Assembly (NCBI GenBank): GCA_017620915.1
Contig: JAFZSK010000096.1
Span: 1,236-65,235, forward strand
Origin: Clostridia bacterium
GTDB taxonomy: Bacteria; Bacillota; Clostridia; UBA1212; UBA1255
Direction: 5' to 3'
Length of the DNA: 64,000 bases
The position numbers and the translations under genes were made by a program. A model generated the notes under the pieces. The model saw only the letters and a list, made by a program, of their open reading frames with translations, had not been told where the DNA came from and did no database searches. The stretch's first letter is position 1; every line of letters starts with the position of its first letter. Below, piece by piece: positions 1 to 64,000 of the stretch.

Positions 1-47
1 GCCTACTACCTACGGAGACAAGATCGCGGAGAGGAGCGTGAGCGACA

Positions 48-485
48 TTGTCTACGTCAGATGACAGTTCTAACGATCGCCGCGCGCCTGTCGCGGAAGC
101 GCCCGCGTACCGCCCCGTGGGAGTGCTGGCGGGGTATATTGCCGCCGGCCTGTTTCTGCTGGTGTTCGGGCAAATATACGACCGCCTGAGCCACGGCGTC
201 AATTGCGTTTACATGACCCTGGCGTTCCTGATCCCGCTCGTTATGGGTGGGCTGCCGTTCCTGTTCTTTATTATTGCCGGGAAGTCTGTTTACCCGGGCA
301 AAGCCGCGCGCAGTCTGTACCGCTGGGCGTGTACATGCTTTTCCGGGGCCTCCGTGCTGGCGGGCGTCATCGTCATTTACGGCACCGATTCTCTGATACC
401 GGTCTGGTATGCCGCCGCGGGCGGATTGTTACTGCTGGCCGCGGGCGTCGTGTATATAGCGGGCATATGGCGGCGCTTTTCCTGA
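48..485 (+). CDS. small integral membrane protein (hypothetical)
   Basis: 145-codon ORF closed upstream by an in-frame TGA at 39-41. The TTG start at 48 is preceded by GGAGAGGAG (29-37). The translation has about 4 hydrophobic helices (GVLAGYIAAGLFLLVFG, LAFLIPLVMGGLPFLFFII, GASVLAGVIVIYG, GGLLLLAAGVVYIAGI). No family recognised. The start could be a downstream GTG. Confidence 0.5.
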   Translation: MSTSDDSSNDRRAPVAEAPAYRPVGVLAGYIAAGLFLLVFGQIYDRLSHGVNCVYMTLAFLIPLVMGGLPFLFFIIAGKSVYPGKAARSLYRWACTCFSGASVLAGVIVIYGTDSLIPVWYAAAGGLLLLAAGVVYIAGIWRRFS

Positions 486-881
486 TTCCGTGAATGTCAA
501 ACGAAATTATCAGACAGGGACTGCTTCCTGAAGCGGCGGCATGAGGCATCTTGCCCAGTGCGCCGCGTCGCCCGTTCCGCGGCCGGGAACAACACGCTCG
601 ATGTGGTCGGCCGCTCCTTCTGACTCGTTCCGCGGCCGGATCTCGCCGGCCGCTCCGCATTCTTGCTCTTTTTTTCTGGCGCCTCTGATATAAAACCACC
701 AGAAATTATCTGAATTTATCCAGAATCCGGAAGCGACGCAAAAATCGGGAAGCTGAGAGAAGGCGCCGGGTGGATAAAAATCGCAAAATCCCCAAAAAGT
801 ATCCAAACAAATTAGGACCGCTCGGAGCTGGCGACCGGCAAAAATCAGTCGGTAAACATTGGCATTCACGGAATCAGGAAA
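478..881. repeat. 19-bp perfect inverted-repeat pair (478-496 / 863-881) enclosing a 366-bp non-coding segment
   Basis: TTTCCTGATTCCGTGAATG at 478-496 is the exact reverse complement of CATTCACGGAATCAGGAAA at 863-881. The left arm contains the TGA stop (483-485) of the upstream ORF. The interior has only implausible ORFs and carries a 14-bp direct repeat CGTTCCGCGGCCGG at 573-586 and 626-639. Confidence 0.8.
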
Positions 882-900
882 GACCCGTGCGCCGCGCAGA

Positions 901-929
901 TTGACAAAAACGCCCGGATAAGGTACAAT
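901..929 (+). promoter_or_regulatory. sigma-70-type promoter for smpB
   Basis: TTGACA (901-906), a 17-nt spacer, then TACAAT (924-929), about 50 nt upstream of the smpB ATG. Confidence 0.6.
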
Positions 930-981
930 CGCAGGCGGCGGGAACGGCGTTGACCTTCCCGGACCGGGAGCGAAAGCGATC

Positions 982-1446
982 ATGGCAGGCGGCAAAAAAA
1001 CTATCTCGACCAATAAAAAAGCGTATCACGATTATTTCGTGGAAGAGACTCTGGAATGCGGCATCGTGCTGGTAGGGACAGAGGTCAAATCGCTGCGCCG
1101 CGGCGGGGTCAATCTGAAGGACTCCTACGCCGTTATCCGGGACGGGGAGATGTTCATCAGCGGCATGCACATCGCGCCGTATGAACACGGCAACATCTTT
1201 AACCGCGACCCGCTGCGGGACCGCAAGCTCCTTTTGCACAAAAAAGAGATCAACCGGCTGCTGGGATATGTAAAGCAAAAAGGGTTGACGCTGGTGCCGC
1301 TGGAAATATACTTCTCGGGGTGCCGGATCAAGGTGCTGCTGGGCGTTGCCCGCGGCAAGAAAAATTACGATAAACGGGCGGACATCGCCGACAAAGAGAC
1401 CGCCAGGGAGATCGACCGGCGGCTGAAGGGGGCGTTTGCGGAATGA
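982..1446 (+). CDS. smpB: SsrA-binding protein SmpB
   Basis: 154 aa. Full-length resemblance to SmpB ([14 protein letters not shown]..., [28 protein letters not shown]). Confidence 0.95.
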
Positions 1447-2174
1447 ACATTTTAAGCGTTGTTTTGCTCGGCGCACTGAACTGGCCGAAATGGATATTGA
1501 TCGCGCTGGCGGTGGTATTCGGGTTGTTCGTGATCTCTACGATCACCGCCGCGATCCGGAGATGGAAGAACCGCGTTGCCAATAACCTTTTGGGCGGACT
1601 GAAATTGTCAGATATCAAAAAAGCCATTCAGGACGGACAGTCGGAAGCCGAGAACCCCACTCCGCGCACGCTGTTCGGCGCCACGTCGATATACCTGCCC
1701 AAAATACTGAACGATTTCCCGGATTTCCACCTGCCGGAAGCCAAAAATTCGCTGAACCTGCTGCTGAACGAATATCTGCAGATACGGTTCGGGCAGGCGG
1801 ACAAATTCGTTGACAGCAACGCCGAACCCGATCTGGCGGCAATGGTGCCCCGGGCGGCCGCGCCCGCGGAACTGAGCGACATTGCCTTCCACGACTGTGC
1901 GATCCGCTCCTACATAAAAACCTCGGAGTATGCTACGATAACGTATATTGCCACCATCGGCTACACGGCGGGGGACAAACGTTATGAAGACCGATATCTG
2001 GTGGATTCCACGCTGAAGCTCTCGGAAATGGGCATACCGAAAAAACTGCTCATCTGCTCCCAGTGCGGCGGCGCGATCGATTCCACGGCGCTGAAATACT
2101 GCCCGTACTGCGGCAGCGGCATCGTATGGGATACCAAGCTGTCGTGGCGGTTCACCACGGTGGCACCGGCGTAA
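1443..2174 (+). CDS. membrane-anchored protein with C-terminal zinc ribbon (Tim44-like-domain candidate)
   Basis: 243 aa. The ATG overlaps the smpB stop (ATGA at 1443-1446). It has an N-terminal TM helix ([22 protein letters not shown]) and a CSQCGG...CPYCG zinc-ribbon motif near the C-terminus. The family call is tentative. Confidence 0.7.
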
Positions 2175-2225
2175 ACAACGAAACAGTCAAAACAAAATAA
2201 AAGAAAAAGTAAGGAGTAACAAGTT

Positions 2226-3374
2226 ATGGCAAACCGATTTATGCTTAATGAAACATCCTACCACGGCAAAGGCGCGATCCAGAATATCGTACCGGAAGTA
2301 AAGGCGAGAGGATTCCGTCACGCGCTGGTCTGCAGCGACGCGATGCTCGTGAAGGCGGGCGTGACCGCTAAAGTGACTGACCTGCTGGAAGCCGGCGGCG
2401 TGGACTACACGCTGTTCAGCGACATCAAACCCAATCCCACCATCGAGAACGTGCTCGCCGGCGTTGCCGCGGCCAAAGCCTGCGGAGCGGACTGCATTAT
2501 TGCCATCGGCGGCGGCTCGTCCATGGACACTTCCAAAGCCGTAGGTATAATCATTACCAACCCCGAATTCGCGGACGTGCGCAGCCTGGAGGGCGTTGCC
2601 CCGACGAAACATCCGTGCCTGCCCATAATCGCGGTAGCCACCACGGCCGGTACCGCGGCGGAAGTCACCATCAACTACGTCATCACCGACGTGGAGAAGA
2701 AGCGCAAATTCGTGTGCGTAGACGTGCACGATATGCCGATCATCGCGATCGTTGATCCGGATATGATGGCGTCGATGCCCCGCAGCCTCAAGGCTTTCAC
2801 CGGAATGGACGCGCTCACTCACGCCATCGAAGGCTACACCACCCGCGGCGCGTGGGAATTGTCCGATATGTTCCACATCAAAGCCATCGAGCTGATCGCG
2901 AAGTACCTGCGTCTGTCCGTCGCGGGCGATGAAAAGGGCGGGGAGCAGATGGCGCTGGCGCAGTACATCGCCGGCATGGGCTTCTCCAACGTCGGCCTCG
3001 GCATCGATCACGCTATGGCGCACACACTGAGCGCGTACTACGACGTGCCCCACGGCAAGGCCTGCGCGATGCTGCTGCCCATCAGCATGGAATTCAACAA
3101 AGAGTACAGCGGCGAAAAATACAGAGAGATCGCCCGGGTGTTCGGCGTAAAGGACGTGGACAAAATGTCTGCCGCCGAGTACCGTGACGCGGCGATCGCC
3201 GCCGTGAAGCAGCTTTCGACCGACGTGGGCATCCCGACGGTCTGTGAAGAGATCCGCAGGGAGGATCTGGACAACCTCGCCACCGACGCCCTCAATGACG
3301 CGTGCTATCCGGGCAACCCGCGGGAAGCCACCCATGCTCAGGGAGTGGAAATGTTCAGCAAGCTGATGAAATGA
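2226..3374 (+). CDS. fucO: iron-containing alcohol dehydrogenase, lactaldehyde reductase (FucO) type
   Basis: 382 aa. Near-colinear similarity to E. coli FucO as I recall it: MANR..LNET, AIGGGS, NPEFADVRSLEG, TTAGTAAEVTINYVITD, KFVCVD, DALTHAIEGY.TRGAW, GMGFSNVGLG, PHG, GEKYR.IARV.GV, GNPREAT. Confidence 0.85.
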   Translation: MANRFMLNETSYHGKGAIQNIVPEVKARGFRHALVCSDAMLVKAGVTAKVTDLLEAGGVDYTLFSDIKPNPTIENVLAGVAAAKACGADCIIAIGGGSSMDTSKAVGIIITNPEFADVRSLEGVAPTKHPCLPIIAVATTAGTAAEVTINYVITDVEKKRKFVCVDVHDMPIIAIVDPDMMASMPRSLKAFTGMDALTHAIEGYTTRGAWELSDMFHIKAIELIAKYLRLSVAGDEKGGEQMALAQYIAGMGFSNVGLGIDHAMAHTLSAYYDVPHGKACAMLLPISMEFNKEYSGEKYREIARVFGVKDVDKMSAAEYRDAAIAAVKQLSTDVGIPTVCEEIRREDLDNLATDALNDACYPGNPREATHAQGVEMFSKLMK

Positions 3375-3394
3375 CGTTTTAGTCTTTGCTAAAG

Positions 3395-3437
3395 CAGGAC
3401 AAGATCGCTCCGACAGGGGGATCTTGTCCTGTTTTTT
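3395..3437 (+). terminator. rho-independent terminator after fucO
   Basis: 12-bp perfect stem CAGGACAAGATC (3395-3406) / GATCTTGTCCTG (3420-3431), followed by TTTTTT (3432-3437). Confidence 0.8.
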
Positions 3438-3466
3438 ATGCAGAAACGAATAACGATCTGGCCGAA

Positions 3467-4498
3467 TCAACCGGCAAACATTGATGACTTAAAAATTGCC
3501 ATTGAAACGATCATGGCGATAATTACCAGCATCAGCGATATAAACAAAATCGCGAAAGAAAGAACGAACGGATCGCGCAGTTTTCCGCCTGTGAGTTCCA
3601 AGTGATACCGGCCGCCGAGCGATGAATCCACCAGAACCACCACGATAAACGCGAAAGCACAGAAAAGCGTAAAAGTATATATAAAATCACCGGATCCTAA
3701 CAACGGCAAAATAAAATAGCAGGCGATAACGGCAGCGAACGCCGCGGAAAAACCGAAGTTCAGCCCGATGATCCAGTTCCGGGCGCGGCGCTTTTTTGAT
3801 TCGTATGACGACCTGTCGCGGGCCGGACGCCCCTCTGTGAAAAATTTTCTCCACAAAACAAACAAGATCAGCAGCGGCAAGACTGTAAAAATGATCTTCG
3901 GCGCCAATTTTAAAAAAACTGACCAGTATTTAGATCCACTTTCATCGGTCTCAACATCAGCGGACAGCACGATAACCATCATCGCGATCAGTGCCGCAGA
4001 GAAAGGAATGAGGAATAACAATTCGAACCGTTTGAAATAATGCCGGCTTTCAGGATCATCCTGAACGGATTCCTGTACGTTGCTGACGCGGGCGTTGTCG
4101 ACTGTATCGGCCGAAAGATGCAATTGCCCGTATTCATCCTGAAATCTGACTTCCAGTTCGGAATCATCGCTGATATCGCAGTCGGCTTCCCACAACGCGT
4201 ATTCCGGGGATGAATACTCTTCGCCGAATACCGCCTTGCCGCCGAATACAAAGACACCGGCGATTTTAAGAGCGGCGTCCTCTACCTGTTTTTTGTCAAA
4301 AACTGCCCGGTTCTGCCGGATCGTCAAATGAAATGACCCGGGAACCGACAGTTCCGCACACGGAAATTGCCGATTTATGGAAGCAGTCTGTTCACCGGTC
4401 TCGGGTGCGAAAACGGTAACGATCAGAGTATTCTCAGATCCAAACGGCAGGGAGGCGCGGACAGTCAGTTTATGCATTTTCAGGCCTTGTCCGGACAT
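3467..4498 (-). CDS. hypothetical membrane protein (soluble N-terminal domain plus about 6 TM helices)
   Basis: 343-aa ORF. The C-terminal half is strongly hydrophobic (ALIAMMVIVLSA, IIFTVLPLLILFVLW, WIIGLNFGFSAAFAAVIACYFILPLL, FTLFCAFAFIVVVLV, LSFAILFISLMLVIIAMIVSMAIF). An alternative ATG at 4477 would avoid the overlap with the upstream gene. No family recognised. Confidence 0.6.
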   Translation of the reverse strand: MSGQGLKMHKLTVRASLPFGSENTLIVTVFAPETGEQTASINRQFPCAELSVPGSFHLTIRQNRAVFDKKQVEDAALKIAGVFVFGGKAVFGEEYSSPEYALWEADCDISDDSELEVRFQDEYGQLHLSADTVDNARVSNVQESVQDDPESRHYFKRFELLFLIPFSAALIAMMVIVLSADVETDESGSKYWSVFLKLAPKIIFTVLPLLILFVLWRKFFTEGRPARDRSSYESKKRRARNWIIGLNFGFSAAFAAVIACYFILPLLGSGDFIYTFTLFCAFAFIVVVLVDSSLGGRYHLELTGGKLRDPFVLSFAILFISLMLVIIAMIVSMAIFKSSMFAG

Positions 4499-5520
4499 AA
4501 ATACGCTTCCAGCAGCCGATATGTGTTGGCCAGGCCGTCAACGTGCGTGCGCTCGTAGCCGTGGCTGGACAATGTGCCGGGTCCGATGGCGGCGTGCCGG
4601 ATGTCGTGACCGGCGGTAACGCTCGCGTCTCCGTCCGTCCCGTAATGCGGCGTAAACGAATCCATTACATAATCCACACCGGCGCTGATCGCCGCACTGC
4701 GAAGCTCGTTAGTGAAGCCCCAGTGGTAGGGGAAGCGGGAGTCCTGCGCGAAGATCGAGACTTTGTGCTCATCGGAGTTCTGGACCGGTCCGGTCGGCGC
4801 GATATCCACCGACAGAATGTCCGTCGTGTCGTCCGGCAGGAACACGGTGCCGTGTCCGATCTCTTCATAAAACGCGAAATACGCATACACTTTGCGGTTC
4901 GGTTTAAGGCCTTCGTCGCGCAGCGCTTTCATAAACGTGAGCAGCACCGCGGCGCAGGCTTTATCGTCAATAAACCGCGATTTTACATAGCCGTTCTCCA
5001 CCCGGAAGCGCGGTTCCAGCGCGATCATGTCGCCGGTGTCAATGCCCAGTTTTTTGACATCCCCGGCGCATTTTACGTCGGCGTCGATCACGACGCAAAC
5101 GTTTTTGCGGAAGTCGGGGAGCGTTGTCCGCAGTTCCTCTTCGGTGACGTGGATCGAGTTGGGCGTGCGGCAGACGGCGCCGGTGAACACCTGTCCGTCC
5201 CGCGTATGGATGCGCACGTTTTCGGTGACGCAGTAGAACGGGTACAGGCCGCCGACGGGGGCAACATTGAGCGTGCCGTCCGCGTTGACGTAACGCACCA
5301 TCAGCCCGATGTCGTCCAGATGCGCGGTGACGACCAGCGCGTTGCCCTCGCCGCCCAGTTCCGCGATCACGCCGCCTTTGTGAGTGACGGTATACTGATA
5401 GCCCATTTCGTCCAGCAGGCCGCACAGCAGGCGCTGCAGTTCTTCGTATTGACCGGTGGTGCTGTCAACGCCCACCAGCTTTTCAAACATATCCAGACAG
5501 TATTTTTCATCGAATTTCAT
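4480..5520 (-). CDS. M42-family metallopeptidase (glutamyl aminopeptidase / FrvX-like)
   Basis: Starts at MKFDEKY (ATG at 5520) with GGAGG about 8 nt upstream. Typical M42 layout (VVTAHLDDIGLMV, FIDDKA, FYEEIGHG). The tracked ORF runs to 5550, but that start lacks an RBS. Confidence 0.8.
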   Translation of the reverse strand: MKFDEKYCLDMFEKLVGVDSTTGQYEELQRLLCGLLDEMGYQYTVTHKGGVIAELGGEGNALVVTAHLDDIGLMVRYVNADGTLNVAPVGGLYPFYCVTENVRIHTRDGQVFTGAVCRTPNSIHVTEEELRTTLPDFRKNVCVVIDADVKCAGDVKKLGIDTGDMIALEPRFRVENGYVKSRFIDDKACAAVLLTFMKALRDEGLKPNRKVYAYFAFYEEIGHGTVFLPDDTTDILSVDIAPTGPVQNSDEHKVSIFAQDSRFPYHWGFTNELRSAAISAGVDYVMDSFTPHYGTDGDASVTAGHDIRHAAIGPGTLSSHGYERTHVDGLANTYRLLEAYLCPDKA

Positions 5521-5549
5521 GTAAAAACCTCCATTTTCGGGTCTGATCA

Positions 5550-7370
5550 TTACCAGGTCACGCCGTCGCCGTAATAGTTCGGATGTTCCGGCATCTGAGT
5601 ACCTTCGCGGTAGTATTTGATATCGTACTGTTTCATCTTGTTGCAGAAATCTTCGGCCGCCGAAGACGATTCGAAATACGTCCAGTCCAGTATCAGCGCC
5701 GCCGAACGGATCTGCAGCGAGGACTTTTCCACGTTGGCGAAGTGCTCTTCATCCGCGGCTTCCAGCGCTGCGTCCCAGAGCTTCGCAAATATTTCGTTCA
5801 GTTTTTTCGCTTCATCAGAGCCCCTCTTAACTCCGAAGATCGTGTCGACACCGTAGTAAATGCCCATATCGCCCTTTGCCGCCTGCTTTGAGGTGAGGTC
5901 GATATATTTGCGGATGTGCTTCCAGCCGGCGCCGTAGTAGCCCTCCAGAAAGTCGTCCATATACGCGAAATACTGCTCGCGACTCATGTCCGGATCCCAC
6001 AAAAGCTTCGCCAGCAGGTACGCGCGGAGCTCGCCGAATTCGCCGGAGTACGACTGGTAGTTGCCCTGTTCGAACAGCCCGATGGCGTGGTGGTCCACGA
6101 AGAACCGCACATCGTCGTACAGCACGTACAGGTTGGGGAAGGGATTGACGTAGAACAGGAAGTCGGTGGTGTAGTCCCAGATGAACAGGTTGTTGCAGAT
6201 CTTCGACCAGGCCTCGATGTCGGCCGCGAATTCTTTGTTGCGCTCGCAGTCGCCGTCCAGCGGATGGGAGAAACAGCATTCGATAGAGCAGAGGCGGATG
6301 ATGACGTTGTCCGCGGGCTTCAGGTTTTTCGGCGCTTTGCGCGTGTAGCGGTAGGCGAGGGTGTCCACCAGCACGTCCGGAAACTCGTCTTTAATGTCGG
6401 CGGCAATACGGTTCACGAAGGTCAGCAGCGATCCCATCGGCGTGCCTTCCTGTTCGTCCAGCCGGCGGCAATTCTCGCATTGACACCCGAGCCCCTCCGG
6501 GAAGGAATCATTCTGCGAGACCGATACGATCTTCGCGTCCGGATTGTCCCTGAGGTAGGTGCGGACGTTCTCCAGCACACGCGCGTAAACTTCCGGGTCG
6601 GTGAGGCAGGGCTGTACGTCGGGTTCGTGGCTGGTGCCCGCCAGCGAGGGCAGGGAGTGCACGAACGGCCCCGCGTAGTGTATCGCCTCGCCGTAGCCCG
6701 CCATGCTGCGGTTCACGCCGCCGTTGAGTTTGAGTTTGGCCGCGAAGTGGTTGTCAAAAGTGTCATACCAGTACGTGTCGCGGTTCAGCAGCTTGGGCGA
6801 GAACGACACGTTCAGCGACGCGGGAACGTCAATATGGGCGGCCGGCTTCACGGTCTCGTATTTCGAGGAATAGAAGCGCCAGCCGATATAGTCTTCGAGG
6901 AAGGAGTACACGGCGTACATCGCGCCGGTCACCGTGTCGCCGGTCAGGTACAGATCGCCGCCGTCGAACAGCAGCGCGTAGCCGTGGTTGGTGAGTTTTG
7001 CCTGCGCGGCTTTGACTTTCTCTGTGTCAAAACGCGTTTTGCCCACGATCACGCGGTGCTTCGCCGCGGCCGCTTCGGGACTGCTGTCCGGCAGCGCGGA
7101 CAGCTTTATGCCCGCGGCGTCGTCAATATACTTCACCAGATCCGCCACGATGTTTGCGGTGGTGGCGTTGTCCGCGCTGTCTTCGCTGTAAACGACGGTG
7201 TATTCGCCCGCGTCAACGCCGCCCAGTGTCAGTTTCTTCACTTTGTACCCTGTATCCATTTCGTCCTCCGTTTGCCGTGTGCCGCAGCCGGGCATGACCG
7301 TACACGCGCCCAGCGCTATAATGAGTGCCGCCGCGGTCAGCCACCGTATTGCCTTATTCCTGTTTTTCAT
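5550..7370 (-). CDS. DUF4838-like putative glycoside-hydrolase lipoprotein
   Basis: Starts at MKNRNK (ATG 7370). Signal peptide with lipobox (LIIALGAC). Large C-terminal domain with a conserved-looking Cys cluster (GLGCQCENC, CSIECCFSHP), as I recall for DUF4838/GH20-like proteins. The family call is from memory only. Confidence 0.65.
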   Translation of the reverse strand: MKNRNKAIRWLTAAALIIALGACTVMPGCGTRQTEDEMDTGYKVKKLTLGGVDAGEYTVVYSEDSADNATTANIVADLVKYIDDAAGIKLSALPDSSPEAAAAKHRVIVGKTRFDTEKVKAAQAKLTNHGYALLFDGGDLYLTGDTVTGAMYAVYSFLEDYIGWRFYSSKYETVKPAAHIDVPASLNVSFSPKLLNRDTYWYDTFDNHFAAKLKLNGGVNRSMAGYGEAIHYAGPFVHSLPSLAGTSHEPDVQPCLTDPEVYARVLENVRTYLRDNPDAKIVSVSQNDSFPEGLGCQCENCRRLDEQEGTPMGSLLTFVNRIAADIKDEFPDVLVDTLAYRYTRKAPKNLKPADNVIIRLCSIECCFSHPLDGDCERNKEFAADIEAWSKICNNLFIWDYTTDFLFYVNPFPNLYVLYDDVRFFVDHHAIGLFEQGNYQSYSGEFGELRAYLLAKLLWDPDMSREQYFAYMDDFLEGYYGAGWKHIRKYIDLTSKQAAKGDMGIYYGVDTIFGVKRGSDEAKKLNEIFAKLWDAALEAADEEHFANVEKSSLQIRSAALILDWTYFESSSAAEDFCNKMKQYDIKYYREGTQMPEHPNYYGDGVTW

Positions 7371-7441
7371 GTTCTGATCCGAGCCTCCTGCTCCTGTCGC
7401 GGTCAATTATTGCAAATCGGAAGAAATATGTCAATAAGCTG

Positions 7442-7470
7442 TTGCAATCCGCGCGCGCAAAAGATATAAT
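7442..7470 (+). promoter_or_regulatory. sigma-70-type promoter for the 1152-aa surface protein gene
   Basis: TTGCAA (7442-7447), a 17-nt spacer, then TATAAT (7465-7470). GGAGGG RBS ahead of the ATG at 7528. Confidence 0.6.
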
Positions 7471-7527
7471 ATATATTGCGGGAAGAGTATTCGCGCACAA
7501 CGGTAAAACGGAACAGGAGGGCAAAAA

Positions 7528-10500
7528 ATGAAATTGACAATACGCAAAATACTGGCGTTTATGTTGACCGTCGCCATGCTGGTGTCGCTGGTTACTATAA
7601 ACGCGATAGCGGAGACGGAGACGACGCTCATATCCGAGGGTTTTGAAGGCGGCGAACTGCCGGAGGGCTGGACAACAGAGTCGGATACGTCGAACGCCTG
7701 GAAGGTCGGCACCGGTGATTACAGCACATCTACCGGCGCGAATTCTGGAAATTACAATGCATTAATTACACATGGCACGACCGGCACGAGCTCATACCTT
7801 GTTACTCCCGCGATCGACCTGAGCGGAAATACTAAAATGGCGAAACTCAGCTTTTGGTATATCAACCGCGCATGGTATAGCGATATTGACGAGTTCGGTG
7901 TTTACTACCGTGTCGGCGAAGGCGAGTGGCAGGAACTGTTTACGACTAAAGATGCTCATAGTGACTGGACGTCAGAAGCGTTGGCGCTCCCGGCCGCAGC
8001 CAATGCCGCGGGTGTTCAGCTCGGGTTTAAAATGACCGACGGTTATGGCTACGGGGTAGGACTTGACGATGTAGAACTCATTTTAACCGACGCGGTAACC
8101 AGAACTGTTAGTTATGACCCCAACGGAGGCACCGGCACGATGGAGCCCACGACCGGTTATGAAGGATTCACCGTTCAAGTCGCCGGGAACGGCTTCACCC
8201 CGCCGGAGGGCATGAGATTCTGGAAATGGAACACCCAGGCTGACGGTTCCGGGGATGATTACAAAGCGGGCGATTATATTAATCTTACAGGTAATATCAC
8301 CCTCTATGCCCAATGGGCCGATGTTGCAAGTATATTTGAAGATTTTGAAACCGGTGAAATGCCGGAAGGCTGGACCACAGAAACGGAGTCGGCATCTCTT
8401 AACTGGACAGTAGGTACCGGTGATTACTATAGCAGTACCGGTTCACATTCGGGTAATTATAACGCAAAATATAAATCCGGGAACGGTAACGGATACGCTT
8501 CGTGGCTGATCACGCCGGTACTGGATCTGTCAGCAAAAAAATCCGGATCTCTCAGTTTCTGGATGATCAACCGTGCGTATAGCAGTTATGTTGACCATTT
8601 TGGTGTGTACTACCGCATTGACGGCGGAGAATGGGTAGAGCTGTTCTACACTGAAGAAGCGCATGCGAATTGGACGGAGATAAAGCTGTCTCTGCCGGGT
8701 GAGATTTTTGCGGAAGGTGTTGAGATCGGCTTCCTGGCGACGGATGAGTACGGCTACGGCGTGGGACTGGACGATATAGCGCTGATCACTTCCACCAAGC
8801 CGATGGCTGAGGCGGATATGTTCATTGTGACCGTTCCGGAAGGCATGCTGGTTTATGACGGAACGGATTACGCGGCGCAGGTCTCCGTCTCCGTAAAGAG
8901 CGAATACGAGGGACTTGTGGGTACTCCGGTCTTTGAGATCTGGAAAAGCGGCAGCAAGGTCACCGAAGCTGTCGACGCCGGCAATTATATCGTTAAAGTG
9001 ATCGTTCCTGAAAGCGAGTCATACGCGGCGTCGGTATTGACGGATCCCGCGTGGCAGTTCAACGTCGCTTGCAGTGAATACTTCAACAACTTTGACGGAG
9101 AAGATCCGCTGGACGGCTGGACGCTGGTCGACAGTGACGGCGACGGACAAAACTGGTACGTTTACACGCCTAGCTCTGATGCCAATGTGTACTGCCATTC
9201 CGCTCCTTCGGTGCTGACTTCGGCATCCTTCTCCGGCAGCGCACTGGAGCCGGATAACTGGGCGATACTGCCGCCGATCTACATCAAAGACGGTGCTAAG
9301 CTCACTTTCTGGATCAAAGCGCAGGATACGAATTATCCCGAGGACCTGGTGACCGTTTATATAGGCGACAGCGCGGACATCAACCAGATGGTACAGATCG
9401 GCGATGAATATCCGGCTCCGGTCGATTATGAAAAAGTTGAGATCGACCTCAGCGCGTACAAGGACACCATTAAGTTTATTGCCCTGCGCCACAGCGAGTC
9501 GTATGACCTGTTCAGAGTCAACATTGATAATCTTCATGTCGGCACTCATGAACACGGCAATTATACGTACACTGCAGAAGATAATATCATCACCGCGCAC
9601 TGCGGCAACGAAGGCTGCTACCTTCCCGAAGGTATCGATCTGATCCTCAACGCGCCTCCGCTTGACAGCTACAATTACGATGAACCGTATGTGGCCACAT
9701 TGAGCGGATACGACGCGGAGATCTTCCCGGGCGAGGTTGTGATCCTCTATTCCGGCAGAGACGGTACCGAGTATGCCGAGAGCGCGACACCTCCTACGGA
9801 AGTCGGCGATTACACCGTGACCGCGACGGTCTGCGGCGTGACCGCAACGTTGGATTATACTATTGTCAACTATACGATCACCGTCGATGATAATATCGAA
9901 GGCGGCACCGTGACAGTTGACCCTGATCAGGTCCTTTACGGTGATATAATTACTCTGACCGCTACACCTGATCCGGGCTACAAATTTGAGAAATTCCTTG
10001 TATATATCGGGGGCAATACTTCTGCTAACGAATTTACCAGTAACCCCGTTAGTTTGTACTATAACGTTGCATATGACTCGTTTGTCTCTGCGGTGTTTTC
10101 CGAATTGCCCAAGCCCGAGTTCGTCGCCCACAGCCTTGTGCTCAGCGGCCAGATCGGCGTGAAGTTCGGAATGGATCTTTCGGTACTGAGCGAGGAAGAG
10201 ATCGCGGGCAGCTACATGACCTTCACCGTGAATGGCAAGAAGACCGTGGTCAACACCGCGGATGCCGTGATAGAAGACGATAAGTACGTATTTACCTGCT
10301 ACGTCAACTCGCTGCAGATGGCGGAGGACATTGACGCGGTGTTCACGTACAACGACACTCTGACGGTGTCGGACATCTATTCGGTCGACAGCTACATCAT
10401 GGCTGTTCTCCTGGAGGAAGAAAACTACACTCCGGAGACGGTGGCGCTGGTGAGCGCGCTTGCGGACTACGGTCACTACGCGCAGATCTTCCTTACCAAA

Positions 10501-10986
10501 GTGAACAACATTCCGGACGGCAAATACGCCGAGATGGATACGTATGTTTCGGACCTGTTTGATCTGGAAGAAGTCAGGGCCGAGGTGAATGACTACATGC
10601 TGGATCTGGACAAGGGCGACTCGGGAGTGCTCTCCGCACAGATGAGGCTCTCGCTGGATTCTGAGACGGCGCTCAGCATACGGTTCCAGGTCGAGAGCGG
10701 CACTGAACTGACGGCAAGCGCGACGTTCAATGGCAAGACCTTCACTGCCGAGAAATTCTCGGATGAATACTATGTCATCAAGATCACCGGCATCACTTCC
10801 GCACAGTTTGCGGACAACATCACCATCACCGGCAATGCGAACGGCGACTTTACCGTCAATGCTTCCGTGCTGGCGTACATCAACGCAGCGCTGAACGCTG
10901 AAACCGTGGACGCAGACGCGGCCAACGCAGTCTCCGCCCTCTACTACTACTATCTCAAAACTGTTGAATACAGGGAAGCGCAGTAA
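7528..10986 (+). CDS. large secreted multi-domain protein (2x tandem choice-of-anchor-J/MAM-like domains, Listeria-Bacteroides repeat, cleaved-adhesin-like domain, Ig-like region)
   Basis: 1152 aa. N-terminal signal peptide (ILAFMLTVAMLVSLVTINAIA). There is an internal domain duplication: EGFEGGELPEGWTTE...GYGYGVGLDDVELI versus EDFETGEMPEGWTTE...EYGYGVGLDDIALI. The stretch VSYDPNGGTG...GNITLYAQW matches the Listeria-Bacteroides repeat pattern, and DGWTLVDSDGDGQNWY matches a cleaved-adhesin-like motif. No LPXTG or other C-terminal anchor seen. The sequence is visibly more A/T-rich than its neighbours. Confidence 0.85.
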   Translation: MKLTIRKILAFMLTVAMLVSLVTINAIAETETTLISEGFEGGELPEGWTTESDTSNAWKVGTGDYSTSTGANSGNYNALITHGTTGTSSYLVTPAIDLSGNTKMAKLSFWYINRAWYSDIDEFGVYYRVGEGEWQELFTTKDAHSDWTSEALALPAAANAAGVQLGFKMTDGYGYGVGLDDVELILTDAVTRTVSYDPNGGTGTMEPTTGYEGFTVQVAGNGFTPPEGMRFWKWNTQADGSGDDYKAGDYINLTGNITLYAQWADVASIFEDFETGEMPEGWTTETESASLNWTVGTGDYYSSTGSHSGNYNAKYKSGNGNGYASWLITPVLDLSAKKSGSLSFWMINRAYSSYVDHFGVYYRIDGGEWVELFYTEEAHANWTEIKLSLPGEIFAEGVEIGFLATDEYGYGVGLDDIALITSTKPMAEADMFIVTVPEGMLVYDGTDYAAQVSVSVKSEYEGLVGTPVFEIWKSGSKVTEAVDAGNYIVKVIVPESESYAASVLTDPAWQFNVACSEYFNNFDGEDPLDGWTLVDSDGDGQNWYVYTPSSDANVYCHSAPSVLTSASFSGSALEPDNWAILPPIYIKDGAKLTFWIKAQDTNYPEDLVTVYIGDSADINQMVQIGDEYPAPVDYEKVEIDLSAYKDTIKFIALRHSESYDLFRVNIDNLHVGTHEHGNYTYTAEDNIITAHCGNEGCYLPEGIDLILNAPPLDSYNYDEPYVATLSGYDAEIFPGEVVILYSGRDGTEYAESATPPTEVGDYTVTATVCGVTATLDYTIVNYTITVDDNIEGGTVTVDPDQVLYGDIITLTATPDPGYKFEKFLVYIGGNTSANEFTSNPVSLYYNVAYDSFVSAVFSELPKPEFVAHSLVLSGQIGVKFGMDLSVLSEEEIAGSYMTFTVNGKKTVVNTADAVIEDDKYVFTCYVNSLQMAEDIDAVFTYNDTLTVSDIYSVDSYIMAVLLEEENYTPETVALVSALADYGHYAQIFLTKVNNIPDGKYAEMDTYVSDLFDLEEVRAEVNDYMLDLDKGDSGVLSAQMRLSLDSETALSIRFQVESGTELTASATFNGKTFTAEKFSDEYYVIKITGITSAQFADNITITGNANGDFTVNASVLAYINAALNAETVDADAANAVSALYYYYLKTVEYREAQ

Positions 10987-11020
10987 CGCAATAGCGCACT
11001 AAAGCAAGGAGGATCCTGCC

Positions 11021-11119
11021 ATGGAAAAATATGAACCTGCAGAACTGGAGATCATCTTCTATGTGGAAGATGTGGTCACGGCCAGCGAAGGCGGCGACAC
11101 GGATACGCCCTGGTTGTGA
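11021..11119 (+). CDS. candidate small ORF, 32-aa acidic peptide (MEKYEPAELEIIFYVEDVVTASEGGDTDTPWL)
   Basis: Not in the supplied track because it is under 60 aa. AAGGAGG at 11006-11012 lies 8 nt before the ATG at 11021. The TGA is at 11117-11119. It sits between the stop of the 1152-aa gene (10986) and the shared terminator (11177-11220), so it is probably co-transcribed. Confidence 0.4.
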   Translation: MEKYEPAELEIIFYVEDVVTASEGGDTDTPWL

Positions 11120-11176
11120 GTTATTGTAACGGGCGTTGACCCGGTTAAAACTCTGCATTTCGCAGAATAGTCAGTC

Positions 11177-11220
11177 AAGCGGCAGGCAGCCGAAACGGTT
11201 GCCCGCCGCTTCTTTGTTTC
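11177..11220 (+). terminator. rho-independent terminator after the surface-protein/small-ORF unit
   Basis: Stem AAGCGGCAGGCA (11177-11188) / TGCCCGCCGCTT (11200-11211) with one mismatch, followed by CTTTGTTTC. Confidence 0.65.
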
Positions 11221-11233
11221 TGGGTAAAATAAT

Positions 11234-11263
11234 TTGCATTCTGCAGGCTGTCTGTGCTATAAT
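11234..11263 (+). promoter_or_regulatory. sigma-70-type promoter for trpS
   Basis: TTGCAT (11234-11239), an 18-nt spacer, then TATAAT (11258-11263). The leader is only about 100 nt. Confidence 0.55.
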
Positions 11264-11367
11264 ATCAAGAATTCTTTCCGCCATTACCAGAGCGCGCTCT
11301 GTGTGCGCTGAATAGCGGGGAGGATGTTGACAGGTTTGGATCATAGACTGAAAGGAATTGACCTCAT

Positions 11368-12399
11368 ATGAGCGATGACAGAAAAATAAATGAATTGACC
11401 GAAGCCGCCGGCAGAAAGCGCATTTACAGCGCGATACAGCCGTCCGGGCAGTTGACGCTGGGCAACTACCTCGGCGCGCTCCGCAACTTCCCGAAGCTGC
11501 AGGACGAGTACGACTGTGTGTACTGCATCGCCAACATGCATTCGCTCACAGTGCGCCAGGACCCGGAGCTGCTGCGCGAACGGATCTACAATCTGCTGGC
11601 GCTGTACCTGGCGTGCGGACTGGACCCGGAAAAGAACGTGCTGTATCTGCAGTCGCAGGTGCATGAACACGCCGAACTCAGCTGGATCCTCAACTGCTAC
11701 ACGTACATCGGCGAGCTGTCCCGCATGACGCAGTTCAAGGACAAATCGGCGAAGCACGCGGACAATATCAACGCCGGCCTGTTTACGTACCCCGTGCTGA
11801 TGGCGGCGGACATTCTGTTGTACCAGTCGGATTTCGTGCCCATCGGCCGCGATCAGAAGCAGCATCTGGAGATCGCGCGGGACGTTGCCGACCGTTTCAA
11901 CAAGCTGTACGGGAAGACGTTCGTTGTCCCCGAGCCGCTCATTTCTAAGCAGGGCGCGAGGATCATGAGCCTGCAGGAGCCGGACAAGAAAATGTCCAAA
12001 TCCGACACCAACGCAGGCAACTTCATCCTGATCACCGAAGCGCCGGAGACGATCCTGAAAAAGTTCAAGAAGGCGGTCACGGATTCGGAAGCGGAAGTGC
12101 GCTACGACGAGGAGAACAAGCCCGGTGTCAGCAACCTCATTAATATATACGGCGCCGTTAAAGAATTGACCACCGAGCAGGTCGAGGAGACGTTCCGCGG
12201 TGCGCGCTACGGCGAGTTTAAGATGGCCGTGGGGCAGGCAGTGGCGGAGACCCTCGCACCGGTGCGGGAGAAGTATGAAGCGCTCGTACAGGACCGGGCA
12301 TATCTGGACAAAGTGCTGGCGGAAGGCCGGGAGAAGGCTACGGTAATTGCCGCTGCAACGCTCCGGGACGTGTACGAAAAAGTCGGGTTTGTGGTGTGA
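11368..12399 (+). CDS. trpS: tryptophan--tRNA ligase
   Basis: 343 aa. Class I aaRS signatures: SGQLTLGNYLGAL (HIGH-region equivalent) and KMSKS (KKMSKSD). Overall TrpRS length and layout. Confidence 0.95.
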   Translation: MSDDRKINELTEAAGRKRIYSAIQPSGQLTLGNYLGALRNFPKLQDEYDCVYCIANMHSLTVRQDPELLRERIYNLLALYLACGLDPEKNVLYLQSQVHEHAELSWILNCYTYIGELSRMTQFKDKSAKHADNINAGLFTYPVLMAADILLYQSDFVPIGRDQKQHLEIARDVADRFNKLYGKTFVVPEPLISKQGARIMSLQEPDKKMSKSDTNAGNFILITEAPETILKKFKKAVTDSEAEVRYDEENKPGVSNLINIYGAVKELTTEQVEETFRGARYGEFKMAVGQAVAETLAPVREKYEALVQDRAYLDKVLAEGREKATVIAAATLRDVYEKVGFVV

Positions 12400-12432
12400 T
12401 TTGACCCCTTAAAAACGCACCGCGCGGATCAG

Positions 12433-14553
12433 ATGGCAGAAGAGCAGAGATTTCACGTAGTGTCCGAATATGAGCCCGCCGGAGATCAGCCCGAAGCGAT
12501 AGAAGCGCTGGCCAGGGGGATCGAAGAGGGTGACGTGTGTCAGACGCTGCTGGGCGTTACCGGCAGCGGCAAAACGTACACTATGGCCAAAGTGATCGAA
12601 AAGGTGCAGCGGCCCACGCTGGTGCTGGCGCACAACAAAACGCTGGCGGCGCAGCTCTGCTCCGAATTCCGCGAGTTTTTCCCGGACAACGCCGTGGAAT
12701 TCTTCGTGTCGTATTACGATTATTACCAGCCGGAAGCATATATTGCCGCCACCGACACGTACATCGAGAAGGATTCCAGCATCAACGACGAGATCGACCG
12801 GCTGCGGCATTCCGCCACCGCCGCGCTGCTGGAGCGGCGGGATGTTATAATCGTTGCCAGCGTGTCGTGTATATACGGCCTGGGCGATCCCGAAGACTAT
12901 ACCGATCTGATGGTGTCGCTGCGGCCCGGCATGCACATGGAGATCGACGAGCTGGCCGCGAGGCTGGCGGCAATGAACTACGTATTCGACCGCGGCGACT
13001 TCTCCGCCCGCTGCTCGTTCCGGGTGTCCGGCGATACGCTTTCGCTGCGGCCCTCCGACCGGGACGACGTGATCCTGAAGATCGAGTTCTTCGGCGACGA
13101 GATCGACCGGATCTGCGAGTGCGACACGCTGAATTTTACGCTGAAGCGGGTGATCAATCACGCGGCGATCTTTCCGGCGTCCCACTACGCCACCACCGAC
13201 GCCAAACTGGAACACGCTCTGGGCACGATCGCAGCGGAACTGGAAGAGCGGCTGGCGGAACTCAAAGCCGAAAACAAGATCGTGGAGGCGTTCCGCCTGG
13301 AGCAGCGCACGAAGTACGATCTTGAATTGTTGCGGGAAACCAAGTTCTGCAACGGCATCGAGAACTATTCGCGGCACATCAGCGGCCGCGCGCCGGGCAG
13401 CCCGCCGTACACGCTGCTGGACTATTTCCCTGAGGACTTCATCATGTTCATTGACGAATCCCACGCCACGATCCCGCAGGTCCGGGCAATGTACAACGGC
13501 GACCACGCCCGCAAAGAATCGCTGGTGGAGTACGGGTTCCGGTTGCCCTCGGCATTCGACAACCGCCCGCTGAAGTTCGGGGAGTTCGAGGACAAACTCA
13601 ACCAGGTGATCTTCGTCAGCGCAACGCCGGCGGAGTACGAGCGCGAGCGGTCGGTCAACATCGTAGAACAGATCATCCGCCCCACCGGGCTGGTAGACCC
13701 GGAACTGGAAGTGCGGCCGGTGGAAGGGCAGATCGACGACCTGATCGGCGAGATCCGCACCGTGACGGAAAAGGGCGAGCGGGTGCTGGTGACGACGTTG
13801 ACCAAGAAAATGGCCGAAAAGCTCACCGCGCATCTGGCGGCGCTGGGCATCCGGGTGGAGTACATGCATTCGGAGGTCAAGACCATTGACCGCATGGCGC
13901 TGATCCGCGGTCTCCGGCTGGGCGAATTCGACGTGCTGGTAGGCATCAACCTGCTGCGCGAAGGCCTGGACCTGCCGGAAGTCTCGCGGGTGGCAATTCT
14001 CGACGCGGACAAAGTCGGCTTCCTCCGCAGCGAAGTATCGCTGATCCAGACCATCGGCCGGGCGGCGCGCAACGCGGGCGGCAAGGTCATAATGTACGCG
14101 GACAACGTCACCGAGGCTATGCGCGGCGCGATCACCGAGACCGAACGCCGCCGGAGTCTCCAGCTGGAGTTCAACCGCGCGCACAATATAACGCCCCGCA
14201 CGGTCATCAAAAGCGTCCGCGAGGTCATTACCACCGGCATCCCGGCGGAGGGCGGCGGCGCCGACGCGCTGGACCGGCTGCTGAGGCCCGCGGCGTATCT
14301 CGAGATCGATGGCGCGAAAGGCGGCAAAAAGACGGCTGCGCGCGGCAAATACTCGGGCGGCGTCCGGCGCATGGCTAAAGGGGACAACGCTTCCGATGCG
14401 GCGCTGATCCTTTCTGACGAAGAACTGGATCTGTCCGTGACCGAACTGCTCGACCTGCTCACCGGCCGGATGGCGGAAGCGGCGGGCGAACTCAGATTCG
14501 AAGAAGCGGCGAAATACAGAGACATAATTAAGAAACTGAAACAAGCGACATGA
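12433..14553 (+). CDS. uvrB: excinuclease ABC subunit B
   Basis: 706 aa. F.V.S.Y.PAGDQP, Walker [13 protein letters not shown] box, C-terminal UVR motif ([11 protein letters not shown]). Contains a Gly/Lys-rich insertion before the UVR domain. Confidence 0.97.
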
Positions 14554-17468
14554 AACACGAATTCATCGAAGTAAAAGGTGCCAGGGAGAACAACCTGCAG
14601 AATATTGACGTAAAGATCCCGCGCGACAGCTTGACGGTGTTCACCGGACTGTCGGGCTCGGGCAAATCGTCGCTGGCGTTCGACACGATATACGCGGAAG
14701 GGCAGCGCCGGTATATGCAGTCACTGTCTTCGTACGCGCGCATGTTCATCGGGCAGATGGAAAAGCCGGATGTGGACAGCATTGACGGGCTGTCGCCGGC
14801 GATCTCCATTGATCAGAAATCCACGTCTCGCAACCCAAGGTCCACGGTGGGAACCGTTACCGAGATATACGACTATCTGCGGCTGCTGTACGCGCGGACC
14901 GGCGTGCCGCATTGTCCCAACTGCGGCCGTGAGATCACGGCGACAACCATTGACCAGATGACCGACGCGGTGATGCGACTGCCGGACGGGATCCGCGTGC
15001 AGCTGCTGGCGCCGGTGGTGCGGTCGCGCAAAGGCGAGTACGCCAAACTGTTCGAGTCGCTGCGCAAAAACGGCTACGCGCGGGTGCGGGTGGACGGCGA
15101 AGTGTATTCGCTGGACGAAGAGATCGTACTGGAGAAATATAAGAATCATAATATCGAAGTCATTGTCGACCGGCTGGTGATGCGGCCGGATCTGCGGCGG
15201 CGCGTGGCGGACTCGCTGGAGACTGTGCTGCGGCTGGCGGCGGGGCTGGCGGTAGTTGCCATCTCGCCGGGTGCGGGAATGACGTACAAAATATTTGAAA
15301 AAGTGCGCGGCTGCATGCCGGGCGTTGACGCCGGGATCGATGAGATAATGCTGAGAGAGGACGACAAAGCGGTGCTGGAAGTGCTGTTCAGTCAGAACTT
15401 CGCCTGCGCCGAATGCGGCATCAGCCTGCCGGAGATCACACCGCGCATGTTCTCGTTCAACAGCCCCGCGGGCGCCTGTCCCGCATGCTCCGGCATCGGG
15501 CGGATCGTGCAGTTTGTGGAAGAGGATTTCATTGCGAAGATCTCCCACCGCACCACGTACGACGTGCTGATGGCGATGCTGCTGGACAACAATCTCACCG
15601 AAAAGCTCGCGATCATCGAAAGCTTGGGCAAGGTGTACAAGTTCGACGTCAACGTGCCCGTGGGCGAACTGCCCCGCGAGATCGCGGCGGTGGTAGTATC
15701 CGGCAGCGGCGACAAAAATGTGCCCTTCAACAACGGCTACAAACTGCTGCGCCAGCCCTACGTCGGCATAATGAATGTGCTGAAAAAGCATTACGCCCGC
15801 AAACTGGAAGGCGCGTTCGAGATGTATCCGGTGGAGTATTATATGTCCGAGAACGTCTGCCCCGAATGCGGCGGCAAACGCCTCAGCAAAGAGTCGCTGT
15901 GCATCACGCTGGGCGGCCTCAATATATCCCAGTTTACAGAACTATCGATCCGAAACGCGCTGGATTTCATGAACGGACTTACGCTGACGGGCGAGAAAGA
16001 AGTGATCTCCCGGGACATCGTGAAAGAAATCAAAGGGCGGCTGAGCTTCCTGACCAACGTGGGCCTGGAATATCTGACGCTGGCGCGCTCCAGCGGCACA
16101 CTGTCGGGCGGCGAATCGCAGCGGATCCGGCTGGCAACGCAGATCGGCGCCGGATTAATGGGCGTGCTGTATATTCTGGACGAGCCCAGCATCGGTCTGC
16201 ACCAGCGGGACAACCAGAAGCTGCTTGCTACGCTGAAGAGTTTGCGCGACCTGGGCAACACGCTGATCGTGGTTGAACACGATGAAGAGACGATGCTGGC
16301 GGCGGATTGTATCGTTGACGTCGGACCACTGGCGGGCATCCACGGCGGCCGGATCGTGGCGGTAGGGACGCCGGACGAGATAAAGGACTGTCCCGAGTCG
16401 CTAACCGGTCAATATTTGTCCGGCAAACTGAAGATCCCGGTGCCGGAGACGCGGCGGCCGGGCAACGGCAGAGAATTGACCGTTAAAGGCCTGCGGGTCA
16501 ACAACCTGAAAAACATTGACATCTCCGTGCCCCTGGGGCGCTTCGTATGCGTCACCGGCGTGTCGGGCTCCGGCAAGAGCTCATTTGTCAGCGAAGTGCT
16601 GGCTAAAATGTTCACCGACGCGGATCCGCTGGGCCGCGGATATACCGCCGTCGAAGGGAAGGACAACATCGACAAATGCATCTGCATCGATCAATCGCCC
16701 ATCGGCCGCACGCCGCGCTCGAACCCGGCAACATACGTAGGCGTGTTCACGCAGATCCGCGATTTGTTTGCGCTGCTGCCGGAGAGCCGCGCGCGGGGCT
16801 ACAAGAGCGGCCGGTTCAGCTTTAACACCAAAGGCGGCCGCTGCGAAGCCTGTTCCGGCGACGGCATAAAGAAGATCGAAATGCATTTCCTGCCGGATGT
16901 GTACGTGCCCTGCGAAGTGTGCAAGGGCAAACGCTACAACCGCGAGACGCTGGAGATCCGGTACCGCGGCAAAAACATTTCGGACGTGCTGGAAATGACC
17001 ATCGACGAAGCCGCGGAGTTCTTCACGGACATGCCGGCAATACAGCGCAAGATCGGCACGCTGGTGGACGTGGGGCTGGGCTATATGAAGCTGGGGCAGT
17101 CGTCCACGACATTATCCGGCGGCGAAGCGCAGCGCATCAAGCTGGCGGCGGAACTCTCGCGCATCGGCACGGGCAACACGCTGTACATACTTGACGAACC
17201 CACCACGGGCCTGCATACCCACGACGTCAAAAAGCTGATCGAGATCCTCGACCGGCTCGTGGACGCGGGCAACACCGTGGTCGTTATAGAACACAATCTG
17301 GATGTGATCAAATGTGCCGATCATATCATTGACTTAGGACCGGAGGGCGGCGACGCGGGCGGCACGGTAGTGGCGCAGGGTACGCCGGAGGAAGTGGCGA
17401 AAGTGCCCGGCTCGTATACGGGTCAGTTCCTGAAACGGGCGCTTTTAGTGAAGGAGAGTGAGCAGTAA
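14550..17468 (+). CDS. uvrA: excinuclease ABC subunit A
   Basis: 972 aa. Two ABC modules ([30 protein letters not shown] twice) and zinc-finger Cys clusters. The ATGA start overlaps the uvrB stop. Confidence 0.97.
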
Positions 17469-19885
17469 TGAAAAAAGAAGTCTGTTCAATGTGCAAAAAA
17501 CGCATTGCCACGGTTTTCGTGACACAGATAGATCAGAGCGGCAATCAGGTCAACAAAGGCCTGTGCATTGTCTGCGCCAAGAAGCTGAACCTGCCGCAGG
17601 TCAATCAGTTCCTGGCCAACATGAACATTTCCGACGAGGATCTGGAAGCAATGGCCGACGAAATGACCGGCATCGCGGATCAGATGGAGGACGCCGCAAA
17701 GGATCCGAACGCGGAAGGGACGGAAGCCCTCGAAGCGCCGGAAAACGGCGGAGATGCCCCTGACGGCAGCATGCCTTCATCCACCGGCGCGCCGAATTTC
17801 TTCGATATCTTAAAGAACTTCGGCAAGAGCCTCGGGAACATTGCCAACGGCGTCCCGCAGCGGCCCGCACCGGAAGAGAAAAACGGAGACAATGCAGCGG
17901 CCGGCGGCAGCGCGCCCAAATCCAAAACGGAGAAAAACGGCGAGCGCAAGCCGCAGAAATTCAAGTTTTTGTCCATGTACGGCACAGACCTAACCGGCAA
18001 GGCGGAGGAGGGCAAGATCGACAACATCGTTGGCCGCACCCGCGAGACCGAGCGCGTGATCCAAATCATCAACCGCCGCTCCAAGAACAATCCGGTGCTC
18101 GTGGGCGAAGCCGGCGTCGGCAAGACTGCCATCGCCGAGGGGCTGGCGCTGCGCATTGCCCGCGGCGAGGTGCCGGAAAAACTGCTGAACAAACGCATTT
18201 ACCTGCTGGACCTCACCGCAATGGTGGCGGGCACTCAGTTCCGCGGCCAGTTCGAGGGCCGTATGAAGGGCCTGCTGGACGAAGTAAAGGGCGCGGGCAA
18301 CGTGATCCTGGTCATCGACGAGATCCACAATATAATGGGCGCGGGCGAAGCCGAGGGTTCGCTGAACGCGGCCAACATCCTCAAACCCGCGCTGTCCCGC
18401 GGGGAGATCCAGGTGATCGGCGCCACGACGCTCAAAGAGTACCGCAAGTACATCGAGAAAGACAGCGCGCTGGAGCGGCGCTTCCAGCCGGTGATGGTCA
18501 ACGAGCCTTCCGTGAGCGAGACCATTGACATCCTGAAGGGCGTCAAGACGCATTACGAGGAGTACCACAGGACCCGCGTCAGCGACCGGCTGATAGAGGA
18601 AGCGGTGAAGTTGTCCGAGCGCTACATTACCGACCGGTATCTGCCGGACAAGGCCATTGACGTCCTGGACGAAGCCGCCTCCCGCGCCAACCTGCGCAAC
18701 GAAGTGCCGGGGCAGATCGACGCGCTGACCAAAGAGATCGACGCCCTCAACAGAGAGATAGAAGCGCTGGAGAGCAAAGCAGCGGACGATGAGCCGGCAC
18801 AGCTGGAAAAGTTCAAGAGCATCGCCGAAAGCAAAGAAAAACTCGCACAGCTGAACGAAAAGCTGGCGGAACTGAAAGAACATGAATTCAACGACGTCAC
18901 GTACGACGATATCACCGGCGTCATCGAGACCTGGACCGGCATTCCGATCCACACGGTGTCGGAAGACGAGGCGCACCGGCTGCTGGAGCTGGAAAACCGG
19001 CTGAAACAGCATATTATCGGGCAGGACAAAGCGGTCGAGGCCGTGTCCCGCGCGATCCGCCGAAATCGCTCCGGCTTCCGCAAGCGCACTAAACCCGCGT
19101 CGTTCATTCTGGTGGGCCCCACCGGCGTGGGCAAGACCGAACTGGTACGCCAGCTGGCGGTCGAACTGTTCGGCACCCAGGAGGCGCTGGTGCGGCTGGA
19201 TATGTCAGAGTACATGGAAAAGCACACGGTATCCAAACTGATCGGTTCGCCTCCGGGTTACGTGGGCTTCGACGAAGCCGGGCAATTGACCGAAAAGATC
19301 CGGCGCCGCCCGTATTCCGTGATCCTGCTGGACGAGATCGAAAAAGCGCATCCGGATGTGTTCAATATGCTGCTGCAGATACTGGACGACGGCCGGTTGA
19401 CGGACAGCCAGGGCCGGGTGGTGGACTTTTCCAACACCATCATCATAATGACGTCCAACGCGGGCAACTCCCTTAAGAGCAAGAGCATCGGTTTTTCCGC
19501 CGATGAGCGGGTGGCCGCCGCCGACGCGTCACGGGAAGCGCTCAAGACCATATTCCGCCCCGAATTCCTGAACCGGGTGGATGAGATCGTGGTGTTTGAC
19601 AGCCTTAACTCCGAGAGCCTGGCGGGTATTGCCCGGCTGATGGTGGGCGAGATCGTGGAGGAGAGCCGGGACAAGGGATTGACCCTGGACATCGCCGAAG
19701 ACGTGTACCCGCTGCTGGCTAAGGAAGGCTACGACGAAAAGTACGGCGCGCGGCCGATGCGCAGATATATCCAGGAACACATAGAAGACGAACTGGCGGA
19801 GCTGTATCTGAGCGGCGCGCTGGCCGGCGGCGATACCGCCGTAGTTGAAGTTAAAGACGGTAAACTCAGCGTGCACAAAGGCTGA
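17468..19885 (+). CDS. clpE: ClpE-type Hsp100/Clp ATPase (N-terminal zinc ribbon, two AAA+ modules)
   Basis: 805 aa. CSMCKK...CIVCAKK at the N-terminus replaces Clp_N repeats. Two Walker A motifs ([16 protein letters not shown]). Coiled-coil middle region. Starts by TAATG overlap with the uvrA stop. The clpE symbol rests on the zinc-ribbon architecture only. Confidence 0.8.
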
Positions 19886-19906
19886 GAACTCATACAGGAG
19901 ATCCGC

Positions 19907-21988
19907 ATGAAATTCAAAAACGATATCGGGGAACTCGATCCCGCCGAACTCGAATACGCGGAACGGACCCATAAAGCAATAAGGGCGGCAATGACCGCGG
20001 AACTCGCCGCATCGGGCCACCGCAAAAGCCAGATCCTCGAGCAGCGCAAGTACTTCAGCGACTATTTTTCCGAGCTGAAGGACGATGAGAAGCGCGATCT
20101 GCTGAGCAACGAGGCGCTGGACACGCGGTCGTACCTCAGCAGCATGGATCACTTACGCAAGCTGGCGCGGCAGGAGCAGGAACCGTATTTTGCCGGGCTG
20201 GATTATGTTGACGACATCGATCCGGAGGAGCAGAACCGGGTGTATATCTCGCTGGAGACGCTGCGGGATCCGGATACGTACGAGATCATCACGTACGACT
20301 GGCGCGCGCCGATCTGCTCGATGTATTACGAGTGCGAACCCGGACGGGCGTATTTTGACGCGCCCGCGGGGCGGGTGAACGTTGACCTTCTCGAAAAGCG
20401 GCGCTACCGGTTCAAGCGCGGAAAGCTCCAGAAAGTGAGCCGGATCAGTATGCCGTCGGATGACGAGATATTGACCGAAGCGCTGTCCCGGAACGCGGGC
20501 GAGCACATGCGCATCATCGTGGAATCGCTGCAGAAAGAGCAGCACCGCATCGTGCGCGACTACATCGAGGGCATAACCGTGATCTCCGGCTGCGCGGGCA
20601 GCGGCAAGACCTCCGTGGCGCTCCACAAAGCCGCGTATATTTTGTACGGTTTCCGCGATCGCATGAAGGACAACGGGCTGGCGATCATTTCGCCTAACGA
20701 CATTTTTTCCGAGTACATTTCCACCGTGCTGCCGGATCTGGGCGAGGACAATATCAAACCCTACCTTCAGGAAGACCTGCTCGCGGAGGTACTGGAGGAC
20801 GCGGGCGGCGTCAATTTCATGAGCCGGCTCGACGAAGCGGAAAAGATCGGCGAATTCGGTCTGGAAGCGGAGAGCAACGAAGAGTCGGAGGCGCTCGCCA
20901 TCTGCCGCGAACACAAGTCCGCGGACACGTTCCGCCAGCTGATACTTAAATATGTGGAGTATCTGAAAGAACACCTTTTCGTGCCGCAGTCCATGGCGCT
21001 GACGGAAGAGCAGGAGGGAACGGTCTCCGCGGAGACGCTGGGCTACCTGTTCTACACGCTGTTCGAGGATGTGCCGCTGTTCAAACGCACCGCGCTGGTG
21101 CGCGACGAGCTGTGCCGCAAATATAATATACATAAAGATACGAATAAAGCTTATATATTGGCCGCGCTGGATTCCATGCTGCGGGGCCAGACCGCCGCGG
21201 AACTGTACCGCCAGATGTACGAGGACCGCGATTTTCTGGAGGAGTGCGGCATTGACGTCGCGCCGTTCCTGCTGTTCCGAAATATGTTTGAAGACGCCTG
21301 CGCGGTGGGCGTGCTGCACCTGATCCTGGCGGAGCCGGATCTCGGCGGCGCGTTCTATCTGATCTGCGACGAGGCGCAGGATCTCAGCTGCATCTTTCTG
21401 GAACTGCTCCGTCGGCGTTTCCCGGGCTGCAACATGCTGTTCGTAGGGGACAGCGATCAGGCGGTGTTCGGCAATACCGGCGACTTCACCGAACGCATCA
21501 AGTCGATCCTGCCGCGGCGCCCCTTCAAGCGCTATGTACTGGAGACCAACTACCGCTCTACTGCGCAGATCGTCGACTACTCCGCGGCGGTGCTGGGCCG
21601 CGCGCCGGGGTCAATACGCTCCGTCCGGGACGGCGAAGCCCCGATCCACGTAAAACTTGATCCGCACACGGACAATGACGGTCTGGGCCGCTTCTTCGCG
21701 AGCCTGTTTGCCGATGCCAAAGCCGCGGGCTACGAAAGCTTCGCGGTGATAACCCGCACCCGCGCCGCGGCGGACCGCATAAAACGCCTGTGCGGCGCCA
21801 CCGGTATCATTCCGGCGGATCTGCGCACGTTCTTTCTGCCGGTATATCTGGCCAAAGGACTCGAATTCGACGCCGTGGCGGTGCTCGGTGCGGATGATGA
21901 TTATTATGAAAGTGAAGCGGGCCGGCTGGCACTGTACACTGCCTGTACCCGCGCGCTGCACCGGCTGGTGCTGATAGAGAAAGAATAA
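19907..21988 (+). CDS. helD: HelD-type UvrD-like helicase (RNA polymerase recycling ATPase)
   Basis: 693 aa. N-terminal coiled-coil, then PYFAGLDY...VYISL...TYDWRAPICSMYYE (a HelD hallmark as I recall it). Walker A GCAGSGKTSVALHKAAY. C-terminal UvrD_C-like region (LAKGLEFDAV, LYTACTRALHRL). Confidence 0.8.
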   Translation: MKFKNDIGELDPAELEYAERTHKAIRAAMTAELAASGHRKSQILEQRKYFSDYFSELKDDEKRDLLSNEALDTRSYLSSMDHLRKLARQEQEPYFAGLDYVDDIDPEEQNRVYISLETLRDPDTYEIITYDWRAPICSMYYECEPGRAYFDAPAGRVNVDLLEKRRYRFKRGKLQKVSRISMPSDDEILTEALSRNAGEHMRIIVESLQKEQHRIVRDYIEGITVISGCAGSGKTSVALHKAAYILYGFRDRMKDNGLAIISPNDIFSEYISTVLPDLGEDNIKPYLQEDLLAEVLEDAGGVNFMSRLDEAEKIGEFGLEAESNEESEALAICREHKSADTFRQLILKYVEYLKEHLFVPQSMALTEEQEGTVSAETLGYLFYTLFEDVPLFKRTALVRDELCRKYNIHKDTNKAYILAALDSMLRGQTAAELYRQMYEDRDFLEECGIDVAPFLLFRNMFEDACAVGVLHLILAEPDLGGAFYLICDEAQDLSCIFLELLRRRFPGCNMLFVGDSDQAVFGNTGDFTERIKSILPRRPFKRYVLETNYRSTAQIVDYSAAVLGRAPGSIRSVRDGEAPIHVKLDPHTDNDGLGRFFASLFADAKAAGYESFAVITRTRAAADRIKRLCGATGIIPADLRTFFLPVYLAKGLEFDAVAVLGADDDYYESEAGRLALYTACTRALHRLVLIEKE

Positions 21989-22818
21989 TGTCTTTTACGG
22001 CAGATATCAAAAACCAGCTGACGGAGCTGGACAATAAAAAGGCAATACAGCGCCGCGCGGAGTTCTACGGGATCTTTGTGAGCACGGAAGAGTCGCTGCG
22101 CACTCATTCCGCCGCGGTGGCCAAACGCGCCGAAAAAATGTGTCTGCGTGCGGGCGGCGTTATTTCGCGCCGGTTTTACCGCGCCGGCGTAAAAGAAATA
22201 TACGGTCTCGATATGCGCTGGAGCGGCAGCTTCAATCTGGATCAGCCCGACGCGGCCGCGGCGTTCCTGCGGGGCTGCTTCCTGGTGGGCGGCTATATCC
22301 ACGAGCCGGACAGTCCGGCGCATCTGGAGATCAGTTTCCGCAGCGTTACCGCGTACGAGCTGGCAATGGCCGCGTTCGAACTGTGCGGCATCGCGCCCAA
22401 AGGCACTATAAAAGGCCGCAATTATGTGCTCTACCTGAAAGACGCGGAACAGATCTCCGCGTTCCTGGTGACGATCGGCGCAATCCGCGGTATGCTGGAA
22501 TATGAAAACGTGCGCATCACCCGCGAAGGCCGCCGCAACAGCAACCGCGTGATCAACTGCGACGACGCCAACATCAACAAGGCGCTTTCCGCCGGCGCCC
22601 GCCATGTGTCAATGATCGAACGCATCTCCGGCACCGACGCCTTTAGCGAGCTGCCCGAAGGCGTCAAAGAGATCGCGCGCCTCCGCCTCGAGAATCCCGA
22701 GCTGTCGCTTTCCGAACTGGGCGAGCTCTGTGTGCCCCCGGTCAGTAAAGCCGGCGCCGCGCACCGTTTCGCGAAGATCGAAAGTTTGTATAAATCATTG
22801 TCCTGCGAAGCCGAGTGA
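21988..22818 (+). CDS. whiA: DNA-binding protein WhiA
   Basis: 276 aa. MSFT..IK.QL start, LAGLIDADG-like core (FLRGCFLVGGYI), YLKDAEQISAFL, NRV.NCD.AN.NK, C-terminal HTH (LSLSELGEL...SKAGAAHRF.KIE). TAATG overlap with the helD stop. Somewhat shorter than the roughly 315-aa B. subtilis protein. Confidence 0.85.
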   Translation: MSFTADIKNQLTELDNKKAIQRRAEFYGIFVSTEESLRTHSAAVAKRAEKMCLRAGGVISRRFYRAGVKEIYGLDMRWSGSFNLDQPDAAAAFLRGCFLVGGYIHEPDSPAHLEISFRSVTAYELAMAAFELCGIAPKGTIKGRNYVLYLKDAEQISAFLVTIGAIRGMLEYENVRITREGRRNSNRVINCDDANINKALSAGARHVSMIERISGTDAFSELPEGVKEIARLRLENPELSLSELGELCVPPVSKAGAAHRFAKIESLYKSLSCEAE

Positions 22819-22836
22819 ATGACAAATCATTTCCCA

Positions 22837-22914
22837 ATTTCCCGACTCTACCGGCAGTAGAGAACCCTACCGGCAGTAGAATCTACCGAAGGTAGAGAGT
22901 GCCTGCCGGGAAAT
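22837..22914 (+). promoter_or_regulatory. 78-nt element: 8-bp closing helix around three tandem 15-nt palindromes (TCTACCGnnGGTAGA-like)
   Basis: ATTTCCCG (22837-22844) pairs with CGGGAAAT (22907-22914). Inside are TCTACCGGCAGTAGA (22847-22861), CCTACCGGCAGTAGA (22866-22880) and TCTACCGAAGGTAGA (22882-22896). It lies between the whiA stop and a weak TTGACC-18-TATCGT promoter-like site (22918-22947) ahead of comEC. Confidence 0.6.
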
Positions 22915-22972
22915 ATGTTGACCGCGGGTCCTGGAGCGGCGTATCGTTGCCGCCGAAGGGAGGTGTGAACCT

Positions 22973-25297
22973 ATGCCCGGCTGCACGGTCAACGCAGCAA
23001 AACGCCCGCTCCGCGCAAAGGAGTTCAAACTGCCGGCCGGCAGGTTTTGTGTCATACTGCTGCTGGCGGCCGTCCTGACCGGCGGGTTCAGAGTGCACCT
23101 GCTGGGGTTCGGAAAACCGGATCCCGCGCTGCTGGCCTCCCTTAAAATGAAAAAGTCGCTGAGCGGTTTCATATATAAAGCGCCGTGGAACAAAGAGGAC
23201 CGGCTGGTGCTGGTGAACGGCGCGTTCAAAGCGCTGCTCGATACCTCCGAACTGGATGCGGAGACCGCAGAGCGCCTCGCCCGGGGCGAGTTCGCGGAAC
23301 TAAACCATTATTACATTTATGAGGCGGATCCGCCGCGGAATCCGGGCGTATTTGACTACCGGCGGTACCTGCTGTCGCGCGGCGTTAAATATTGTGTTAA
23401 AGTATTTAAAGACGGTGTGTGCTTCACCGGGATCCGCGCAGACAATGCGTTTCCCGGCATAATCCACTTTGCCGGCGCCCGGATCCGGAGCGACATATCC
23501 GCGATGCTGACACGTGAACTGGGAGCGGACGCGGGGGTGCTGGCCGGCGCGGTGATGACCGGCGAGACCGGGGCGCTGGATGAAGATCTGAAAACCAGTT
23601 TTCGCAACGGCGGCGTGTCCCATCTGATGGCGGTATCGGGCATGCATGTGCTGTTCGTGCTGCTGCCGGTCAGGGTATTGTCCCGGAACCGGCGGACGGG
23701 GTTCAGAGCGCGACAGCTGCTGTTGATCCCGCCGCTGCTGACGTTTATGATGATCGCGGATTTCAGCAGCTCGGTGGTGCGGGCCACGATCGGCGCGCTG
23801 TTCGCCGCGGTCTCCGCCGCGCTGGGGCGCCCGGGTGACCGGCTGAACGCGCTGTGTCTGTCGGCGGCAATACAGCTCTTCGTAAACCCGTACGTACTGT
23901 TCGGCAGCGGCTTTATTATGAGTTATATATCGGTGCTGGCGCTGATATTCGTTGCCCCACGGGTGTCAACGCTCTTCAGCCGCCTGCGGTACCGCGAACG
24001 GCCGGGTGTCAAGAACGTACGGCTGACAGATCAGGGAGCGCTGGCGGCGGGCATTGCCGTCAACCTGTGCCTGCTCCCCATGAGCGCGCGCATGTTCGGC
24101 AGCGTATCGCCGGTGGGGCTGATAACTACGCTGTACGCCTCGCCGATGGCGGCAGCGCTGTGTACCGGCGGCTACGGACTATGGCTGTTGGAAAAACTGG
24201 ATTTTCTGTATGTGTTGCGGCCCGCCGCGTGGCTATTAAAGTATTTTTTAAAAGGCGTGTGCCTGCTTATCACCGGCATCGCCGGACTGGGCAGCCGGAT
24301 ACCGCCGCCGTTGGGCCATTTTGCGGTGCGCCGGCCTTCAGCCGCGCTGCTGATAATTATATACGGGCTGATCCTGGTCTGCTGTACCGGCGCGGGGGTA
24401 AAGGTGAAAGCTGTTGTCCGCGCATTGGTGGAAAAGCTCCGGACGCGGCGCCTATATCGTGTCGCTGCGGCGCTGGCGGCAGTTGCGACGCTATTGACCG
24501 CAGTGTGCGCATATCGTGCCAGACCGCTGATAAACGCGCTGGTGATCGACGTGGGCCAGGGCAGTTCCATGCTGGTGAGCGCCGACGGTTATAACGGGCT
24601 GGTGGACGTGGGCAGCGGAAAAACAGACGTGGCCCGGGTGGTGCGGGCGCAGGGGATCGAGCGGCTGGACTATATCGTATTGACCCACGGCCATACGGAT
24701 CACGCAGGCGGCCTGGAAGGGGTGCTGGAGGAGTTTTCGGCGGGGAGGTTATATGTGAGTGCCGACACGAGCCCAAGCCTCTCAGCGGCCGTCAGAGAGG
24801 CCTTAAACGCGGGATGGGAGGTAGCGCGGGTCAACGACGGCGATCTGGTGAAACTGGGCCGGGTGTCAATGCGCTTCGCGGCAGCGGAACGCTTCTTCGG
24901 CGGCGCCAGCGACAGCGATGAGAACAACGCCTCCCTCTGCGTCACCTACTCCTGCGCGTACGGCAGCCTGACCGTGGCGGGAGACCTGCAGACCGAAGGG
25001 GAGGACGCGCTGGCCGCTGCGGGCCGGTTCAGCGACATCGATGTGCTGATCGCGCCGCATCACGGTTCGGCGTCCGGCAGCGGCGTAAAAATGCTGTCGC
25101 TAACGCGGCCCGAATATGCTATAATCAGCGTGGGGCTGAAGAACAGCTACGGACATCCGTCGAAAGAGGCGCTCGAACGGCTCGAAGCCGCCGGCGCCCG
25201 GGTGTACCGCACCGACAACGGCGGCGGCACGCGCATAACGATAGGCAGACGTTGTCTATTCCGCAGGGAGCGGATCAGGATATGGCAGACACTTTAA
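22973..25297 (+). CDS. comEC: DNA internalization-related competence protein ComEC/Rec2
   Basis: 774 aa. GGGAGG RBS. Multi-TM competence domain (SHLMAVSGMHV motif) and a C-terminal metallo-beta-lactamase domain (VLTHGHTDHAGG). Confidence 0.85.
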   Translation: MPGCTVNAAKRPLRAKEFKLPAGRFCVILLLAAVLTGGFRVHLLGFGKPDPALLASLKMKKSLSGFIYKAPWNKEDRLVLVNGAFKALLDTSELDAETAERLARGEFAELNHYYIYEADPPRNPGVFDYRRYLLSRGVKYCVKVFKDGVCFTGIRADNAFPGIIHFAGARIRSDISAMLTRELGADAGVLAGAVMTGETGALDEDLKTSFRNGGVSHLMAVSGMHVLFVLLPVRVLSRNRRTGFRARQLLLIPPLLTFMMIADFSSSVVRATIGALFAAVSAALGRPGDRLNALCLSAAIQLFVNPYVLFGSGFIMSYISVLALIFVAPRVSTLFSRLRYRERPGVKNVRLTDQGALAAGIAVNLCLLPMSARMFGSVSPVGLITTLYASPMAAALCTGGYGLWLLEKLDFLYVLRPAAWLLKYFLKGVCLLITGIAGLGSRIPPPLGHFAVRRPSAALLIIIYGLILVCCTGAGVKVKAVVRALVEKLRTRRLYRVAAALAAVATLLTAVCAYRARPLINALVIDVGQGSSMLVSADGYNGLVDVGSGKTDVARVVRAQGIERLDYIVLTHGHTDHAGGLEGVLEEFSAGRLYVSADTSPSLSAAVREALNAGWEVARVNDGDLVKLGRVSMRFAAAERFFGGASDSDENNASLCVTYSCAYGSLTVAGDLQTEGEDALAAAGRFSDIDVLIAPHHGSASGSGVKMLSLTRPEYAIISVGLKNSYGHPSKEALERLEAAGARVYRTDNGGGTRITIGRRCLFRRERIRIWQTL

Positions 25298-26286
25298 AAG
25301 GCGAATTGAAGAGCATCGCGGAGATGAAGCAGCATATTGCCGCCGGCACACCGGCGCGGGCGTACCTGCTGTTCGGGGAAGAAACGTACCTGAAAGGACT
25401 GTATGCCGGCCGGCTGAAAAAAATGCTGACGGATGACGGCATTAATATAGTGGCGTTCGACGGGGAATTCGACCCGGACCGGGTGGCGGAGGAGATCGGC
25501 ACGCTGTCGCTGTTCGGAGAAAAGAAACTGGTATATATACGCAACAGCGGGCTGTTCAAAAAGTCGGCGCCGCTGACGTTCCTGGACGGGATCGAGGACA
25601 GCGATACATCGGTGCTGTTCGTGGAGGACGAAGTCGACCGGCGGCTTTCCGCGTTTAAAGAATTTCTGAAACGCGGCGTCGTATTCGAGTGCAAAAAAGC
25701 GGAGGAGCAGGATATTGTCCGCCTGCTGGCGTCGGAGGCAAAGGCGGCGGGACGGGTATTGACCCCGGACGCGGCGCGGCTGATGCTGGAGGGCATAGGC
25801 ACCGACATCAGTACGCTGAACTGCGAGCTGGAGAAACTGATCCTGTTCGTGCCCGAAGGCGGCCGTATTGAGGCGAAACACGTCAGACGGGTGTGCTTCC
25901 TTTCCGAAAACGCCGGCATTTTCGAACTCACCGGCGCGCTGTCGGTGAAGGATACGGGCAGAGCGCTCCGGCTGCTGCGCGCGCTGCTGGAAGACAAAGA
26001 AGACAAGCGCAAAGCGTCGCCGCTGGGGATCCTTACGATGATCTCCCGGAACTGGGAAAACCTGTACCGCACCCGGCTGATGCTGGACGAAAAACTCGGC
26101 GAGAGCGAGATACAGCGGCGCACGAATCAGAAGCCGTACGCGGTTAAGAAGCAGTGCGAACAGTGCCGCCGTTTCACCGCCGAAGAGCTCCGGCGCAAGC
26201 TGGAATTCGTGCAGGAACTGGACCGGGCGGTCAAGACGGGCAACCTTTCCGACACGGTGGCGCTGGAACTGGCCGTGACGGATTGA
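25282..26286 (+). CDS. holA: DNA polymerase III delta subunit
   Basis: About 334 aa from MADTLKG (the tracked ORF begins at a TTG at 25252). YLLFGEE.YL start motif typical of HolA. comEC-holA adjacency is typical of Firmicutes. The start is uncertain and overlaps the comEC end. Confidence 0.8.
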   Translation: MADTLKGELKSIAEMKQHIAAGTPARAYLLFGEETYLKGLYAGRLKKMLTDDGINIVAFDGEFDPDRVAEEIGTLSLFGEKKLVYIRNSGLFKKSAPLTFLDGIEDSDTSVLFVEDEVDRRLSAFKEFLKRGVVFECKKAEEQDIVRLLASEAKAAGRVLTPDAARLMLEGIGTDISTLNCELEKLILFVPEGGRIEAKHVRRVCFLSENAGIFELTGALSVKDTGRALRLLRALLEDKEDKRKASPLGILTMISRNWENLYRTRLMLDEKLGESEIQRRTNQKPYAVKKQCEQCRRFTAEELRRKLEFVQELDRAVKTGNLSDTVALELAVTD

Positions 26287-26303
26287 CGCGGCGGGAGAGG
26301 ACA

Positions 26304-27056
26304 ATGAGACGGTTTTTTATCAGCAGCGAACAGGCCGCGAAGGGCGCTGAAGAAGGGTATATAGATATTGCCGGCAGCGATGTAAAGCACATCACCGGCG
26401 TGCTGCGAATGCGCGCGGGGGACGAACTGGTGTTGACTTCCACGGACGGCCGGGATTTCTTTACCGAGATCGCGGAGACCGGACCGGAGCGCGTACGGGT
26501 GAAAGTGTGCGAGATCAGGGTCAATACCACCGAGCCGCGCGTTGACGTCACGCTCATCCAGGGCGTGCCCAAAGGCGACAAAATGGAGCTTATAATCCAG
26601 AAAAACGCGGAGCTGGGCGTCAACCGGATCGTACCGGTACTGACCGAATTCACCGTGGTGCGGCTGGACGGGAAAGACCGGGAAAAGAAGCAGCTCCGCT
26701 GGCAGAAGATCGCGCAGGAAGCCGCCAAACAGTGCGGCCGCGGGGCGGTGCCGGAAGTATTGACGCCGGTGAATCTGGAGGCCGCGCTCAAAGCAGTGCC
26801 CGAAGATACTCTGAAATGGTTCGCGTATGAAAACGAACAGGATACTACGCTCAAACAGCTGCTCACCGGCGCGGGAGCGGATCTCGGCGGCCGGATCGCC
26901 GTGCTGATCGGTGCGGAAGGCGGTTTCAGCGCCGCAGAAGCGGCAATGGCGGAACGGTACGGGTTTACGTCCTTCACGCTGGGCCGGCGGATCCTCCGGA
27001 CGGAAACGGCGGGGATCGCGGTACTGGCGGCAATGCGGTGCTTTTTTGAGGACTGA
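26304..27056 (+). CDS. rsmE: 16S rRNA (uracil1498-N3)-methyltransferase RsmE
   Basis: 250 aa from MRRFFI (ATG 26304). H..VLR....D (HITGVLRMRAGDEL), LIQG..KGDKME.IIQK..ELGV, RWQKIA.EAA.QCGR, GAEGGF, LG.RILR.ETA. The tracked ORF's upstream extension is Arg/Gly-rich junk. Confidence 0.9.
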   Translation: MRRFFISSEQAAKGAEEGYIDIAGSDVKHITGVLRMRAGDELVLTSTDGRDFFTEIAETGPERVRVKVCEIRVNTTEPRVDVTLIQGVPKGDKMELIIQKNAELGVNRIVPVLTEFTVVRLDGKDREKKQLRWQKIAQEAAKQCGRGAVPEVLTPVNLEAALKAVPEDTLKWFAYENEQDTTLKQLLTGAGADLGGRIAVLIGAEGGFSAAEAAMAERYGFTSFTLGRRILRTETAGIAVLAAMRCFFED

Positions 27057-27089
27057 CGGCGGGGAGCAGTCCCGCCGGGAGGAAACAGA

Positions 27090-29807
27090 ATGAGAATAAC
27101 GATCATCAATGAATATGTCCGGGAGCGGCGCGCGCATTTCACGAACGCGGCGCTGCACGCGTTGTCCGCGGCGGAAAAATGCTGCCGGCTGGGTGAGGGG
27201 GAAGTTGTCAGCACGGGACATATCTTATACGGCCTGGCCGCAGCTAAAGACGGCGCCGCGGGCGCTCTGCTGAGCAGGTACGGCGTGACGCCGGAACTCC
27301 TGCTGGATAAGCTCGGGACCGAAGAAGCGCCGGATACGCTGCCGTCCTCTTCGATCAAATACAGTTACGCCGCGGCACGGGTGCTCCGGGACTGCTATGA
27401 AGGCGTCATGAACCGCAGCGCCGGGGACAGATCCGGCACGGTCGGCACGCTGCATATACTGTACAGCCTGGTATACGGCGACACGGAAGCGCTCCATATC
27501 ATCGGCGGGCTGGGGATCAATGAGCGGGAACTGTTCAATACCGTGGCGGAACTGCTCAACGGCAACGAGATCATGCACAAACGGCTGCTGTTCCAGCTGG
27601 GCGGACTCGAGCTGCCGGAGGAATTGTTAACGCCGGAAAATGAAGCCCTTATAAAAGAGATCCGGGAGCGCCAGGAAGCGGCGCGCCAGGAAGGGCAGGG
27701 CGACGGTCAGCCCGAACAGTTCCAGCCCGGGGCTCCCCGCACGCCCGGAAGCGCGCTCGCCGTGTTCGGACGCGACATGGTGGCGCAGGCCGCGGACGGC
27801 CTCTTCCTGCCGGTGATCGGCCGGGAAAAAGAGATGGAGCGTCTGATCCGCATCCTGTTCAGAAAGACCAAGAACAATCCCTGCCTGGTGGGTGAAGCGG
27901 GCGTGGGCAAGACCGCGATCGTAGAAGGGTTGGCGGCGCGAATTGCCGCCGGAACGGTGCCCGGATATGTGCGGAGCCTGAAAATAATACGGCTGGATAT
28001 GACGGCGGTAGTTGCCGGCACGCGGTACCGCGGCGATTTTGAAGAGCGCATGAAGCAGATCATCGACGAGGCAACTTCGGATCCTAACGCGGTGCTGTTT
28101 ATTGACGAAATACACTCAATTGTCGGCGGCGGTTCGGTGGAAGGCGGCATGGACGCGTCCGCGCTGCTGAAGCCGGCGTTGTCCCGCGGCGCGATGCGCG
28201 TGATCGGCGCCACTACGCAGCAGGAGTACCGCAAGTATTTCGAGCGGGATGCCGCCCTTTCGCGCCGGTTCCAGCCGCTCACCGTGAGCGAGCCCGATGA
28301 AGCGGAAACGGCAGAGATACTAAAGGGGATCGCTCCCGCGTACGAAGCATTTCACGGCGTGAAATATGAGCCCGAAGCGCTCCCCGCGGCGGTGCGGCTG
28401 AGCAAACGCTACATCAGCGACCGGTTCCTGCCGGACAAGGCGATCGACGTAATTGACGAAGCGGCGGCCAAAGTGCGTACGGGCGGGATCGAGCGGTATT
28501 TCGAACGGAAGGACAATATTGCCCCCGTGGGCGCTCCGGCAGCGGACAACGCCGAAGATTATGAAGCGCAGGCCCGCGATAAATACAGAGAGAAGATCGA
28601 ACTGATAAAGAAAGGCAAATTTGAGCTGGCAGGTCAGGCGGGGCTTGAAGAAAAGGCGCTGCGGGAACTTCAGAAAGACGTGGAACGCGCGGCCAACGGC
28701 GCGGCCGCGGAAGCAGAGACAGGCGATCCGGCGGCGGTGAAACGCGTGACCGCGGAGGACATAGAAAAAGTGGTCTCCCAGTGGAGCGGCGTGCCCGTGG
28801 AAAAACTGGGCAGGACCGATTCGCAAAGACTGCTGGAACTGGAAAAAGCGCTGCACCGGCGCGTAGTGGGTCAGGACGAAGCGGTAAGCACCGTGTCCAA
28901 AGCAGTGCGCCGCGGCCGGGCGGGCATGAAAGATCCGAAGCGGCCGATCGGCTCATTCCTGTTCCTGGGCCCTACAGGCGTGGGCAAGACCGAACTGGCG
29001 CGGGCGCTGGCGGAGGAACTTTTCGGCAGCGAACAGGCGCTTATCCGGCTGGATATGTCGGAATATATGGAGGCACACAGCGTGTCCAAAATGGTGGGTT
29101 CGCCGCCAGGATATATTGGCCACGACGACGGCGGACAGCTCACCGAACGCGTGCGGATGCAGCCGTACAGCGTGATACTGTTCGACGAGATCGAAAAAGC
29201 GCATCCGGATGTGTACAACATACTGCTGCAGGTACTGGAGGACGGCATATTGACCGACTCCAAAGGCCGGACCGCAGACTTTAAAAACACGGTCATCATT
29301 ATGACGTCCAACATCGGCGCGCGGGACATCACCGACCGGCGCCATTTGGGCTTCAGCGATGATACCGAGGACAATAAATACGAGCAGATCGCGGACGCGG
29401 TCAAAGCGGAACTGAAGAAGGCGTTCAAACCGGAATTTCTGAACCGTGTGGACGAGACCGTCATATTCCGGCCGCTCACCGCGGAACAGATCCGGGACAT
29501 CGCGCGCCTGCAGCTGGCGCTTATAGAAAAACGCAGTCTGGAGGCGGGCATAAAGACCGAATTCACGCCGGAAGTGGCGGAGTGGCTGGCGGCGCACGGT
29601 TACGATTCGCGCTTCGGCGCGCGGCCGCTCAAACGGCTGATCCGCAAGGAGATCGAGGATACACTCGCGGAGGAGATGCTGCGAGCGCTGGCGGAGGCCA
29701 AAGACGCCGGCGCGGGCAAAGCCACGGGCTCAGACGCGACGCCGGCTGCATTGACGATCCGGATCGGTGTGGAAGACGGGAAGATCGTCGCAAAGCGGGG
29801 ACAATGA
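27090..29807 (+). CDS. clpC: ClpC-type Hsp100/Clp ATPase with Clp_N repeats
   Basis: 905 aa. N-terminal Clp_N-like repeats (FT.AA..AL..A...C..LG...V.TGHILYGL and GTLHILYSL). Two AAA+ modules ([17 protein letters not shown]). Long middle domain. Lies immediately upstream of radA, as in the Firmicutes clpC-radA arrangement. Confidence 0.85.
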   Translation: MRITIINEYVRERRAHFTNAALHALSAAEKCCRLGEGEVVSTGHILYGLAAAKDGAAGALLSRYGVTPELLLDKLGTEEAPDTLPSSSIKYSYAAARVLRDCYEGVMNRSAGDRSGTVGTLHILYSLVYGDTEALHIIGGLGINERELFNTVAELLNGNEIMHKRLLFQLGGLELPEELLTPENEALIKEIRERQEAARQEGQGDGQPEQFQPGAPRTPGSALAVFGRDMVAQAADGLFLPVIGREKEMERLIRILFRKTKNNPCLVGEAGVGKTAIVEGLAARIAAGTVPGYVRSLKIIRLDMTAVVAGTRYRGDFEERMKQIIDEATSDPNAVLFIDEIHSIVGGGSVEGGMDASALLKPALSRGAMRVIGATTQQEYRKYFERDAALSRRFQPLTVSEPDEAETAEILKGIAPAYEAFHGVKYEPEALPAAVRLSKRYISDRFLPDKAIDVIDEAAAKVRTGGIERYFERKDNIAPVGAPAADNAEDYEAQARDKYREKIELIKKGKFELAGQAGLEEKALRELQKDVERAANGAAAEAETGDPAAVKRVTAEDIEKVVSQWSGVPVEKLGRTDSQRLLELEKALHRRVVGQDEAVSTVSKAVRRGRAGMKDPKRPIGSFLFLGPTGVGKTELARALAEELFGSEQALIRLDMSEYMEAHSVSKMVGSPPGYIGHDDGGQLTERVRMQPYSVILFDEIEKAHPDVYNILLQVLEDGILTDSKGRTADFKNTVIIMTSNIGARDITDRRHLGFSDDTEDNKYEQIADAVKAELKKAFKPEFLNRVDETVIFRPLTAEQIRDIARLQLALIEKRSLEAGIKTEFTPEVAEWLAAHGYDSRFGARPLKRLIRKEIEDTLAEEMLRALAEAKDAGAGKATGSDATPAALTIRIGVEDGKIVAKRGQ

Positions 29808-29808
29808 C

Positions 29809-31185
29809 ATGGCAAAGACGAAATCTGTATTTTTCTGCACACAGTGCGGTTACGAATCCAGCGGCTGGCTGGGCAAATGCCCCGGCTGCGGCGAATGGAA
29901 CACCTTCGTTGAAGAACCGGCGGAGCGCAAGACCGCGGGCGGCAATTCTTTCGGCTTTTCCGCGGGCGTCGAGACCCGGGCGGCAAAGCCGGTGAAAATT
30001 GACGAGATCGCGTACGAAAAAGGTGTGCGGGATTCCTCCGGAATAGGGGAACTGGACCGGGTGATGGGGGGCGGTATTGTCCGCGGATCCCTGGTGCTCG
30101 TGGCCGGCGACCCCGGCATCGGCAAATCCACACTTATGCTGATGATCTCCGGCTATCTCTCTCAGAACAGCGGCACTGTGCTCTACGTTTCGGGAGAGGA
30201 ATCGGAGAGTCAGATCAAGATGTGCGCCGAACGGCTGGGCGTACGGGGCGAGCGGCTGTATATATACTCGGAAACGTCCGTTGACGGCATCGTTACCCAG
30301 ATCGAATCACTGAAGCCCGCATATGTGGTGCTGGACTCGATCCAGACGCTGGAAGACAGCGCAATCACCTCCGCGCCAGGCAGCGTGAGCCAGGTGCGCG
30401 AGATCACCGGACGGTTCCTGCGCATCGCTAAGGTGCTGAATATTACTGTGTTTATCGTGGGTCACGTCACCAAAGAAGGCTCCATCGCAGGGCCGCGCGT
30501 GCTGGAGCACATGGTGGATACCGTGCTGTATTTCGAAGGCGAGCGGCACCTGAGCTACCGCATCCTGCGTGCGGTCAAAAACCGTTTCGGCTCCACCAAT
30601 GAGATCGGCGTGTTCGAAATGCGTGAAAGCGGTCTGGCCGAGGTGGAAAATCCGTCTTCCGCGATGCTGGAAGGGCGCCCCGAAGACGCCAGCGGATCCG
30701 CGGTCACGGCGGCAATGGAAGGCACCCGCCCCATGATGCTGGAACTGCAGGCATTGATCTCCAAATCTTCTTTAAACATTCCGCGGCGCATGTGCGCGGG
30801 ACTGGATTACAATCGGGTCTCGCTGCTGATCGCGGTGCTGGAAAAACGCGCGGGCTACCGGCTCAGCGACTGCGACGCGTTCATCAACGTTGTCGGCGGC
30901 ATCAAACTGAATGAACCGGCGGCGGATCTGGCGATCTGCGCGGCGATAATGTCGTCGTTCCGGAACATCCCGCTGCCGGCCCGGACGGTGTTCATCGGCG
31001 AGCTGGGATTGACCGGCGAAGTGCGTGCGGTAAGCCACATCGACAAGCGCGTGGGCGAAGCGCTGCGCCTCGGTTTTGATCGCATATACCTGCCCGCGGG
31101 CAACCGTAAAAACACGACGCTCCGGGACAACGGCAATCTCGTTTTTCTGGACAACGTCCGGGACATCAACTGCTGGGGCGACTGA
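29809..31185 (+). CDS. radA: DNA repair protein RadA/Sms
   Basis: 458 aa from MAKTKSVFFCTQCGYESSGWLGKCPGCGEWNTF (zinc finger). Walker A GDPGIGKST. KNRFG motif. Lon-like C-terminal domain. Confidence 0.95.
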   Translation: MAKTKSVFFCTQCGYESSGWLGKCPGCGEWNTFVEEPAERKTAGGNSFGFSAGVETRAAKPVKIDEIAYEKGVRDSSGIGELDRVMGGGIVRGSLVLVAGDPGIGKSTLMLMISGYLSQNSGTVLYVSGEESESQIKMCAERLGVRGERLYIYSETSVDGIVTQIESLKPAYVVLDSIQTLEDSAITSAPGSVSQVREITGRFLRIAKVLNITVFIVGHVTKEGSIAGPRVLEHMVDTVLYFEGERHLSYRILRAVKNRFGSTNEIGVFEMRESGLAEVENPSSAMLEGRPEDASGSAVTAAMEGTRPMMLELQALISKSSLNIPRRMCAGLDYNRVSLLIAVLEKRAGYRLSDCDAFINVVGGIKLNEPAADLAICAAIMSSFRNIPLPARTVFIGELGLTGEVRAVSHIDKRVGEALRLGFDRIYLPAGNRKNTTLRDNGNLVFLDNVRDINCWGD

Positions 31186-31233
31186 CTCGGCGCATAAATT
31201 TACGACAACTTACGACAACGGGAGGGTCTTAAA

Positions 31234-31815
31234 ATGCTCGATGGTTTTAAAGACAACAGAAAAAAAGCACTTGTTTTAGTGCACGACGGTTTCGAGGAGA
31301 CTGAATATATTGCCCCCGTGGATATGCTGATGCGGGCGGGCGCTGATGTCCGGACAGTAAGTATGACCGGCAGAAAAACGCTCTGCGGGGCTCACGGCAT
31401 CAATATAGAAGCAAACTCTGTGTGGTCAGACGGAATCGACGCGTCCGGGTTCGATTGTGTTTTCCTGCCGGGCGGCGGCCCCAACTCTAAAAGCCTGCGG
31501 GACGATGAGCGGGTGATAGAAGTACTGAAAACCGCGGCAGCGGAAGGCAAGATGATCGCCGCGATCTGCGCCGCGCCGATCGCGCTGGAGCGCGCGGGCC
31601 TGACCAGAGGCCGCCGCGTCACCTCGTATCCCGGCTGCCTGGAGAGCGAAGCGATCTGCCAATACGAAACGCTGCCGGTAGTCAAAGACGGCAATATCAT
31701 CACCGGCCGCGGCGCCGGCTGTGCCGTGGATTTCGGTCTGGCGCTGGTGGAGACACTGTATTCAAATAAAGAAATGCGGAAAGTCGCGCAGTCCACGATG
31801 TATCCGCATCTCTAA
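31234..31815 (+). CDS. DJ-1/PfpI/ThiJ family protein
   Basis: 193 aa. VLVHDGFEE.E, LPGG, nucleophile elbow AAICAAP. Confidence 0.85.
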   Translation: MLDGFKDNRKKALVLVHDGFEETEYIAPVDMLMRAGADVRTVSMTGRKTLCGAHGINIEANSVWSDGIDASGFDCVFLPGGGPNSKSLRDDERVIEVLKTAAAEGKMIAAICAAPIALERAGLTRGRRVTSYPGCLESEAICQYETLPVVKDGNIITGRGAGCAVDFGLALVETLYSNKEMRKVAQSTMYPHL

Positions 31816-31871
31816 ATTTTATGATCCGGCAGGTTTTTATTCCGGACGAAAACGTTTAATTTTAAATCGGA

Positions 31872-33065
31872 TCAGATGCTCAGCTCCCGGGCTCCGTCGC
31901 CGACCGCGCAAACGTAGAACTCGGGCTTTATGCCCGTGCGCGCCTCGTAGCGTTTGCCCAGCCCGGCGCAGAATTCCTGGGTGAGGGCGGTGGGGACGAT
32001 GTTGACCGTGCAGCCCCCGAAGCCCGCGCCGGTCATGCGGGAACCGAGGCAGTAATCGAAATACTGCGCTTCTTCAAACATCGCGTCCAGTTCGTCGCCG
32101 GTCACTTCGTACAGGTAGCGGATCGAATCGTTGGCTTCTTTAAGGATCAGGCCGAACCGGGCCAGGTCGCCGGTTTTCAGTGCTTCCGCGGCCTTGTTGA
32201 CCCGCGCGTTCTCGCGTATGACGTGCTCCACGCGCATCCGGATCAACGGCTCGGTATCCAGCACGCGCTTCGCGTCCGTAAAATCGTTCTCGGAGTAATC
32301 GCACAGATTCGCGAACTGCTTTTCCGGCAGCGCGCGGTGCATGAGTTTAAGACCTTCTTCCACTTCGGCGCGGCGCTCGTTATACTTGGAGGCGCCCAGC
32401 GTGTGCTTCTTATGAGTGTTGGCCAGCACCAGCGAATAATCGCCCAGTTTAAGCGGCACGTATTCGTATTCCAGCGTGGCGCAGTCCAGCAGGATCGCGT
32501 GTTCGGCTTTGCCCATGGCGGAGGCGAACTGATCCATTATGCCGCAGTTGACGCCGCAGAACCGGTTCTCGGCGCGCTGACCGATGAGGGCGAGCTGCAC
32601 GTTGTCCAGTTTGGGCCGCATCTCGGAAAAATTGTCCGCCAGCGAGAGCAGCGCCAGGCCCGTGGCCAGTTCGATAGAGGCGGAGGAGGACAATCCGGAC
32701 CCGAAGGGCAGCGTGCTGTCAAACACCATATCCGCGCCGCGCAGCACGACTCCCGCACCGGCAAGCTCTTTCGCGACGCCGGCCTGGTACGAGCCCCAGC
32801 GCAGACTGCGGGCGGCGTCGATATCGTCCAGATCGAATTCGGCCTTTATTTTCAGATCGGTGGCGTACATGCGGACTTTGCGGGTGCCGTTACGCCGCGC
32901 CAGCACGGTGTTGGACAATGAAAGCGCCGCCGGAAATACCCGGCCGCCGCAGTAGTCAATGTGCTCGCCGATGAGATTGACCCGCCCCGGAGCGCTGAAT
33001 ACACGCACGCCCTCGGTGCTCCCGAACACATCTCCGAATGATCCAAACAGTTCCGCAAATTCCAT
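31872..33065 (-). CDS. galK: galactokinase
   Basis: 397 aa. APGRVNLIGEHIDY signature, GHMP kinase motif (PFGSGLSSSAS), C-terminal GAGFGGC. Confidence 0.93.
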   Translation of the reverse strand: MEFAELFGSFGDVFGSTEGVRVFSAPGRVNLIGEHIDYCGGRVFPAALSLSNTVLARRNGTRKVRMYATDLKIKAEFDLDDIDAARSLRWGSYQAGVAKELAGAGVVLRGADMVFDSTLPFGSGLSSSASIELATGLALLSLADNFSEMRPKLDNVQLALIGQRAENRFCGVNCGIMDQFASAMGKAEHAILLDCATLEYEYVPLKLGDYSLVLANTHKKHTLGASKYNERRAEVEEGLKLMHRALPEKQFANLCDYSENDFTDAKRVLDTEPLIRMRVEHVIRENARVNKAAEALKTGDLARFGLILKEANDSIRYLYEVTGDELDAMFEEAQYFDYCLGSRMTGAGFGGCTVNIVPTALTQEFCAGLGKRYEARTGIKPEFYVCAVGDGARELSI

Positions 33066-33092
33066 TTCAAATGTCCTCCCGGCAATTCAGCC

Positions 33093-33121
33093 TTGTAAAA
33101 TTTATGCTAATAGTATATAAT
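33093..33121 (+). promoter_or_regulatory. sigma-70-type promoter for the CarD-family gene
   Basis: TTGTAA (33093-33098), a 17-nt spacer, then TATAAT (33116-33121). Confidence 0.55.
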
Positions 33122-33203
33122 AATTCCGTGTTTTCGTACAGCGAAATTTTATTCGCGGACGGAACGGCTATTTGCAGAACGCTTTAAATGATATGGGGGA
33201 TGT

Positions 33204-33689
33204 ATGCGTTTTAAGATCGGAGACAGGCTTGCCTACCCGTTTTATGGGGCGGGCGTCGTGGAAGACATCACCGAGTGCGAGATACTCGGCGAGAAGCGCG
33301 AGTACTATGTGCTGGCGTTTACCGGAAACCGGCTCAGAGTGAATATTCCCACCGACAAAGCGGAGGAGTCCGGACTGCGGCCGCTGATCACCGCGGACCG
33401 GCTGCCGGAAGTATACGGACGCTTTCAGAAGGAAGTCGTTCTGGAAGGCGAGACCTGGAGTAAACGCAACAAGACCAGTATGGACAAACTGCGCGGCGGC
33501 GACATTCTCGAAGCCGTAGAAGTATATAAATATTTTAGATTGCGCGAGCGGACGCGCAACCTCTCCGCGGGCGAAAACAAGATCTATAAAGGCGTGTACA
33601 ACGCGCTGGTGAGCGAACTGGCGCTGGTAGAGAACGTAAGTACCGGGGAGATCGATGCGCGGCTGGACGATATATTCGCCCAGCTTTGA
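33204..33689 (+). CDS. CarD/CdnL-family RNA polymerase-binding transcription regulator
   Basis: 161 aa. MRFKIGD...YP.YGAGVVEDI, then EKREYYVL (the CarD_CdnL_TRCF N-terminal Tudor-like domain pattern). Confidence 0.85.
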   Translation: MRFKIGDRLAYPFYGAGVVEDITECEILGEKREYYVLAFTGNRLRVNIPTDKAEESGLRPLITADRLPEVYGRFQKEVVLEGETWSKRNKTSMDKLRGGDILEAVEVYKYFRLRERTRNLSAGENKIYKGVYNALVSELALVENVSTGEIDARLDDIFAQL

Positions 33690-33727
33690 CCAGGCCTTGC
33701 GGCCGCCGTTCCGGGTGGTGACTTTTT

Positions 33728-34312
33728 ATGGTAGATCCTACCGAGCTGCAAAAGCAGGAACTCAAAAAAAAGAAAGAAGAACAAAACAAGCATTACGGCG
33801 CTTCGTACCTGGCGGGCCTGCTGGGCGGCGTGCTGGGCGGTGTACCGTTCATTCTGATATATTTCGCGTTCAAGGTCCGGAGCTGGCCGTTTATGATCCT
33901 CGCGGGCGTGGGCGTGTACACGCTGTATCTGTATTTTATTGACGTCAACGAGCGCAACAATAAACAGCTCATTTTCCTGGGCCTCGCGGATGTGACCGCG
34001 GTCATACTTGACCTGTTCTTCTTTGTCCTGATCCAGCTCAGCCGGATGGGGGCGGGGATCACGTTAAAAAACGTGCGCGATACGTACTTCCGGAATCAGA
34101 TGACCGTGGGCGGCGTGATCAACTACACGCTGTTCTGGCACCTGCTGGCGCTGCTGTTTTCGGCGCTGGGCTTTCTGGCGGTGTGGCTGTACCTGCGCTT
34201 CGCGGTGCCGCGCTGGGAGAAAAAGCACGGCAAGACCGAAGCGGGGACCACCGGCTTTTCTTCCCGCAAACCTCGCGGCAGCCGCAAGAACAAAGTCAGC
34301 GGCATGAAATAA
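33728..34312 (+). CDS. hypothetical membrane protein
   Basis: 194 aa. Charged N-terminus (KKKKEEQNK), about 4 TM helices, basic C-terminal tail. No family recognised. Confidence 0.6.
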   Translation: MVDPTELQKQELKKKKEEQNKHYGASYLAGLLGGVLGGVPFILIYFAFKVRSWPFMILAGVGVYTLYLYFIDVNERNNKQLIFLGLADVTAVILDLFFFVLIQLSRMGAGITLKNVRDTYFRNQMTVGGVINYTLFWHLLALLFSALGFLAVWLYLRFAVPRWEKKHGKTEAGTTGFSSRKPRGSRKNKVSGMK

Positions 34313-34333
34313 GCGTTTTGCGCGGAGTGCGGT

Positions 34334-35275
34334 ATGGACGAACGATTTGATAACGAAAACGGATTTCAAAGCGCGGGTACGCCTCAGACGCCGGCACGCG
34401 CTCCGTTCACGTTCGGCAGCATTCTGAACGACGGTTTTTCCTGCTTCAAAGAGAATTTTAAAACGCTGCTCATACTGGTGCTGGTTGTGACGCTGCCTAT
34501 GGCTCTCGTGCAGGTGTTCATGATCGACCGCAACTTTGATTACAGCGGCACGATGAACACGTTAATGGAACTGTATTCAGCAAGCACGGAGGAAGCCGAA
34601 GGCGCCGCCGGAGACGTTTCCGGCATGGCGTGGAAACTGCTCCTGTACCTGGGCCTCAGCGCGCTTATCGCTTCCATATCATTGATCACCGACGCGGGCG
34701 CGATAGTTCTGGTAGGGCGGAAACACGGTTTTGTAAAAGAATCCGGTGAACCTGCGGCGAGCGCGGAACCGGTCTCGAACCGTGAGCAGCCCGGCTTTTC
34801 GGCACTGTTTGAAATGGCGTTCCGCAGTTTTCCGAAACTGTGGCTCACGCTGCTGTTCGTGCGGTTTTCGGTATTTATGGGCTTCATGCTTTGCTTTATT
34901 CCGGGGGTACTGCTGTATTACGTGTTCCAGTTTGCCGCGTTCAGCGTGGTGCTTTGCGGACTGTGGGGCCGGCGGGCCGGTTTCGTGTCGTCGCTGGCGA
35001 CGCGCGTATATCCCAAACCGTCTCTGATCTGCGCGCTCCTGGTATTTGCGGTATCCGGCATATTATTGCCGCTTGCGTTCGGATTTCTGGCGGAACTTCC
35101 CGGTCAATTCGGACTGGACGCCGTGACCTCGGGCATTATTTCCGTGGTGCTGAAATGCGGACAACAACTGCTCATGCTGATGGTCACAATGATGGCGGCA
35201 ACGCTCTTCGCGCAGATGCTCCCCAAACTGGAGCCGATAATCGAAAGCAGCGGCGTGCGCGGTCAGAAATTATAG
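34334..35275 (+). CDS. hypothetical polytopic membrane protein (DUF975/GP-PDE-membrane-domain-like)
   Basis: 313 aa. GGAG RBS 7 nt upstream. About 6 TM helices. The family guess is weak. Confidence 0.6.
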   Translation: MDERFDNENGFQSAGTPQTPARAPFTFGSILNDGFSCFKENFKTLLILVLVVTLPMALVQVFMIDRNFDYSGTMNTLMELYSASTEEAEGAAGDVSGMAWKLLLYLGLSALIASISLITDAGAIVLVGRKHGFVKESGEPAASAEPVSNREQPGFSALFEMAFRSFPKLWLTLLFVRFSVFMGFMLCFIPGVLLYYVFQFAAFSVVLCGLWGRRAGFVSSLATRVYPKPSLICALLVFAVSGILLPLAFGFLAELPGQFGLDAVTSGIISVVLKCGQQLLMLMVTMMAATLFAQMLPKLEPIIESSGVRGQKL

Positions 35276-36060
35276 AAAACCTCGTGTAAATACAAGCCGT
35301 CCGGCGGCGCGGTCATGCCCGCGCGGGTGCGGTCTTTTGACTCTATTATGAACGGGATGTCCGAGGGCTGCAGTTTGCCCTTGTACACTTCCATCAGCGT
35401 GCCCGCCATGATGCGCACCATATTGTACAAAAAGCCGTCGCCGGTGATCTCGAAGCACAGCAGGGGACATGGCACGGTCACGGAAGGCGGGACAACGTTG
35501 ACCGAAGCGCGCAGGATAGTGCGCACGGTGGTCTTCACGTTGCTGCCTTCGGCGCGGAACGCCATGAAATCGTGGGTGCCGATGAAGTGGGACGCGGCGG
35601 TGTTGACCTTTTTCAGGCGGCGGGCCAGCGTCGTTTCGCTGAGGACGCTCAGTTCGGGCAGTTTCACGTGCCAGACCCGCTGCCATAAAAGCGCGGAGGG
35701 GAGCGGCGACAAATGGATCAGATAGCGGTACGTTTTGCCCACGGCGTCAAACCGCGCGTGGAACGAATCGGGCACTTCCCGGGCGCTTTTGGCGGCAATA
35801 TCCCCGGGCAGAAACGCGCTCAGCGCCGCCGGAAACCGGGCGGCGGGAATGGTGGAATCCGTGCGGAAATTGAGCACGAAATTGTCCGCGTGCACGCCCG
35901 CGTCGGTACGGCTGCAGCCGCACACGTGTATGTCTTCGCCGCACAGCTCCGAGAGCGCATCCTCCACGGCGCCCTGCACCGTGGGGGCGTTCTGCTGTAT
36001 CTGCCAGCCGCTGTAGTTGGCGCCGCAGTATTCGATCGTTAGTGCGATGTTTCTGGCCAT
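35263..36060 (-). CDS. truA: tRNA pseudouridine(38-40) synthase
   Basis: From MARNIALTIEY.G..Y.GWQ.Q. Catalytic RTDAGVHA motif. GTHDF..F. Typical TruA length. Confidence 0.9.
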   Translation of the reverse strand: MARNIALTIEYCGANYSGWQIQQNAPTVQGAVEDALSELCGEDIHVCGCSRTDAGVHADNFVLNFRTDSTIPAARFPAALSAFLPGDIAAKSAREVPDSFHARFDAVGKTYRYLIHLSPLPSALLWQRVWHVKLPELSVLSETTLARRLKKVNTAASHFIGTHDFMAFRAEGSNVKTTVRTILRASVNVVPPSVTVPCPLLCFEITGDGFLYNMVRIMAGTLMEVYKGKLQPSDIPFIIESKDRTRAGMTAPPDGLYLHEVFYNF

Positions 36061-36097
36061 TGACTGCAATAACCGGGTCTGACCCCGTGTTTAAAGA

Positions 36098-37039
36098 TCA
36101 GAGCATGGCGGCGCCGATGATGCCGGCGTCGTTGCCGAGTTTGGCGGTCTCGATGCGCGTGCGTTTGAGCAGCTTCGAACCGTATGAATAGCGGAACACG
36201 TAACGGCGCAGCGGCTTAAGCAGCCCTTCGCCCTCTTTGGAGATGCCGCCGCCGATCAGTATGACTTCGGGCTGGAAGATGTTGATGTAGTTGATGATGC
36301 CTTCGCCCAGGTCTTTGATATACGCTTTGACGAGGCGGGTGCCGGTCTTGTCCCCGGCGCGCATGGCGTCGAAGGCGGTCTTGGCGTTGATCTTGTCCGG
36401 ATCGCCGCCGCACAGTTCGCCGATCAGCGATTCGGGATGTTTTGCGAGGGCAATGCGCGTCTCGCGGATCACCGCGGTAGCCGAGGCGTACGCTTCGAAA
36501 CAGCCTTTGCGGCCGCAGCCGCATTTGACGCCGCCCTTGCGGATCACCATGTGGCCCATCTCGCCCGCTACGCCGTTGAAGCCGGTGTACAGTTTGCCGT
36601 CGATCACGATGCCGCCGCCTACGCCGGTGCCCAGCGTGATGGTGAGGGAAGTGCGGGTGCCTTTGCCCGCGCCGAAGAGCGCTTCGCCCAGCGCCGCGCA
36701 GTTGGCGTCGTTGCCCAGATGGACGGGAATGTCGGTGAACCGCGCGAATATGCCGCGGATGTCGGTGTTGCGGAATGGAAGGTTCACGGTCAACACCAGC
36801 ACGGCGCGCTCGTCGTCGCACGCGCCCGGACAACCGATGCCCACGGACTCCACGTCCGCCCGCTTTATGCCGCAGTCGTCAATGAACTCCAGCGTCTTTT
36901 TTGCCATGAACTCGGTGAGTTCTTCCGCGCTCGCGCCGCGGTCCGTCGCGACGGAGCGCTTTTTGATCAGATTGCCTGCCGCGTCCACGAGTCCGTACGC
37001 GATGTTGGTGCCGCCCAGATCGATGCCTATTCTGTACAT
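36098..37039 (-). CDS. glcK: ROK-family glucokinase
   Basis: 313 aa. IGIDLGGTN N-terminus. ROK Cys motif (CGCGRKGCFEAYAS). GGGIS near the C-terminus. Confidence 0.85.
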   Translation of the reverse strand: MYRIGIDLGGTNIAYGLVDAAGNLIKKRSVATDRGASAEELTEFMAKKTLEFIDDCGIKRADVESVGIGCPGACDDERAVLVLTVNLPFRNTDIRGIFARFTDIPVHLGNDANCAALGEALFGAGKGTRTSLTITLGTGVGGGIVIDGKLYTGFNGVAGEMGHMVIRKGGVKCGCGRKGCFEAYASATAVIRETRIALAKHPESLIGELCGGDPDKINAKTAFDAMRAGDKTGTRLVKAYIKDLGEGIINYINIFQPEVILIGGGISKEGEGLLKPLRRYVFRYSYGSKLLKRTRIETAKLGNDAGIIGAAML

Positions 37040-37103
37040 GTTGTCCTCCTGTCGGCGGCGCTCCGGCGTGTGCCGCGGCGCAGCCGCTTATTATATAATA
37101 ATA

Positions 37104-37147
37104 AACCTGCCCGGTCATGCGGATTTTAGCACAGGCGCGGGCAGGTT
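37104..37147 (-). terminator. rho-independent terminator after the sigma/anti-sigma operon
   Basis: 10-bp perfect stem AACCTGCCCG (37104-37113) / CGGGCAGGTT (37138-37147). On the minus strand it is followed by the U-rich TATTATTATATAATAA. Confidence 0.6.
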
Positions 37148-37185
37148 GTAAACTGTAAGTAAGGCGGGATCGGTTAAGGTCAATT

Positions 37186-39957
37186 CTATGCAGGCCTGCA
37201 GGAAGCGATGATCTCAGGGGTTACTTCGATCCACATCGCCGGTCTGAGACCATATTCTCCGGACTGAGGCATTCCTTCACGGACAATGTTTCCCTCGGTG
37301 TCAACGCAGGGGGAACTTATTATTCCGCCCGTGCCTATGAGCCACCAGTAGTACGTATCTCTGCCGTACGGTTCATTGATGCCGCACGCGGCCGCAAAAG
37401 GAGTCACAGTTGCTTTAAGAAATGTGGGATACAGTTTTTCCGCTTCGCTGACTGAAAGCAGGAAGACGCTGTCGGTGACGCCATAGCCGGATGTCGGCTG
37501 GATCACCGCCCGTTCCGCAGCGGTGAAGGCATGGGACAGGAACAGACTGTTCAGCCAGCGGCGCGGCGCGGATTCTTTCCAGGTGATCGTATCAAATGTA
37601 ACGTTGGAGCTGTATGCCATGGGGAACAAAATATTGCGGCTGACGATGAGCGCTTTGTTCCCCTGCGTTTCCACCACGAGCCACTCGATATCTTCTGCTG
37701 TGGTGAGATCGTTGTCCTGCTCGAACCGGCCTAATTTTATGTAATGATTATTAGGTATTAAAATCGTCGCAGGCAGATCCTCCGCCGCGGCATTGGCAAT
37801 ATCCGCCTGCAGCGTGACTGTATTGCTGACGAAGTCGCGCCCGCCGAAGGTGCACTGGGCCGTAAAACGATTGGATCCTTCAACATACTCCAGCTTGATA
37901 TTTTCCTGAGCGTTATCCCAGAAACCGTCGCCTCTCCACATGTATGTGCCAAACGCGTCAAGGTCGTGGCGGTCGAATTCAGTTCCTCCGCTCCGGTCCG
38001 TATAGAATCTGAGCATCCCGGATGTGATCTGCGCTCCTGTAGCCATGTCCACGATATTAAGTTTGAACTGCTTATAATCGAAAGAATTTACCACCGTCAC
38101 CGCGTACTCAGCGGCACGTCCGCTATTACTGCGATTTGCGCACTCTCTGCCACCCGGGTAAAAAGCGCAGTTGACAGTCTCGCCGTAGTTTGTAACAAAA
38201 TCTGACGTATACTCGTCGTTTTCGACGGCAACGCGGAGATCCAGCTGGTCCTGCGCCTTGATCGTGAACATGGCGATCCCATTTTTGTTGGTATATGAGT
38301 AACCGACCTGTTTCCCGGAAGGTTCGTAGAACAATACTTTAACGCCGGAAATCCTAATTTTGTTATCTTCTCTTTTGCACGCATAGTCCGTCAGCTGAAC
38401 GTAGAATGTAAAGTCGCCGCTGTATGGACTCACACGGAGTGCTTTGCCCCGATATACCGACGTCGGAAGTTCGTCGGGGGTATGACCGTTATACACCAGG
38501 AATCGTACGCGTTCTTTCTGTTGCTCTTCGGTCCAGGAAGAACCTACGGTCAGAGTGTCGGGACGGTACTGCTCGTCCAGCGGTATTTCGTGTTCTGGTT
38601 CGGGTTCGGCCGGAGCGTGCTCTTTGATCACTATGTTGACGGGCGTGAGCTGAACATCATATTCTTCGCAATAAATGATCACCCGAACTACTCCGGGTTT
38701 GAGGCCGGTCAGCATTCCGTTGTTTCGGAGAATGGCGCAGCCGTTGTCTTCCGCCAGTTTATAACGGACTGTACCGTAAGTGAAGTTGTCAGGTGTCACC
38801 ATAAAATCGATCATCATGCTCTCTCCGACCTCGATCGTACCTTTCGGGAGGATCGGCTCGATGCGCTTGATCAGGATCTGGTCAGGGTCGATCGTAGGCG
38901 TGGGCGCCGATGTCGGAGTGGATGTCGGTGTCTTAGTGGGAGCTGATGTGGGCGTTGCTGTCGGTGTCTTAGTAGGAGCTGAAGAGGGCGTTGCCGTCGC
39001 GGTCGGCGCCACAGTCGGAGTCGGGATGGATTCCGGGGTCGTGGTCGGCGGGTCTGCAGTGGCGGAAGAAGCGCCGCCGGCGTAACGGAAACGGAAAACG
39101 CAGTTCCAGCCAAAGCTCTCGGACCGGTCGAATTCCGGATAATACGTGCCGGCTTTGCTGACTTCAACGACTACGAAACACTCGTCCGGTATTACTGCGG
39201 CGTTGGCCGTAATATCGCGTGTCAGAAGCGCGTTCTCGGCAGCAGAAACCTGATCCGTTTTGCCTTGAATGTGTAACGTGTAAATATAATCACCGCTCGT
39301 AGTGTAGATGCTGATTCTTCGAATAGCTGCCCCGGTTCCGGCAACAACAAATCTAAACTTTTCCGGACGCGCGGGGTCAATTCCGTCCACGAGCGGCGCT
39401 TCGGTCAAAAGCGCGGCGAAGTCGAGGGGCACTCCGTCCGCGGACAGGAATCCGCCGGCTTGTTCTGAATAAGTCTCGCTCCATGAAAAGCATTTATATG
39501 GTTCGGTGGAGCGTATGTATTCCAGCGTAAGGAGGGCGTCTTCTGCAGGTGCAGTCGCATCCGGTGTTGCCGTCGCATCCGGCGTTGCCGCCGCATCGGT
39601 CGGATCGTTCGGCAGGTCGGTGTTGTCCGCCGGCATTGCCGTAGGTGTGGCGCTTTGTGAGGTCAGGTCGTCCGTAGCGCTCACGGAGGCTTTTTGCTTG
39701 CCCGCACGGAGCTTAATGGATATGAGCACGCCGGCCACGAAGAAGATGGCAACTGTGGCAAGTACGGCGGCGGCCGTGATCCACGGACGCCAGCCGCGTC
39801 CGTTCGAGCCGGAACCGGAACCCGAAGCGTAGCCTTTACCGGCTGCTGCGGCAGCGGTCTGCTTTTCCGCGGCAGCCTGTGCGGCCGCGGCATTGTATTC
39901 ATCGATGATATCTTTCGGCAGTTTTTTCATGAAAGAGGTGAGGCGGGCTTCGTTCAT
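37186..39957 (-). CDS. anti-sigma-factor-like single-pass membrane protein with large extracytoplasmic region (Pro/Thr linker, Ig-like (Big_2-like) domain, C-terminal DUF6273-like domain)
   Basis: 923 aa. ATGA overlap with the upstream ECF sigma gene. Short cytoplasmic N-terminus, then one TM helix (WITAAAVLATVAIFFVAGVLISI). PT-rich linker (APTKTPTATPTSAPTKTPTSTPTSAPTPT). The C-terminal block (IEWLVVETQGNKALIVSRNIL...WKESAPRRWLN...VFLLSVSEAEKLY...YWWL...GLRPAMWI) resembles DUF6273, from memory. Confidence 0.75.
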   Translation of the reverse strand: MNEARLTSFMKKLPKDIIDEYNAAAAQAAAEKQTAAAAAGKGYASGSGSGSNGRGWRPWITAAAVLATVAIFFVAGVLISIKLRAGKQKASVSATDDLTSQSATPTAMPADNTDLPNDPTDAAATPDATATPDATAPAEDALLTLEYIRSTEPYKCFSWSETYSEQAGGFLSADGVPLDFAALLTEAPLVDGIDPARPEKFRFVVAGTGAAIRRISIYTTSGDYIYTLHIQGKTDQVSAAENALLTRDITANAAVIPDECFVVVEVSKAGTYYPEFDRSESFGWNCVFRFRYAGGASSATADPPTTTPESIPTPTVAPTATATPSSAPTKTPTATPTSAPTKTPTSTPTSAPTPTIDPDQILIKRIEPILPKGTIEVGESMMIDFMVTPDNFTYGTVRYKLAEDNGCAILRNNGMLTGLKPGVVRVIIYCEEYDVQLTPVNIVIKEHAPAEPEPEHEIPLDEQYRPDTLTVGSSWTEEQQKERVRFLVYNGHTPDELPTSVYRGKALRVSPYSGDFTFYVQLTDYACKREDNKIRISGVKVLFYEPSGKQVGYSYTNKNGIAMFTIKAQDQLDLRVAVENDEYTSDFVTNYGETVNCAFYPGGRECANRSNSGRAAEYAVTVVNSFDYKQFKLNIVDMATGAQITSGMLRFYTDRSGGTEFDRHDLDAFGTYMWRGDGFWDNAQENIKLEYVEGSNRFTAQCTFGGRDFVSNTVTLQADIANAAAEDLPATILIPNNHYIKLGRFEQDNDLTTAEDIEWLVVETQGNKALIVSRNILFPMAYSSNVTFDTITWKESAPRRWLNSLFLSHAFTAAERAVIQPTSGYGVTDSVFLLSVSEAEKLYPTFLKATVTPFAAACGINEPYGRDTYYWWLIGTGGIISSPCVDTEGNIVREGMPQSGEYGLRPAMWIEVTPEIIASCRPA
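38927..38998 (-). repeat. in-frame 36-bp tandem duplication encoding the Pro/Thr linker of the anti-sigma-like protein
   Basis: GGTGTCTTAGTGGGAGCTGATGTGGGCGTTGCTGTC (38927-38962) and GGTGTCTTAGTAGGAGCTGAAGAGGGCGTTGCCGTC (38963-38998). Confidence 0.8.
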
Positions 39958-40514
39958 ATTGACGCTCCTTTCTTCTTCAGAAACGATTCAAGACCCTTGC
40001 GGGTGCGGTGGAGGGTTGACATCACGGTGCCTTCCGCTACGTTCAGTTCGGCGGCGATCTCGCTCACCGAGAGCTCGCGGTAGTAGCGGGCAACAAAAAT
40101 CAGCCGCTTTTTCCGGTCGATGCCCCGGAGATATTCGCCGATCATTCCGGCGATCTCTGCGGCGTTTTCCGCGTCGTCCGTGCGGTCCGGCGCGGCGGGT
40201 TCGGTGGCGAGCGCGTCCAGCGGCAGCAGCTCTTCCGGCGGGATGTCCTTCTGCCGGCGGCTCTTGCGGTAACGGTCAATAGCCTGGTTGCGCACGATGC
40301 CAGCCACATACGCGGACAATTTCTCCGGCGCGGCAGGCGGGATGCTGTCCCAGACTTTGAGGTAGGCGTCGTTGACGCATTCGGCGGCGTCGGCTTCGTT
40401 TTTCAGGACGTCAACGGCGACCGCGCGGCAATACTTTCCATACTTCCGCTCGAGCTCCGTTATGGCCTGTTCATCGCGCCGGTCAAACAGCATTATCAGT
40501 TCTTTGTCAGTCAT
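39954..40514 (-). CDS. ECF-type RNA polymerase sigma-70 family factor
   Basis: 186 aa from MTDKELIMLF (ATG 40514), with AGGAGG 9 nt upstream. Region 2 (ERKYGKYCRAVAVDVL.N..DAEECVNDAYLKVW) and region 4 HTH (LSVSEIAAELNVAEGTVMSTLHRTRKGL). Confidence 0.85.
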   Translation of the reverse strand: MTDKELIMLFDRRDEQAITELERKYGKYCRAVAVDVLKNEADAAECVNDAYLKVWDSIPPAAPEKLSAYVAGIVRNQAIDRYRKSRRQKDIPPEELLPLDALATEPAAPDRTDDAENAAEIAGMIGEYLRGIDRKKRLIFVARYYRELSVSEIAAELNVAEGTVMSTLHRTRKGLESFLKKKGASI

Positions 40515-40540
40515 TCGCCGGTACCTCCTGCACCTATACA

Positions 40541-40566
40541 GACGAAATAAAAACGTTGTCCATTCC
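40541..40566 (-). promoter_or_regulatory. candidate ECF-type autoregulated promoter (GGAAT-N17-CGTC)
   Basis: The minus strand reads GGAATGGACAACGTTTTTATTTCGTC. CGTC ends 26 nt before the sigma-factor ATG. This resembles the GGAAC-N16/17-CGT consensus of many ECF groups. Confidence 0.35.
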
Positions 40567-40591
40567 AATTATATCACTTTTTTTGTATAAT
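40563..40591 (+). promoter_or_regulatory. candidate sigma-70 promoter for the divergent 120-aa ORF
   Basis: TTCCAA (40563-40568), a 17-nt spacer, then TATAAT (40586-40591). Its -35 overlaps the putative ECF -35 on the other strand. Confidence 0.4.
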
Positions 40592-40632
40592 TGTCCCGGC
40601 AGCTGCGCTGCGGCGAAAGGAGTGCTGAAAAT

Positions 40633-40995
40633 ATGCGGATCGATGGGGAGGGTTATTCGTTTGAACTGCCGGACAACTGGAACGGTATCGTCGGTGTGTC
40701 CCGCATCCGGGGCGGTGTGACGCTCAGGCTTTTGTGGGAGGATGGCCGGACGCACAGCAGCGTGCTGGCAACTTTTAAAGCGGTGAAGCGTCCCGCGGCA
40801 GTGAAAGGGGACAACGAGCGCATCGGTATTCTGACGTACCCCTCGGGTGAGTCGCGAACGCTGGTGGCGGTATACGGCCGCGAAGGCGCGTGCAGCGAAG
40901 AAAACGCTGATCTCTACTGGCGACTGTTCGACAAATTATATTTTGTATATAAAAGCATCCGGCCCGCAGGAGGATACTCCTGGCAGATGTTTTAA
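40633..40995 (+). CDS. hypothetical cytoplasmic protein (120 aa)
   Basis: ATG at 40633 with AAAGGAG 10 nt upstream. The tracked TTG start at 40591 falls inside the predicted -10. No signal peptide and no recognised motif. Confidence 0.5.
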   Translation: MRIDGEGYSFELPDNWNGIVGVSRIRGGVTLRLLWEDGRTHSSVLATFKAVKRPAAVKGDNERIGILTYPSGESRTLVAVYGREGACSEENADLYWRLFDKLYFVYKSIRPAGGYSWQMF

Positions 40996-41041
40996 ACATT
41001 ATGACATTATATATGGTTTCGGCCTACACTATGCCTTGCTG

Positions 41042-41262
41042 CGGAGGCCGCAATTCCTTCTTTTGTCAATTGTGGCCTCCCGAACGAGAAGAATCGGAGG
41101 CCGCAATTCCTTCTTTTTTCAATTGTGGCCTCCTGAACGAGAAAAATCGGAGGCCGCAATTCCTTCTTTCGCCAATTGTGGCCTCCCGAACGAGAAGAAT
41201 CGGAGGCCGCAATTTATTCTATTCTCAATTGTGGCCTCCCAAACGAGAAAAAGCGGAGGCCG
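41042..41262. repeat. tandem array, 53-bp period, 4 full copies plus 1 truncated copy of a 13-bp-stem hairpin unit
   Basis: The unit is GGAGGCCGCAATT, a 12-nt loop, AATTGTGGCCTCC, then a 15-nt spacer. Copies start at 41043, 41096, 41149 and 41202, with a truncated GGAGGCCG at 41255. The stems are identical in all copies, while loops and spacers diverge slightly. Confidence 0.9.
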
Positions 41263-41294
41263 AAAAGAACGAATAAAGCGATTTCGTCCTACGT

Positions 41295-41324
41295 ATCATA
41301 TTGCTCACAAAGCAGCCGAATCAA
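41295..41324 (-). promoter_or_regulatory. possible minus-strand promoter pointing into the hairpin array
   Basis: The minus strand reads TTGATT (41319-41324), an 18-nt spacer, then TATGAT (41295-41300). There is no CDS downstream on that strand before the array. Confidence 0.3.
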
Positions 41325-41420
41325 AAGTGAAATGAAAAGTGAGAAAATGCGAGAAAATGCGAAAAACAAAGAGAAAATCAAAGAAACAGAGATATATTTC
41401 AATTTTAACGCAAAAAGTGC

Positions 41421-41449
41421 TTGACAGCGGGCGGCGGAAGGAGTAGAAT
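41421..41449 (+). promoter_or_regulatory. sigma-70-type promoter for rplM-rpsI
   Basis: TTGACA (41421-41426), a 17-nt spacer, then TAGAAT (41444-41449). Preceded by about 100 nt of A/purine-rich sequence (UP-element-like). Confidence 0.65.
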
Positions 41450-41504
41450 GTGCCGCGTTCGCCGCCGAAAGCGGGGAAATGTTAATCAGGAGGAATACCA
41501 AGCT

Positions 41505-41942
41505 ATGGGTACATATTCAGCTAAAGCCGCGGATGTTGATGCGGCGAAGAAGAAATGGTACGTGATCGATGCCGAAGGAAAGACCCTGGGAAGATTGGCC
41601 ACAGTCGTTGCCACCCTGCTCACGGGCAAGAATAAACCCGAATTTACGCCGAATCAGGACACCGGAGATTTCGTTATTGTCCTCAACGCGGATAAAGTCG
41701 TGCTTACCGGCAAGAAATACACCGACAAACTTTACCGTCACCACACCGGTTACGCCGGCGGCCTGAAGGAAGTCAACTACAAAGAAATGGTCAAGCGTCA
41801 CCCCACTTATCCGGTAGAAGCGGCCGTTCGCGGCATGCTCCCGAAGAACGCGCTGGGACGCCAGATGTTCAGAAAACTCAAGGTCTACGCAGGCGCGGAG
41901 CACGAGCATCAGGCTCAGAAGCCCGAAACGTACGAGCTGTAA
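41505..41942 (+). CDS. rplM: 50S ribosomal protein L13
   Basis: 145 aa from [66 protein letters not shown]. Confidence 0.97.
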
Positions 41943-41965
41943 GAGCGGTTTAGGAGGACACAGTC

Positions 41966-42355
41966 ATGGCAGATACATATTTTGCAACAGGTAGAAGAAA
42001 GAAATCCGTCGCCAGAGTCGAACTGCTCCCCGGCAACGGCACTGTCACCATCAACGAGAAGAGCATCGACGAGTATTTCGGCCTTGAGACGCTGAAACTC
42101 ATCGTTCGCCAGCCCCTGGAACTCACCGGCAACGCCGGCAAGTTCGACGTCAAGTGCAAAGTCACCGGCGGCGGCTTCACCGGTCAGGCGGGCGCCATCC
42201 GTCACGGCATCTCCAGAGCGCTCGTGGAAGCGGATCCGGACAGCAAAGCAGCTCTCAAGCAGGGCGGTTTCCTTACCAGAGACCCCAGAATGAAAGAGAG
42301 AAAGAAGTACGGTCTCAAAAAAGCGAGAAGAGCGCCGCAGTTCAGCAAGCGTTGA
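41966..42355 (+). CDS. rpsI: 30S ribosomal protein S9
   Basis: 129 aa. GRRK.S.ARV.L.PG.G...IN. GGG..GQAGA.RHGI.RAL. C-terminal TRD.R..ERKK.GL.KARR.PQFSKR. Confidence 0.97.
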
Positions 42356-42458
42356 TCTGGTTTTTCGATTGGACTTCAGGACCCCGGATGCAAATTCGGG
42401 GTTCTTGTGGATTATAGGGGTAACGGGGACAATGTGATCCCCGGATACGGCGGGGACA

Positions 42459-42935
42459 ATGGGCACGCGATCCGGCATAAGAAAGAAAACGACAAAAAGC
42501 GCGGCGCAGACAGTGCGCGAGGGCATGAAACTGGCGGGCGAATTGCAGCCGGGAGATATCGTGCTGCTTTCGGGCGATCTCGGCGCGGGCAAGACGCACT
42601 TCACCAAAGGCATCCTTAAAGGGCTGGGCGCGGCGGAGGACGCGGTGAGTCCGTCGTTTACCATTGTCAACGAACACCGCACCGGCCGCGTGCCGCTGAT
42701 CCATATGGATGTGTACCGGCTGGGGGACATTGACGAACTGTACGAGCTGGGGTTTGAGGAATACCTTACCGGCGAGGCGGTCGTCGTGATCGAGTGGGCG
42801 GACAAGTTTCCCGAACTGGCGGAGCTGCCGGGGCGCGTGTTCAGCGTTGACATCCGGCGGCGGGATGATATCGACCCCGACCGGCGCGAGATCCGTACAA
42901 GGCGGCCGGACGGCAGGGAGGACAATAAATGCTGA
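42459..42935 (+). CDS. tsaE: tRNA threonylcarbamoyladenosine biosynthesis ATPase TsaE
   Basis: 158 aa. GDIVLLSGDLGAGKTHFTKG P-loop, SPSFT, H.D.YRL motifs. Confidence 0.85.
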   Translation: MGTRSGIRKKTTKSAAQTVREGMKLAGELQPGDIVLLSGDLGAGKTHFTKGILKGLGAAEDAVSPSFTIVNEHRTGRVPLIHMDVYRLGDIDELYELGFEEYLTGEAVVVIEWADKFPELAELPGRVFSVDIRRRDDIDPDRREIRTRRPDGREDNKC

Positions 42936-43603
42936 TACTTGCTATTGACACTTCGTGCGCCAACGCGGGCGTCTGCCTGATGCGCGGCGGCAATGTGCTG
43001 GGCACGGTCTCCCAGGCGGACAAACGCACCCATTCCGTGAAGCTGCTGCCGGAGATACAGGCGCTCATGGAATCGCACGGTGTTGCGCCCGCGGAGCCGG
43101 ATCTGTTCGCGGTCACCACGGGCCCAGGGTCGTTTACCGGCGTGCGGATCGGGGCGGCAACGGCCAAAATGCTGGCGTACGCGGCGGGGAAGCCGCTGGT
43201 GGGCGTCAATACGCTGGACGTGCTGGCGGGGGATATTGACGGCGACGGATACGTGCTTTCGCTGATCGACGCGCGCAACCTGCGGGCGTACGGACGGCTT
43301 TACCGGGGCGGCAGGCAATTGACCCCGGGCGCGGTGGACAAAGTGACCGCGCTTATCGGCGCGCTGCCGGAAGAGGCGCGGGGGAAGAAGATCATTGTCC
43401 GCGGCGACGCGGTGCTGAACCCCGGGATACGCGCGGAACTGGCCGCTGCGGGCGATTTTGAATTCGTGCCTGAGTCGGACCGGGCATACCCGGATCCGGC
43501 GGTCCTGGCGGCAATGGCGGGCCAAATTTTCGACGCAGCCGGACGCGACGCCGCGCGCTTCGCGCCGGAAAAGCTCCGGATCGAGTATATGAAGGACTGG
43601 TGA
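42929..43603 (+). CDS. tsaB: tRNA t6A biosynthesis protein TsaB (YeaZ)
   Basis: 224 aa. ILAIDTS start. GPGSFTG.RIG....K..A motif. Overlaps the tsaE stop. Confidence 0.88.
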   Translation: MLILAIDTSCANAGVCLMRGGNVLGTVSQADKRTHSVKLLPEIQALMESHGVAPAEPDLFAVTTGPGSFTGVRIGAATAKMLAYAAGKPLVGVNTLDVLAGDIDGDGYVLSLIDARNLRAYGRLYRGGRQLTPGAVDKVTALIGALPEEARGKKIIVRGDAVLNPGIRAELAAAGDFEFVPESDRAYPDPAVLAAMAGQIFDAAGRDAARFAPEKLRIEYMKDW

Positions 43604-44034
43604 CTATGAGCGGCGTCAACGATCTCCGGGCGATGATACCCGAATTTGCGCGCCTGGAAGCGGCGTGCTTCGCCGTGCCGTGGAGCGCGCAGATGCTGAC
43701 GGAGTCGCTGGAGTCCGGTCTGTATATTTTCACATTTGTCAAACAAGATGATGTGCTGGCGGGCTACGCGTGCGGGCTGATCGCCGGCGACCAGGGCGAG
43801 ATCGACCGGATCTGCGTGCTGCCGGAGTTTCGGCGGCGGGGCATCGGCGTGCGGCTGCTTTCCGAGCTGAAGACGGCGTTCGTTGCCGCCGGCTGCGGGT
43901 CAGTGTTCCTGGAAGTGCGCGCGTCCAACGCGGCGGCGCGGTCAATGTACGAAAAGTTCGGTTTCCGCGAGACCGGCCGGCGCAAGAATTACTATCCGGA
44001 CGATGACGCGGTGCTGTACGGGACGGTGCTGTAA
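43600..44034 (+). CDS. rimI: ribosomal-protein-alanine N-acetyltransferase (GNAT)
   Basis: 144 aa. The GTG start overlaps the tsaB stop. I.V.PE.RR.GIG..LL acetyl-CoA motif. The tsaE-tsaB-rimI order is conserved. Confidence 0.85.
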   Translation: MTMSGVNDLRAMIPEFARLEAACFAVPWSAQMLTESLESGLYIFTFVKQDDVLAGYACGLIAGDQGEIDRICVLPEFRRRGIGVRLLSELKTAFVAAGCGSVFLEVRASNAAARSMYEKFGFRETGRRKNYYPDDDAVLYGTVL

Positions 44035-44035
44035 A

Positions 44036-45202
44036 TTGGACAGACTGAAGCGGGCGCAGCAAATTATCATCGATTCCGGACTGGCAGCGGGCAGCGCGCT
44101 TTTAGTGGGCAACGGCCGCGAACTAATTTTTGAAAATTATGCCGGCATTGCCCGCGCGGACGGGACGCTCGCGGACAACACCACGCTCTGGCACATGTAT
44201 TCCATGACCAAGGCGTTGACGGTCACCGCGGCGCTGATCCTGCTGCAGCGCGGGCAATTGCGTTTAGACGCCCCGGTGAGCGACTATATCCCGGAATTCG
44301 GCGCCGGGCGTATCTGTCCCACAATTAAAAACCTGTTCACCATGACTTCCGGGCTCACGTATTTCGGCGGGGAGGAGACGCCCGCGGAACAGGCGTTTTT
44401 CCGGGAGTGGAAGGCGGATATCGACCGCGGCGCACCGTGGGGAACAGTAAAGTTTGCTAAAAAACTCGCTGCGCTGCCGCCCGCGTTCGAGCCGGGGGCC
44501 CGGTTTCAGTACGGATTGTCTCACGACGTGCTGGGCGCGGTCGTCGAGGTTATTTCCGGCAATACACTGGAGTACTTTTGCCGCCGTGAACTGTTCGAAC
44601 CGCTGGAAATGCGCGATTCCTACTGGTGTCAATCCGTGCCGCTTGACAGTTCTGACCGCCTCGCGGAGTGCCTCGATTTTTTGAACAGGGGTCAGACCCC
44701 ATATTCAAAAAATCCGTGCGCGATCCAGCCGCTGCCGGGCCGGCCGGTGCCGGGACATCCGGAGATATTTGACCCGCTCATGTTCTCCGGCGGCGCGGGA
44801 CTGGTGGCCACGGCGCGGGATTACGGCAAGTTCCTGGATATGCTGTTGAGACCGGAGGAAACGGGGATACTCACGCCGGAAACGGCGGCACTGTTGACGC
44901 GGCCGGCACTCACTCCGGCGCAGCGGGTAACGTACAATCTACCCGGCGCGGACCGCTGCCACTTCGGGCCCGAATACACGTACAGCCTGGGGATGCGGGT
45001 GCTGGAGCGGCCGGATATTGACGCCGCACATGGCGGACTAAACGAATTCGGCTGGTCGGGGGCGCTGGGGACGTGGTTTTTTGTTGACCCTGAGGACGGC
45101 GTGTGGTTCCTGTACCTGCACCAGCACGTCCCCGCGGAGCACGCCCGGTTCATTCCGGAACTGCGGCGGGTGTTTTACGAGATCATCAAACGCGTTGACT
45201 GA
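44036..45202 (+). CDS. serine hydrolase, beta-lactamase/PBP4*-like family
   Basis: SxxK motif (YSMTK) about 55 aa into the protein. No ATG lies between the rimI stop and that motif, so I propose the TTG at 44036. The tracked start at 43883 would overlap rimI by 150 nt. Confidence 0.75.
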   Translation: MDRLKRAQQIIIDSGLAAGSALLVGNGRELIFENYAGIARADGTLADNTTLWHMYSMTKALTVTAALILLQRGQLRLDAPVSDYIPEFGAGRICPTIKNLFTMTSGLTYFGGEETPAEQAFFREWKADIDRGAPWGTVKFAKKLAALPPAFEPGARFQYGLSHDVLGAVVEVISGNTLEYFCRRELFEPLEMRDSYWCQSVPLDSSDRLAECLDFLNRGQTPYSKNPCAIQPLPGRPVPGHPEIFDPLMFSGGAGLVATARDYGKFLDMLLRPEETGILTPETAALLTRPALTPAQRVTYNLPGADRCHFGPEYTYSLGMRVLERPDIDAAHGGLNEFGWSGALGTWFFVDPEDGVWFLYLHQHVPAEHARFIPELRRVFYEIIKRVD

Positions 45203-45223
45203 AACGCGAAAAGGAGCATTTAT

Positions 45224-46684
45224 ATGACATCATCCGGTGATATTATCGAAACGGCGGCGAAAACGGCGCGCATCGGCATATTCGGCGTCGGCCACGGCGT
45301 ATACTGGGAGCAGTTCCCGGGGCTCCGGGAAAAGCTGATGGAATACCACGGGGTGTTCCGCGGCAAAGTGGAGCGGTGCGGCGTCGAAGTCGTGGACTTC
45401 GGCATGTCCGACTCCAGTCAGAAAGCAATTGTAATACTGGATCAGATACAGCGCGCGCAGCCGGATCTGGTGTTCTGCAATATGTTGACCTACGCTACAT
45501 CTTCGGTGTTCGCGCCGATCGTGCGGGAACTGCGGATGCCGCTGGTATTGACCGCGCTCCAGCCGCTCAGGCACATGGATTACTCCAACGCCAGCACACG
45601 CCAGCAGTTGGAAAACGATAATATCTGTTCCGTGCCCGAGTTCACCGGCGTGGCGGAACGGATGGGGGGCCGGATCGCGGATGTGATCATCGGCACGCTG
45701 TACGGGGACAACGACGCGGACGCCCAGATCGCCGAATGGTGCGATGTAGCGCGGGTACTTCACGGTCTCAAAGGCGCGCGGTTCGGATTGATGGGCCACG
45801 TGCTGGAGGCAATGTACGACATGCACGCGGATCCCACCGCGATCTCCGCCGCCTTTGGCGTGCACGTGCCGCTGCTGGAACCGGACGAAGTGCTGGCGCT
45901 GGCGAAGCAGGTGACGGAGGCGGAAATTGACGCCCGCTGCCGCCTGATCGAGGAACGCTTCGACACGCCGGATCCGGTGTCCGACCCCGTGACGGCAAAA
46001 TTGACTCCGGAAGACCTGCGCAGTTCCGCGCGCGCCTCTGTGGCACTGGACCGTTTCGTGGCGGACAACGCCCTCACCGGCCTCGCATACTATTACGGCG
46101 GACAGCCCGGTTCGGAGCTGCGCGACCTGCTTAGCGCGTTCATCGTGGGCAATTCGCTCCTGATCGCCCGCGGCATCCCCATGTGCGGCGAATTCGACAT
46201 CAAGACCTGCATCGCGATGTTCATAATGGATCGGCTGGGCATGGGCGGCAGTTTTGCCGAATTCCACCCCTTCGACTTCGACGAAGACTTCATTTTCGTG
46301 GGCCACGACGGCCCGCATCATCTGGCAGTGGCCGAGGGCAGACCGGTACTGCGCAGCCTGCGCAAATATCACGGCAAACCCGGCTCCGGCGCGTCGGTGG
46401 AATTCAAACTGCGCGAAGGCCCGATCACGATGCTGGGCATCACGCAGACGGGCCGCGGACAATTCAAATTCGTGGTAGGCGAGGGCTGGTCGAAGCACGG
46501 TCCGATCCCGCCCACGGGCAATACCAACACTCGCGGCTTCTTCGAACCGGACACCCGTTCTTTCGTCAAAAAGTGGGTAATGGCCGGACCGACGCATCAT
46601 TTCGCGCTGGGCGTGGGACACCGCGCGGAGGCAATACGCAAAGTCGCCGAAGCGCTGGGCATCGAGTGTGAGGTCGTCAGGTAG
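45224..46684 (+). CDS. L-arabinose isomerase-family protein
   Basis: 486 aa. AAGGAG RBS 7 nt upstream. AraA-like layout (IGIFGVG..Y start, GSFAEFH..DF....FVGHDGP, ...AGPTHHFALG near the C-terminus). There are no araB/araD neighbours, so the substrate is uncertain. Confidence 0.75.
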   Translation: MTSSGDIIETAAKTARIGIFGVGHGVYWEQFPGLREKLMEYHGVFRGKVERCGVEVVDFGMSDSSQKAIVILDQIQRAQPDLVFCNMLTYATSSVFAPIVRELRMPLVLTALQPLRHMDYSNASTRQQLENDNICSVPEFTGVAERMGGRIADVIIGTLYGDNDADAQIAEWCDVARVLHGLKGARFGLMGHVLEAMYDMHADPTAISAAFGVHVPLLEPDEVLALAKQVTEAEIDARCRLIEERFDTPDPVSDPVTAKLTPEDLRSSARASVALDRFVADNALTGLAYYYGGQPGSELRDLLSAFIVGNSLLIARGIPMCGEFDIKTCIAMFIMDRLGMGGSFAEFHPFDFDEDFIFVGHDGPHHLAVAEGRPVLRSLRKYHGKPGSGASVEFKLREGPITMLGITQTGRGQFKFVVGEGWSKHGPIPPTGNTNTRGFFEPDTRSFVKKWVMAGPTHHFALGVGHRAEAIRKVAEALGIECEVVR

Positions 46685-46701
46685 TTCATATCAAGTGACT
46701 A

Positions 46702-46730
46702 TTGTATTTTATTCAAAATAATAGTAAAAT
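46702..46730 (+). promoter_or_regulatory. sigma-70-type promoter for the zinc-ribbon membrane protein gene
   Basis: TTGTAT (46702-46707), a 17-nt spacer, then TAAAAT (46725-46730). Confidence 0.5.
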
Positions 46731-46784
46731 ATCATCGGAAGTCACGGGACAGACCCGGAGTTACTACTCTGCAGGAGGTAAGTT

Positions 46785-47759
46785 ATGTTTTGCAGCAACT
46801 GTGGAAAAAAATTAGAAGACGGTTCGAAGTTTTGCCCTGAGTGCGGCGAAGTGTTCGTACAGGAGGCGGCAAACGCGGTCCAGCAGGCTGGCACGGAATT
46901 TGCCGGTGCCGTCGCACAGACCGCTAACGATTTCGAAAACCGTGTCGAGAACCTCGCTGCCGTCAAGGATGACAGCGCTACGGTATTTATTTCGAATACA
47001 GAAGAATCTGACCCTTCAACGGTCATGATCAACAATCAGGCGGAGGAAGCTGAGCGCGAAGCGCGCAGAATAGAGGAAGAAGCCGCGGCGCAGATCGCCC
47101 GCGCTAAAGCCAAAGCGGAAGAAGCCCGTGCTAAAGCGGAAGCCGCGAGAGCCGCTCAGATGGAAAAAGCCCGTGAGGAAATGCGCCAGAAAGCCCGTAT
47201 AGATGCTACCGAGGCGGTCAATCTGGCCAACTACAAGATCTCGCAGGCGGCGCAGGTCAATGAAACGCAGAAAAAAGCCGAAGCCGAAGCGGTGCTGGCT
47301 CACCAGAAAGCCCAGGAAGTCATCCAGGCCGCTCAGGATCTGGGAGTTACCGGGATCCCTGCACTGGCCGCACTTCCCGAGGCGCAGCCGATCCGGGAGT
47401 TCTCCGATTCACCGAGACTGGATCAGCCGGTGAACTACGGCGATGCCGCTCCTCAGACATATACGGCGGAAACGGAGCCGGTCAAATATGTCCGTCCCAT
47501 CGGATACATTCTCTGGCAGCTCCTGTACTCTATTCCCGTGATCGGCTGGGTCTTCCTGATCGTTCATACTTTCAGCAGAAAGAACCGCAACCTGAAATAC
47601 TACGCTATTTCGTTCTGGATCCGGCTGGTCATCCTGCTGATCATCGCGGCGATAGGTCTCCTGCTGTACGTGATCTTCAGAGATAACGCGTACGTCGCGG
47701 GGTTCCGTGATAATATAGTGCGCCCGATCTGGGATATCATCGCGACCCTGTTCAAGTAA
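46785..47759 (+). CDS. zinc-ribbon / coiled-coil / C-terminal 2-TM membrane protein (hypothetical)
   Basis: 324 aa. AGGAGG RBS. MFCSNCGKKLEDGSKFCPECG zinc ribbon. Ala/Glu/Lys/Arg-rich predicted coiled-coil (EAEREARRIEEEAAAQIARAKAKAEEARAKAEAARAAQ). Two C-terminal TM helices. Confidence 0.7.
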   Translation: MFCSNCGKKLEDGSKFCPECGEVFVQEAANAVQQAGTEFAGAVAQTANDFENRVENLAAVKDDSATVFISNTEESDPSTVMINNQAEEAEREARRIEEEAAAQIARAKAKAEEARAKAEAARAAQMEKAREEMRQKARIDATEAVNLANYKISQAAQVNETQKKAEAEAVLAHQKAQEVIQAAQDLGVTGIPALAALPEAQPIREFSDSPRLDQPVNYGDAAPQTYTAETEPVKYVRPIGYILWQLLYSIPVIGWVFLIVHTFSRKNRNLKYYAISFWIRLVILLIIAAIGLLLYVIFRDNAYVAGFRDNIVRPIWDIIATLFK

Positions 47760-47804
47760 TAAACCGGCTTTATTAATCGAGATCCTTCTGGTAAGGGGGT
47801 AGTA

Positions 47805-48875
47805 TTGACTATGGATATCAAAATCATCAAAACAAACGCGCCGAAAGCAAAACCGCAGGACCAGTCTAAACTCGGCTTCGGCAAGATCTTTACCGACCAT
47901 ATGTTCATTATGGATTACGACGAAGGTCAGGGCTGGCATGACGCGCGCATCGTACCGTACGGCCCGATCTCGCTGGATCCGTCCGCAATGATCTTCCATT
48001 ACGGCCAGGGTATTTTCGAGGGCATGAAGGCGTACCGCACGCCGGACGGACGCACGCTGCTGTTCCGTCCGCAGAAGAATTTCGAGCGCGCCAACATCTC
48101 CAACGAGCGCCTGTGCATCCCGCCGATCGACGAAGCGTTCGCGCTGGAGGCGCTGAAAGAGCTGGTGCGCGTTGACATCGACTGGGTGCCTACCAACGAA
48201 GGCACGTCGCTGTACGTGCGGCCGTTCATCATTGCCGTTGACCCGCAGCTGGGCGTGCATCCCGCGAGCCACTATCTGTTTATGATCATATTGTCCCCGG
48301 TGGGTGCATACTATCCTGAAGGGCTGAATCCGGTCAAGATCTACGTCGAAGACGACTACGTGCGCGCGGTCAAAGGCGGCATCGGTTTCGCCAAGACGCC
48401 GGGCAACTACGCCGCGTCGATCCGCGCCCAGGAAAAAGCGGCGGAGCTCCATTACACACAGGTGCTGTGGCTGGACGGCGTAGAGCGCAAGTACATCGAA
48501 GAAGTCGGTACGATGAACGTGTTCTTCGTGATCGACGGCACGGTGGTAACTCCGATGCTGAACGGCAGTATCCTGGCGGGCGTAACGCGCGATTCCTCCA
48601 TCCAGCTGCTGAAGGGCTGGGGCTACAAAGTTGAAGAGCGCCGCCTGGGGATCAAGGAAGTGTACGACGCGTACAACGCGGGCAAACTGGACGAAGTATT
48701 CGGCACCGGCACCGCGGCGGTCATTTCTCCGGTGGGCGAGCTCAACTGGGAAGGCCACATCATGACCATCAACAACGGCGAGATCGGACCGATCTCCCAG
48801 AAACTGTACAACACCATCACCGGTATCCAGTCGGGCAAACTGCCTGACTTGCTGGGCTGGACCGTGGAGGTCTGA
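47805..48875 (+). CDS. ilvE: branched-chain amino acid aminotransferase
   Basis: 356 aa. LGFGK.FTDHMF, class-IV aminotransferase motifs (E.RP..G, GG.G.AKT.GNYAAS, EE.GTMN.F). The start is either the TTG at 47805 or the ATG at 47811 (AAGGGGG RBS at 47793-47799). Confidence 0.92.
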   Translation: MTMDIKIIKTNAPKAKPQDQSKLGFGKIFTDHMFIMDYDEGQGWHDARIVPYGPISLDPSAMIFHYGQGIFEGMKAYRTPDGRTLLFRPQKNFERANISNERLCIPPIDEAFALEALKELVRVDIDWVPTNEGTSLYVRPFIIAVDPQLGVHPASHYLFMIILSPVGAYYPEGLNPVKIYVEDDYVRAVKGGIGFAKTPGNYAASIRAQEKAAELHYTQVLWLDGVERKYIEEVGTMNVFFVIDGTVVTPMLNGSILAGVTRDSSIQLLKGWGYKVEERRLGIKEVYDAYNAGKLDEVFGTGTAAVISPVGELNWEGHIMTINNGEIGPISQKLYNTITGIQSGKLPDLLGWTVEV

Positions 48876-48907
48876 GCGCAGGGACAATTGATTAATTGAT
48901 CAATAAC

Positions 48908-48956
48908 AGGCTGTCTGAAAACTGCCGCGGCAGGCTATTGGACAGCCTCTTTTTTT
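48908..48956 (+). terminator. rho-independent terminator after ilvE
   Basis: Stem AGGCTGTC (48908-48915) / GACAGCCT (48941-48948) with an inner CTGCCG/CGGCAG helix, followed by CTTTTTTT. Confidence 0.75.
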
Positions 48957-49007
48957 GCTCGCTAACGGCTGTTTTCTGTGATATAATTGCCGCAGGGAGT
49001 GATGACG

Positions 49008-49727
49008 ATGCTGTTCTTCTTTTTACGCCACGCAGATCCGGATTACGAACACGATTCACTGACGCCCCGAGGATTCAGGCAGGCGGAGGCGCTGGCCAAA
49101 CGGCTGGCGGTGTACGGTCTGAATGAGGTGTATACGTCAAGTCTGAACCGGGCGGTATTGACCGCGAAACCTACGTGCGAGCTGCTGGGATTGACGCCGG
49201 TATTGTGCGACTGGGCGCGCGAAGATCACCCGTGGCGCGAACTGACCGTACCGCGGGAGGGCGGCGGGATCACCTGGCCGTTTTTCACCGCGAAATACAA
49301 CCGGCTGTTCAACGATTCGGAGGTGCTCGCGCTGGGCCGAAACTGGGCGGATTCGCCGCTGTTCGCGGACACGACGTTCAAGCAGAGTTACGAACATACG
49401 CAGCGGGAAGCGGACGCTTTCTTCCTGTCCCTAGGCTATCGCCACGATCCCGCGCGCGGAATATACATACCTGAGAAGGAGAACGGAAAGCGCGTCGCGC
49501 TGTTCGCGCACCAGGGCTTCGGCATGATCTTCCTGAGCTGCGTGCTGGATATACCGTTCCCGCTGTTCAGCTCCCACTTCGACCTGAGCCACAGCAGCAT
49601 GACGGTGCTGGAATTCAGCCCCAACAGCGAAGGCGTCGTCATTCCCAAAGTGCTGATGCTTTCCAACGACAGCCATCTGTATAAGGAAGGGCTGCCTACG
49701 TGGTACCAAAACGTTATCAAGATATAG
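49008..49727 (+). CDS. histidine phosphatase (phosphoglycerate-mutase-like) family protein
   Basis: From MLFFFLRHADPDY (RHG-type catalytic motif LRHA) with AGGGAG 8 nt upstream. A second catalytic His context follows (LFAHQGFG). Confidence 0.8.
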   Translation: MLFFFLRHADPDYEHDSLTPRGFRQAEALAKRLAVYGLNEVYTSSLNRAVLTAKPTCELLGLTPVLCDWAREDHPWRELTVPREGGGITWPFFTAKYNRLFNDSEVLALGRNWADSPLFADTTFKQSYEHTQREADAFFLSLGYRHDPARGIYIPEKENGKRVALFAHQGFGMIFLSCVLDIPFPLFSSHFDLSHSSMTVLEFSPNSEGVVIPKVLMLSNDSHLYKEGLPTWYQNVIKI

Positions 49728-49889
49728 AATTAATTAAGTCTCTGGATAGAATTGAGAATTAAGTATTGACCTTGGTGGTATAATATTATGAGCGGGCAAG
49801 GCTCGCAAAGTATAATAAACCGGGCGGAGCGGCGGTCTGTGCGGCAATAACAGGCTGTGCTTCGCTGCAATAAAAGGAAGGATTATCAA

Positions 49890-51884
49890 ATGTCAAAAAA
49901 ACAGTTCAAGACCGAATCGAAAAAACTGCTGGATATGATGATCAACTCCATCTATACCCACAAAGAGATTTTTTTGAGGGAACTGATCTCCAACGCCAGC
50001 GACGCAATTGACAAACTGTATTTCCGGTCATTGACGGACAGCAGCATCACGCTGAACCGTGCGGATTATGAGATCCGCATCGTACCCGACACCGCCACGC
50101 GCACGCTGGAGATCCGGGACAACGGCATCGGCATGACAAAAGAAGAACTCGAGAACAATCTGGGCACCATTGCCCGCAGCGGTTCGTTCGAGTTCAAGCG
50201 TGCGGACAACGCTGCCGGCAGCGCTGTTGACCCCGCGTCAAACACGGATCCCGACATTGACATCATCGGTCAATTCGGCGTGGGCTTCTACTCCTCGTTC
50301 ATGGTGAGCGACCTGGTGACGGTGGAGAGCCGCGCCTGGGGCGCCGATGAAGCGTACATGTGGAAATCTTCCGGCACCGACGGCTACACCGTGGAGCCCT
50401 GCGACAAGAGCGACGCCGGAACCGTGGTCACTCTGCATCTGAAGCCGGATGCTGAAGACGAGAACTACAGCGAATTCCTGGACGAATGGAAACTCAAGGA
50501 ACTGGTCAAAAAATACAGCGACTACATCCGCTACCCGATCCGCATGGAAGTGACCAAGTCGCGCAGGAAGGCGGACAGCCCCGAGGACAAACCAGAATAC
50601 GAAAGCTACCGCGAGGACGAGACTCTGAATACGATGGTGCCCATCTGGAAACGGCCGCAGGACCAGGTCACGGACGAGGAGTACGCGGACTTCTACCGCA
50701 ATAAGTTCTACGACTACGAAGCGCCGCTCAAGGTGATCCGCCAGAAGACCGAAGGCATGTCCAGCTTTGAAGCGCTGCTGTTTATCCCGGCCCGGGCGCC
50801 CTTCGATTACTACAGCCGCGAGTACGAAAAAGGCCTGCAGCTCTATTCCAGCGGCGTGATGATCATGGAGAAGTGCAAGGAGCTGATCCCGGATTACTTC
50901 AGTTTCGTGCGGGGGCTCGTGGACAGCGCCGATCTGTCGCTGAACATCTCCCGGGAAATGCTGCAGCACGACCGCCAGCTGAAAGTGATCGGCCGCGCGG
51001 TGGAGAAAAAGATCGCTTCCGAGCTGACCAAAATGCTGGAGAACGACCGCGAGAAATACGAGCAGTTCTTCAAGGCGTTCGGACGGCAGCTCAAGTACGG
51101 GCTGTACATGGATTACGGCGCGCACAAAGACGTGCTGCAGGATCTGCTGCTGTTCAAGTCGTCGTATGAAGCGGAAGCAGTTGACAACGCCGGATCCGGG
51201 GAGGACGATAACGCGGAGAGTACGCCGGCGTACGTTCCGAAATTGACCACGCTCAAAGAATACACCGCGCGCATGAAAGAAGACCAGAAAAAGATCTACT
51301 ACGCCGCGGGCGAGAGCGAGAACCAGATCAAACTGCTGCCGCAGGTGGAATCGGTGCTGGCACACGGGTTCGAAGTACTGTATCTGACCGAAGATGTGGA
51401 CGAATTCGCGCTGCAGATGCTGCGTACGTACGCGGACAAGGAGTTTCTGAACGTGCAGCGGGACGAGCTGGATATCGCCACCGAGGAAGAGAAAGAAAGC
51501 GTCAAGAAAGAGAACGAACAGAGCGCGGACCTGTTGAACTTCATGAAGGACTCGCTCGGGGACGCGGTCAACGCGGTGCGCTTTACCAACACCCTCAATC
51601 AGCATCCGGTCAGCCTGTCCAGCGAAGGCATGCTGTCAATGGGCATGGAAAAGACGCTCAAACAGATGCCCGGCGCTGAAGAGGGCGGCGTGAAGGCGCA
51701 GCTGGTGCTGGAGATCAACCTCGACCATCCGCTGGCCGGCCGGCTCAAGGAACTGTACGGCGCGGACAACGACAAGCTGGCCCGCTACACCAAGATCCTC
51801 TACGCCCAGGCGCGGCTCATCAGCGGCCTCTCCCTGGACAATCCCGCCGAGATCGGCGATATGGTCGCTGACCTGATGCTGTAA
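49890..51884 (+). CDS. htpG: molecular chaperone HtpG (Hsp90)
   Basis: 664 aa from MSKKQFKTESKKLLDMMINSIYT.KEIFLRELISNASDA.DKL (GHKL ATPase N-terminus). IGQFGVGFYS. The tracked ORF's 11-codon extension lacks an RBS. Confidence 0.96.
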   Translation: MSKKQFKTESKKLLDMMINSIYTHKEIFLRELISNASDAIDKLYFRSLTDSSITLNRADYEIRIVPDTATRTLEIRDNGIGMTKEELENNLGTIARSGSFEFKRADNAAGSAVDPASNTDPDIDIIGQFGVGFYSSFMVSDLVTVESRAWGADEAYMWKSSGTDGYTVEPCDKSDAGTVVTLHLKPDAEDENYSEFLDEWKLKELVKKYSDYIRYPIRMEVTKSRRKADSPEDKPEYESYREDETLNTMVPIWKRPQDQVTDEEYADFYRNKFYDYEAPLKVIRQKTEGMSSFEALLFIPARAPFDYYSREYEKGLQLYSSGVMIMEKCKELIPDYFSFVRGLVDSADLSLNISREMLQHDRQLKVIGRAVEKKIASELTKMLENDREKYEQFFKAFGRQLKYGLYMDYGAHKDVLQDLLLFKSSYEAEAVDNAGSGEDDNAESTPAYVPKLTTLKEYTARMKEDQKKIYYAAGESENQIKLLPQVESVLAHGFEVLYLTEDVDEFALQMLRTYADKEFLNVQRDELDIATEEEKESVKKENEQSADLLNFMKDSLGDAVNAVRFTNTLNQHPVSLSSEGMLSMGMEKTLKQMPGAEEGGVKAQLVLEINLDHPLAGRLKELYGADNDKLARYTKILYAQARLISGLSLDNPAEIGDMVADLML

Positions 51885-51910
51885 TGTAGATCTGACTTAA
51901 CACAAAAAAA

Positions 51911-51941
51911 CGCCCCGGCCGGCCGAAACAGCACCGGGGCG
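51911..51941. terminator. bidirectional rho-independent terminator between htpG and the convergent lipoprotein gene
   Basis: Stem CGCCCCGG (51911-51918) / CCGGGGCG (51934-51941), flanked by AAAAAAA upstream and CTTATTTAT downstream. Confidence 0.75.
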
Positions 51942-51955
51942 CTTATTTATGCCCA

Positions 51956-54268
51956 CTATTTATTTTCAATAAGCAAGCCCAGCGCGCAGCGCACGGCGGT
52001 GAATACTTCTTCGTCGGTGGTGTATTGACCCAGCGACGTGGTGATCTGCTTGATGATCAATTCCAGTTTCTCAGAGCCGTAAAGCTGCTCAAACAGCGTA
52101 AGATACTCGAAATCCTCGATACCGTCGCGGATGCACTCGAGCCGCAGCGAACCGACCGGCTCCTCCACACCGATATAATGGCCCGAATAGACCAGCACGC
52201 CGTTGCCGTATATGTCGTAGGGAGTTGCCCCCGTCGCCACCTCGTGCTTTGAATTCCAGCCGAAATCCGGATTGCCCTTGGCGTCAGTGGAAGGATACCA
52301 GTCATTTACCAGGTAGTACAGGAAATTGTCCACATTATATAACTTCTGCTGCCAGAACAGGATCCGGCAGCGCACCGCCTGAGTCTCGATGGAGATGGTG
52401 ATCTCCGGAGACTGGGGGTACCGTGTTACATACCACCAGACGTCGTCGCCTTCGGCCTGTTGCTTCGCCATGCGCTCCGGGAAGGTCCCCAGCTGTTTCT
52501 CGATGGCGCTTCCGACGCGGTAGGTGAGAGTCGGATCCCGCCGGAAATCGTCAAGTGTGTTGTAGAAGAACGTGTGCGGACACCAGGAATTCACGTATTC
52601 GCTCACGTATTCAAAGAAGTCGGTCTTGCTTTCCGGGTCCAGGGCCATGTCGTAGTGCATCGGGACAATATAGTGATACCCGGGGAAGTAGGTGGCAAAC
52701 AATTCGCCCTCGGAATTGACCTGGTTGAGTGCCTCCATAGACAGGGGCTCGTCAACGTGATAGAAGTAGGCTTTGTTCAGCCATTCCGGGTTCTGGGACA
52801 AATAATTATACGCCGACTTGACGTTCTCTGCCGTGGGGTCAACTTTCCATCCCAGCGGGTTGAAAGCCACAACTCGCGGATTCGCCACATATTCCTGCAG
52901 GATCGGGTCTTCATACGCGCCGCCGTCGCTGTAGGGGAGAGTGTACGCGCACACCCGGTTCTCCAGCAGAAGGTCGTAATACTTTCTGTACATCACACCT
53001 TCGTCGCCCTCGTACAGCTCGTGGTTCACGTACACCGCCCACCAGGACAGATCCATCTGGGTCTTGCATGTGGTCGCCTCCGGGAGCGCGAAATCGTACA
53101 CGTACGCGTAAACTTTCGCTTTCTTCAGTTCGCGTCCTTCGGCGTCAATTATTGTGAGCTCGGCGGTATAATCTCCGGCGGTGCTTGATTCTTCGGTGAA
53201 CAATTTGATGATGAACAGCTGGCTCCGGTCCGCCTTAAGCGAGAACGGCGCGTCCAGCCGGGGTATCGGGTCAACGATAGATTTACCCTGCACGTCGTCG
53301 AAATAACTGCCGTAGTAGAGTTCGGTGCGAAGCGTTTCTCCTTTGGAGTTCGCGAAATCAGTGATCCGGGCGGTCAGCCCCTCCCGGTCCGTTTGGGACG
53401 CCAGCAGGAACTGGCAGTCTTCGATCTCGTTTTTAGCCAGGTACATCTTATATGTGTTGCGGCCGGTAGACGCGGTGGACTCGGCGGGAGTTTTGGTATA
53501 TGTGTGGTCAAACCACAGTTCCAGCGTACTGTCTTCATTGGCCGCGGTCAATTTCGTATTGTCCGGCCCGGTCAACGCCACGGTCTTCAGCAACGCTTCT
53601 GCTTCTTTCTGCTGCTTGTTCGTGAGCAGGTGCGGATCCGGCTCGCTGTGTGCTTTCATGAAGTCGGCCACATCTGCCGAGTCCTTCAGAAACGTCAACG
53701 ACGCTATATGCACCTTTTCGCCGCCCTGCAGTGCCGTACGCATAAAGTCGAAGCGAAAACCGTGCACCGTGCCGGAGAAATCTTCGCCGGACAGGTCGAA
53801 GATAAGATATTGCCAGCCGCTCTCAGTGTTGTCAAACAGCGCCACCCGGCTGTGTCCCGCCTGCGCACCGGCAACCGCGCCCGCCGCGAAGAACAGTTCA
53901 AACTCCGAATTCGTGCATTTTTCCTGCTTCAGCTTCAGTACGATGTATTTGTAGTCGTCGCCGGATACCGGTTCGAAACCCAGCGAACGCACATATTCCT
54001 CATACGCGAACCAGATGAACGGATCCTCCGTAGCGTCGGTGGTCTCCAGCACTACGGTATGGCCCTCTTTGCGGTCCTTTCCGGCGTACGCCTTGCAGCC
54101 GTTCGGGCCGGTGAAGTATTTGACGATCTGCTCGCCGTCCGCGTGGACTTTGTCCGGCGACGTGGTCTTGCCGCCGCGGCACGCGGTCAATGCCGCCGCC
54201 ATTGCGATCACCAGCGTCAATACCGCCGCGATCAATATTCTCGTTGTCGATCTGCTTCGCCTGTACAT
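51956..54268 (-). CDS. DUF4091-like (GH123-related) putative glycoside-hydrolase lipoprotein
   Basis: 770 aa. Signal peptide with lipobox (AAALTAC). The C-terminal region (YGNGVLVYSG...VGSLRLECIRDGIEDFEYL) matches my recollection of DUF4091. The family call is from memory. Confidence 0.7.
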   Translation of the reverse strand: MYRRSRSTTRILIAAVLTLVIAMAAALTACRGGKTTSPDKVHADGEQIVKYFTGPNGCKAYAGKDRKEGHTVVLETTDATEDPFIWFAYEEYVRSLGFEPVSGDDYKYIVLKLKQEKCTNSEFELFFAAGAVAGAQAGHSRVALFDNTESGWQYLIFDLSGEDFSGTVHGFRFDFMRTALQGGEKVHIASLTFLKDSADVADFMKAHSEPDPHLLTNKQQKEAEALLKTVALTGPDNTKLTAANEDSTLELWFDHTYTKTPAESTASTGRNTYKMYLAKNEIEDCQFLLASQTDREGLTARITDFANSKGETLRTELYYGSYFDDVQGKSIVDPIPRLDAPFSLKADRSQLFIIKLFTEESSTAGDYTAELTIIDAEGRELKKAKVYAYVYDFALPEATTCKTQMDLSWWAVYVNHELYEGDEGVMYRKYYDLLLENRVCAYTLPYSDGGAYEDPILQEYVANPRVVAFNPLGWKVDPTAENVKSAYNYLSQNPEWLNKAYFYHVDEPLSMEALNQVNSEGELFATYFPGYHYIVPMHYDMALDPESKTDFFEYVSEYVNSWCPHTFFYNTLDDFRRDPTLTYRVGSAIEKQLGTFPERMAKQQAEGDDVWWYVTRYPQSPEITISIETQAVRCRILFWQQKLYNVDNFLYYLVNDWYPSTDAKGNPDFGWNSKHEVATGATPYDIYGNGVLVYSGHYIGVEEPVGSLRLECIRDGIEDFEYLTLFEQLYGSEKLELIIKQITTSLGQYTTDEEVFTAVRCALGLLIENK

Positions 54269-54305
54269 AATTTGCGCCTCGCTCGCTCTGATCTGTTGTA
54301 CTGCT

Positions 54306-54335
54306 ATTATATACCGCGGGCGGAGACAATGGCAA
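54306..54335 (-). promoter_or_regulatory. candidate sigma-70 promoter for the DUF4091 lipoprotein gene
   Basis: The minus strand reads TTGCCA (54330-54335), an 18-nt spacer, then TATAAT (54306-54311). GAGG RBS in the roughly 30-nt leader. Confidence 0.5.
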
Positions 54336-54340
54336 ATTTC

Positions 54341-54398
54341 AGTTTTAAGTTATAAGTTTTAAGTTTTAAGTTATGGTTTTAAGTTTTAAGTTTTAAGT
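54341..54398. repeat. heptanucleotide tandem array (about 8 units AGTTTTA / AGTTATA)
   Basis: AGTTTTA AGTTATA AGTTTTA AGTTTTA AGTTATG GTTTTA AGTTTTA AGTTTTA AGTGG. It directly abuts the -35 of the minus-strand promoter. Confidence 0.9.
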
Positions 54399-54436
54399 GG
54401 CCCGGCCGGCTGCATCTGTGAACTGCGTAAACAGCA

Positions 54437-54482
54437 AAAAGTAAGACACTTTCACTCGTTTGAGCAAGTTTGTCTTACTTTT
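54437..54482. other. 12-bp perfect-stem hairpin in the divergent intergenic region
   Basis: AAAAGTAAGACA (54437-54448) / TGTCTTACTTTT (54471-54482) with a 22-nt loop. It lies about 40 bp upstream of the -35 of the MFS promoter. No CDS ends here, so it is not an obvious terminator. Confidence 0.7.
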
Positions 54483-54522
54483 AAGTAATAACGGGTATTA
54501 AACGGCATCTATACCATGCTAC

Positions 54523-54551
54523 TTGAATATCAATGCGGATGATCTTATAAT
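54523..54551 (+). promoter_or_regulatory. sigma-70-type promoter for the MFS transporter gene
   Basis: TTGAAT (54523-54528), a 17-nt spacer, then TATAAT (54546-54551). Confidence 0.6.
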
Positions 54552-54607
54552 AACGCAGAAAAAGTTAAGGCAAAGCTTTAACGGTCAAATATTGGGAAAG
54601 CACCAGG

Positions 54608-55924
54608 TTGCTGATCACAGAAACTATGCAGGATATTACAGACAAATACACAAGCAAAGAATACAAACTGTCCCGCCGCGCGTACATTACCGAATGCATG
54701 TTCGAGTATCTGGTGGCGCTGCTGGTGGCCGATGCGTTTATCGCGAAGCTGCTCAAGTATCTCGGCGCGAGCGATGCGCTGTGCGGCGTGATCTCATCGC
54801 TGATCTCATTGTCGTTCCTGTTTCAGATCTTCTCGGTCCTGGTAATGGGCCGGATCCGCAATATGAAAAAGACCGCGATCATTTTTCACGCGGCAGCGCA
54901 GTTTTTGTTTTCCTGCCTGTATCTGATACCGTTTCTGCGGGCGGACAACGGGGCGCGGCGCGGCATATTCATTGCCTGCATATTGTGCGCATATTTCGGC
55001 AACTACTTCGTGACCACGCTGATATACAAGTGGGGCAATACGTTCGTTGACCCCCACCGGCGCGCCAGCTTTTCTTCGCTGAAAGAGATGGTATCGCTGT
55101 TCACCGGCATGATCGTTTCGCTGGCGCTCGGCTACGCCATCGATCAGATGGACAAAAGCGGCGATCTGACGCGCGGCTTTCTGCTGTCGTCAATATGCAT
55201 GTTCATTTTCTGCGCCGCCGACCTGATCTGCCTGCTCCTGATCAAAAACGACAAAAAGACCGAAACGGAAACAGTGCCGCCGCCGAAACTGTCCGAGATC
55301 ATGCGCAATACTTTCGGGAACCGCAACTACGTCAAAACCGTTATCCTCAAATGCCTGTGGTGGGGCGGAGTCTACACTACGATCGGCTTCCTGGGCACAT
55401 ACAAGCAGGAGGAGCTGTTTTACACCCTGGCGCAGATACAGATAATAAACATAATCGCCTGCGGCTGCCGGTTCGCGATCTCGAAGCTGTTCGGCCGGTT
55501 CTCGGACAAGCACGGTTTCGTGCGCGGCATCCAGCTGGCGCTTACTATTCTCGCTGCCGCGTTTACGGTCAACATGTTCACGGCGCCGAACACCCGGTGG
55601 CTGATCATCGTTTTCGTCGTGCTGTACAACATCAGCCAGGCCGGCACGTATCAGAACATGATCAATATAACATACGCGTTTGTTGACGTCAGGTATTTCG
55701 TGCAGGCCGCCGCGCTGAAGGACTGCATTGCCGGTGTGTTCGGCTTTCTGTGCGCGCTCGGCTCGGGCAGGCTGCTGGCCGCGATACAGGCAAACGGCAA
55801 TAAACTGTTCGGCATTCCGGTATACGCGCAGCAGGTGCAGTCGGCAATATCGCTGCTGTTCGTCATTGCCGCGTTCCTGTTCGCGCAGTTTGCGCTGTCG
55901 CACGAGAAAACGATGCTGCAATAA
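54608..55924 (+). CDS. MFS-type transporter (12-TM)
   Basis: 438 aa, with about 12 hydrophobic helices in a 6+6 arrangement and a central charged loop (IKNDKKTETETVPPPK). TTG start at 54608 with GGGAAAG upstream. An alternative ATG at 54626 lacks an RBS. Substrate unknown. Confidence 0.75.
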   Translation: MLITETMQDITDKYTSKEYKLSRRAYITECMFEYLVALLVADAFIAKLLKYLGASDALCGVISSLISLSFLFQIFSVLVMGRIRNMKKTAIIFHAAAQFLFSCLYLIPFLRADNGARRGIFIACILCAYFGNYFVTTLIYKWGNTFVDPHRRASFSSLKEMVSLFTGMIVSLALGYAIDQMDKSGDLTRGFLLSSICMFIFCAADLICLLLIKNDKKTETETVPPPKLSEIMRNTFGNRNYVKTVILKCLWWGGVYTTIGFLGTYKQEELFYTLAQIQIINIIACGCRFAISKLFGRFSDKHGFVRGIQLALTILAAAFTVNMFTAPNTRWLIIVFVVLYNISQAGTYQNMINITYAFVDVRYFVQAAALKDCIAGVFGFLCALGSGRLLAAIQANGNKLFGIPVYAQQVQSAISLLFVIAAFLFAQFALSHEKTMLQ

Positions 55925-55926
55925 AA

Positions 55927-56003
55927 AAGTGATAAGTTATAAGTGATAAGTTATAAGTTATAACTCGGAACTTGAAACTTAAAACTTGAAACTTATCACT
56001 TGA
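55927..56003. repeat. 11 in-phase heptamers forming an imperfect 77-nt palindrome (5x AAGTKAT, centre AACTCGG, 5x AACTTRA-like)
   Basis: AAGTGAT AAGTTAT AAGTGAT AAGTTAT AAGTTAT AACTCGG AACTTGA AACTTAA AACTTGA AACTTAT CACTTGA. The outer 12 nt pair perfectly (AAGTGATAAGTT / AACTTATCACTT). It starts 3 nt after the MFS stop codon. Confidence 0.9.
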
Positions 56004-56063
56004 AATTTGCCCCTGTTTTGTGTTACATTGACAGCCGAATAATACTGAGTGGAGAGCGTGTTC

Positions 56064-57572
56064 ATGGAATTTGCGTCGGTACTGTTTATAGAGTTGTTTC
56101 TGCCTGTGCTGCTGATACTTTACTATCTGCCGGGGCTGTTCATAAAGACGCCGCAGACGCGCACGCGGGTGCGCAATATACTGCTGCTGGCCGCGAGCCT
56201 GCTGTTCTACGCCGTGGGCGGTCTGAAGCAGCTGGGGCTGTTTATCGGCACCATCGCGTTCAACTATATATTCGGTATATTGATCGAGCGTACGGCTGGA
56301 GAAGGCGGCGACAGCGGTGTTGATGGCAAAAAACGCGCCAAAGCTGTGTGTGCGCTCGGGATCGTGGTCAACGCCGCAGTACTGGCGCTGTTCAAGTACT
56401 TTACGCTGGCGGGCATGCTGATCGTCCGTGTGCGGGAAAGCGGCAGTTTCTTCCGCGCCGTATATATCCTTGGCAATCAGCCCGCGGCGGGCGTTTACAA
56501 CCTCGCCATGCCGCTGGCGATCTCCTTCACCACTTTCCAGTCCATCGCGTACCTTGCGGACGTGTATCAGCGCAAAGTGCACGCGAGCCGGGAGCCGCTC
56601 ACCTTTGCGCTGTTTCTGTCGCTGTTCTGCCAGCTGGTGCAGGGCCCGATAATGCGGTACGGCGAGCTGGCGCCGCAGCTGCGGGAGCGCACTGTTGACC
56701 TCGAACAGTTCCGGCTCGGGCTCAGACGGTTCTGCTACGGTATGGGTAAAAAGGTGCTGATCGCCAATACTGTTGCCGCCGCGGCCAACAAGATCTGGGG
56801 CGCCGAAAAGATCCCGGACCTGGGTTCCGGCATCGCGTGGCTGGGTCTCGTGCTGTTCACGCTGCAGATATACTACGATTTCTCCGGTTACACCGACATG
56901 GCCATCGGCATCGGCGGCATGCTGGGCTTCCGGATCAGTGAAAACTTCGATTATCCGTACACCTCGCTCTCGATACAGGAGTTCTGGCGGAGATGGCATA
57001 TCACGTTGTCCTCCTGGTTCCGCGACTATATCTACATCCCGCTGGGCGGCAGCCGCGTCCCCCTCGGCCGGATCTGCTTCAACCTGCTGGTGGTATTCTT
57101 TGTCACCGGAATATGGCACGGCGCTTCCTTGAATTTCATACTGTGGGGCCTTCTTTTCGCGCTGTTCAGCGTGCTGGAGCGGCTGTTCCTCGGAAAACTG
57201 CTTAAGAAGAATCCGGTCAAGCCGGTCAACTGGCTGTACACGCTGTTCGTGGTGATGATGGGCTGGGTGCTGTTCCGCGCGCCGAGTCTGGCCGCCGCCG
57301 TGGAGTATTTCGGTCAATTGTTCGCCTTTAAAGCCTCATCGCAGGGCTACACGGTACTCAGCTACCTGAATTTCGAAGTGATGGCGGCAATGCTCTTCGG
57401 CATTTTGCTGTGCGGCTTCGTGCAGCGGCCGCTGAAAAAGGTCAAAGAAAAACTGCAGGACAAGCCGGTGTTTCTGATCGTTGACACCGTGCTGCAGCTG
57501 GCAATACTGGCCTGGTCGCTGGTGCTGCTGGTGGCGGGTTCCTACAACCCGTCCATATACGGCAATTTCTAA
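56064..57572 (+). CDS. MBOAT-family O-acyltransferase (AlgI/DltB-like)
   Basis: 502 aa from MEFASVLF (GGAG RBS 9 nt upstream). Polytopic. MBOAT hallmark region (FW.RWHI.LS.W.RDYIYIPLGG.R and the conserved His in GIWHGAS). Confidence 0.88.
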   Translation: MEFASVLFIELFLPVLLILYYLPGLFIKTPQTRTRVRNILLLAASLLFYAVGGLKQLGLFIGTIAFNYIFGILIERTAGEGGDSGVDGKKRAKAVCALGIVVNAAVLALFKYFTLAGMLIVRVRESGSFFRAVYILGNQPAAGVYNLAMPLAISFTTFQSIAYLADVYQRKVHASREPLTFALFLSLFCQLVQGPIMRYGELAPQLRERTVDLEQFRLGLRRFCYGMGKKVLIANTVAAAANKIWGAEKIPDLGSGIAWLGLVLFTLQIYYDFSGYTDMAIGIGGMLGFRISENFDYPYTSLSIQEFWRRWHITLSSWFRDYIYIPLGGSRVPLGRICFNLLVVFFVTGIWHGASLNFILWGLLFALFSVLERLFLGKLLKKNPVKPVNWLYTLFVVMMGWVLFRAPSLAAAVEYFGQLFAFKASSQGYTVLSYLNFEVMAAMLFGILLCGFVQRPLKKVKEKLQDKPVFLIVDTVLQLAILAWSLVLLVAGSYNPSIYGNF

Positions 57573-57584
57573 GGAGGACGGACA

Positions 57585-59315
57585 ATGAACACGCACCGCA
57601 AAGTCAGTTTCAAAGCCGTACTCACCGTAGTTGCCGTCGTGCTGGCGGCGGCGGTCGTCGCCGCGCCGTGGCTGATCCACGCAGTGGCAGGGGACAACAC
57701 AAACGCCGGTGAAGACACCCTCACCGAAAAACGCGAGCTCGCCGAATTCCCGAAAGAGTTTTCCAATGACTGGTTTGCCCGCGTCGAATCGTATTTCACC
57801 GACCATTCACCGGCGCGAAACCGTCTGATCGGGCTCAAGACCGCGACGGCGCTTAAGTATGACGGCTTTTACCGCAAAAACGTGAGTCCGGTGCTGACCA
57901 ATATCGTCATCGGCAAACAGAAGCCGCAGAACGCTCAGCAGCCGGATCCGGACAATTCCGCCGGGCCGGAGGCTACCGTCGACATCGGGTTGATAATTGG
58001 TTTCGACACTCCGCGGCCTACAGAATCGCCCGCAGAAACGCCGGTAATTACCGACGCACCGACACCGACGCCTACTCCCGAATTGACCGACGCACCCACG
58101 CCCACTCCGACGCCGGAATTGACTGCCACGCCGGAGCTCACGGCCACGCCGGGTGCGACATTGCCGCCGGACGCGACCGCGGAGGCTCCGATCGTCACTG
58201 CCACACCCACGCCGGTACCGACCGCCACCCCGACGCCGAAACCTACGCCCACGCCCACGCCGAAACCCACCGCTACGCCCGCGCCGACGCCTACGCCCCA
58301 TGTGCATAACTTTACGGTGGTCAGATCCAGTACCGCGGATCTGGACAACTACGGCTACACGCTGAAGCGCTGCGCTTCCTGCGGAGAGTATTCATTGACG
58401 GATTATGTACCGAAATTGATCGATGACTCGTACCTGGCACCGGAATACGCCGGCGGCGCGATATACGGCAAGCGCGACTGGCTGTTCTACAGCGGCGACA
58501 GTTCGGAGGCGTACTATCGGGGCACGAACCTGTTGACCAGTGAAGAGATGGCTTCCTGGAGAGCCGCATTTGAAGCGCTGGATGAAGTCTGCAGGTCGAA
58601 GGGCATTGACCTTGTGATCATGGCGGCGCCGAACAAAGAGCAGATGTACCCGGAATATATGCCGAACTATAAGGTGGAGACGCAGAACAAACGGCAGGAC
58701 GTGTTTCTGAATTATATGCAGGGCAGCAGCGTGCGTTATGTCTACCCGAAGGCGGAACTGACGACAACTAAGATCTTCTACGATGTTTTCTATAAGCAGG
58801 ATACCCACTGGAACGGCCTGGGCGGCTTTACGGGGGCAATGGCGATCTACCGCGCGCTGGGCCTTCAGACTACCAACGTGTTTGAACTGGATGTGACAGA
58901 AAAGACGCGCGAAGGCGGCGACCTGTCCAACTTCAGCGGGTATAAGACAACGTACCGCGACTGGTCGTACTCGTACAAGCCCGGGATCACGACTACGGTG
59001 GAATACTTCGAGAATCATGTGACGTCGTCAAATACCGAATTGTCTCAGTTCCATGCCGACGGTGCGCTGTACGCAGACAAAAAGATCGTGGTGCTGGGCG
59101 ACTCGTTCCGGCACGGGTTGACCGCGGTGCTGAGCAAAGATTTCGGCAGATCCACGTTTGCGCACCGCAAGGAAATGGACTATCAGACGCCGGTGGTGAT
59201 GGAGGCGCTCGCGGAACTCGGACCGGGCGACGTACTCGTGCTGATGGCGGTGGAACGGTACGACGGACAACTGCCCGGCGCCGCGGATACGCTGCGGGCG
59301 ATCCTGCAAAACTGA
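57585..59315 (+). CDS. AlgJ/AlgX-like (DHHW-family, SGNH-like) protein, partner of the MBOAT acyltransferase
   Basis: 576 aa. N-terminal TM anchor, Pro/Thr-rich linker, a Cys pair (CASCGE), then KQDTHWN (the DxHW motif) and VVLGDSF. Gene order and motifs match the AlgI-AlgJ / PatA-PatB type of O-acetylation pair. Confidence 0.75.
   Translation: MNTHRKVSFKAVLTVVAVVLAAAVVAAPWLIHAVAGDNTNAGEDTLTEKRELAEFPKEFSNDWFARVESYFTDHSPARNRLIGLKTATALKYDGFYRKNVSPVLTNIVIGKQKPQNAQQPDPDNSAGPEATVDIGLIIGFDTPRPTESPAETPVITDAPTPTPTPELTDAPTPTPTPELTATPELTATPGATLPPDATAEAPIVTATPTPVPTATPTPKPTPTPTPKPTATPAPTPTPHVHNFTVVRSSTADLDNYGYTLKRCASCGEYSLTDYVPKLIDDSYLAPEYAGGAIYGKRDWLFYSGDSSEAYYRGTNLLTSEEMASWRAAFEALDEVCRSKGIDLVIMAAPNKEQMYPEYMPNYKVETQNKRQDVFLNYMQGSSVRYVYPKAELTTTKIFYDVFYKQDTHWNGLGGFTGAMAIYRALGLQTTNVFELDVTEKTREGGDLSNFSGYKTTYRDWSYSYKPGITTTVEYFENHVTSSNTELSQFHADGALYADKKIVVLGDSFRHGLTAVLSKDFGRSTFAHRKEMDYQTPVVMEALAELGPGDVLVLMAVERYDGQLPGAADTLRAILQN
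58053..58124 (+). repeat. in-frame 36-bp tandem duplication (DAPTPTPTPELT x2) in the Pro/Thr linker
   Basis: GACGCACCGACACCGACGCCTACTCCCGAATTGACC (58053-58088) and GACGCACCCACGCCCACTCCGACGCCGGAATTGACT (58089-58124). Confidence 0.85.
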
Positions 59316-59368
59316 ACGGACAATACTGAATGATCGTGATCAATTGACATAGACGGATGGTGTAAGTA

Positions 59369-60256
59369 TTGAAGAACAAACAGATCGATATCCCGCCGGA
59401 AGAGAAAAAACGCGCGGGCACGATAATTAAAGAGTACCTGATAATCACCCTGGGCGCACTGCTGATCGCGCTGGAGGTGCATGTGTTTGAGATCCCCAAC
59501 GGATTTACGATCGGCGGCGTCAGCGGCATCGGTATCGCGCTGGGCAAACTGATCGGTTTCGGGACGACCAATATCATCTCGCTCCTGAACATACTGCTGC
59601 TGATACTGGGCTTCGTTTTTCTGGGCCGGTCCTGCGGCATCCGCACGGTGTACTGCTCGCTGATCTATTCGGGGTTCCTGAAACTGCTTGACCTGGTCAT
59701 GCCAATAAAGCAGCCGCTCACCGACGAGCCGCTGCTGGAACTGTGCTGCGTCATTTTATTGACCGCCATCGGCAGCGGCCTGATCTTCCATTATGAAGCG
59801 ACCTCCGGCGGCACGGACATCATCGCCATGATCCTGAAAAAATATACGCCGCTGGACGTAGGCAAGGCGCTCCTGTGCGTGGATTTTGTGGTTTCGATCT
59901 CCGCGTTTTTCGTGTTCAGCATCAAGATCGGTCTGATCTCGGTGGTGGGCGTGTTCGTGCGCGGTTTCCTGATCGATGCGGTAGTGGAAAACTTCAACAG
60001 CTGCAAGTATTTTACGATCATTACGGACAAACCGGAAGAGATCAAAAAGTACGTGCTGGAAGACCTGTCGCGGGGGGCAACGCTCATCCGCGCGGAAGGC
60101 GCCTATACCGGTTCGGAAAAGACGGTGGTCTACACGGTGTGCCGCCGTTTTGAGGCGCGGCGCCTTCAGCAGACCGTACACCGTATCGATCCGTCCGCGT
60201 TCACAATAATCACCACGAGCAGCGAGATAATCGGGAGCGGGTTCCGACACATCTAA
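59369..60256 (+). CDS. YitT-family membrane protein (DUF2179 C-terminal domain)
   Basis: 295 aa. TTG start, the only start codon I found in frame upstream of the first TM helix. 5 TM helices plus the C-terminal GATLIRAEGAYTG....V.Y.V..R.E...L...V..IDP.AF..I...SEI.G.GF pattern. Confidence 0.8.
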   Translation: MKNKQIDIPPEEKKRAGTIIKEYLIITLGALLIALEVHVFEIPNGFTIGGVSGIGIALGKLIGFGTTNIISLLNILLLILGFVFLGRSCGIRTVYCSLIYSGFLKLLDLVMPIKQPLTDEPLLELCCVILLTAIGSGLIFHYEATSGGTDIIAMILKKYTPLDVGKALLCVDFVVSISAFFVFSIKIGLISVVGVFVRGFLIDAVVENFNSCKYFTIITDKPEEIKKYVLEDLSRGATLIRAEGAYTGSEKTVVYTVCRRFEARRLQQTVHRIDPSAFTIITTSSEIIGSGFRHI

Positions 60257-60317
60257 TTTAGTCTTTAAATAGAATTGGGAAATTAGATTTAGTGTTTTGG
60301 CAGAATTAGGGAATTGT

Positions 60318-61043
60318 ATGGAAGAAGTAAAAACCCGGACGCAGAATATCGACAAATTCAGGGTGCTCAGCGGCAGCTGGCTGAAGATAATTGCCACGGC
60401 GGCAATGCTGATCGACCACATTGCGGCAGTATTTTTGCGCAGCGATCCGGTCGCGTTGTTCACGGTCTTCGGGCGCACACTGACGCTGTACGCGCTGCTG
60501 CGGGGAATAGGCCGGATCGCGTTTCCGATATATGCGTTTCTGATCACCGAAGGGTTTATCCATACCGGTGACCGCAAGCGTTACGGCATCAGTCTGGCGC
60601 TGTTTGCGCTGATTTCCGAGGTGCCATGGGATCTGGTGCATCACGATAAATTCTTTTCGATCGCCTCACAGAATGTGTTTTTCACGCTGTTCCTGGGGTA
60701 CCTGGCGATCTGTATGGCGGAAAAATACCGGGAAAAACCGTTTATACAGGCGGCCTGGCTGATCGGCCTGCTGATCGTGTCTTTGCTGCTGCGCGCGGAT
60801 TACGGGATCAGCGGCTACTGCTTTATTGTGTTCATGTATGCGCTGCGGGAGCGCGAACTGCTGCGCGCGGTCATCGGCTGCGGCTTTTTGTCGTCGCGCT
60901 GGAAAGCCGGACTGGCTTTTATCCCGATCGCGCTGTACAACGGCAAGCGCGGCTTTATCCGCGGACCCGTGGCTAAATACTTTTTCTACGTTTTTTATCC
61001 GCTGCACCTGCTGGTGCTGTACCTGATCAAAGTGTATTGTTGA
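60318..61043 (+). CDS. TraX-family membrane protein
   Basis: From MEEVKTR. LKIIA...MLIDHI motif and the multi-TM body are typical of the TraX family. The start is uncertain (the tracked TTG at 60297 is possible). Confidence 0.75.
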   Translation: MEEVKTRTQNIDKFRVLSGSWLKIIATAAMLIDHIAAVFLRSDPVALFTVFGRTLTLYALLRGIGRIAFPIYAFLITEGFIHTGDRKRYGISLALFALISEVPWDLVHHDKFFSIASQNVFFTLFLGYLAICMAEKYREKPFIQAAWLIGLLIVSLLLRADYGISGYCFIVFMYALRERELLRAVIGCGFLSSRWKAGLAFIPIALYNGKRGFIRGPVAKYFFYVFYPLHLLVLYLIKVYC

Positions 61044-61054
61044 ACAATAATAGA

Positions 61055-61086
61055 GGCCGCGATCCCGGATAACACCGGTCGCGGCC
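61055..61086. terminator. bidirectional terminator-like hairpin between the convergent traX-like and lipase genes
   Basis: Stem GGCCGCGA (61055-61062) / TCGCGGCC (61079-61086). The flanking U-tracts are weak. Confidence 0.45.
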
Positions 61087-61119
61087 CTAACTGTCTGATT
61101 CCGGTATGATTTTATCGCG

Positions 61120-62757
61120 TCAGCTGGCCATTGCCTCCAGTCCGGAGATGTAGGAAGCGGCTTCGTGAGTAGCCAGCATGCCGGTGTAGGAGTTGTTCGG
61201 GTCGGGGGTGCGTCCTAACTGAGCCAGTGCCAGTTCCCAGCCTACGTCGGTCGCAATGTCTTTTAACGGAGCCAGGTCGCTTCGGGAAGAGATGCTGAGG
61301 ATCATCTGGACGAGTTCGTTGTCCATGATATTGGTCGTGCTGGCACCGGGCATAAACGCGGAGGCCACCGCCTGATTCATCAATTCGTACACGGTCATGC
61401 CGTCTTCCGAGAGCCCGGCTCCCTTAAGCGAATGGCGGTCATTGTAGTACGACGAGACGCTGGTGCATATCTCGGACAACCGCTGCTCGGTCTTGGTCAG
61501 CAGTTTGTTAAGGCCGGAGGCAGCATTGATGACAACGTCGTTGCCCGGACGGTAGAAGCCCATGGAACGCAGGGGGACAACGGTCACGAGATCGGCGCTG
61601 TTGACCACGTTGAATATATTGGCGGTGTAGTACGCGGGCACCTGGATGCTGTTGTCCGCGGGAGTGTGCAGCGTCAACGACGGCGCGATGGGGTAGATAT
61701 AATTCAGCGCGGTGCTGCGGGCGTCGTTGTACAGGAGGCCCAGCAGGTTTGCCACTGAACCGCCGCGGGAGTGGCCGCAGATCAGCAGCAGCGCGTCGGG
61801 GTCCTTGGAGATCGTAGACTTGGTGGCGTTGAAGATCTCATCCGCCGCGGCTTTGAAGTTCTCGGCATAGAGCGTATTGTCGGAGTGAGAGGGGGCAATA
61901 TCCACGTTGGAATACCATTCGCCGCCAACAGTGTGCAGTATCAGTATCACATACACGGTGCGGGTCTGACCGCCCATATCGATATAGCCTTTCGCGAAGG
62001 TGTACGCGGAAGTGTGAGACCGGTCGCTGGAATCTTTGCCGTAATGATTCTGGCCCAGCACAGTGAAGTTGTGGCTTTCCGTAGCGGCTTTGACCTCGGC
62101 CGCGGTCTCACCGGCACTGCTCATTTTAAGCAGCTCGAGCGCCAGCTTCGCGCTGAATTCGGTGCTGCTGGCGGGGATCGTCAGCCCTGTGATCTTGCGC
62201 ACGTTGGGGTCTTCCGTAGGCGCGGGAGTTTTAGTCGGAGCCGGAGTCTTGGTAGGTGCCGGCGTCGGAGTTTTGGTAGGTGCGGGAGTGGGCGTTTTGG
62301 TGGGCGCCGGAGTAGGTGTCTTAGTCGGGGCCGGCGTGGGCGCAGCGGTGGCAGCGGGCGTATCGGTAGGCGCAGCGGTCGGTCCTTCCGTCGGAGCCGG
62401 CGTAGATTCTTCGGTGGGGACAGCGGTCGGCTCGTTCGTGATCACAGGCGCATCTGTTAAGACCGGCGCGTCAGTTACGACCGGCGCGTCAGTTACGACC
62501 GGTGCGTCGGTGACCACGGGCGCCTCGGTCACGACCGGATCGCCGCTGGCATCCGGTGCATCGGTGACCACGGGCTCATTTGTATTGACCGGTTCGTCCG
62601 TGGGGGCGATCACCACATCATCGGTTTTGTCCGGCGTGTTCGGCGGATCCTTGACGCCGCAGGCCGCCGCGCAGAGCAGCAGCGCAAGCACGAGCAGCAG
62701 TACGCCGGCAGCTTTGATATTGAAAAGTTTATGCAGTCTGAACGATATTTTTTTCAT
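61120..62757 (-). CDS. secreted class-3-lipase-like alpha/beta hydrolase lipoprotein
   Basis: 545 aa. Signal peptide with lipobox (LLCAAAC). Long repetitive linker (APVVTD repeats, then PTPAPTKT repeats). Nucleophile elbow GHSRGG (GxSxG) in the LLICGHSRGGSVANLLG context. Confidence 0.75.
   Translation of the reverse strand: MKKISFRLHKLFNIKAAGVLLLVLALLLCAAACGVKDPPNTPDKTDDVVIAPTDEPVNTNEPVVTDAPDASGDPVVTEAPVVTDAPVVTDAPVVTDAPVLTDAPVITNEPTAVPTEESTPAPTEGPTAAPTDTPAATAAPTPAPTKTPTPAPTKTPTPAPTKTPTPAPTKTPAPTKTPAPTEDPNVRKITGLTIPASSTEFSAKLALELLKMSSAGETAAEVKAATESHNFTVLGQNHYGKDSSDRSHTSAYTFAKGYIDMGGQTRTVYVILILHTVGGEWYSNVDIAPSHSDNTLYAENFKAAADEIFNATKSTISKDPDALLLICGHSRGGSVANLLGLLYNDARSTALNYIYPIAPSLTLHTPADNSIQVPAYYTANIFNVVNSADLVTVVPLRSMGFYRPGNDVVINAASGLNKLLTKTEQRLSEICTSVSSYYNDRHSLKGAGLSEDGMTVYELMNQAVASAFMPGASTTNIMDNELVQMILSISSRSDLAPLKDIATDVGWELALAQLGRTPDPNNSYTGMLATHEAASYISGLEAMAS
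62225..62338 (-). repeat. in-frame 24-bp tandem repeats encoding (PTPAPTKT)n
   Basis: 24-bp units at 62243, 62267, 62291 and 62315, plus a partial unit from 62225. They share the GGTGTCTTAGT core with the linker repeat at 38927-38998. Confidence 0.85.
62456..62545 (-). repeat. in-frame 18-bp tandem repeats encoding (APVVTD)n
   Basis: Five units: GTTAAGACCGGCGCGTCA, GTTACGACCGGCGCGTCA, GTTACGACCGGTGCGTCG, GTGACCACGGGCGCCTCG, GTCACGACCGGATCGCCG. Confidence 0.85.
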
Positions 62758-62867
62758 GATCTTTCTCCGTTTTCCCGCGTTGCCCGAATGGGAAATTTAA
62801 TGGCTTTCAACTGCGTTTTTGGGCAGTTCTGTATTATTTTACATTATTCCGGCCTGTATTACAACAT

Positions 62868-64000
62868 TTAATTTGGCGTTTGTGCCTGTTTGCGTCTGCC
62901 CCGGAGCGTCAGGACAGCTGCCGCCGCGCCGCCCGCGGCAAGCAACGCCAGCCCCGGGATCAGCACCGCTTTCCAGGGGAACCCGGAGGAGCGGGCATTG
63001 TCCGTATCTTCCGGGCCCGGCTCGCCGGCGTACAGTTCGATGCCCGCGATGGTTTTGTCCGCGGTATTGCTGCCGAGGTTCAGCCAGAGCAGTTTGACGT
63101 AGCGGTAATTGCCTGAAAGCGCTTCGGTGACCACGGGTCTGTCCCCGGTATAAACGATGTTGGCGCCGCGCAGCGTGGCGTCCGCCAGGATGGTCCAGTC
63201 ACTGCCGTCTTTCGAGCCCTCTATGCGGTAGCGGGGTATGAGGGCATTGTCGCCGACGCGGATGTTGATGCCGGAGAGCCCTTTGAGTTCGTTAAGATCC
63301 ATCAGGATCGTCTGGCTGCCGATGGGCGCGAACGGGATCCACAACGTCGAATCATCATTGTCGAACAGTGCGTCCACGGTGTCGGAGGCGTTGCCGGCGG
63401 CATCATAAATATAGCTGCCCGAACTTTTGACCTTCGGGATCTGCAGGTCGCCCGCGTATTCCGGCAGCGCGTCCGGTTCCTGCGCGAGCCACGCGGCGGC
63501 TTCGTAGGCGGCGGCCCAGTTGCCGGAGACATTGTTGAATGTTACGCGCAGATACCTGCAGGTGTATTCTGCGCCCAGCCGGCGCGTGAACAGGGAAGTG
63601 TCGCTGATGTACGAGGCGGGTTCGTTGTCGCCGCGGTATATTTCGCGCCAGTTTGCGCCGTCATCGGAGATCTCCAGCACGTAGCTGATGCTGCCGGTAC
63701 CGCGGTACATGTTCAGGGAGAAGGTGTTGAAGCTCCGCGCTTCGGGCAGTTCATACCACAGGCTTTGCGGGAACTCGGGGTTGGAGGCGCACCACCAGGT
63801 GGCGGGGTCGCCGTCGATCGTCCGCGCCGCGCCGAAGTCCGCGCCGCTTCGGCTGGAGGCCTCCGCGTTCGCGCCGGTCAAAATGTTGGCGCCGCGGCGG
63901 TTGGCAGCCGCGATCGCGTCCGCTTCGGAGCCGGTAAGCCCGGCGAGGATACTGTCGGTGTACGCCTTTTCGGTCTTGTATGCGCCGAGTTCACGGCTCG
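62868..64000 (-). CDS. discoidin (F5/8 type C) domain protein with C-terminal TM anchor; 5' end outside the window
   Basis: The tracked ORF starts at a TTG at 63881, but the frame stays open to position 64000 (...RELGAYKTEKAYTDSILAGLTGSEADAIAAANRRGANIL-TGANAE...), so the gene is N-terminally truncated by the window. It has two F5/8-type-C-like modules (TIDGDPATWW..., LFDNDDSTLWIP...) and a C-terminal hydrophobic helix plus basic tail (VLIPGLALLAAGGAAAAVLTLRGRRKQ). Confidence 0.7.
   Translation of the reverse strand, partial: SRELGAYKTEKAYTDSILAGLTGSEADAIAAANRRGANILTGANAEASSRSGADFGAARTIDGDPATWWCASNPEFPQSLWYELPEARSFNTFSLNMYRGTGSISYVLEISDDGANWREIYRGDNEPASYISDTSLFTRRLGAEYTCRYLRVTFNNVSGNWAAAYEAAAWLAQEPDALPEYAGDLQIPKVKSSGSYIYDAAGNASDTVDALFDNDDSTLWIPFAPIGSQTILMDLNELKGLSGINIRVGDNALIPRYRIEGSKDGSDWTILADATLRGANIVYTGDRPVVTEALSGNYRYVKLLWLNLGSNTADKTIAGIELYAGEPGPEDTDNARSSGFPWKAVLIPGLALLAAGGAAAAVLTLRGRRKQAQTPN

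Follow-up and report, generated by a model that had tools for sequence, protein, structure and literature searches.

A tandem hairpin array upstream of rplM as a probable locus of an interspersed, REP-like palindrome family of uncultured rumen Clostridia

The analysis of the 64-kb window (the whole stretch of DNA studied here) revealed a tandem array of hairpins in the intergenic region upstream of rplM. This array is probably one locus of a lineage-specific, REP-like family of interspersed palindromic repeats, amplified in tandem in a VNTR-like manner, in uncultured rumen Clostridia. It is not a dedicated RNA gene, and it reveals no new regulatory RNA and no new mechanism.

Tandem Repeats Finder placed the array, to which no strand is assigned as a whole, at 41042-41262, with a period of 53, 4.2 copies, 89% matches and a score of 358, by far the strongest tandem array of the window. 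Each 53-bp unit is built of a 38-nt hairpin (stem of 13 bp, loop of 12 nt) and a linker of 15 nt, and the copies are arranged head-to-tail. The four hairpin units start at positions 41043, 41096, 41149 and 41202. Their arms, GGAGGCCGCAATT and AATTGTGGCCTCC, are identical in all four, and their loops differ (CCTTCTTTTGTC, CCTTCTTTTTTC, CCTTCTTTCGCC and TATTCTATTCTC). On the plus strand the loops are composed of pyrimidines and the linkers of purines. The exact period, the identical stems and the drifting loops had all been described in a first-pass annotation of this DNA, and both Tandem Repeats Finder and the sequence itself confirmed them. The statement that the unit is found nowhere else in the window also held. 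With up to two mismatches allowed, the arm motif has 10 matches in 64 kb against 2.5 expected; eight of the ten are the arms of the array, and the unit is thus unique within the window.

Folding of a single window hairpin gave -20.1 kcal/mol for the plus-strand RNA, with 12 Watson-Crick pairs and one G.U pair, and -18.0 kcal/mol for the minus-strand RNA, which has an A.C mismatch in place of the G.U. These are the pairings that had been read from the letters alone. The 301-nt array region folded far better than its shuffled versions on both strands (z = -6.9 and -5.9). Because the arms alternate in the order A, A', A, A', each of them can also pair with its other neighbour; this alternative pairing across the 15-nt purine linker gave -21.0 kcal/mol.

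Two other kinds of repeat were considered. An ORF spanning 41001-41276 shifts its frame in each unit; the 53-bp period is not a multiple of three and the array is therefore not coding. A CRISPR array was excluded, as the segments corresponding to the 'loop' and the 'linker' are both conserved between units and between loci.

The array is preceded by a 120-aa ORF on the plus strand (40633-40995), which has no Pfam domain and is conserved in relatives; the distance from its stop codon to the array is 47 nt. Further upstream, on the minus strand, are genes for a ROK kinase, a 923-aa DUF6273 protein and an ECF-type sigma factor. On the other side, beyond the repeat, an A-rich block (41319-41392, plus strand) is followed by the rplM promoter, which a consensus scan located at 41421-41449 on the plus strand (TTGACA-17-TAGAAT, a near-consensus match at 11 of 12 positions). 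The rplM gene starts at 41505, and the gene order is rplM-rpsI-tsaE. The contig belongs to assemblies of ruminant-gut metagenomes; proteins of the L13 cluster bear the NCBI name 'Clostridia bacterium', and the presence of spoVS beside one related copy of the repeat is consistent with an origin in Firmicutes.

To describe the occurrence of the module outside the window, a degenerate pattern covering the arms of two stem types, A and B (the window units are of B type), was run on metagenome contigs and on GTDB representatives. The pattern was found at 40 loci in the metagenome contigs. Fourteen of these are clear family members, all from WGS project JAEEGL/JAEEGF, a ruminant-gut metagenome, and they carry either single hairpins or 53-bp arrays of two to five units. 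Three family arrays are present on one 30.8-kb contig. One of the fourteen, L079, is the syntenic rplM locus with 95% identity over 4.5 kb; the other 13 have the repeat alone in common with the window. Tetranucleotide z-score profiles of the fourteen loci correlated with that of the window at r = 0.57-0.90. For comparison, pieces of the window gave r = 0.74-0.84 with the rest of it, and the other loci, comprising pattern matches in unrelated organisms and a few short or distant homologue contigs, gave -0.16 to 0.60. These correlations indicate that the copies at the fourteen loci belong to the same organism or to very close relatives.

Gene positions around the copies were obtained with a codon-usage gene caller that recovers the known genes of the window. 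All 18 family clusters proved to be intergenic, several of them less than 100 nt from the 3' end of a gene and a few in divergent promoter regions. The flanking genes are unrelated, housekeeping genes among them, and include those for an FtsQ-like protein, pyruvate:ferredoxin oxidoreductase (POR), a solute-binding protein, RelB, SpoVS, a cytidylyltransferase and F5/8-type C-domain proteins. A generic dispersed repeat had been named beforehand as the observation that would speak against an RNA gene, and such dispersal, over at least 13 other intergenic sites, is what was found. The density of the family is modest, with a single locus over the 64 kb of the window and no locus within the 20-kb flanks of the loci of a sister species described below. 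Among the GTDB representatives, with one genome per species, 24 single pattern matches were found in unrelated phyla, where by our own estimate about 20 would be expected by chance (17 fixed and five two-fold positions, nine gap lengths and approximately 1.2e12 positions); the source species is absent, masked or motif-free in that set, and the scan is silent on copy number. Viral contigs gave one unrelated match only and thus no link to phages.

No transposase domain was detected among 20 genes flanking family copies, and no transposase of any other kind was seen next to a copy or in about 0.4 Mb of related DNA. A motif scan of the window and related loci, about 0.4 Mb in total, detected no HUH/Y1-like ORF of the RAYT kind, and phmmer searches with RayT and IS608 TnpA queries found no homologues in the same 0.4 Mb. 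A marginal transposase match at 51896-52249 of the window is antisense to a real 770-aa gene and was rejected.

Alignment of 42 distinct units, gap-free over 53 columns, defined the anatomy of the family. The module contains a 38-nt imperfect hairpin with arms G(G/T)AGGCC...GGCCT(A/C)C and a loop of 12-14 nt. We refer to the strand on which the loop is purine-rich and ends in GAAGG as forward; for the window units this is the minus strand. The hairpin is followed by a tail, or linker, of about 15 nt, pyrimidine/U-rich on the forward strand. Since single copies carry the tail too, hairpin and tail together make up the module. Conservation is found in the GGCC-core arms and at the 3' end of the loop, the forward-strand GAAGGA being better conserved than any other loop segment of the family; the tail is conserved more loosely. 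The possibility of a loop-tail pseudoknot was also examined. The longest complement between the purine loop and the pyrimidine tail averages 4.24 nt, against 4.15 nt with swapped and 3.93 nt with shuffled tails; this complementarity is not above that due to composition and the pseudoknot was rejected.

Across the 42 units 91.7% of the cells in the 12-pair stem are paired. Covariation had been suggested as a check and was detected at two stem pairs only, 2-37 (G-C to U-A) and 9-30 (A-U to C-G); both changes separate subtypes, so that few independent events are involved. Two mismatches are also kept. At position 8, 16 B-type units from six loci have A.C on the forward strand and G.T on the reverse, and at position 2, 14 A-type units, those with GGAG...CTAC, have G.A. 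The first four nucleotides of the window units, GGAG, pair with CTCC. GTAG is found in the A and D types, on one strand or on both, and its pairing partner there is CTAC or CTCC. As read from the alignment, this pattern fits maintenance of a palindrome together with descent from master copies, and it does not discriminate selection at the RNA level from selection at the DNA level.

The same contigs contain other hairpin arrays with 54-bp architecture and different arms, namely an E-type array at 7975-8222 of L045 and a GTGGCTGAC-type array at 826-1187 of L054. The period of 53-54 bp recurs in at least six stem types (A, B, C, D, E and the GTGGCTGAC type), which have one architecture in common, a hairpin of about 38 nt with a linker of about 15 nt and head-to-tail arrays throughout, and a GAAGGAATT loop-stem junction is common to several of them. 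A period of this length corresponds to about five helical turns.

We compared the rplM-upstream site in contigs encoding either an identical L13 protein or close homologues of the upstream 120-aa ORF. L004, L040 and L079 have five 53-bp units of A type, in which GTAGGCCGAAAT, a purine loop and ATTTCGGCCTAC are followed by a pyrimidine linker. L039 carries six 54-bp units of C type (GGGCCACAA...TTGTGGCCC). A single A-type hairpin is present in L009, which may be either a real allele or an assembly collapse. A sister species, with 73% identity in the upstream ORF, has units of D type (GTAGCCGCAAAT...AATTGCGGCTAC), one, two or five in number and again with a 53-bp period. Repeats of 23 bp and 32 bp, also varying in number, adjoin the D-type units there. 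In the nearer relatives L082-L085 the whole island, comprising the genes for the DUF6273 protein and the sigma factor, the ORF and the array, is missing and rplM directly follows the ROK gene. More distant relatives (L096-L110) have a P-type ATPase gene upstream of rplM and no hairpin. Copy-number variation, which had been proposed as a check, was thus evident: the number of units at this site is (possibly) 1, 4.2, 5 or 6 in the species of the window and 1, 2 or 5 in the sister species. The rplM-upstream intergenic site is hypervariable between strains in stem type, copy number and orientation of the units.

The A-rich block and the rplM promoter are conserved in all compared relatives, those lacking a hairpin included. 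The array hence falls outside the control region of rplM, which can do without it, and the A-rich block marks the true left edge of that region. We infer that any effect of the array on the host is incidental and that the array is unneeded for rplM expression. Some local selection is conceivable, as two species retain a family hairpin at this site. In practical terms, the array could be used as a strain-typing (VNTR) marker. It also explains the breaks of short-read MAG assemblies upstream of rplM: short-read contigs L002, L007 and L009 end in the array or start near it.

The orientation of the window array deserves separate description. A strand-specific family profile (nhmmer) matched all four window units, each of B type, on the minus strand with E-values from 1e-11 to 1e-16: unit 1 at 41043-41080 (E = 1.2e-11), unit 2 at 41096-41133 (E = 1e-16), unit 3 at 41149-41186 (E = 2e-16) and unit 4, the loop of which is the most diverged of the four, at 41202-41239 (E = 1.6e-13). 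On the minus strand unit 2 is followed by GAUUCUUCUCGU and unit 3 by GAUUUUUCUCGU. The same profile matched remnants on both flanks on the plus strand. The left remnant (41016-41042), found both by alignment and by nhmmer, is of A type and consists of a 3' arm, GTTTCGGCCTAC, with the pyrimidine linker ACTATGCCTTGCTGC; it aligns, in the L004 allele, with the terminal part of the first unit, and its profile match covers model positions 28-51 (41017-41040). On the right is a degenerate A-type hairpin of 38 nt, GGAGGCCGAAA...ATTTCGTCCTAC, at 41255-41292 (E = 9e-4 for the match 41255-41294). It folds at only -5.4 kcal/mol and is orthologous to the last unit of the L004/L079 allele. What had been taken for a truncated fifth copy at 41255 is in fact the 5' arm of this hairpin.

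When the core of the array was compared with the L004 array, its minus strand aligned over 212 columns at 68% and its plus strand over 14 nt only. With the B-type array of the unrelated L061 locus, by contrast, the plus strand of the core has 87% identity over 197 nt. The A type occupies the rplM site (L079) in the JAEEGL population, in which the B type is found at L061. These comparisons point to the window array being a replacement by ectopic recombination. On the simplest reading, an older A-type array may have lost its inner units in the window strain to a B-type segment similar to the L061 array, inserted in inverted orientation, and the two junctions would lie within the common GGAGGCCG core.

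A history of the family can be proposed on this basis. Modules would reach new sites by copying, through either a structure-specific HUH/RAYT-like nuclease or recombination. After arrival they would be amplified locally by slipped-strand or unequal recombination, and whole array segments could be swapped between loci via the common GGCC-core arms. Each unit would, when transcribed, fold into a hairpin with an energy of -18 to -20 kcal/mol. To the plus-strand transcript of the upstream ORF the array would only contribute stable 3' hairpins. For leftward (antisense) transcription it may act as a stack of intrinsic-terminator-like blocks, made of minus-strand hairpins with U-rich tails.

That last property might be regarded as the reason for the existence of the array, i.e. 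a terminator or insulator stack selected by the host as a barrier between the strong rplM promoter and the upstream ORF (or antisense transcription), the family having spread as a portable terminator. The location of several clusters within 100 nt downstream of a gene end agrees with this, as do the U-rich forward tails of B-type units (e.g. GCUUUUUCUC and UUUUUUUCUA), the presence of a family hairpin at the rplM site in two species and the three arrays located just upstream of promoters (in the window, at 13459 of L054 and upstream of spoVS in L067). However, many A- and D-type tails are not U-rich, and relative to a gene ending within 100 nt five clusters are forward and four reverse. At the rplM site itself the orientation differs between strains, the copy number ranges from 0 to 6, and relatives keep the same conserved promoter block without any hairpin. 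In the window, three of the four minus-strand hairpins have five or six U residues among the 10 nt that follow them, as against none or one on the plus strand. The terminator-like polarity is therefore on the minus strand and not on the strand of the upstream ORF, and a role as terminator, or as the insulator suggested in the first-pass annotation, is possible as a side effect. A consensus terminator scanner called none of the window hairpins, since their 12-nt loops are longer than those of typical terminators. Because orientation varies between strains at the rplM site and across loci, any terminator-like effect would be incidental, and we consider a host-selected terminator stack to be unlikely.

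We also assign little probability to readings in which the architecture common to the stem types reflects either dedicated structure-specific machinery that copies and phases the modules, such as a non-RAYT HUH nuclease or a hairpin- or cruciform-binding protein, or an RNA-level role of the GAAGG loops in many 3' UTRs. If either were true, the repeat would be more than passive REP-like junk.

The array could alternatively encode a dedicated structured RNA with multiple hairpins, for example a protein sponge of the Csr/Rsm type, transcribed from a minus-strand promoter and exposing GGA-like motifs at its loop edges. This option had been raised at the outset, and a promoter-like sequence pointing into the array, TTGATT-18-TATGAT, is indeed present on the minus strand at 41324-41295 (feature 41295-41324), where the consensus scan gave a weak match at 9 of 12 positions. 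Its -10 region is not conserved in other alleles, and the site is for that reason probably a chance match. The expected loop motif was also found in part. On the minus strand three of the four loops end in GAAGG, within the loop segment best conserved in the family, and the U-rich tracts mentioned above follow the hairpins; but the next A is the first base of the stem, so that the GGA bridges the boundary between loop and stem and is not contained in the loop. Rfam had been suggested as a further check and gave no family for the array: there was no match on either strand of the whole window at the gathering threshold, and only noise (E > 4) around the array at E <= 10, with no Csr/Rsm family among the matches. 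A search for a CsrA-like ORF in the window and related loci, which represent part of the genome, was negative; this is a weak test. Finally, the same module is present at at least 13 unrelated intergenic sites in both orientations, and other strains have at the rplM site an array of opposite orientation, different stems or no array at all. A dedicated sRNA is thus very improbable.

It is equally hard to credit that the array is a set of double-stranded DNA sites for a nucleoid-associated protein or regulator, placed on one face of the helix by the period of about five turns: this period does recur in at least six stem types, but common descent of the module can explain its constancy as well, the arm sequences differ between types with hairpin potential being what is kept, many copies are single units, and no candidate binding protein is linked to any locus.

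We therefore return to the REP-like repeat family and compare it with known systems. REPs are intergenic imperfect palindromes of 20-40 nt, with compensatory changes distinguishing their sub-families. A mismatch in the stem is conserved, and the units are found singly, in pairs or in clusters, sometimes 'reiterated in tandem' (PMC3733652, PMC3333891). Transposition or recombination followed by local amplification has been proposed for their dynamics (PMC3733652, PMC3333891). The Clostridia family shares with REPs a 20-40-nt imperfect palindrome found between genes, often just downstream of them and in either orientation, compensatory stem changes between sub-families, a conserved non-complementary stem position, an occurrence as single or clustered units and arrays that vary between strains. 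Its head, G(G/T)AGGCC, resembles the E. coli REP head GTAGGCCG.

There are also differences. In GTAG REPs a conserved unpaired GTAG tag (or GYAG/GTRG) is present at the 5' foot of the stem (PMC3733652, PMC3333891), whereas the corresponding tetranucleotide of the window units is GGAG, which is paired, and there is no unpaired tag. Head-to-tail arrangement has been described as rare for GTAG REPs (PMC3733652), and the term 'Firmicutes' is not mentioned in the main texts of either PMC3733652 or PMC3333891. Unlike those of REPs, the loops of the Clostridia family are long (12-14 nt) with a conserved GAAGG, and the 15-nt tail is a part of the unit. REP-like families have been documented mostly in Proteobacteria, and E. 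coli has roughly 600 REP copies; the density of the Clostridia family is apparently much lower than this. The host belongs to Clostridia. RAYT-associated REPs flank a cognate Y1/HUH transposase gene (REPtron); in the case of the Clostridia family no RAYT was found in about 0.4 Mb comprising the window and related loci.

The array resembles E. coli BIME-2 and REPINs in that a palindromic unit with short conserved linkers is amplified in tandem to a strain-variable number, in agreement with 'spread then local amplification'. BIMEs and REPINs are, however, composed of two REPs in inverse orientation, and the window family has single hairpins arranged head-to-tail. Of the REP/BIME-like element array proposed in the first-pass annotation, the REP-like part, which is the least exotic of the options raised there, is supported by the dispersal of the module, and the inverted pairs of a BIME are absent.

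Csr/Rsm sponges (CsrB, RsmY/Z) likewise have consecutive hairpins and, on one strand, a purine motif with GGA close to the loop. Unlike them, the window array does not constitute one conserved gene and lacks a conserved promoter, and its orientation and presence vary between strains.

As in interspersed minisatellites (VNTR/MIRU-like), several loci are occupied, copy number is polymorphic and arrays of two to five units exist elsewhere. The MIRUs of mycobacterial VNTR loci and pneumococcal BOX elements with tandem boxB are intergenic units of about 45-55 bp, present at tens of loci with polymorphic copy number. The window family is similarly intergenic, dispersed, tandem and strain-polymorphic in copy number, but MIRUs do not form palindromic hairpins, BOX elements have a modular A-B-C structure, and neither is related to it in sequence.

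Overall, the closest known kind is the REP family, and the findings do not place the Clostridia repeat among the RAYT-associated GTAG REPs. A family in rumen Clostridia that combines head-to-tail amplification with apparent swapping of whole arrays between loci provides a data point on the evolution of REP-like repeats.

The three-gene block at 37186-40995 of the window, which encodes a 923-aa DUF6273 protein, an ECF-type sigma factor and a domain-less 120-aa ORF, constitutes one variable island together with the hairpin site. In the close relatives L082-L085 a ROK gene is followed directly by rplM without the island, and in further relatives a P-type ATPase occupies this position. The intergenic region upstream of rplM is also a hot spot of tandem repetition in general. 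In the sister-species allele (L086) the same region carries a 23-bp tandem repeat (TGGGTAAATG..., 9457-9563) and a 32-bp tandem repeat (CGCCGCGTAGCGCAGGAAGTTGTGTTGACACC, 9629-9759). Both arrays adjoin the hairpin, and their copy number differs among strains.

Upstream of the rplM -35 element lies an A-rich block (window 41319-41392; GAAATGAAAAGTGAGAAAATG(C/A)GAGAAA...AATCAAAGAAAC), which is conserved nearly base for base in all relatives examined, even where the upstream gene is different. This block may represent a UP-element-like or regulatory region. The rplM 5′ leader (41450-41500) contains a small conserved hairpin, GTTCGCCGCC-GAAA-GCGGGGAA, located just 5′ of the Shine-Dalgarno sequence. 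Of the ribosomal-protein-leader families in Rfam, none scored above threshold.

Analysis of the window revealed a TTTTAAG heptamer repeated about nine times at 54337-54398, with AATGGCAAAT on its 5′ side and AAGTGG on its 3′ side. These positions share a composite, (AATGGCAAA)n + (GTTTTAA)n + GTGG, with 6285-6345 of L061, an unrelated metagenome locus, where it directly adjoins the B-type hairpin array. Since the composite is present both in the window and at this unrelated locus, it is a second dispersed intergenic repeat family of the lineage, besides the hairpins. Two other heptamer arrays, (AAGTTAT)n followed by (AACTTGA)n, were observed at 55927-56009, immediately 3′ of the stop codon of an ORF for a 438-aa membrane protein (54608-55924); their mutual orientation is roughly inverted.

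Imperfect tandem repeats were also found at 38900-38999, 58038-58298 and 62216-62538, with periods of 18-48 bp, every one of which is a multiple of 3. These are probably repetitive protein segments, and overlap with an ORF was seen for the first of them, which falls inside the coordinates of the 923-aa ORF (37186-39957).

Further hairpin arrays with a period of 54 bp are present in L054 (826-1187; arms GTGGCTGAC...GTCAGCCAC), in the contig L045 with E-type hairpins (7975-8222; GACCGCAAT...ATTGCGGTC) and in L039, an allele of the rplM site with a C-type array (478-800; GGGCCACAA...TTGTGGCCC). The arms of the three arrays differ, yet all three have the architecture of the window's hairpin array, and the period is constant across types.
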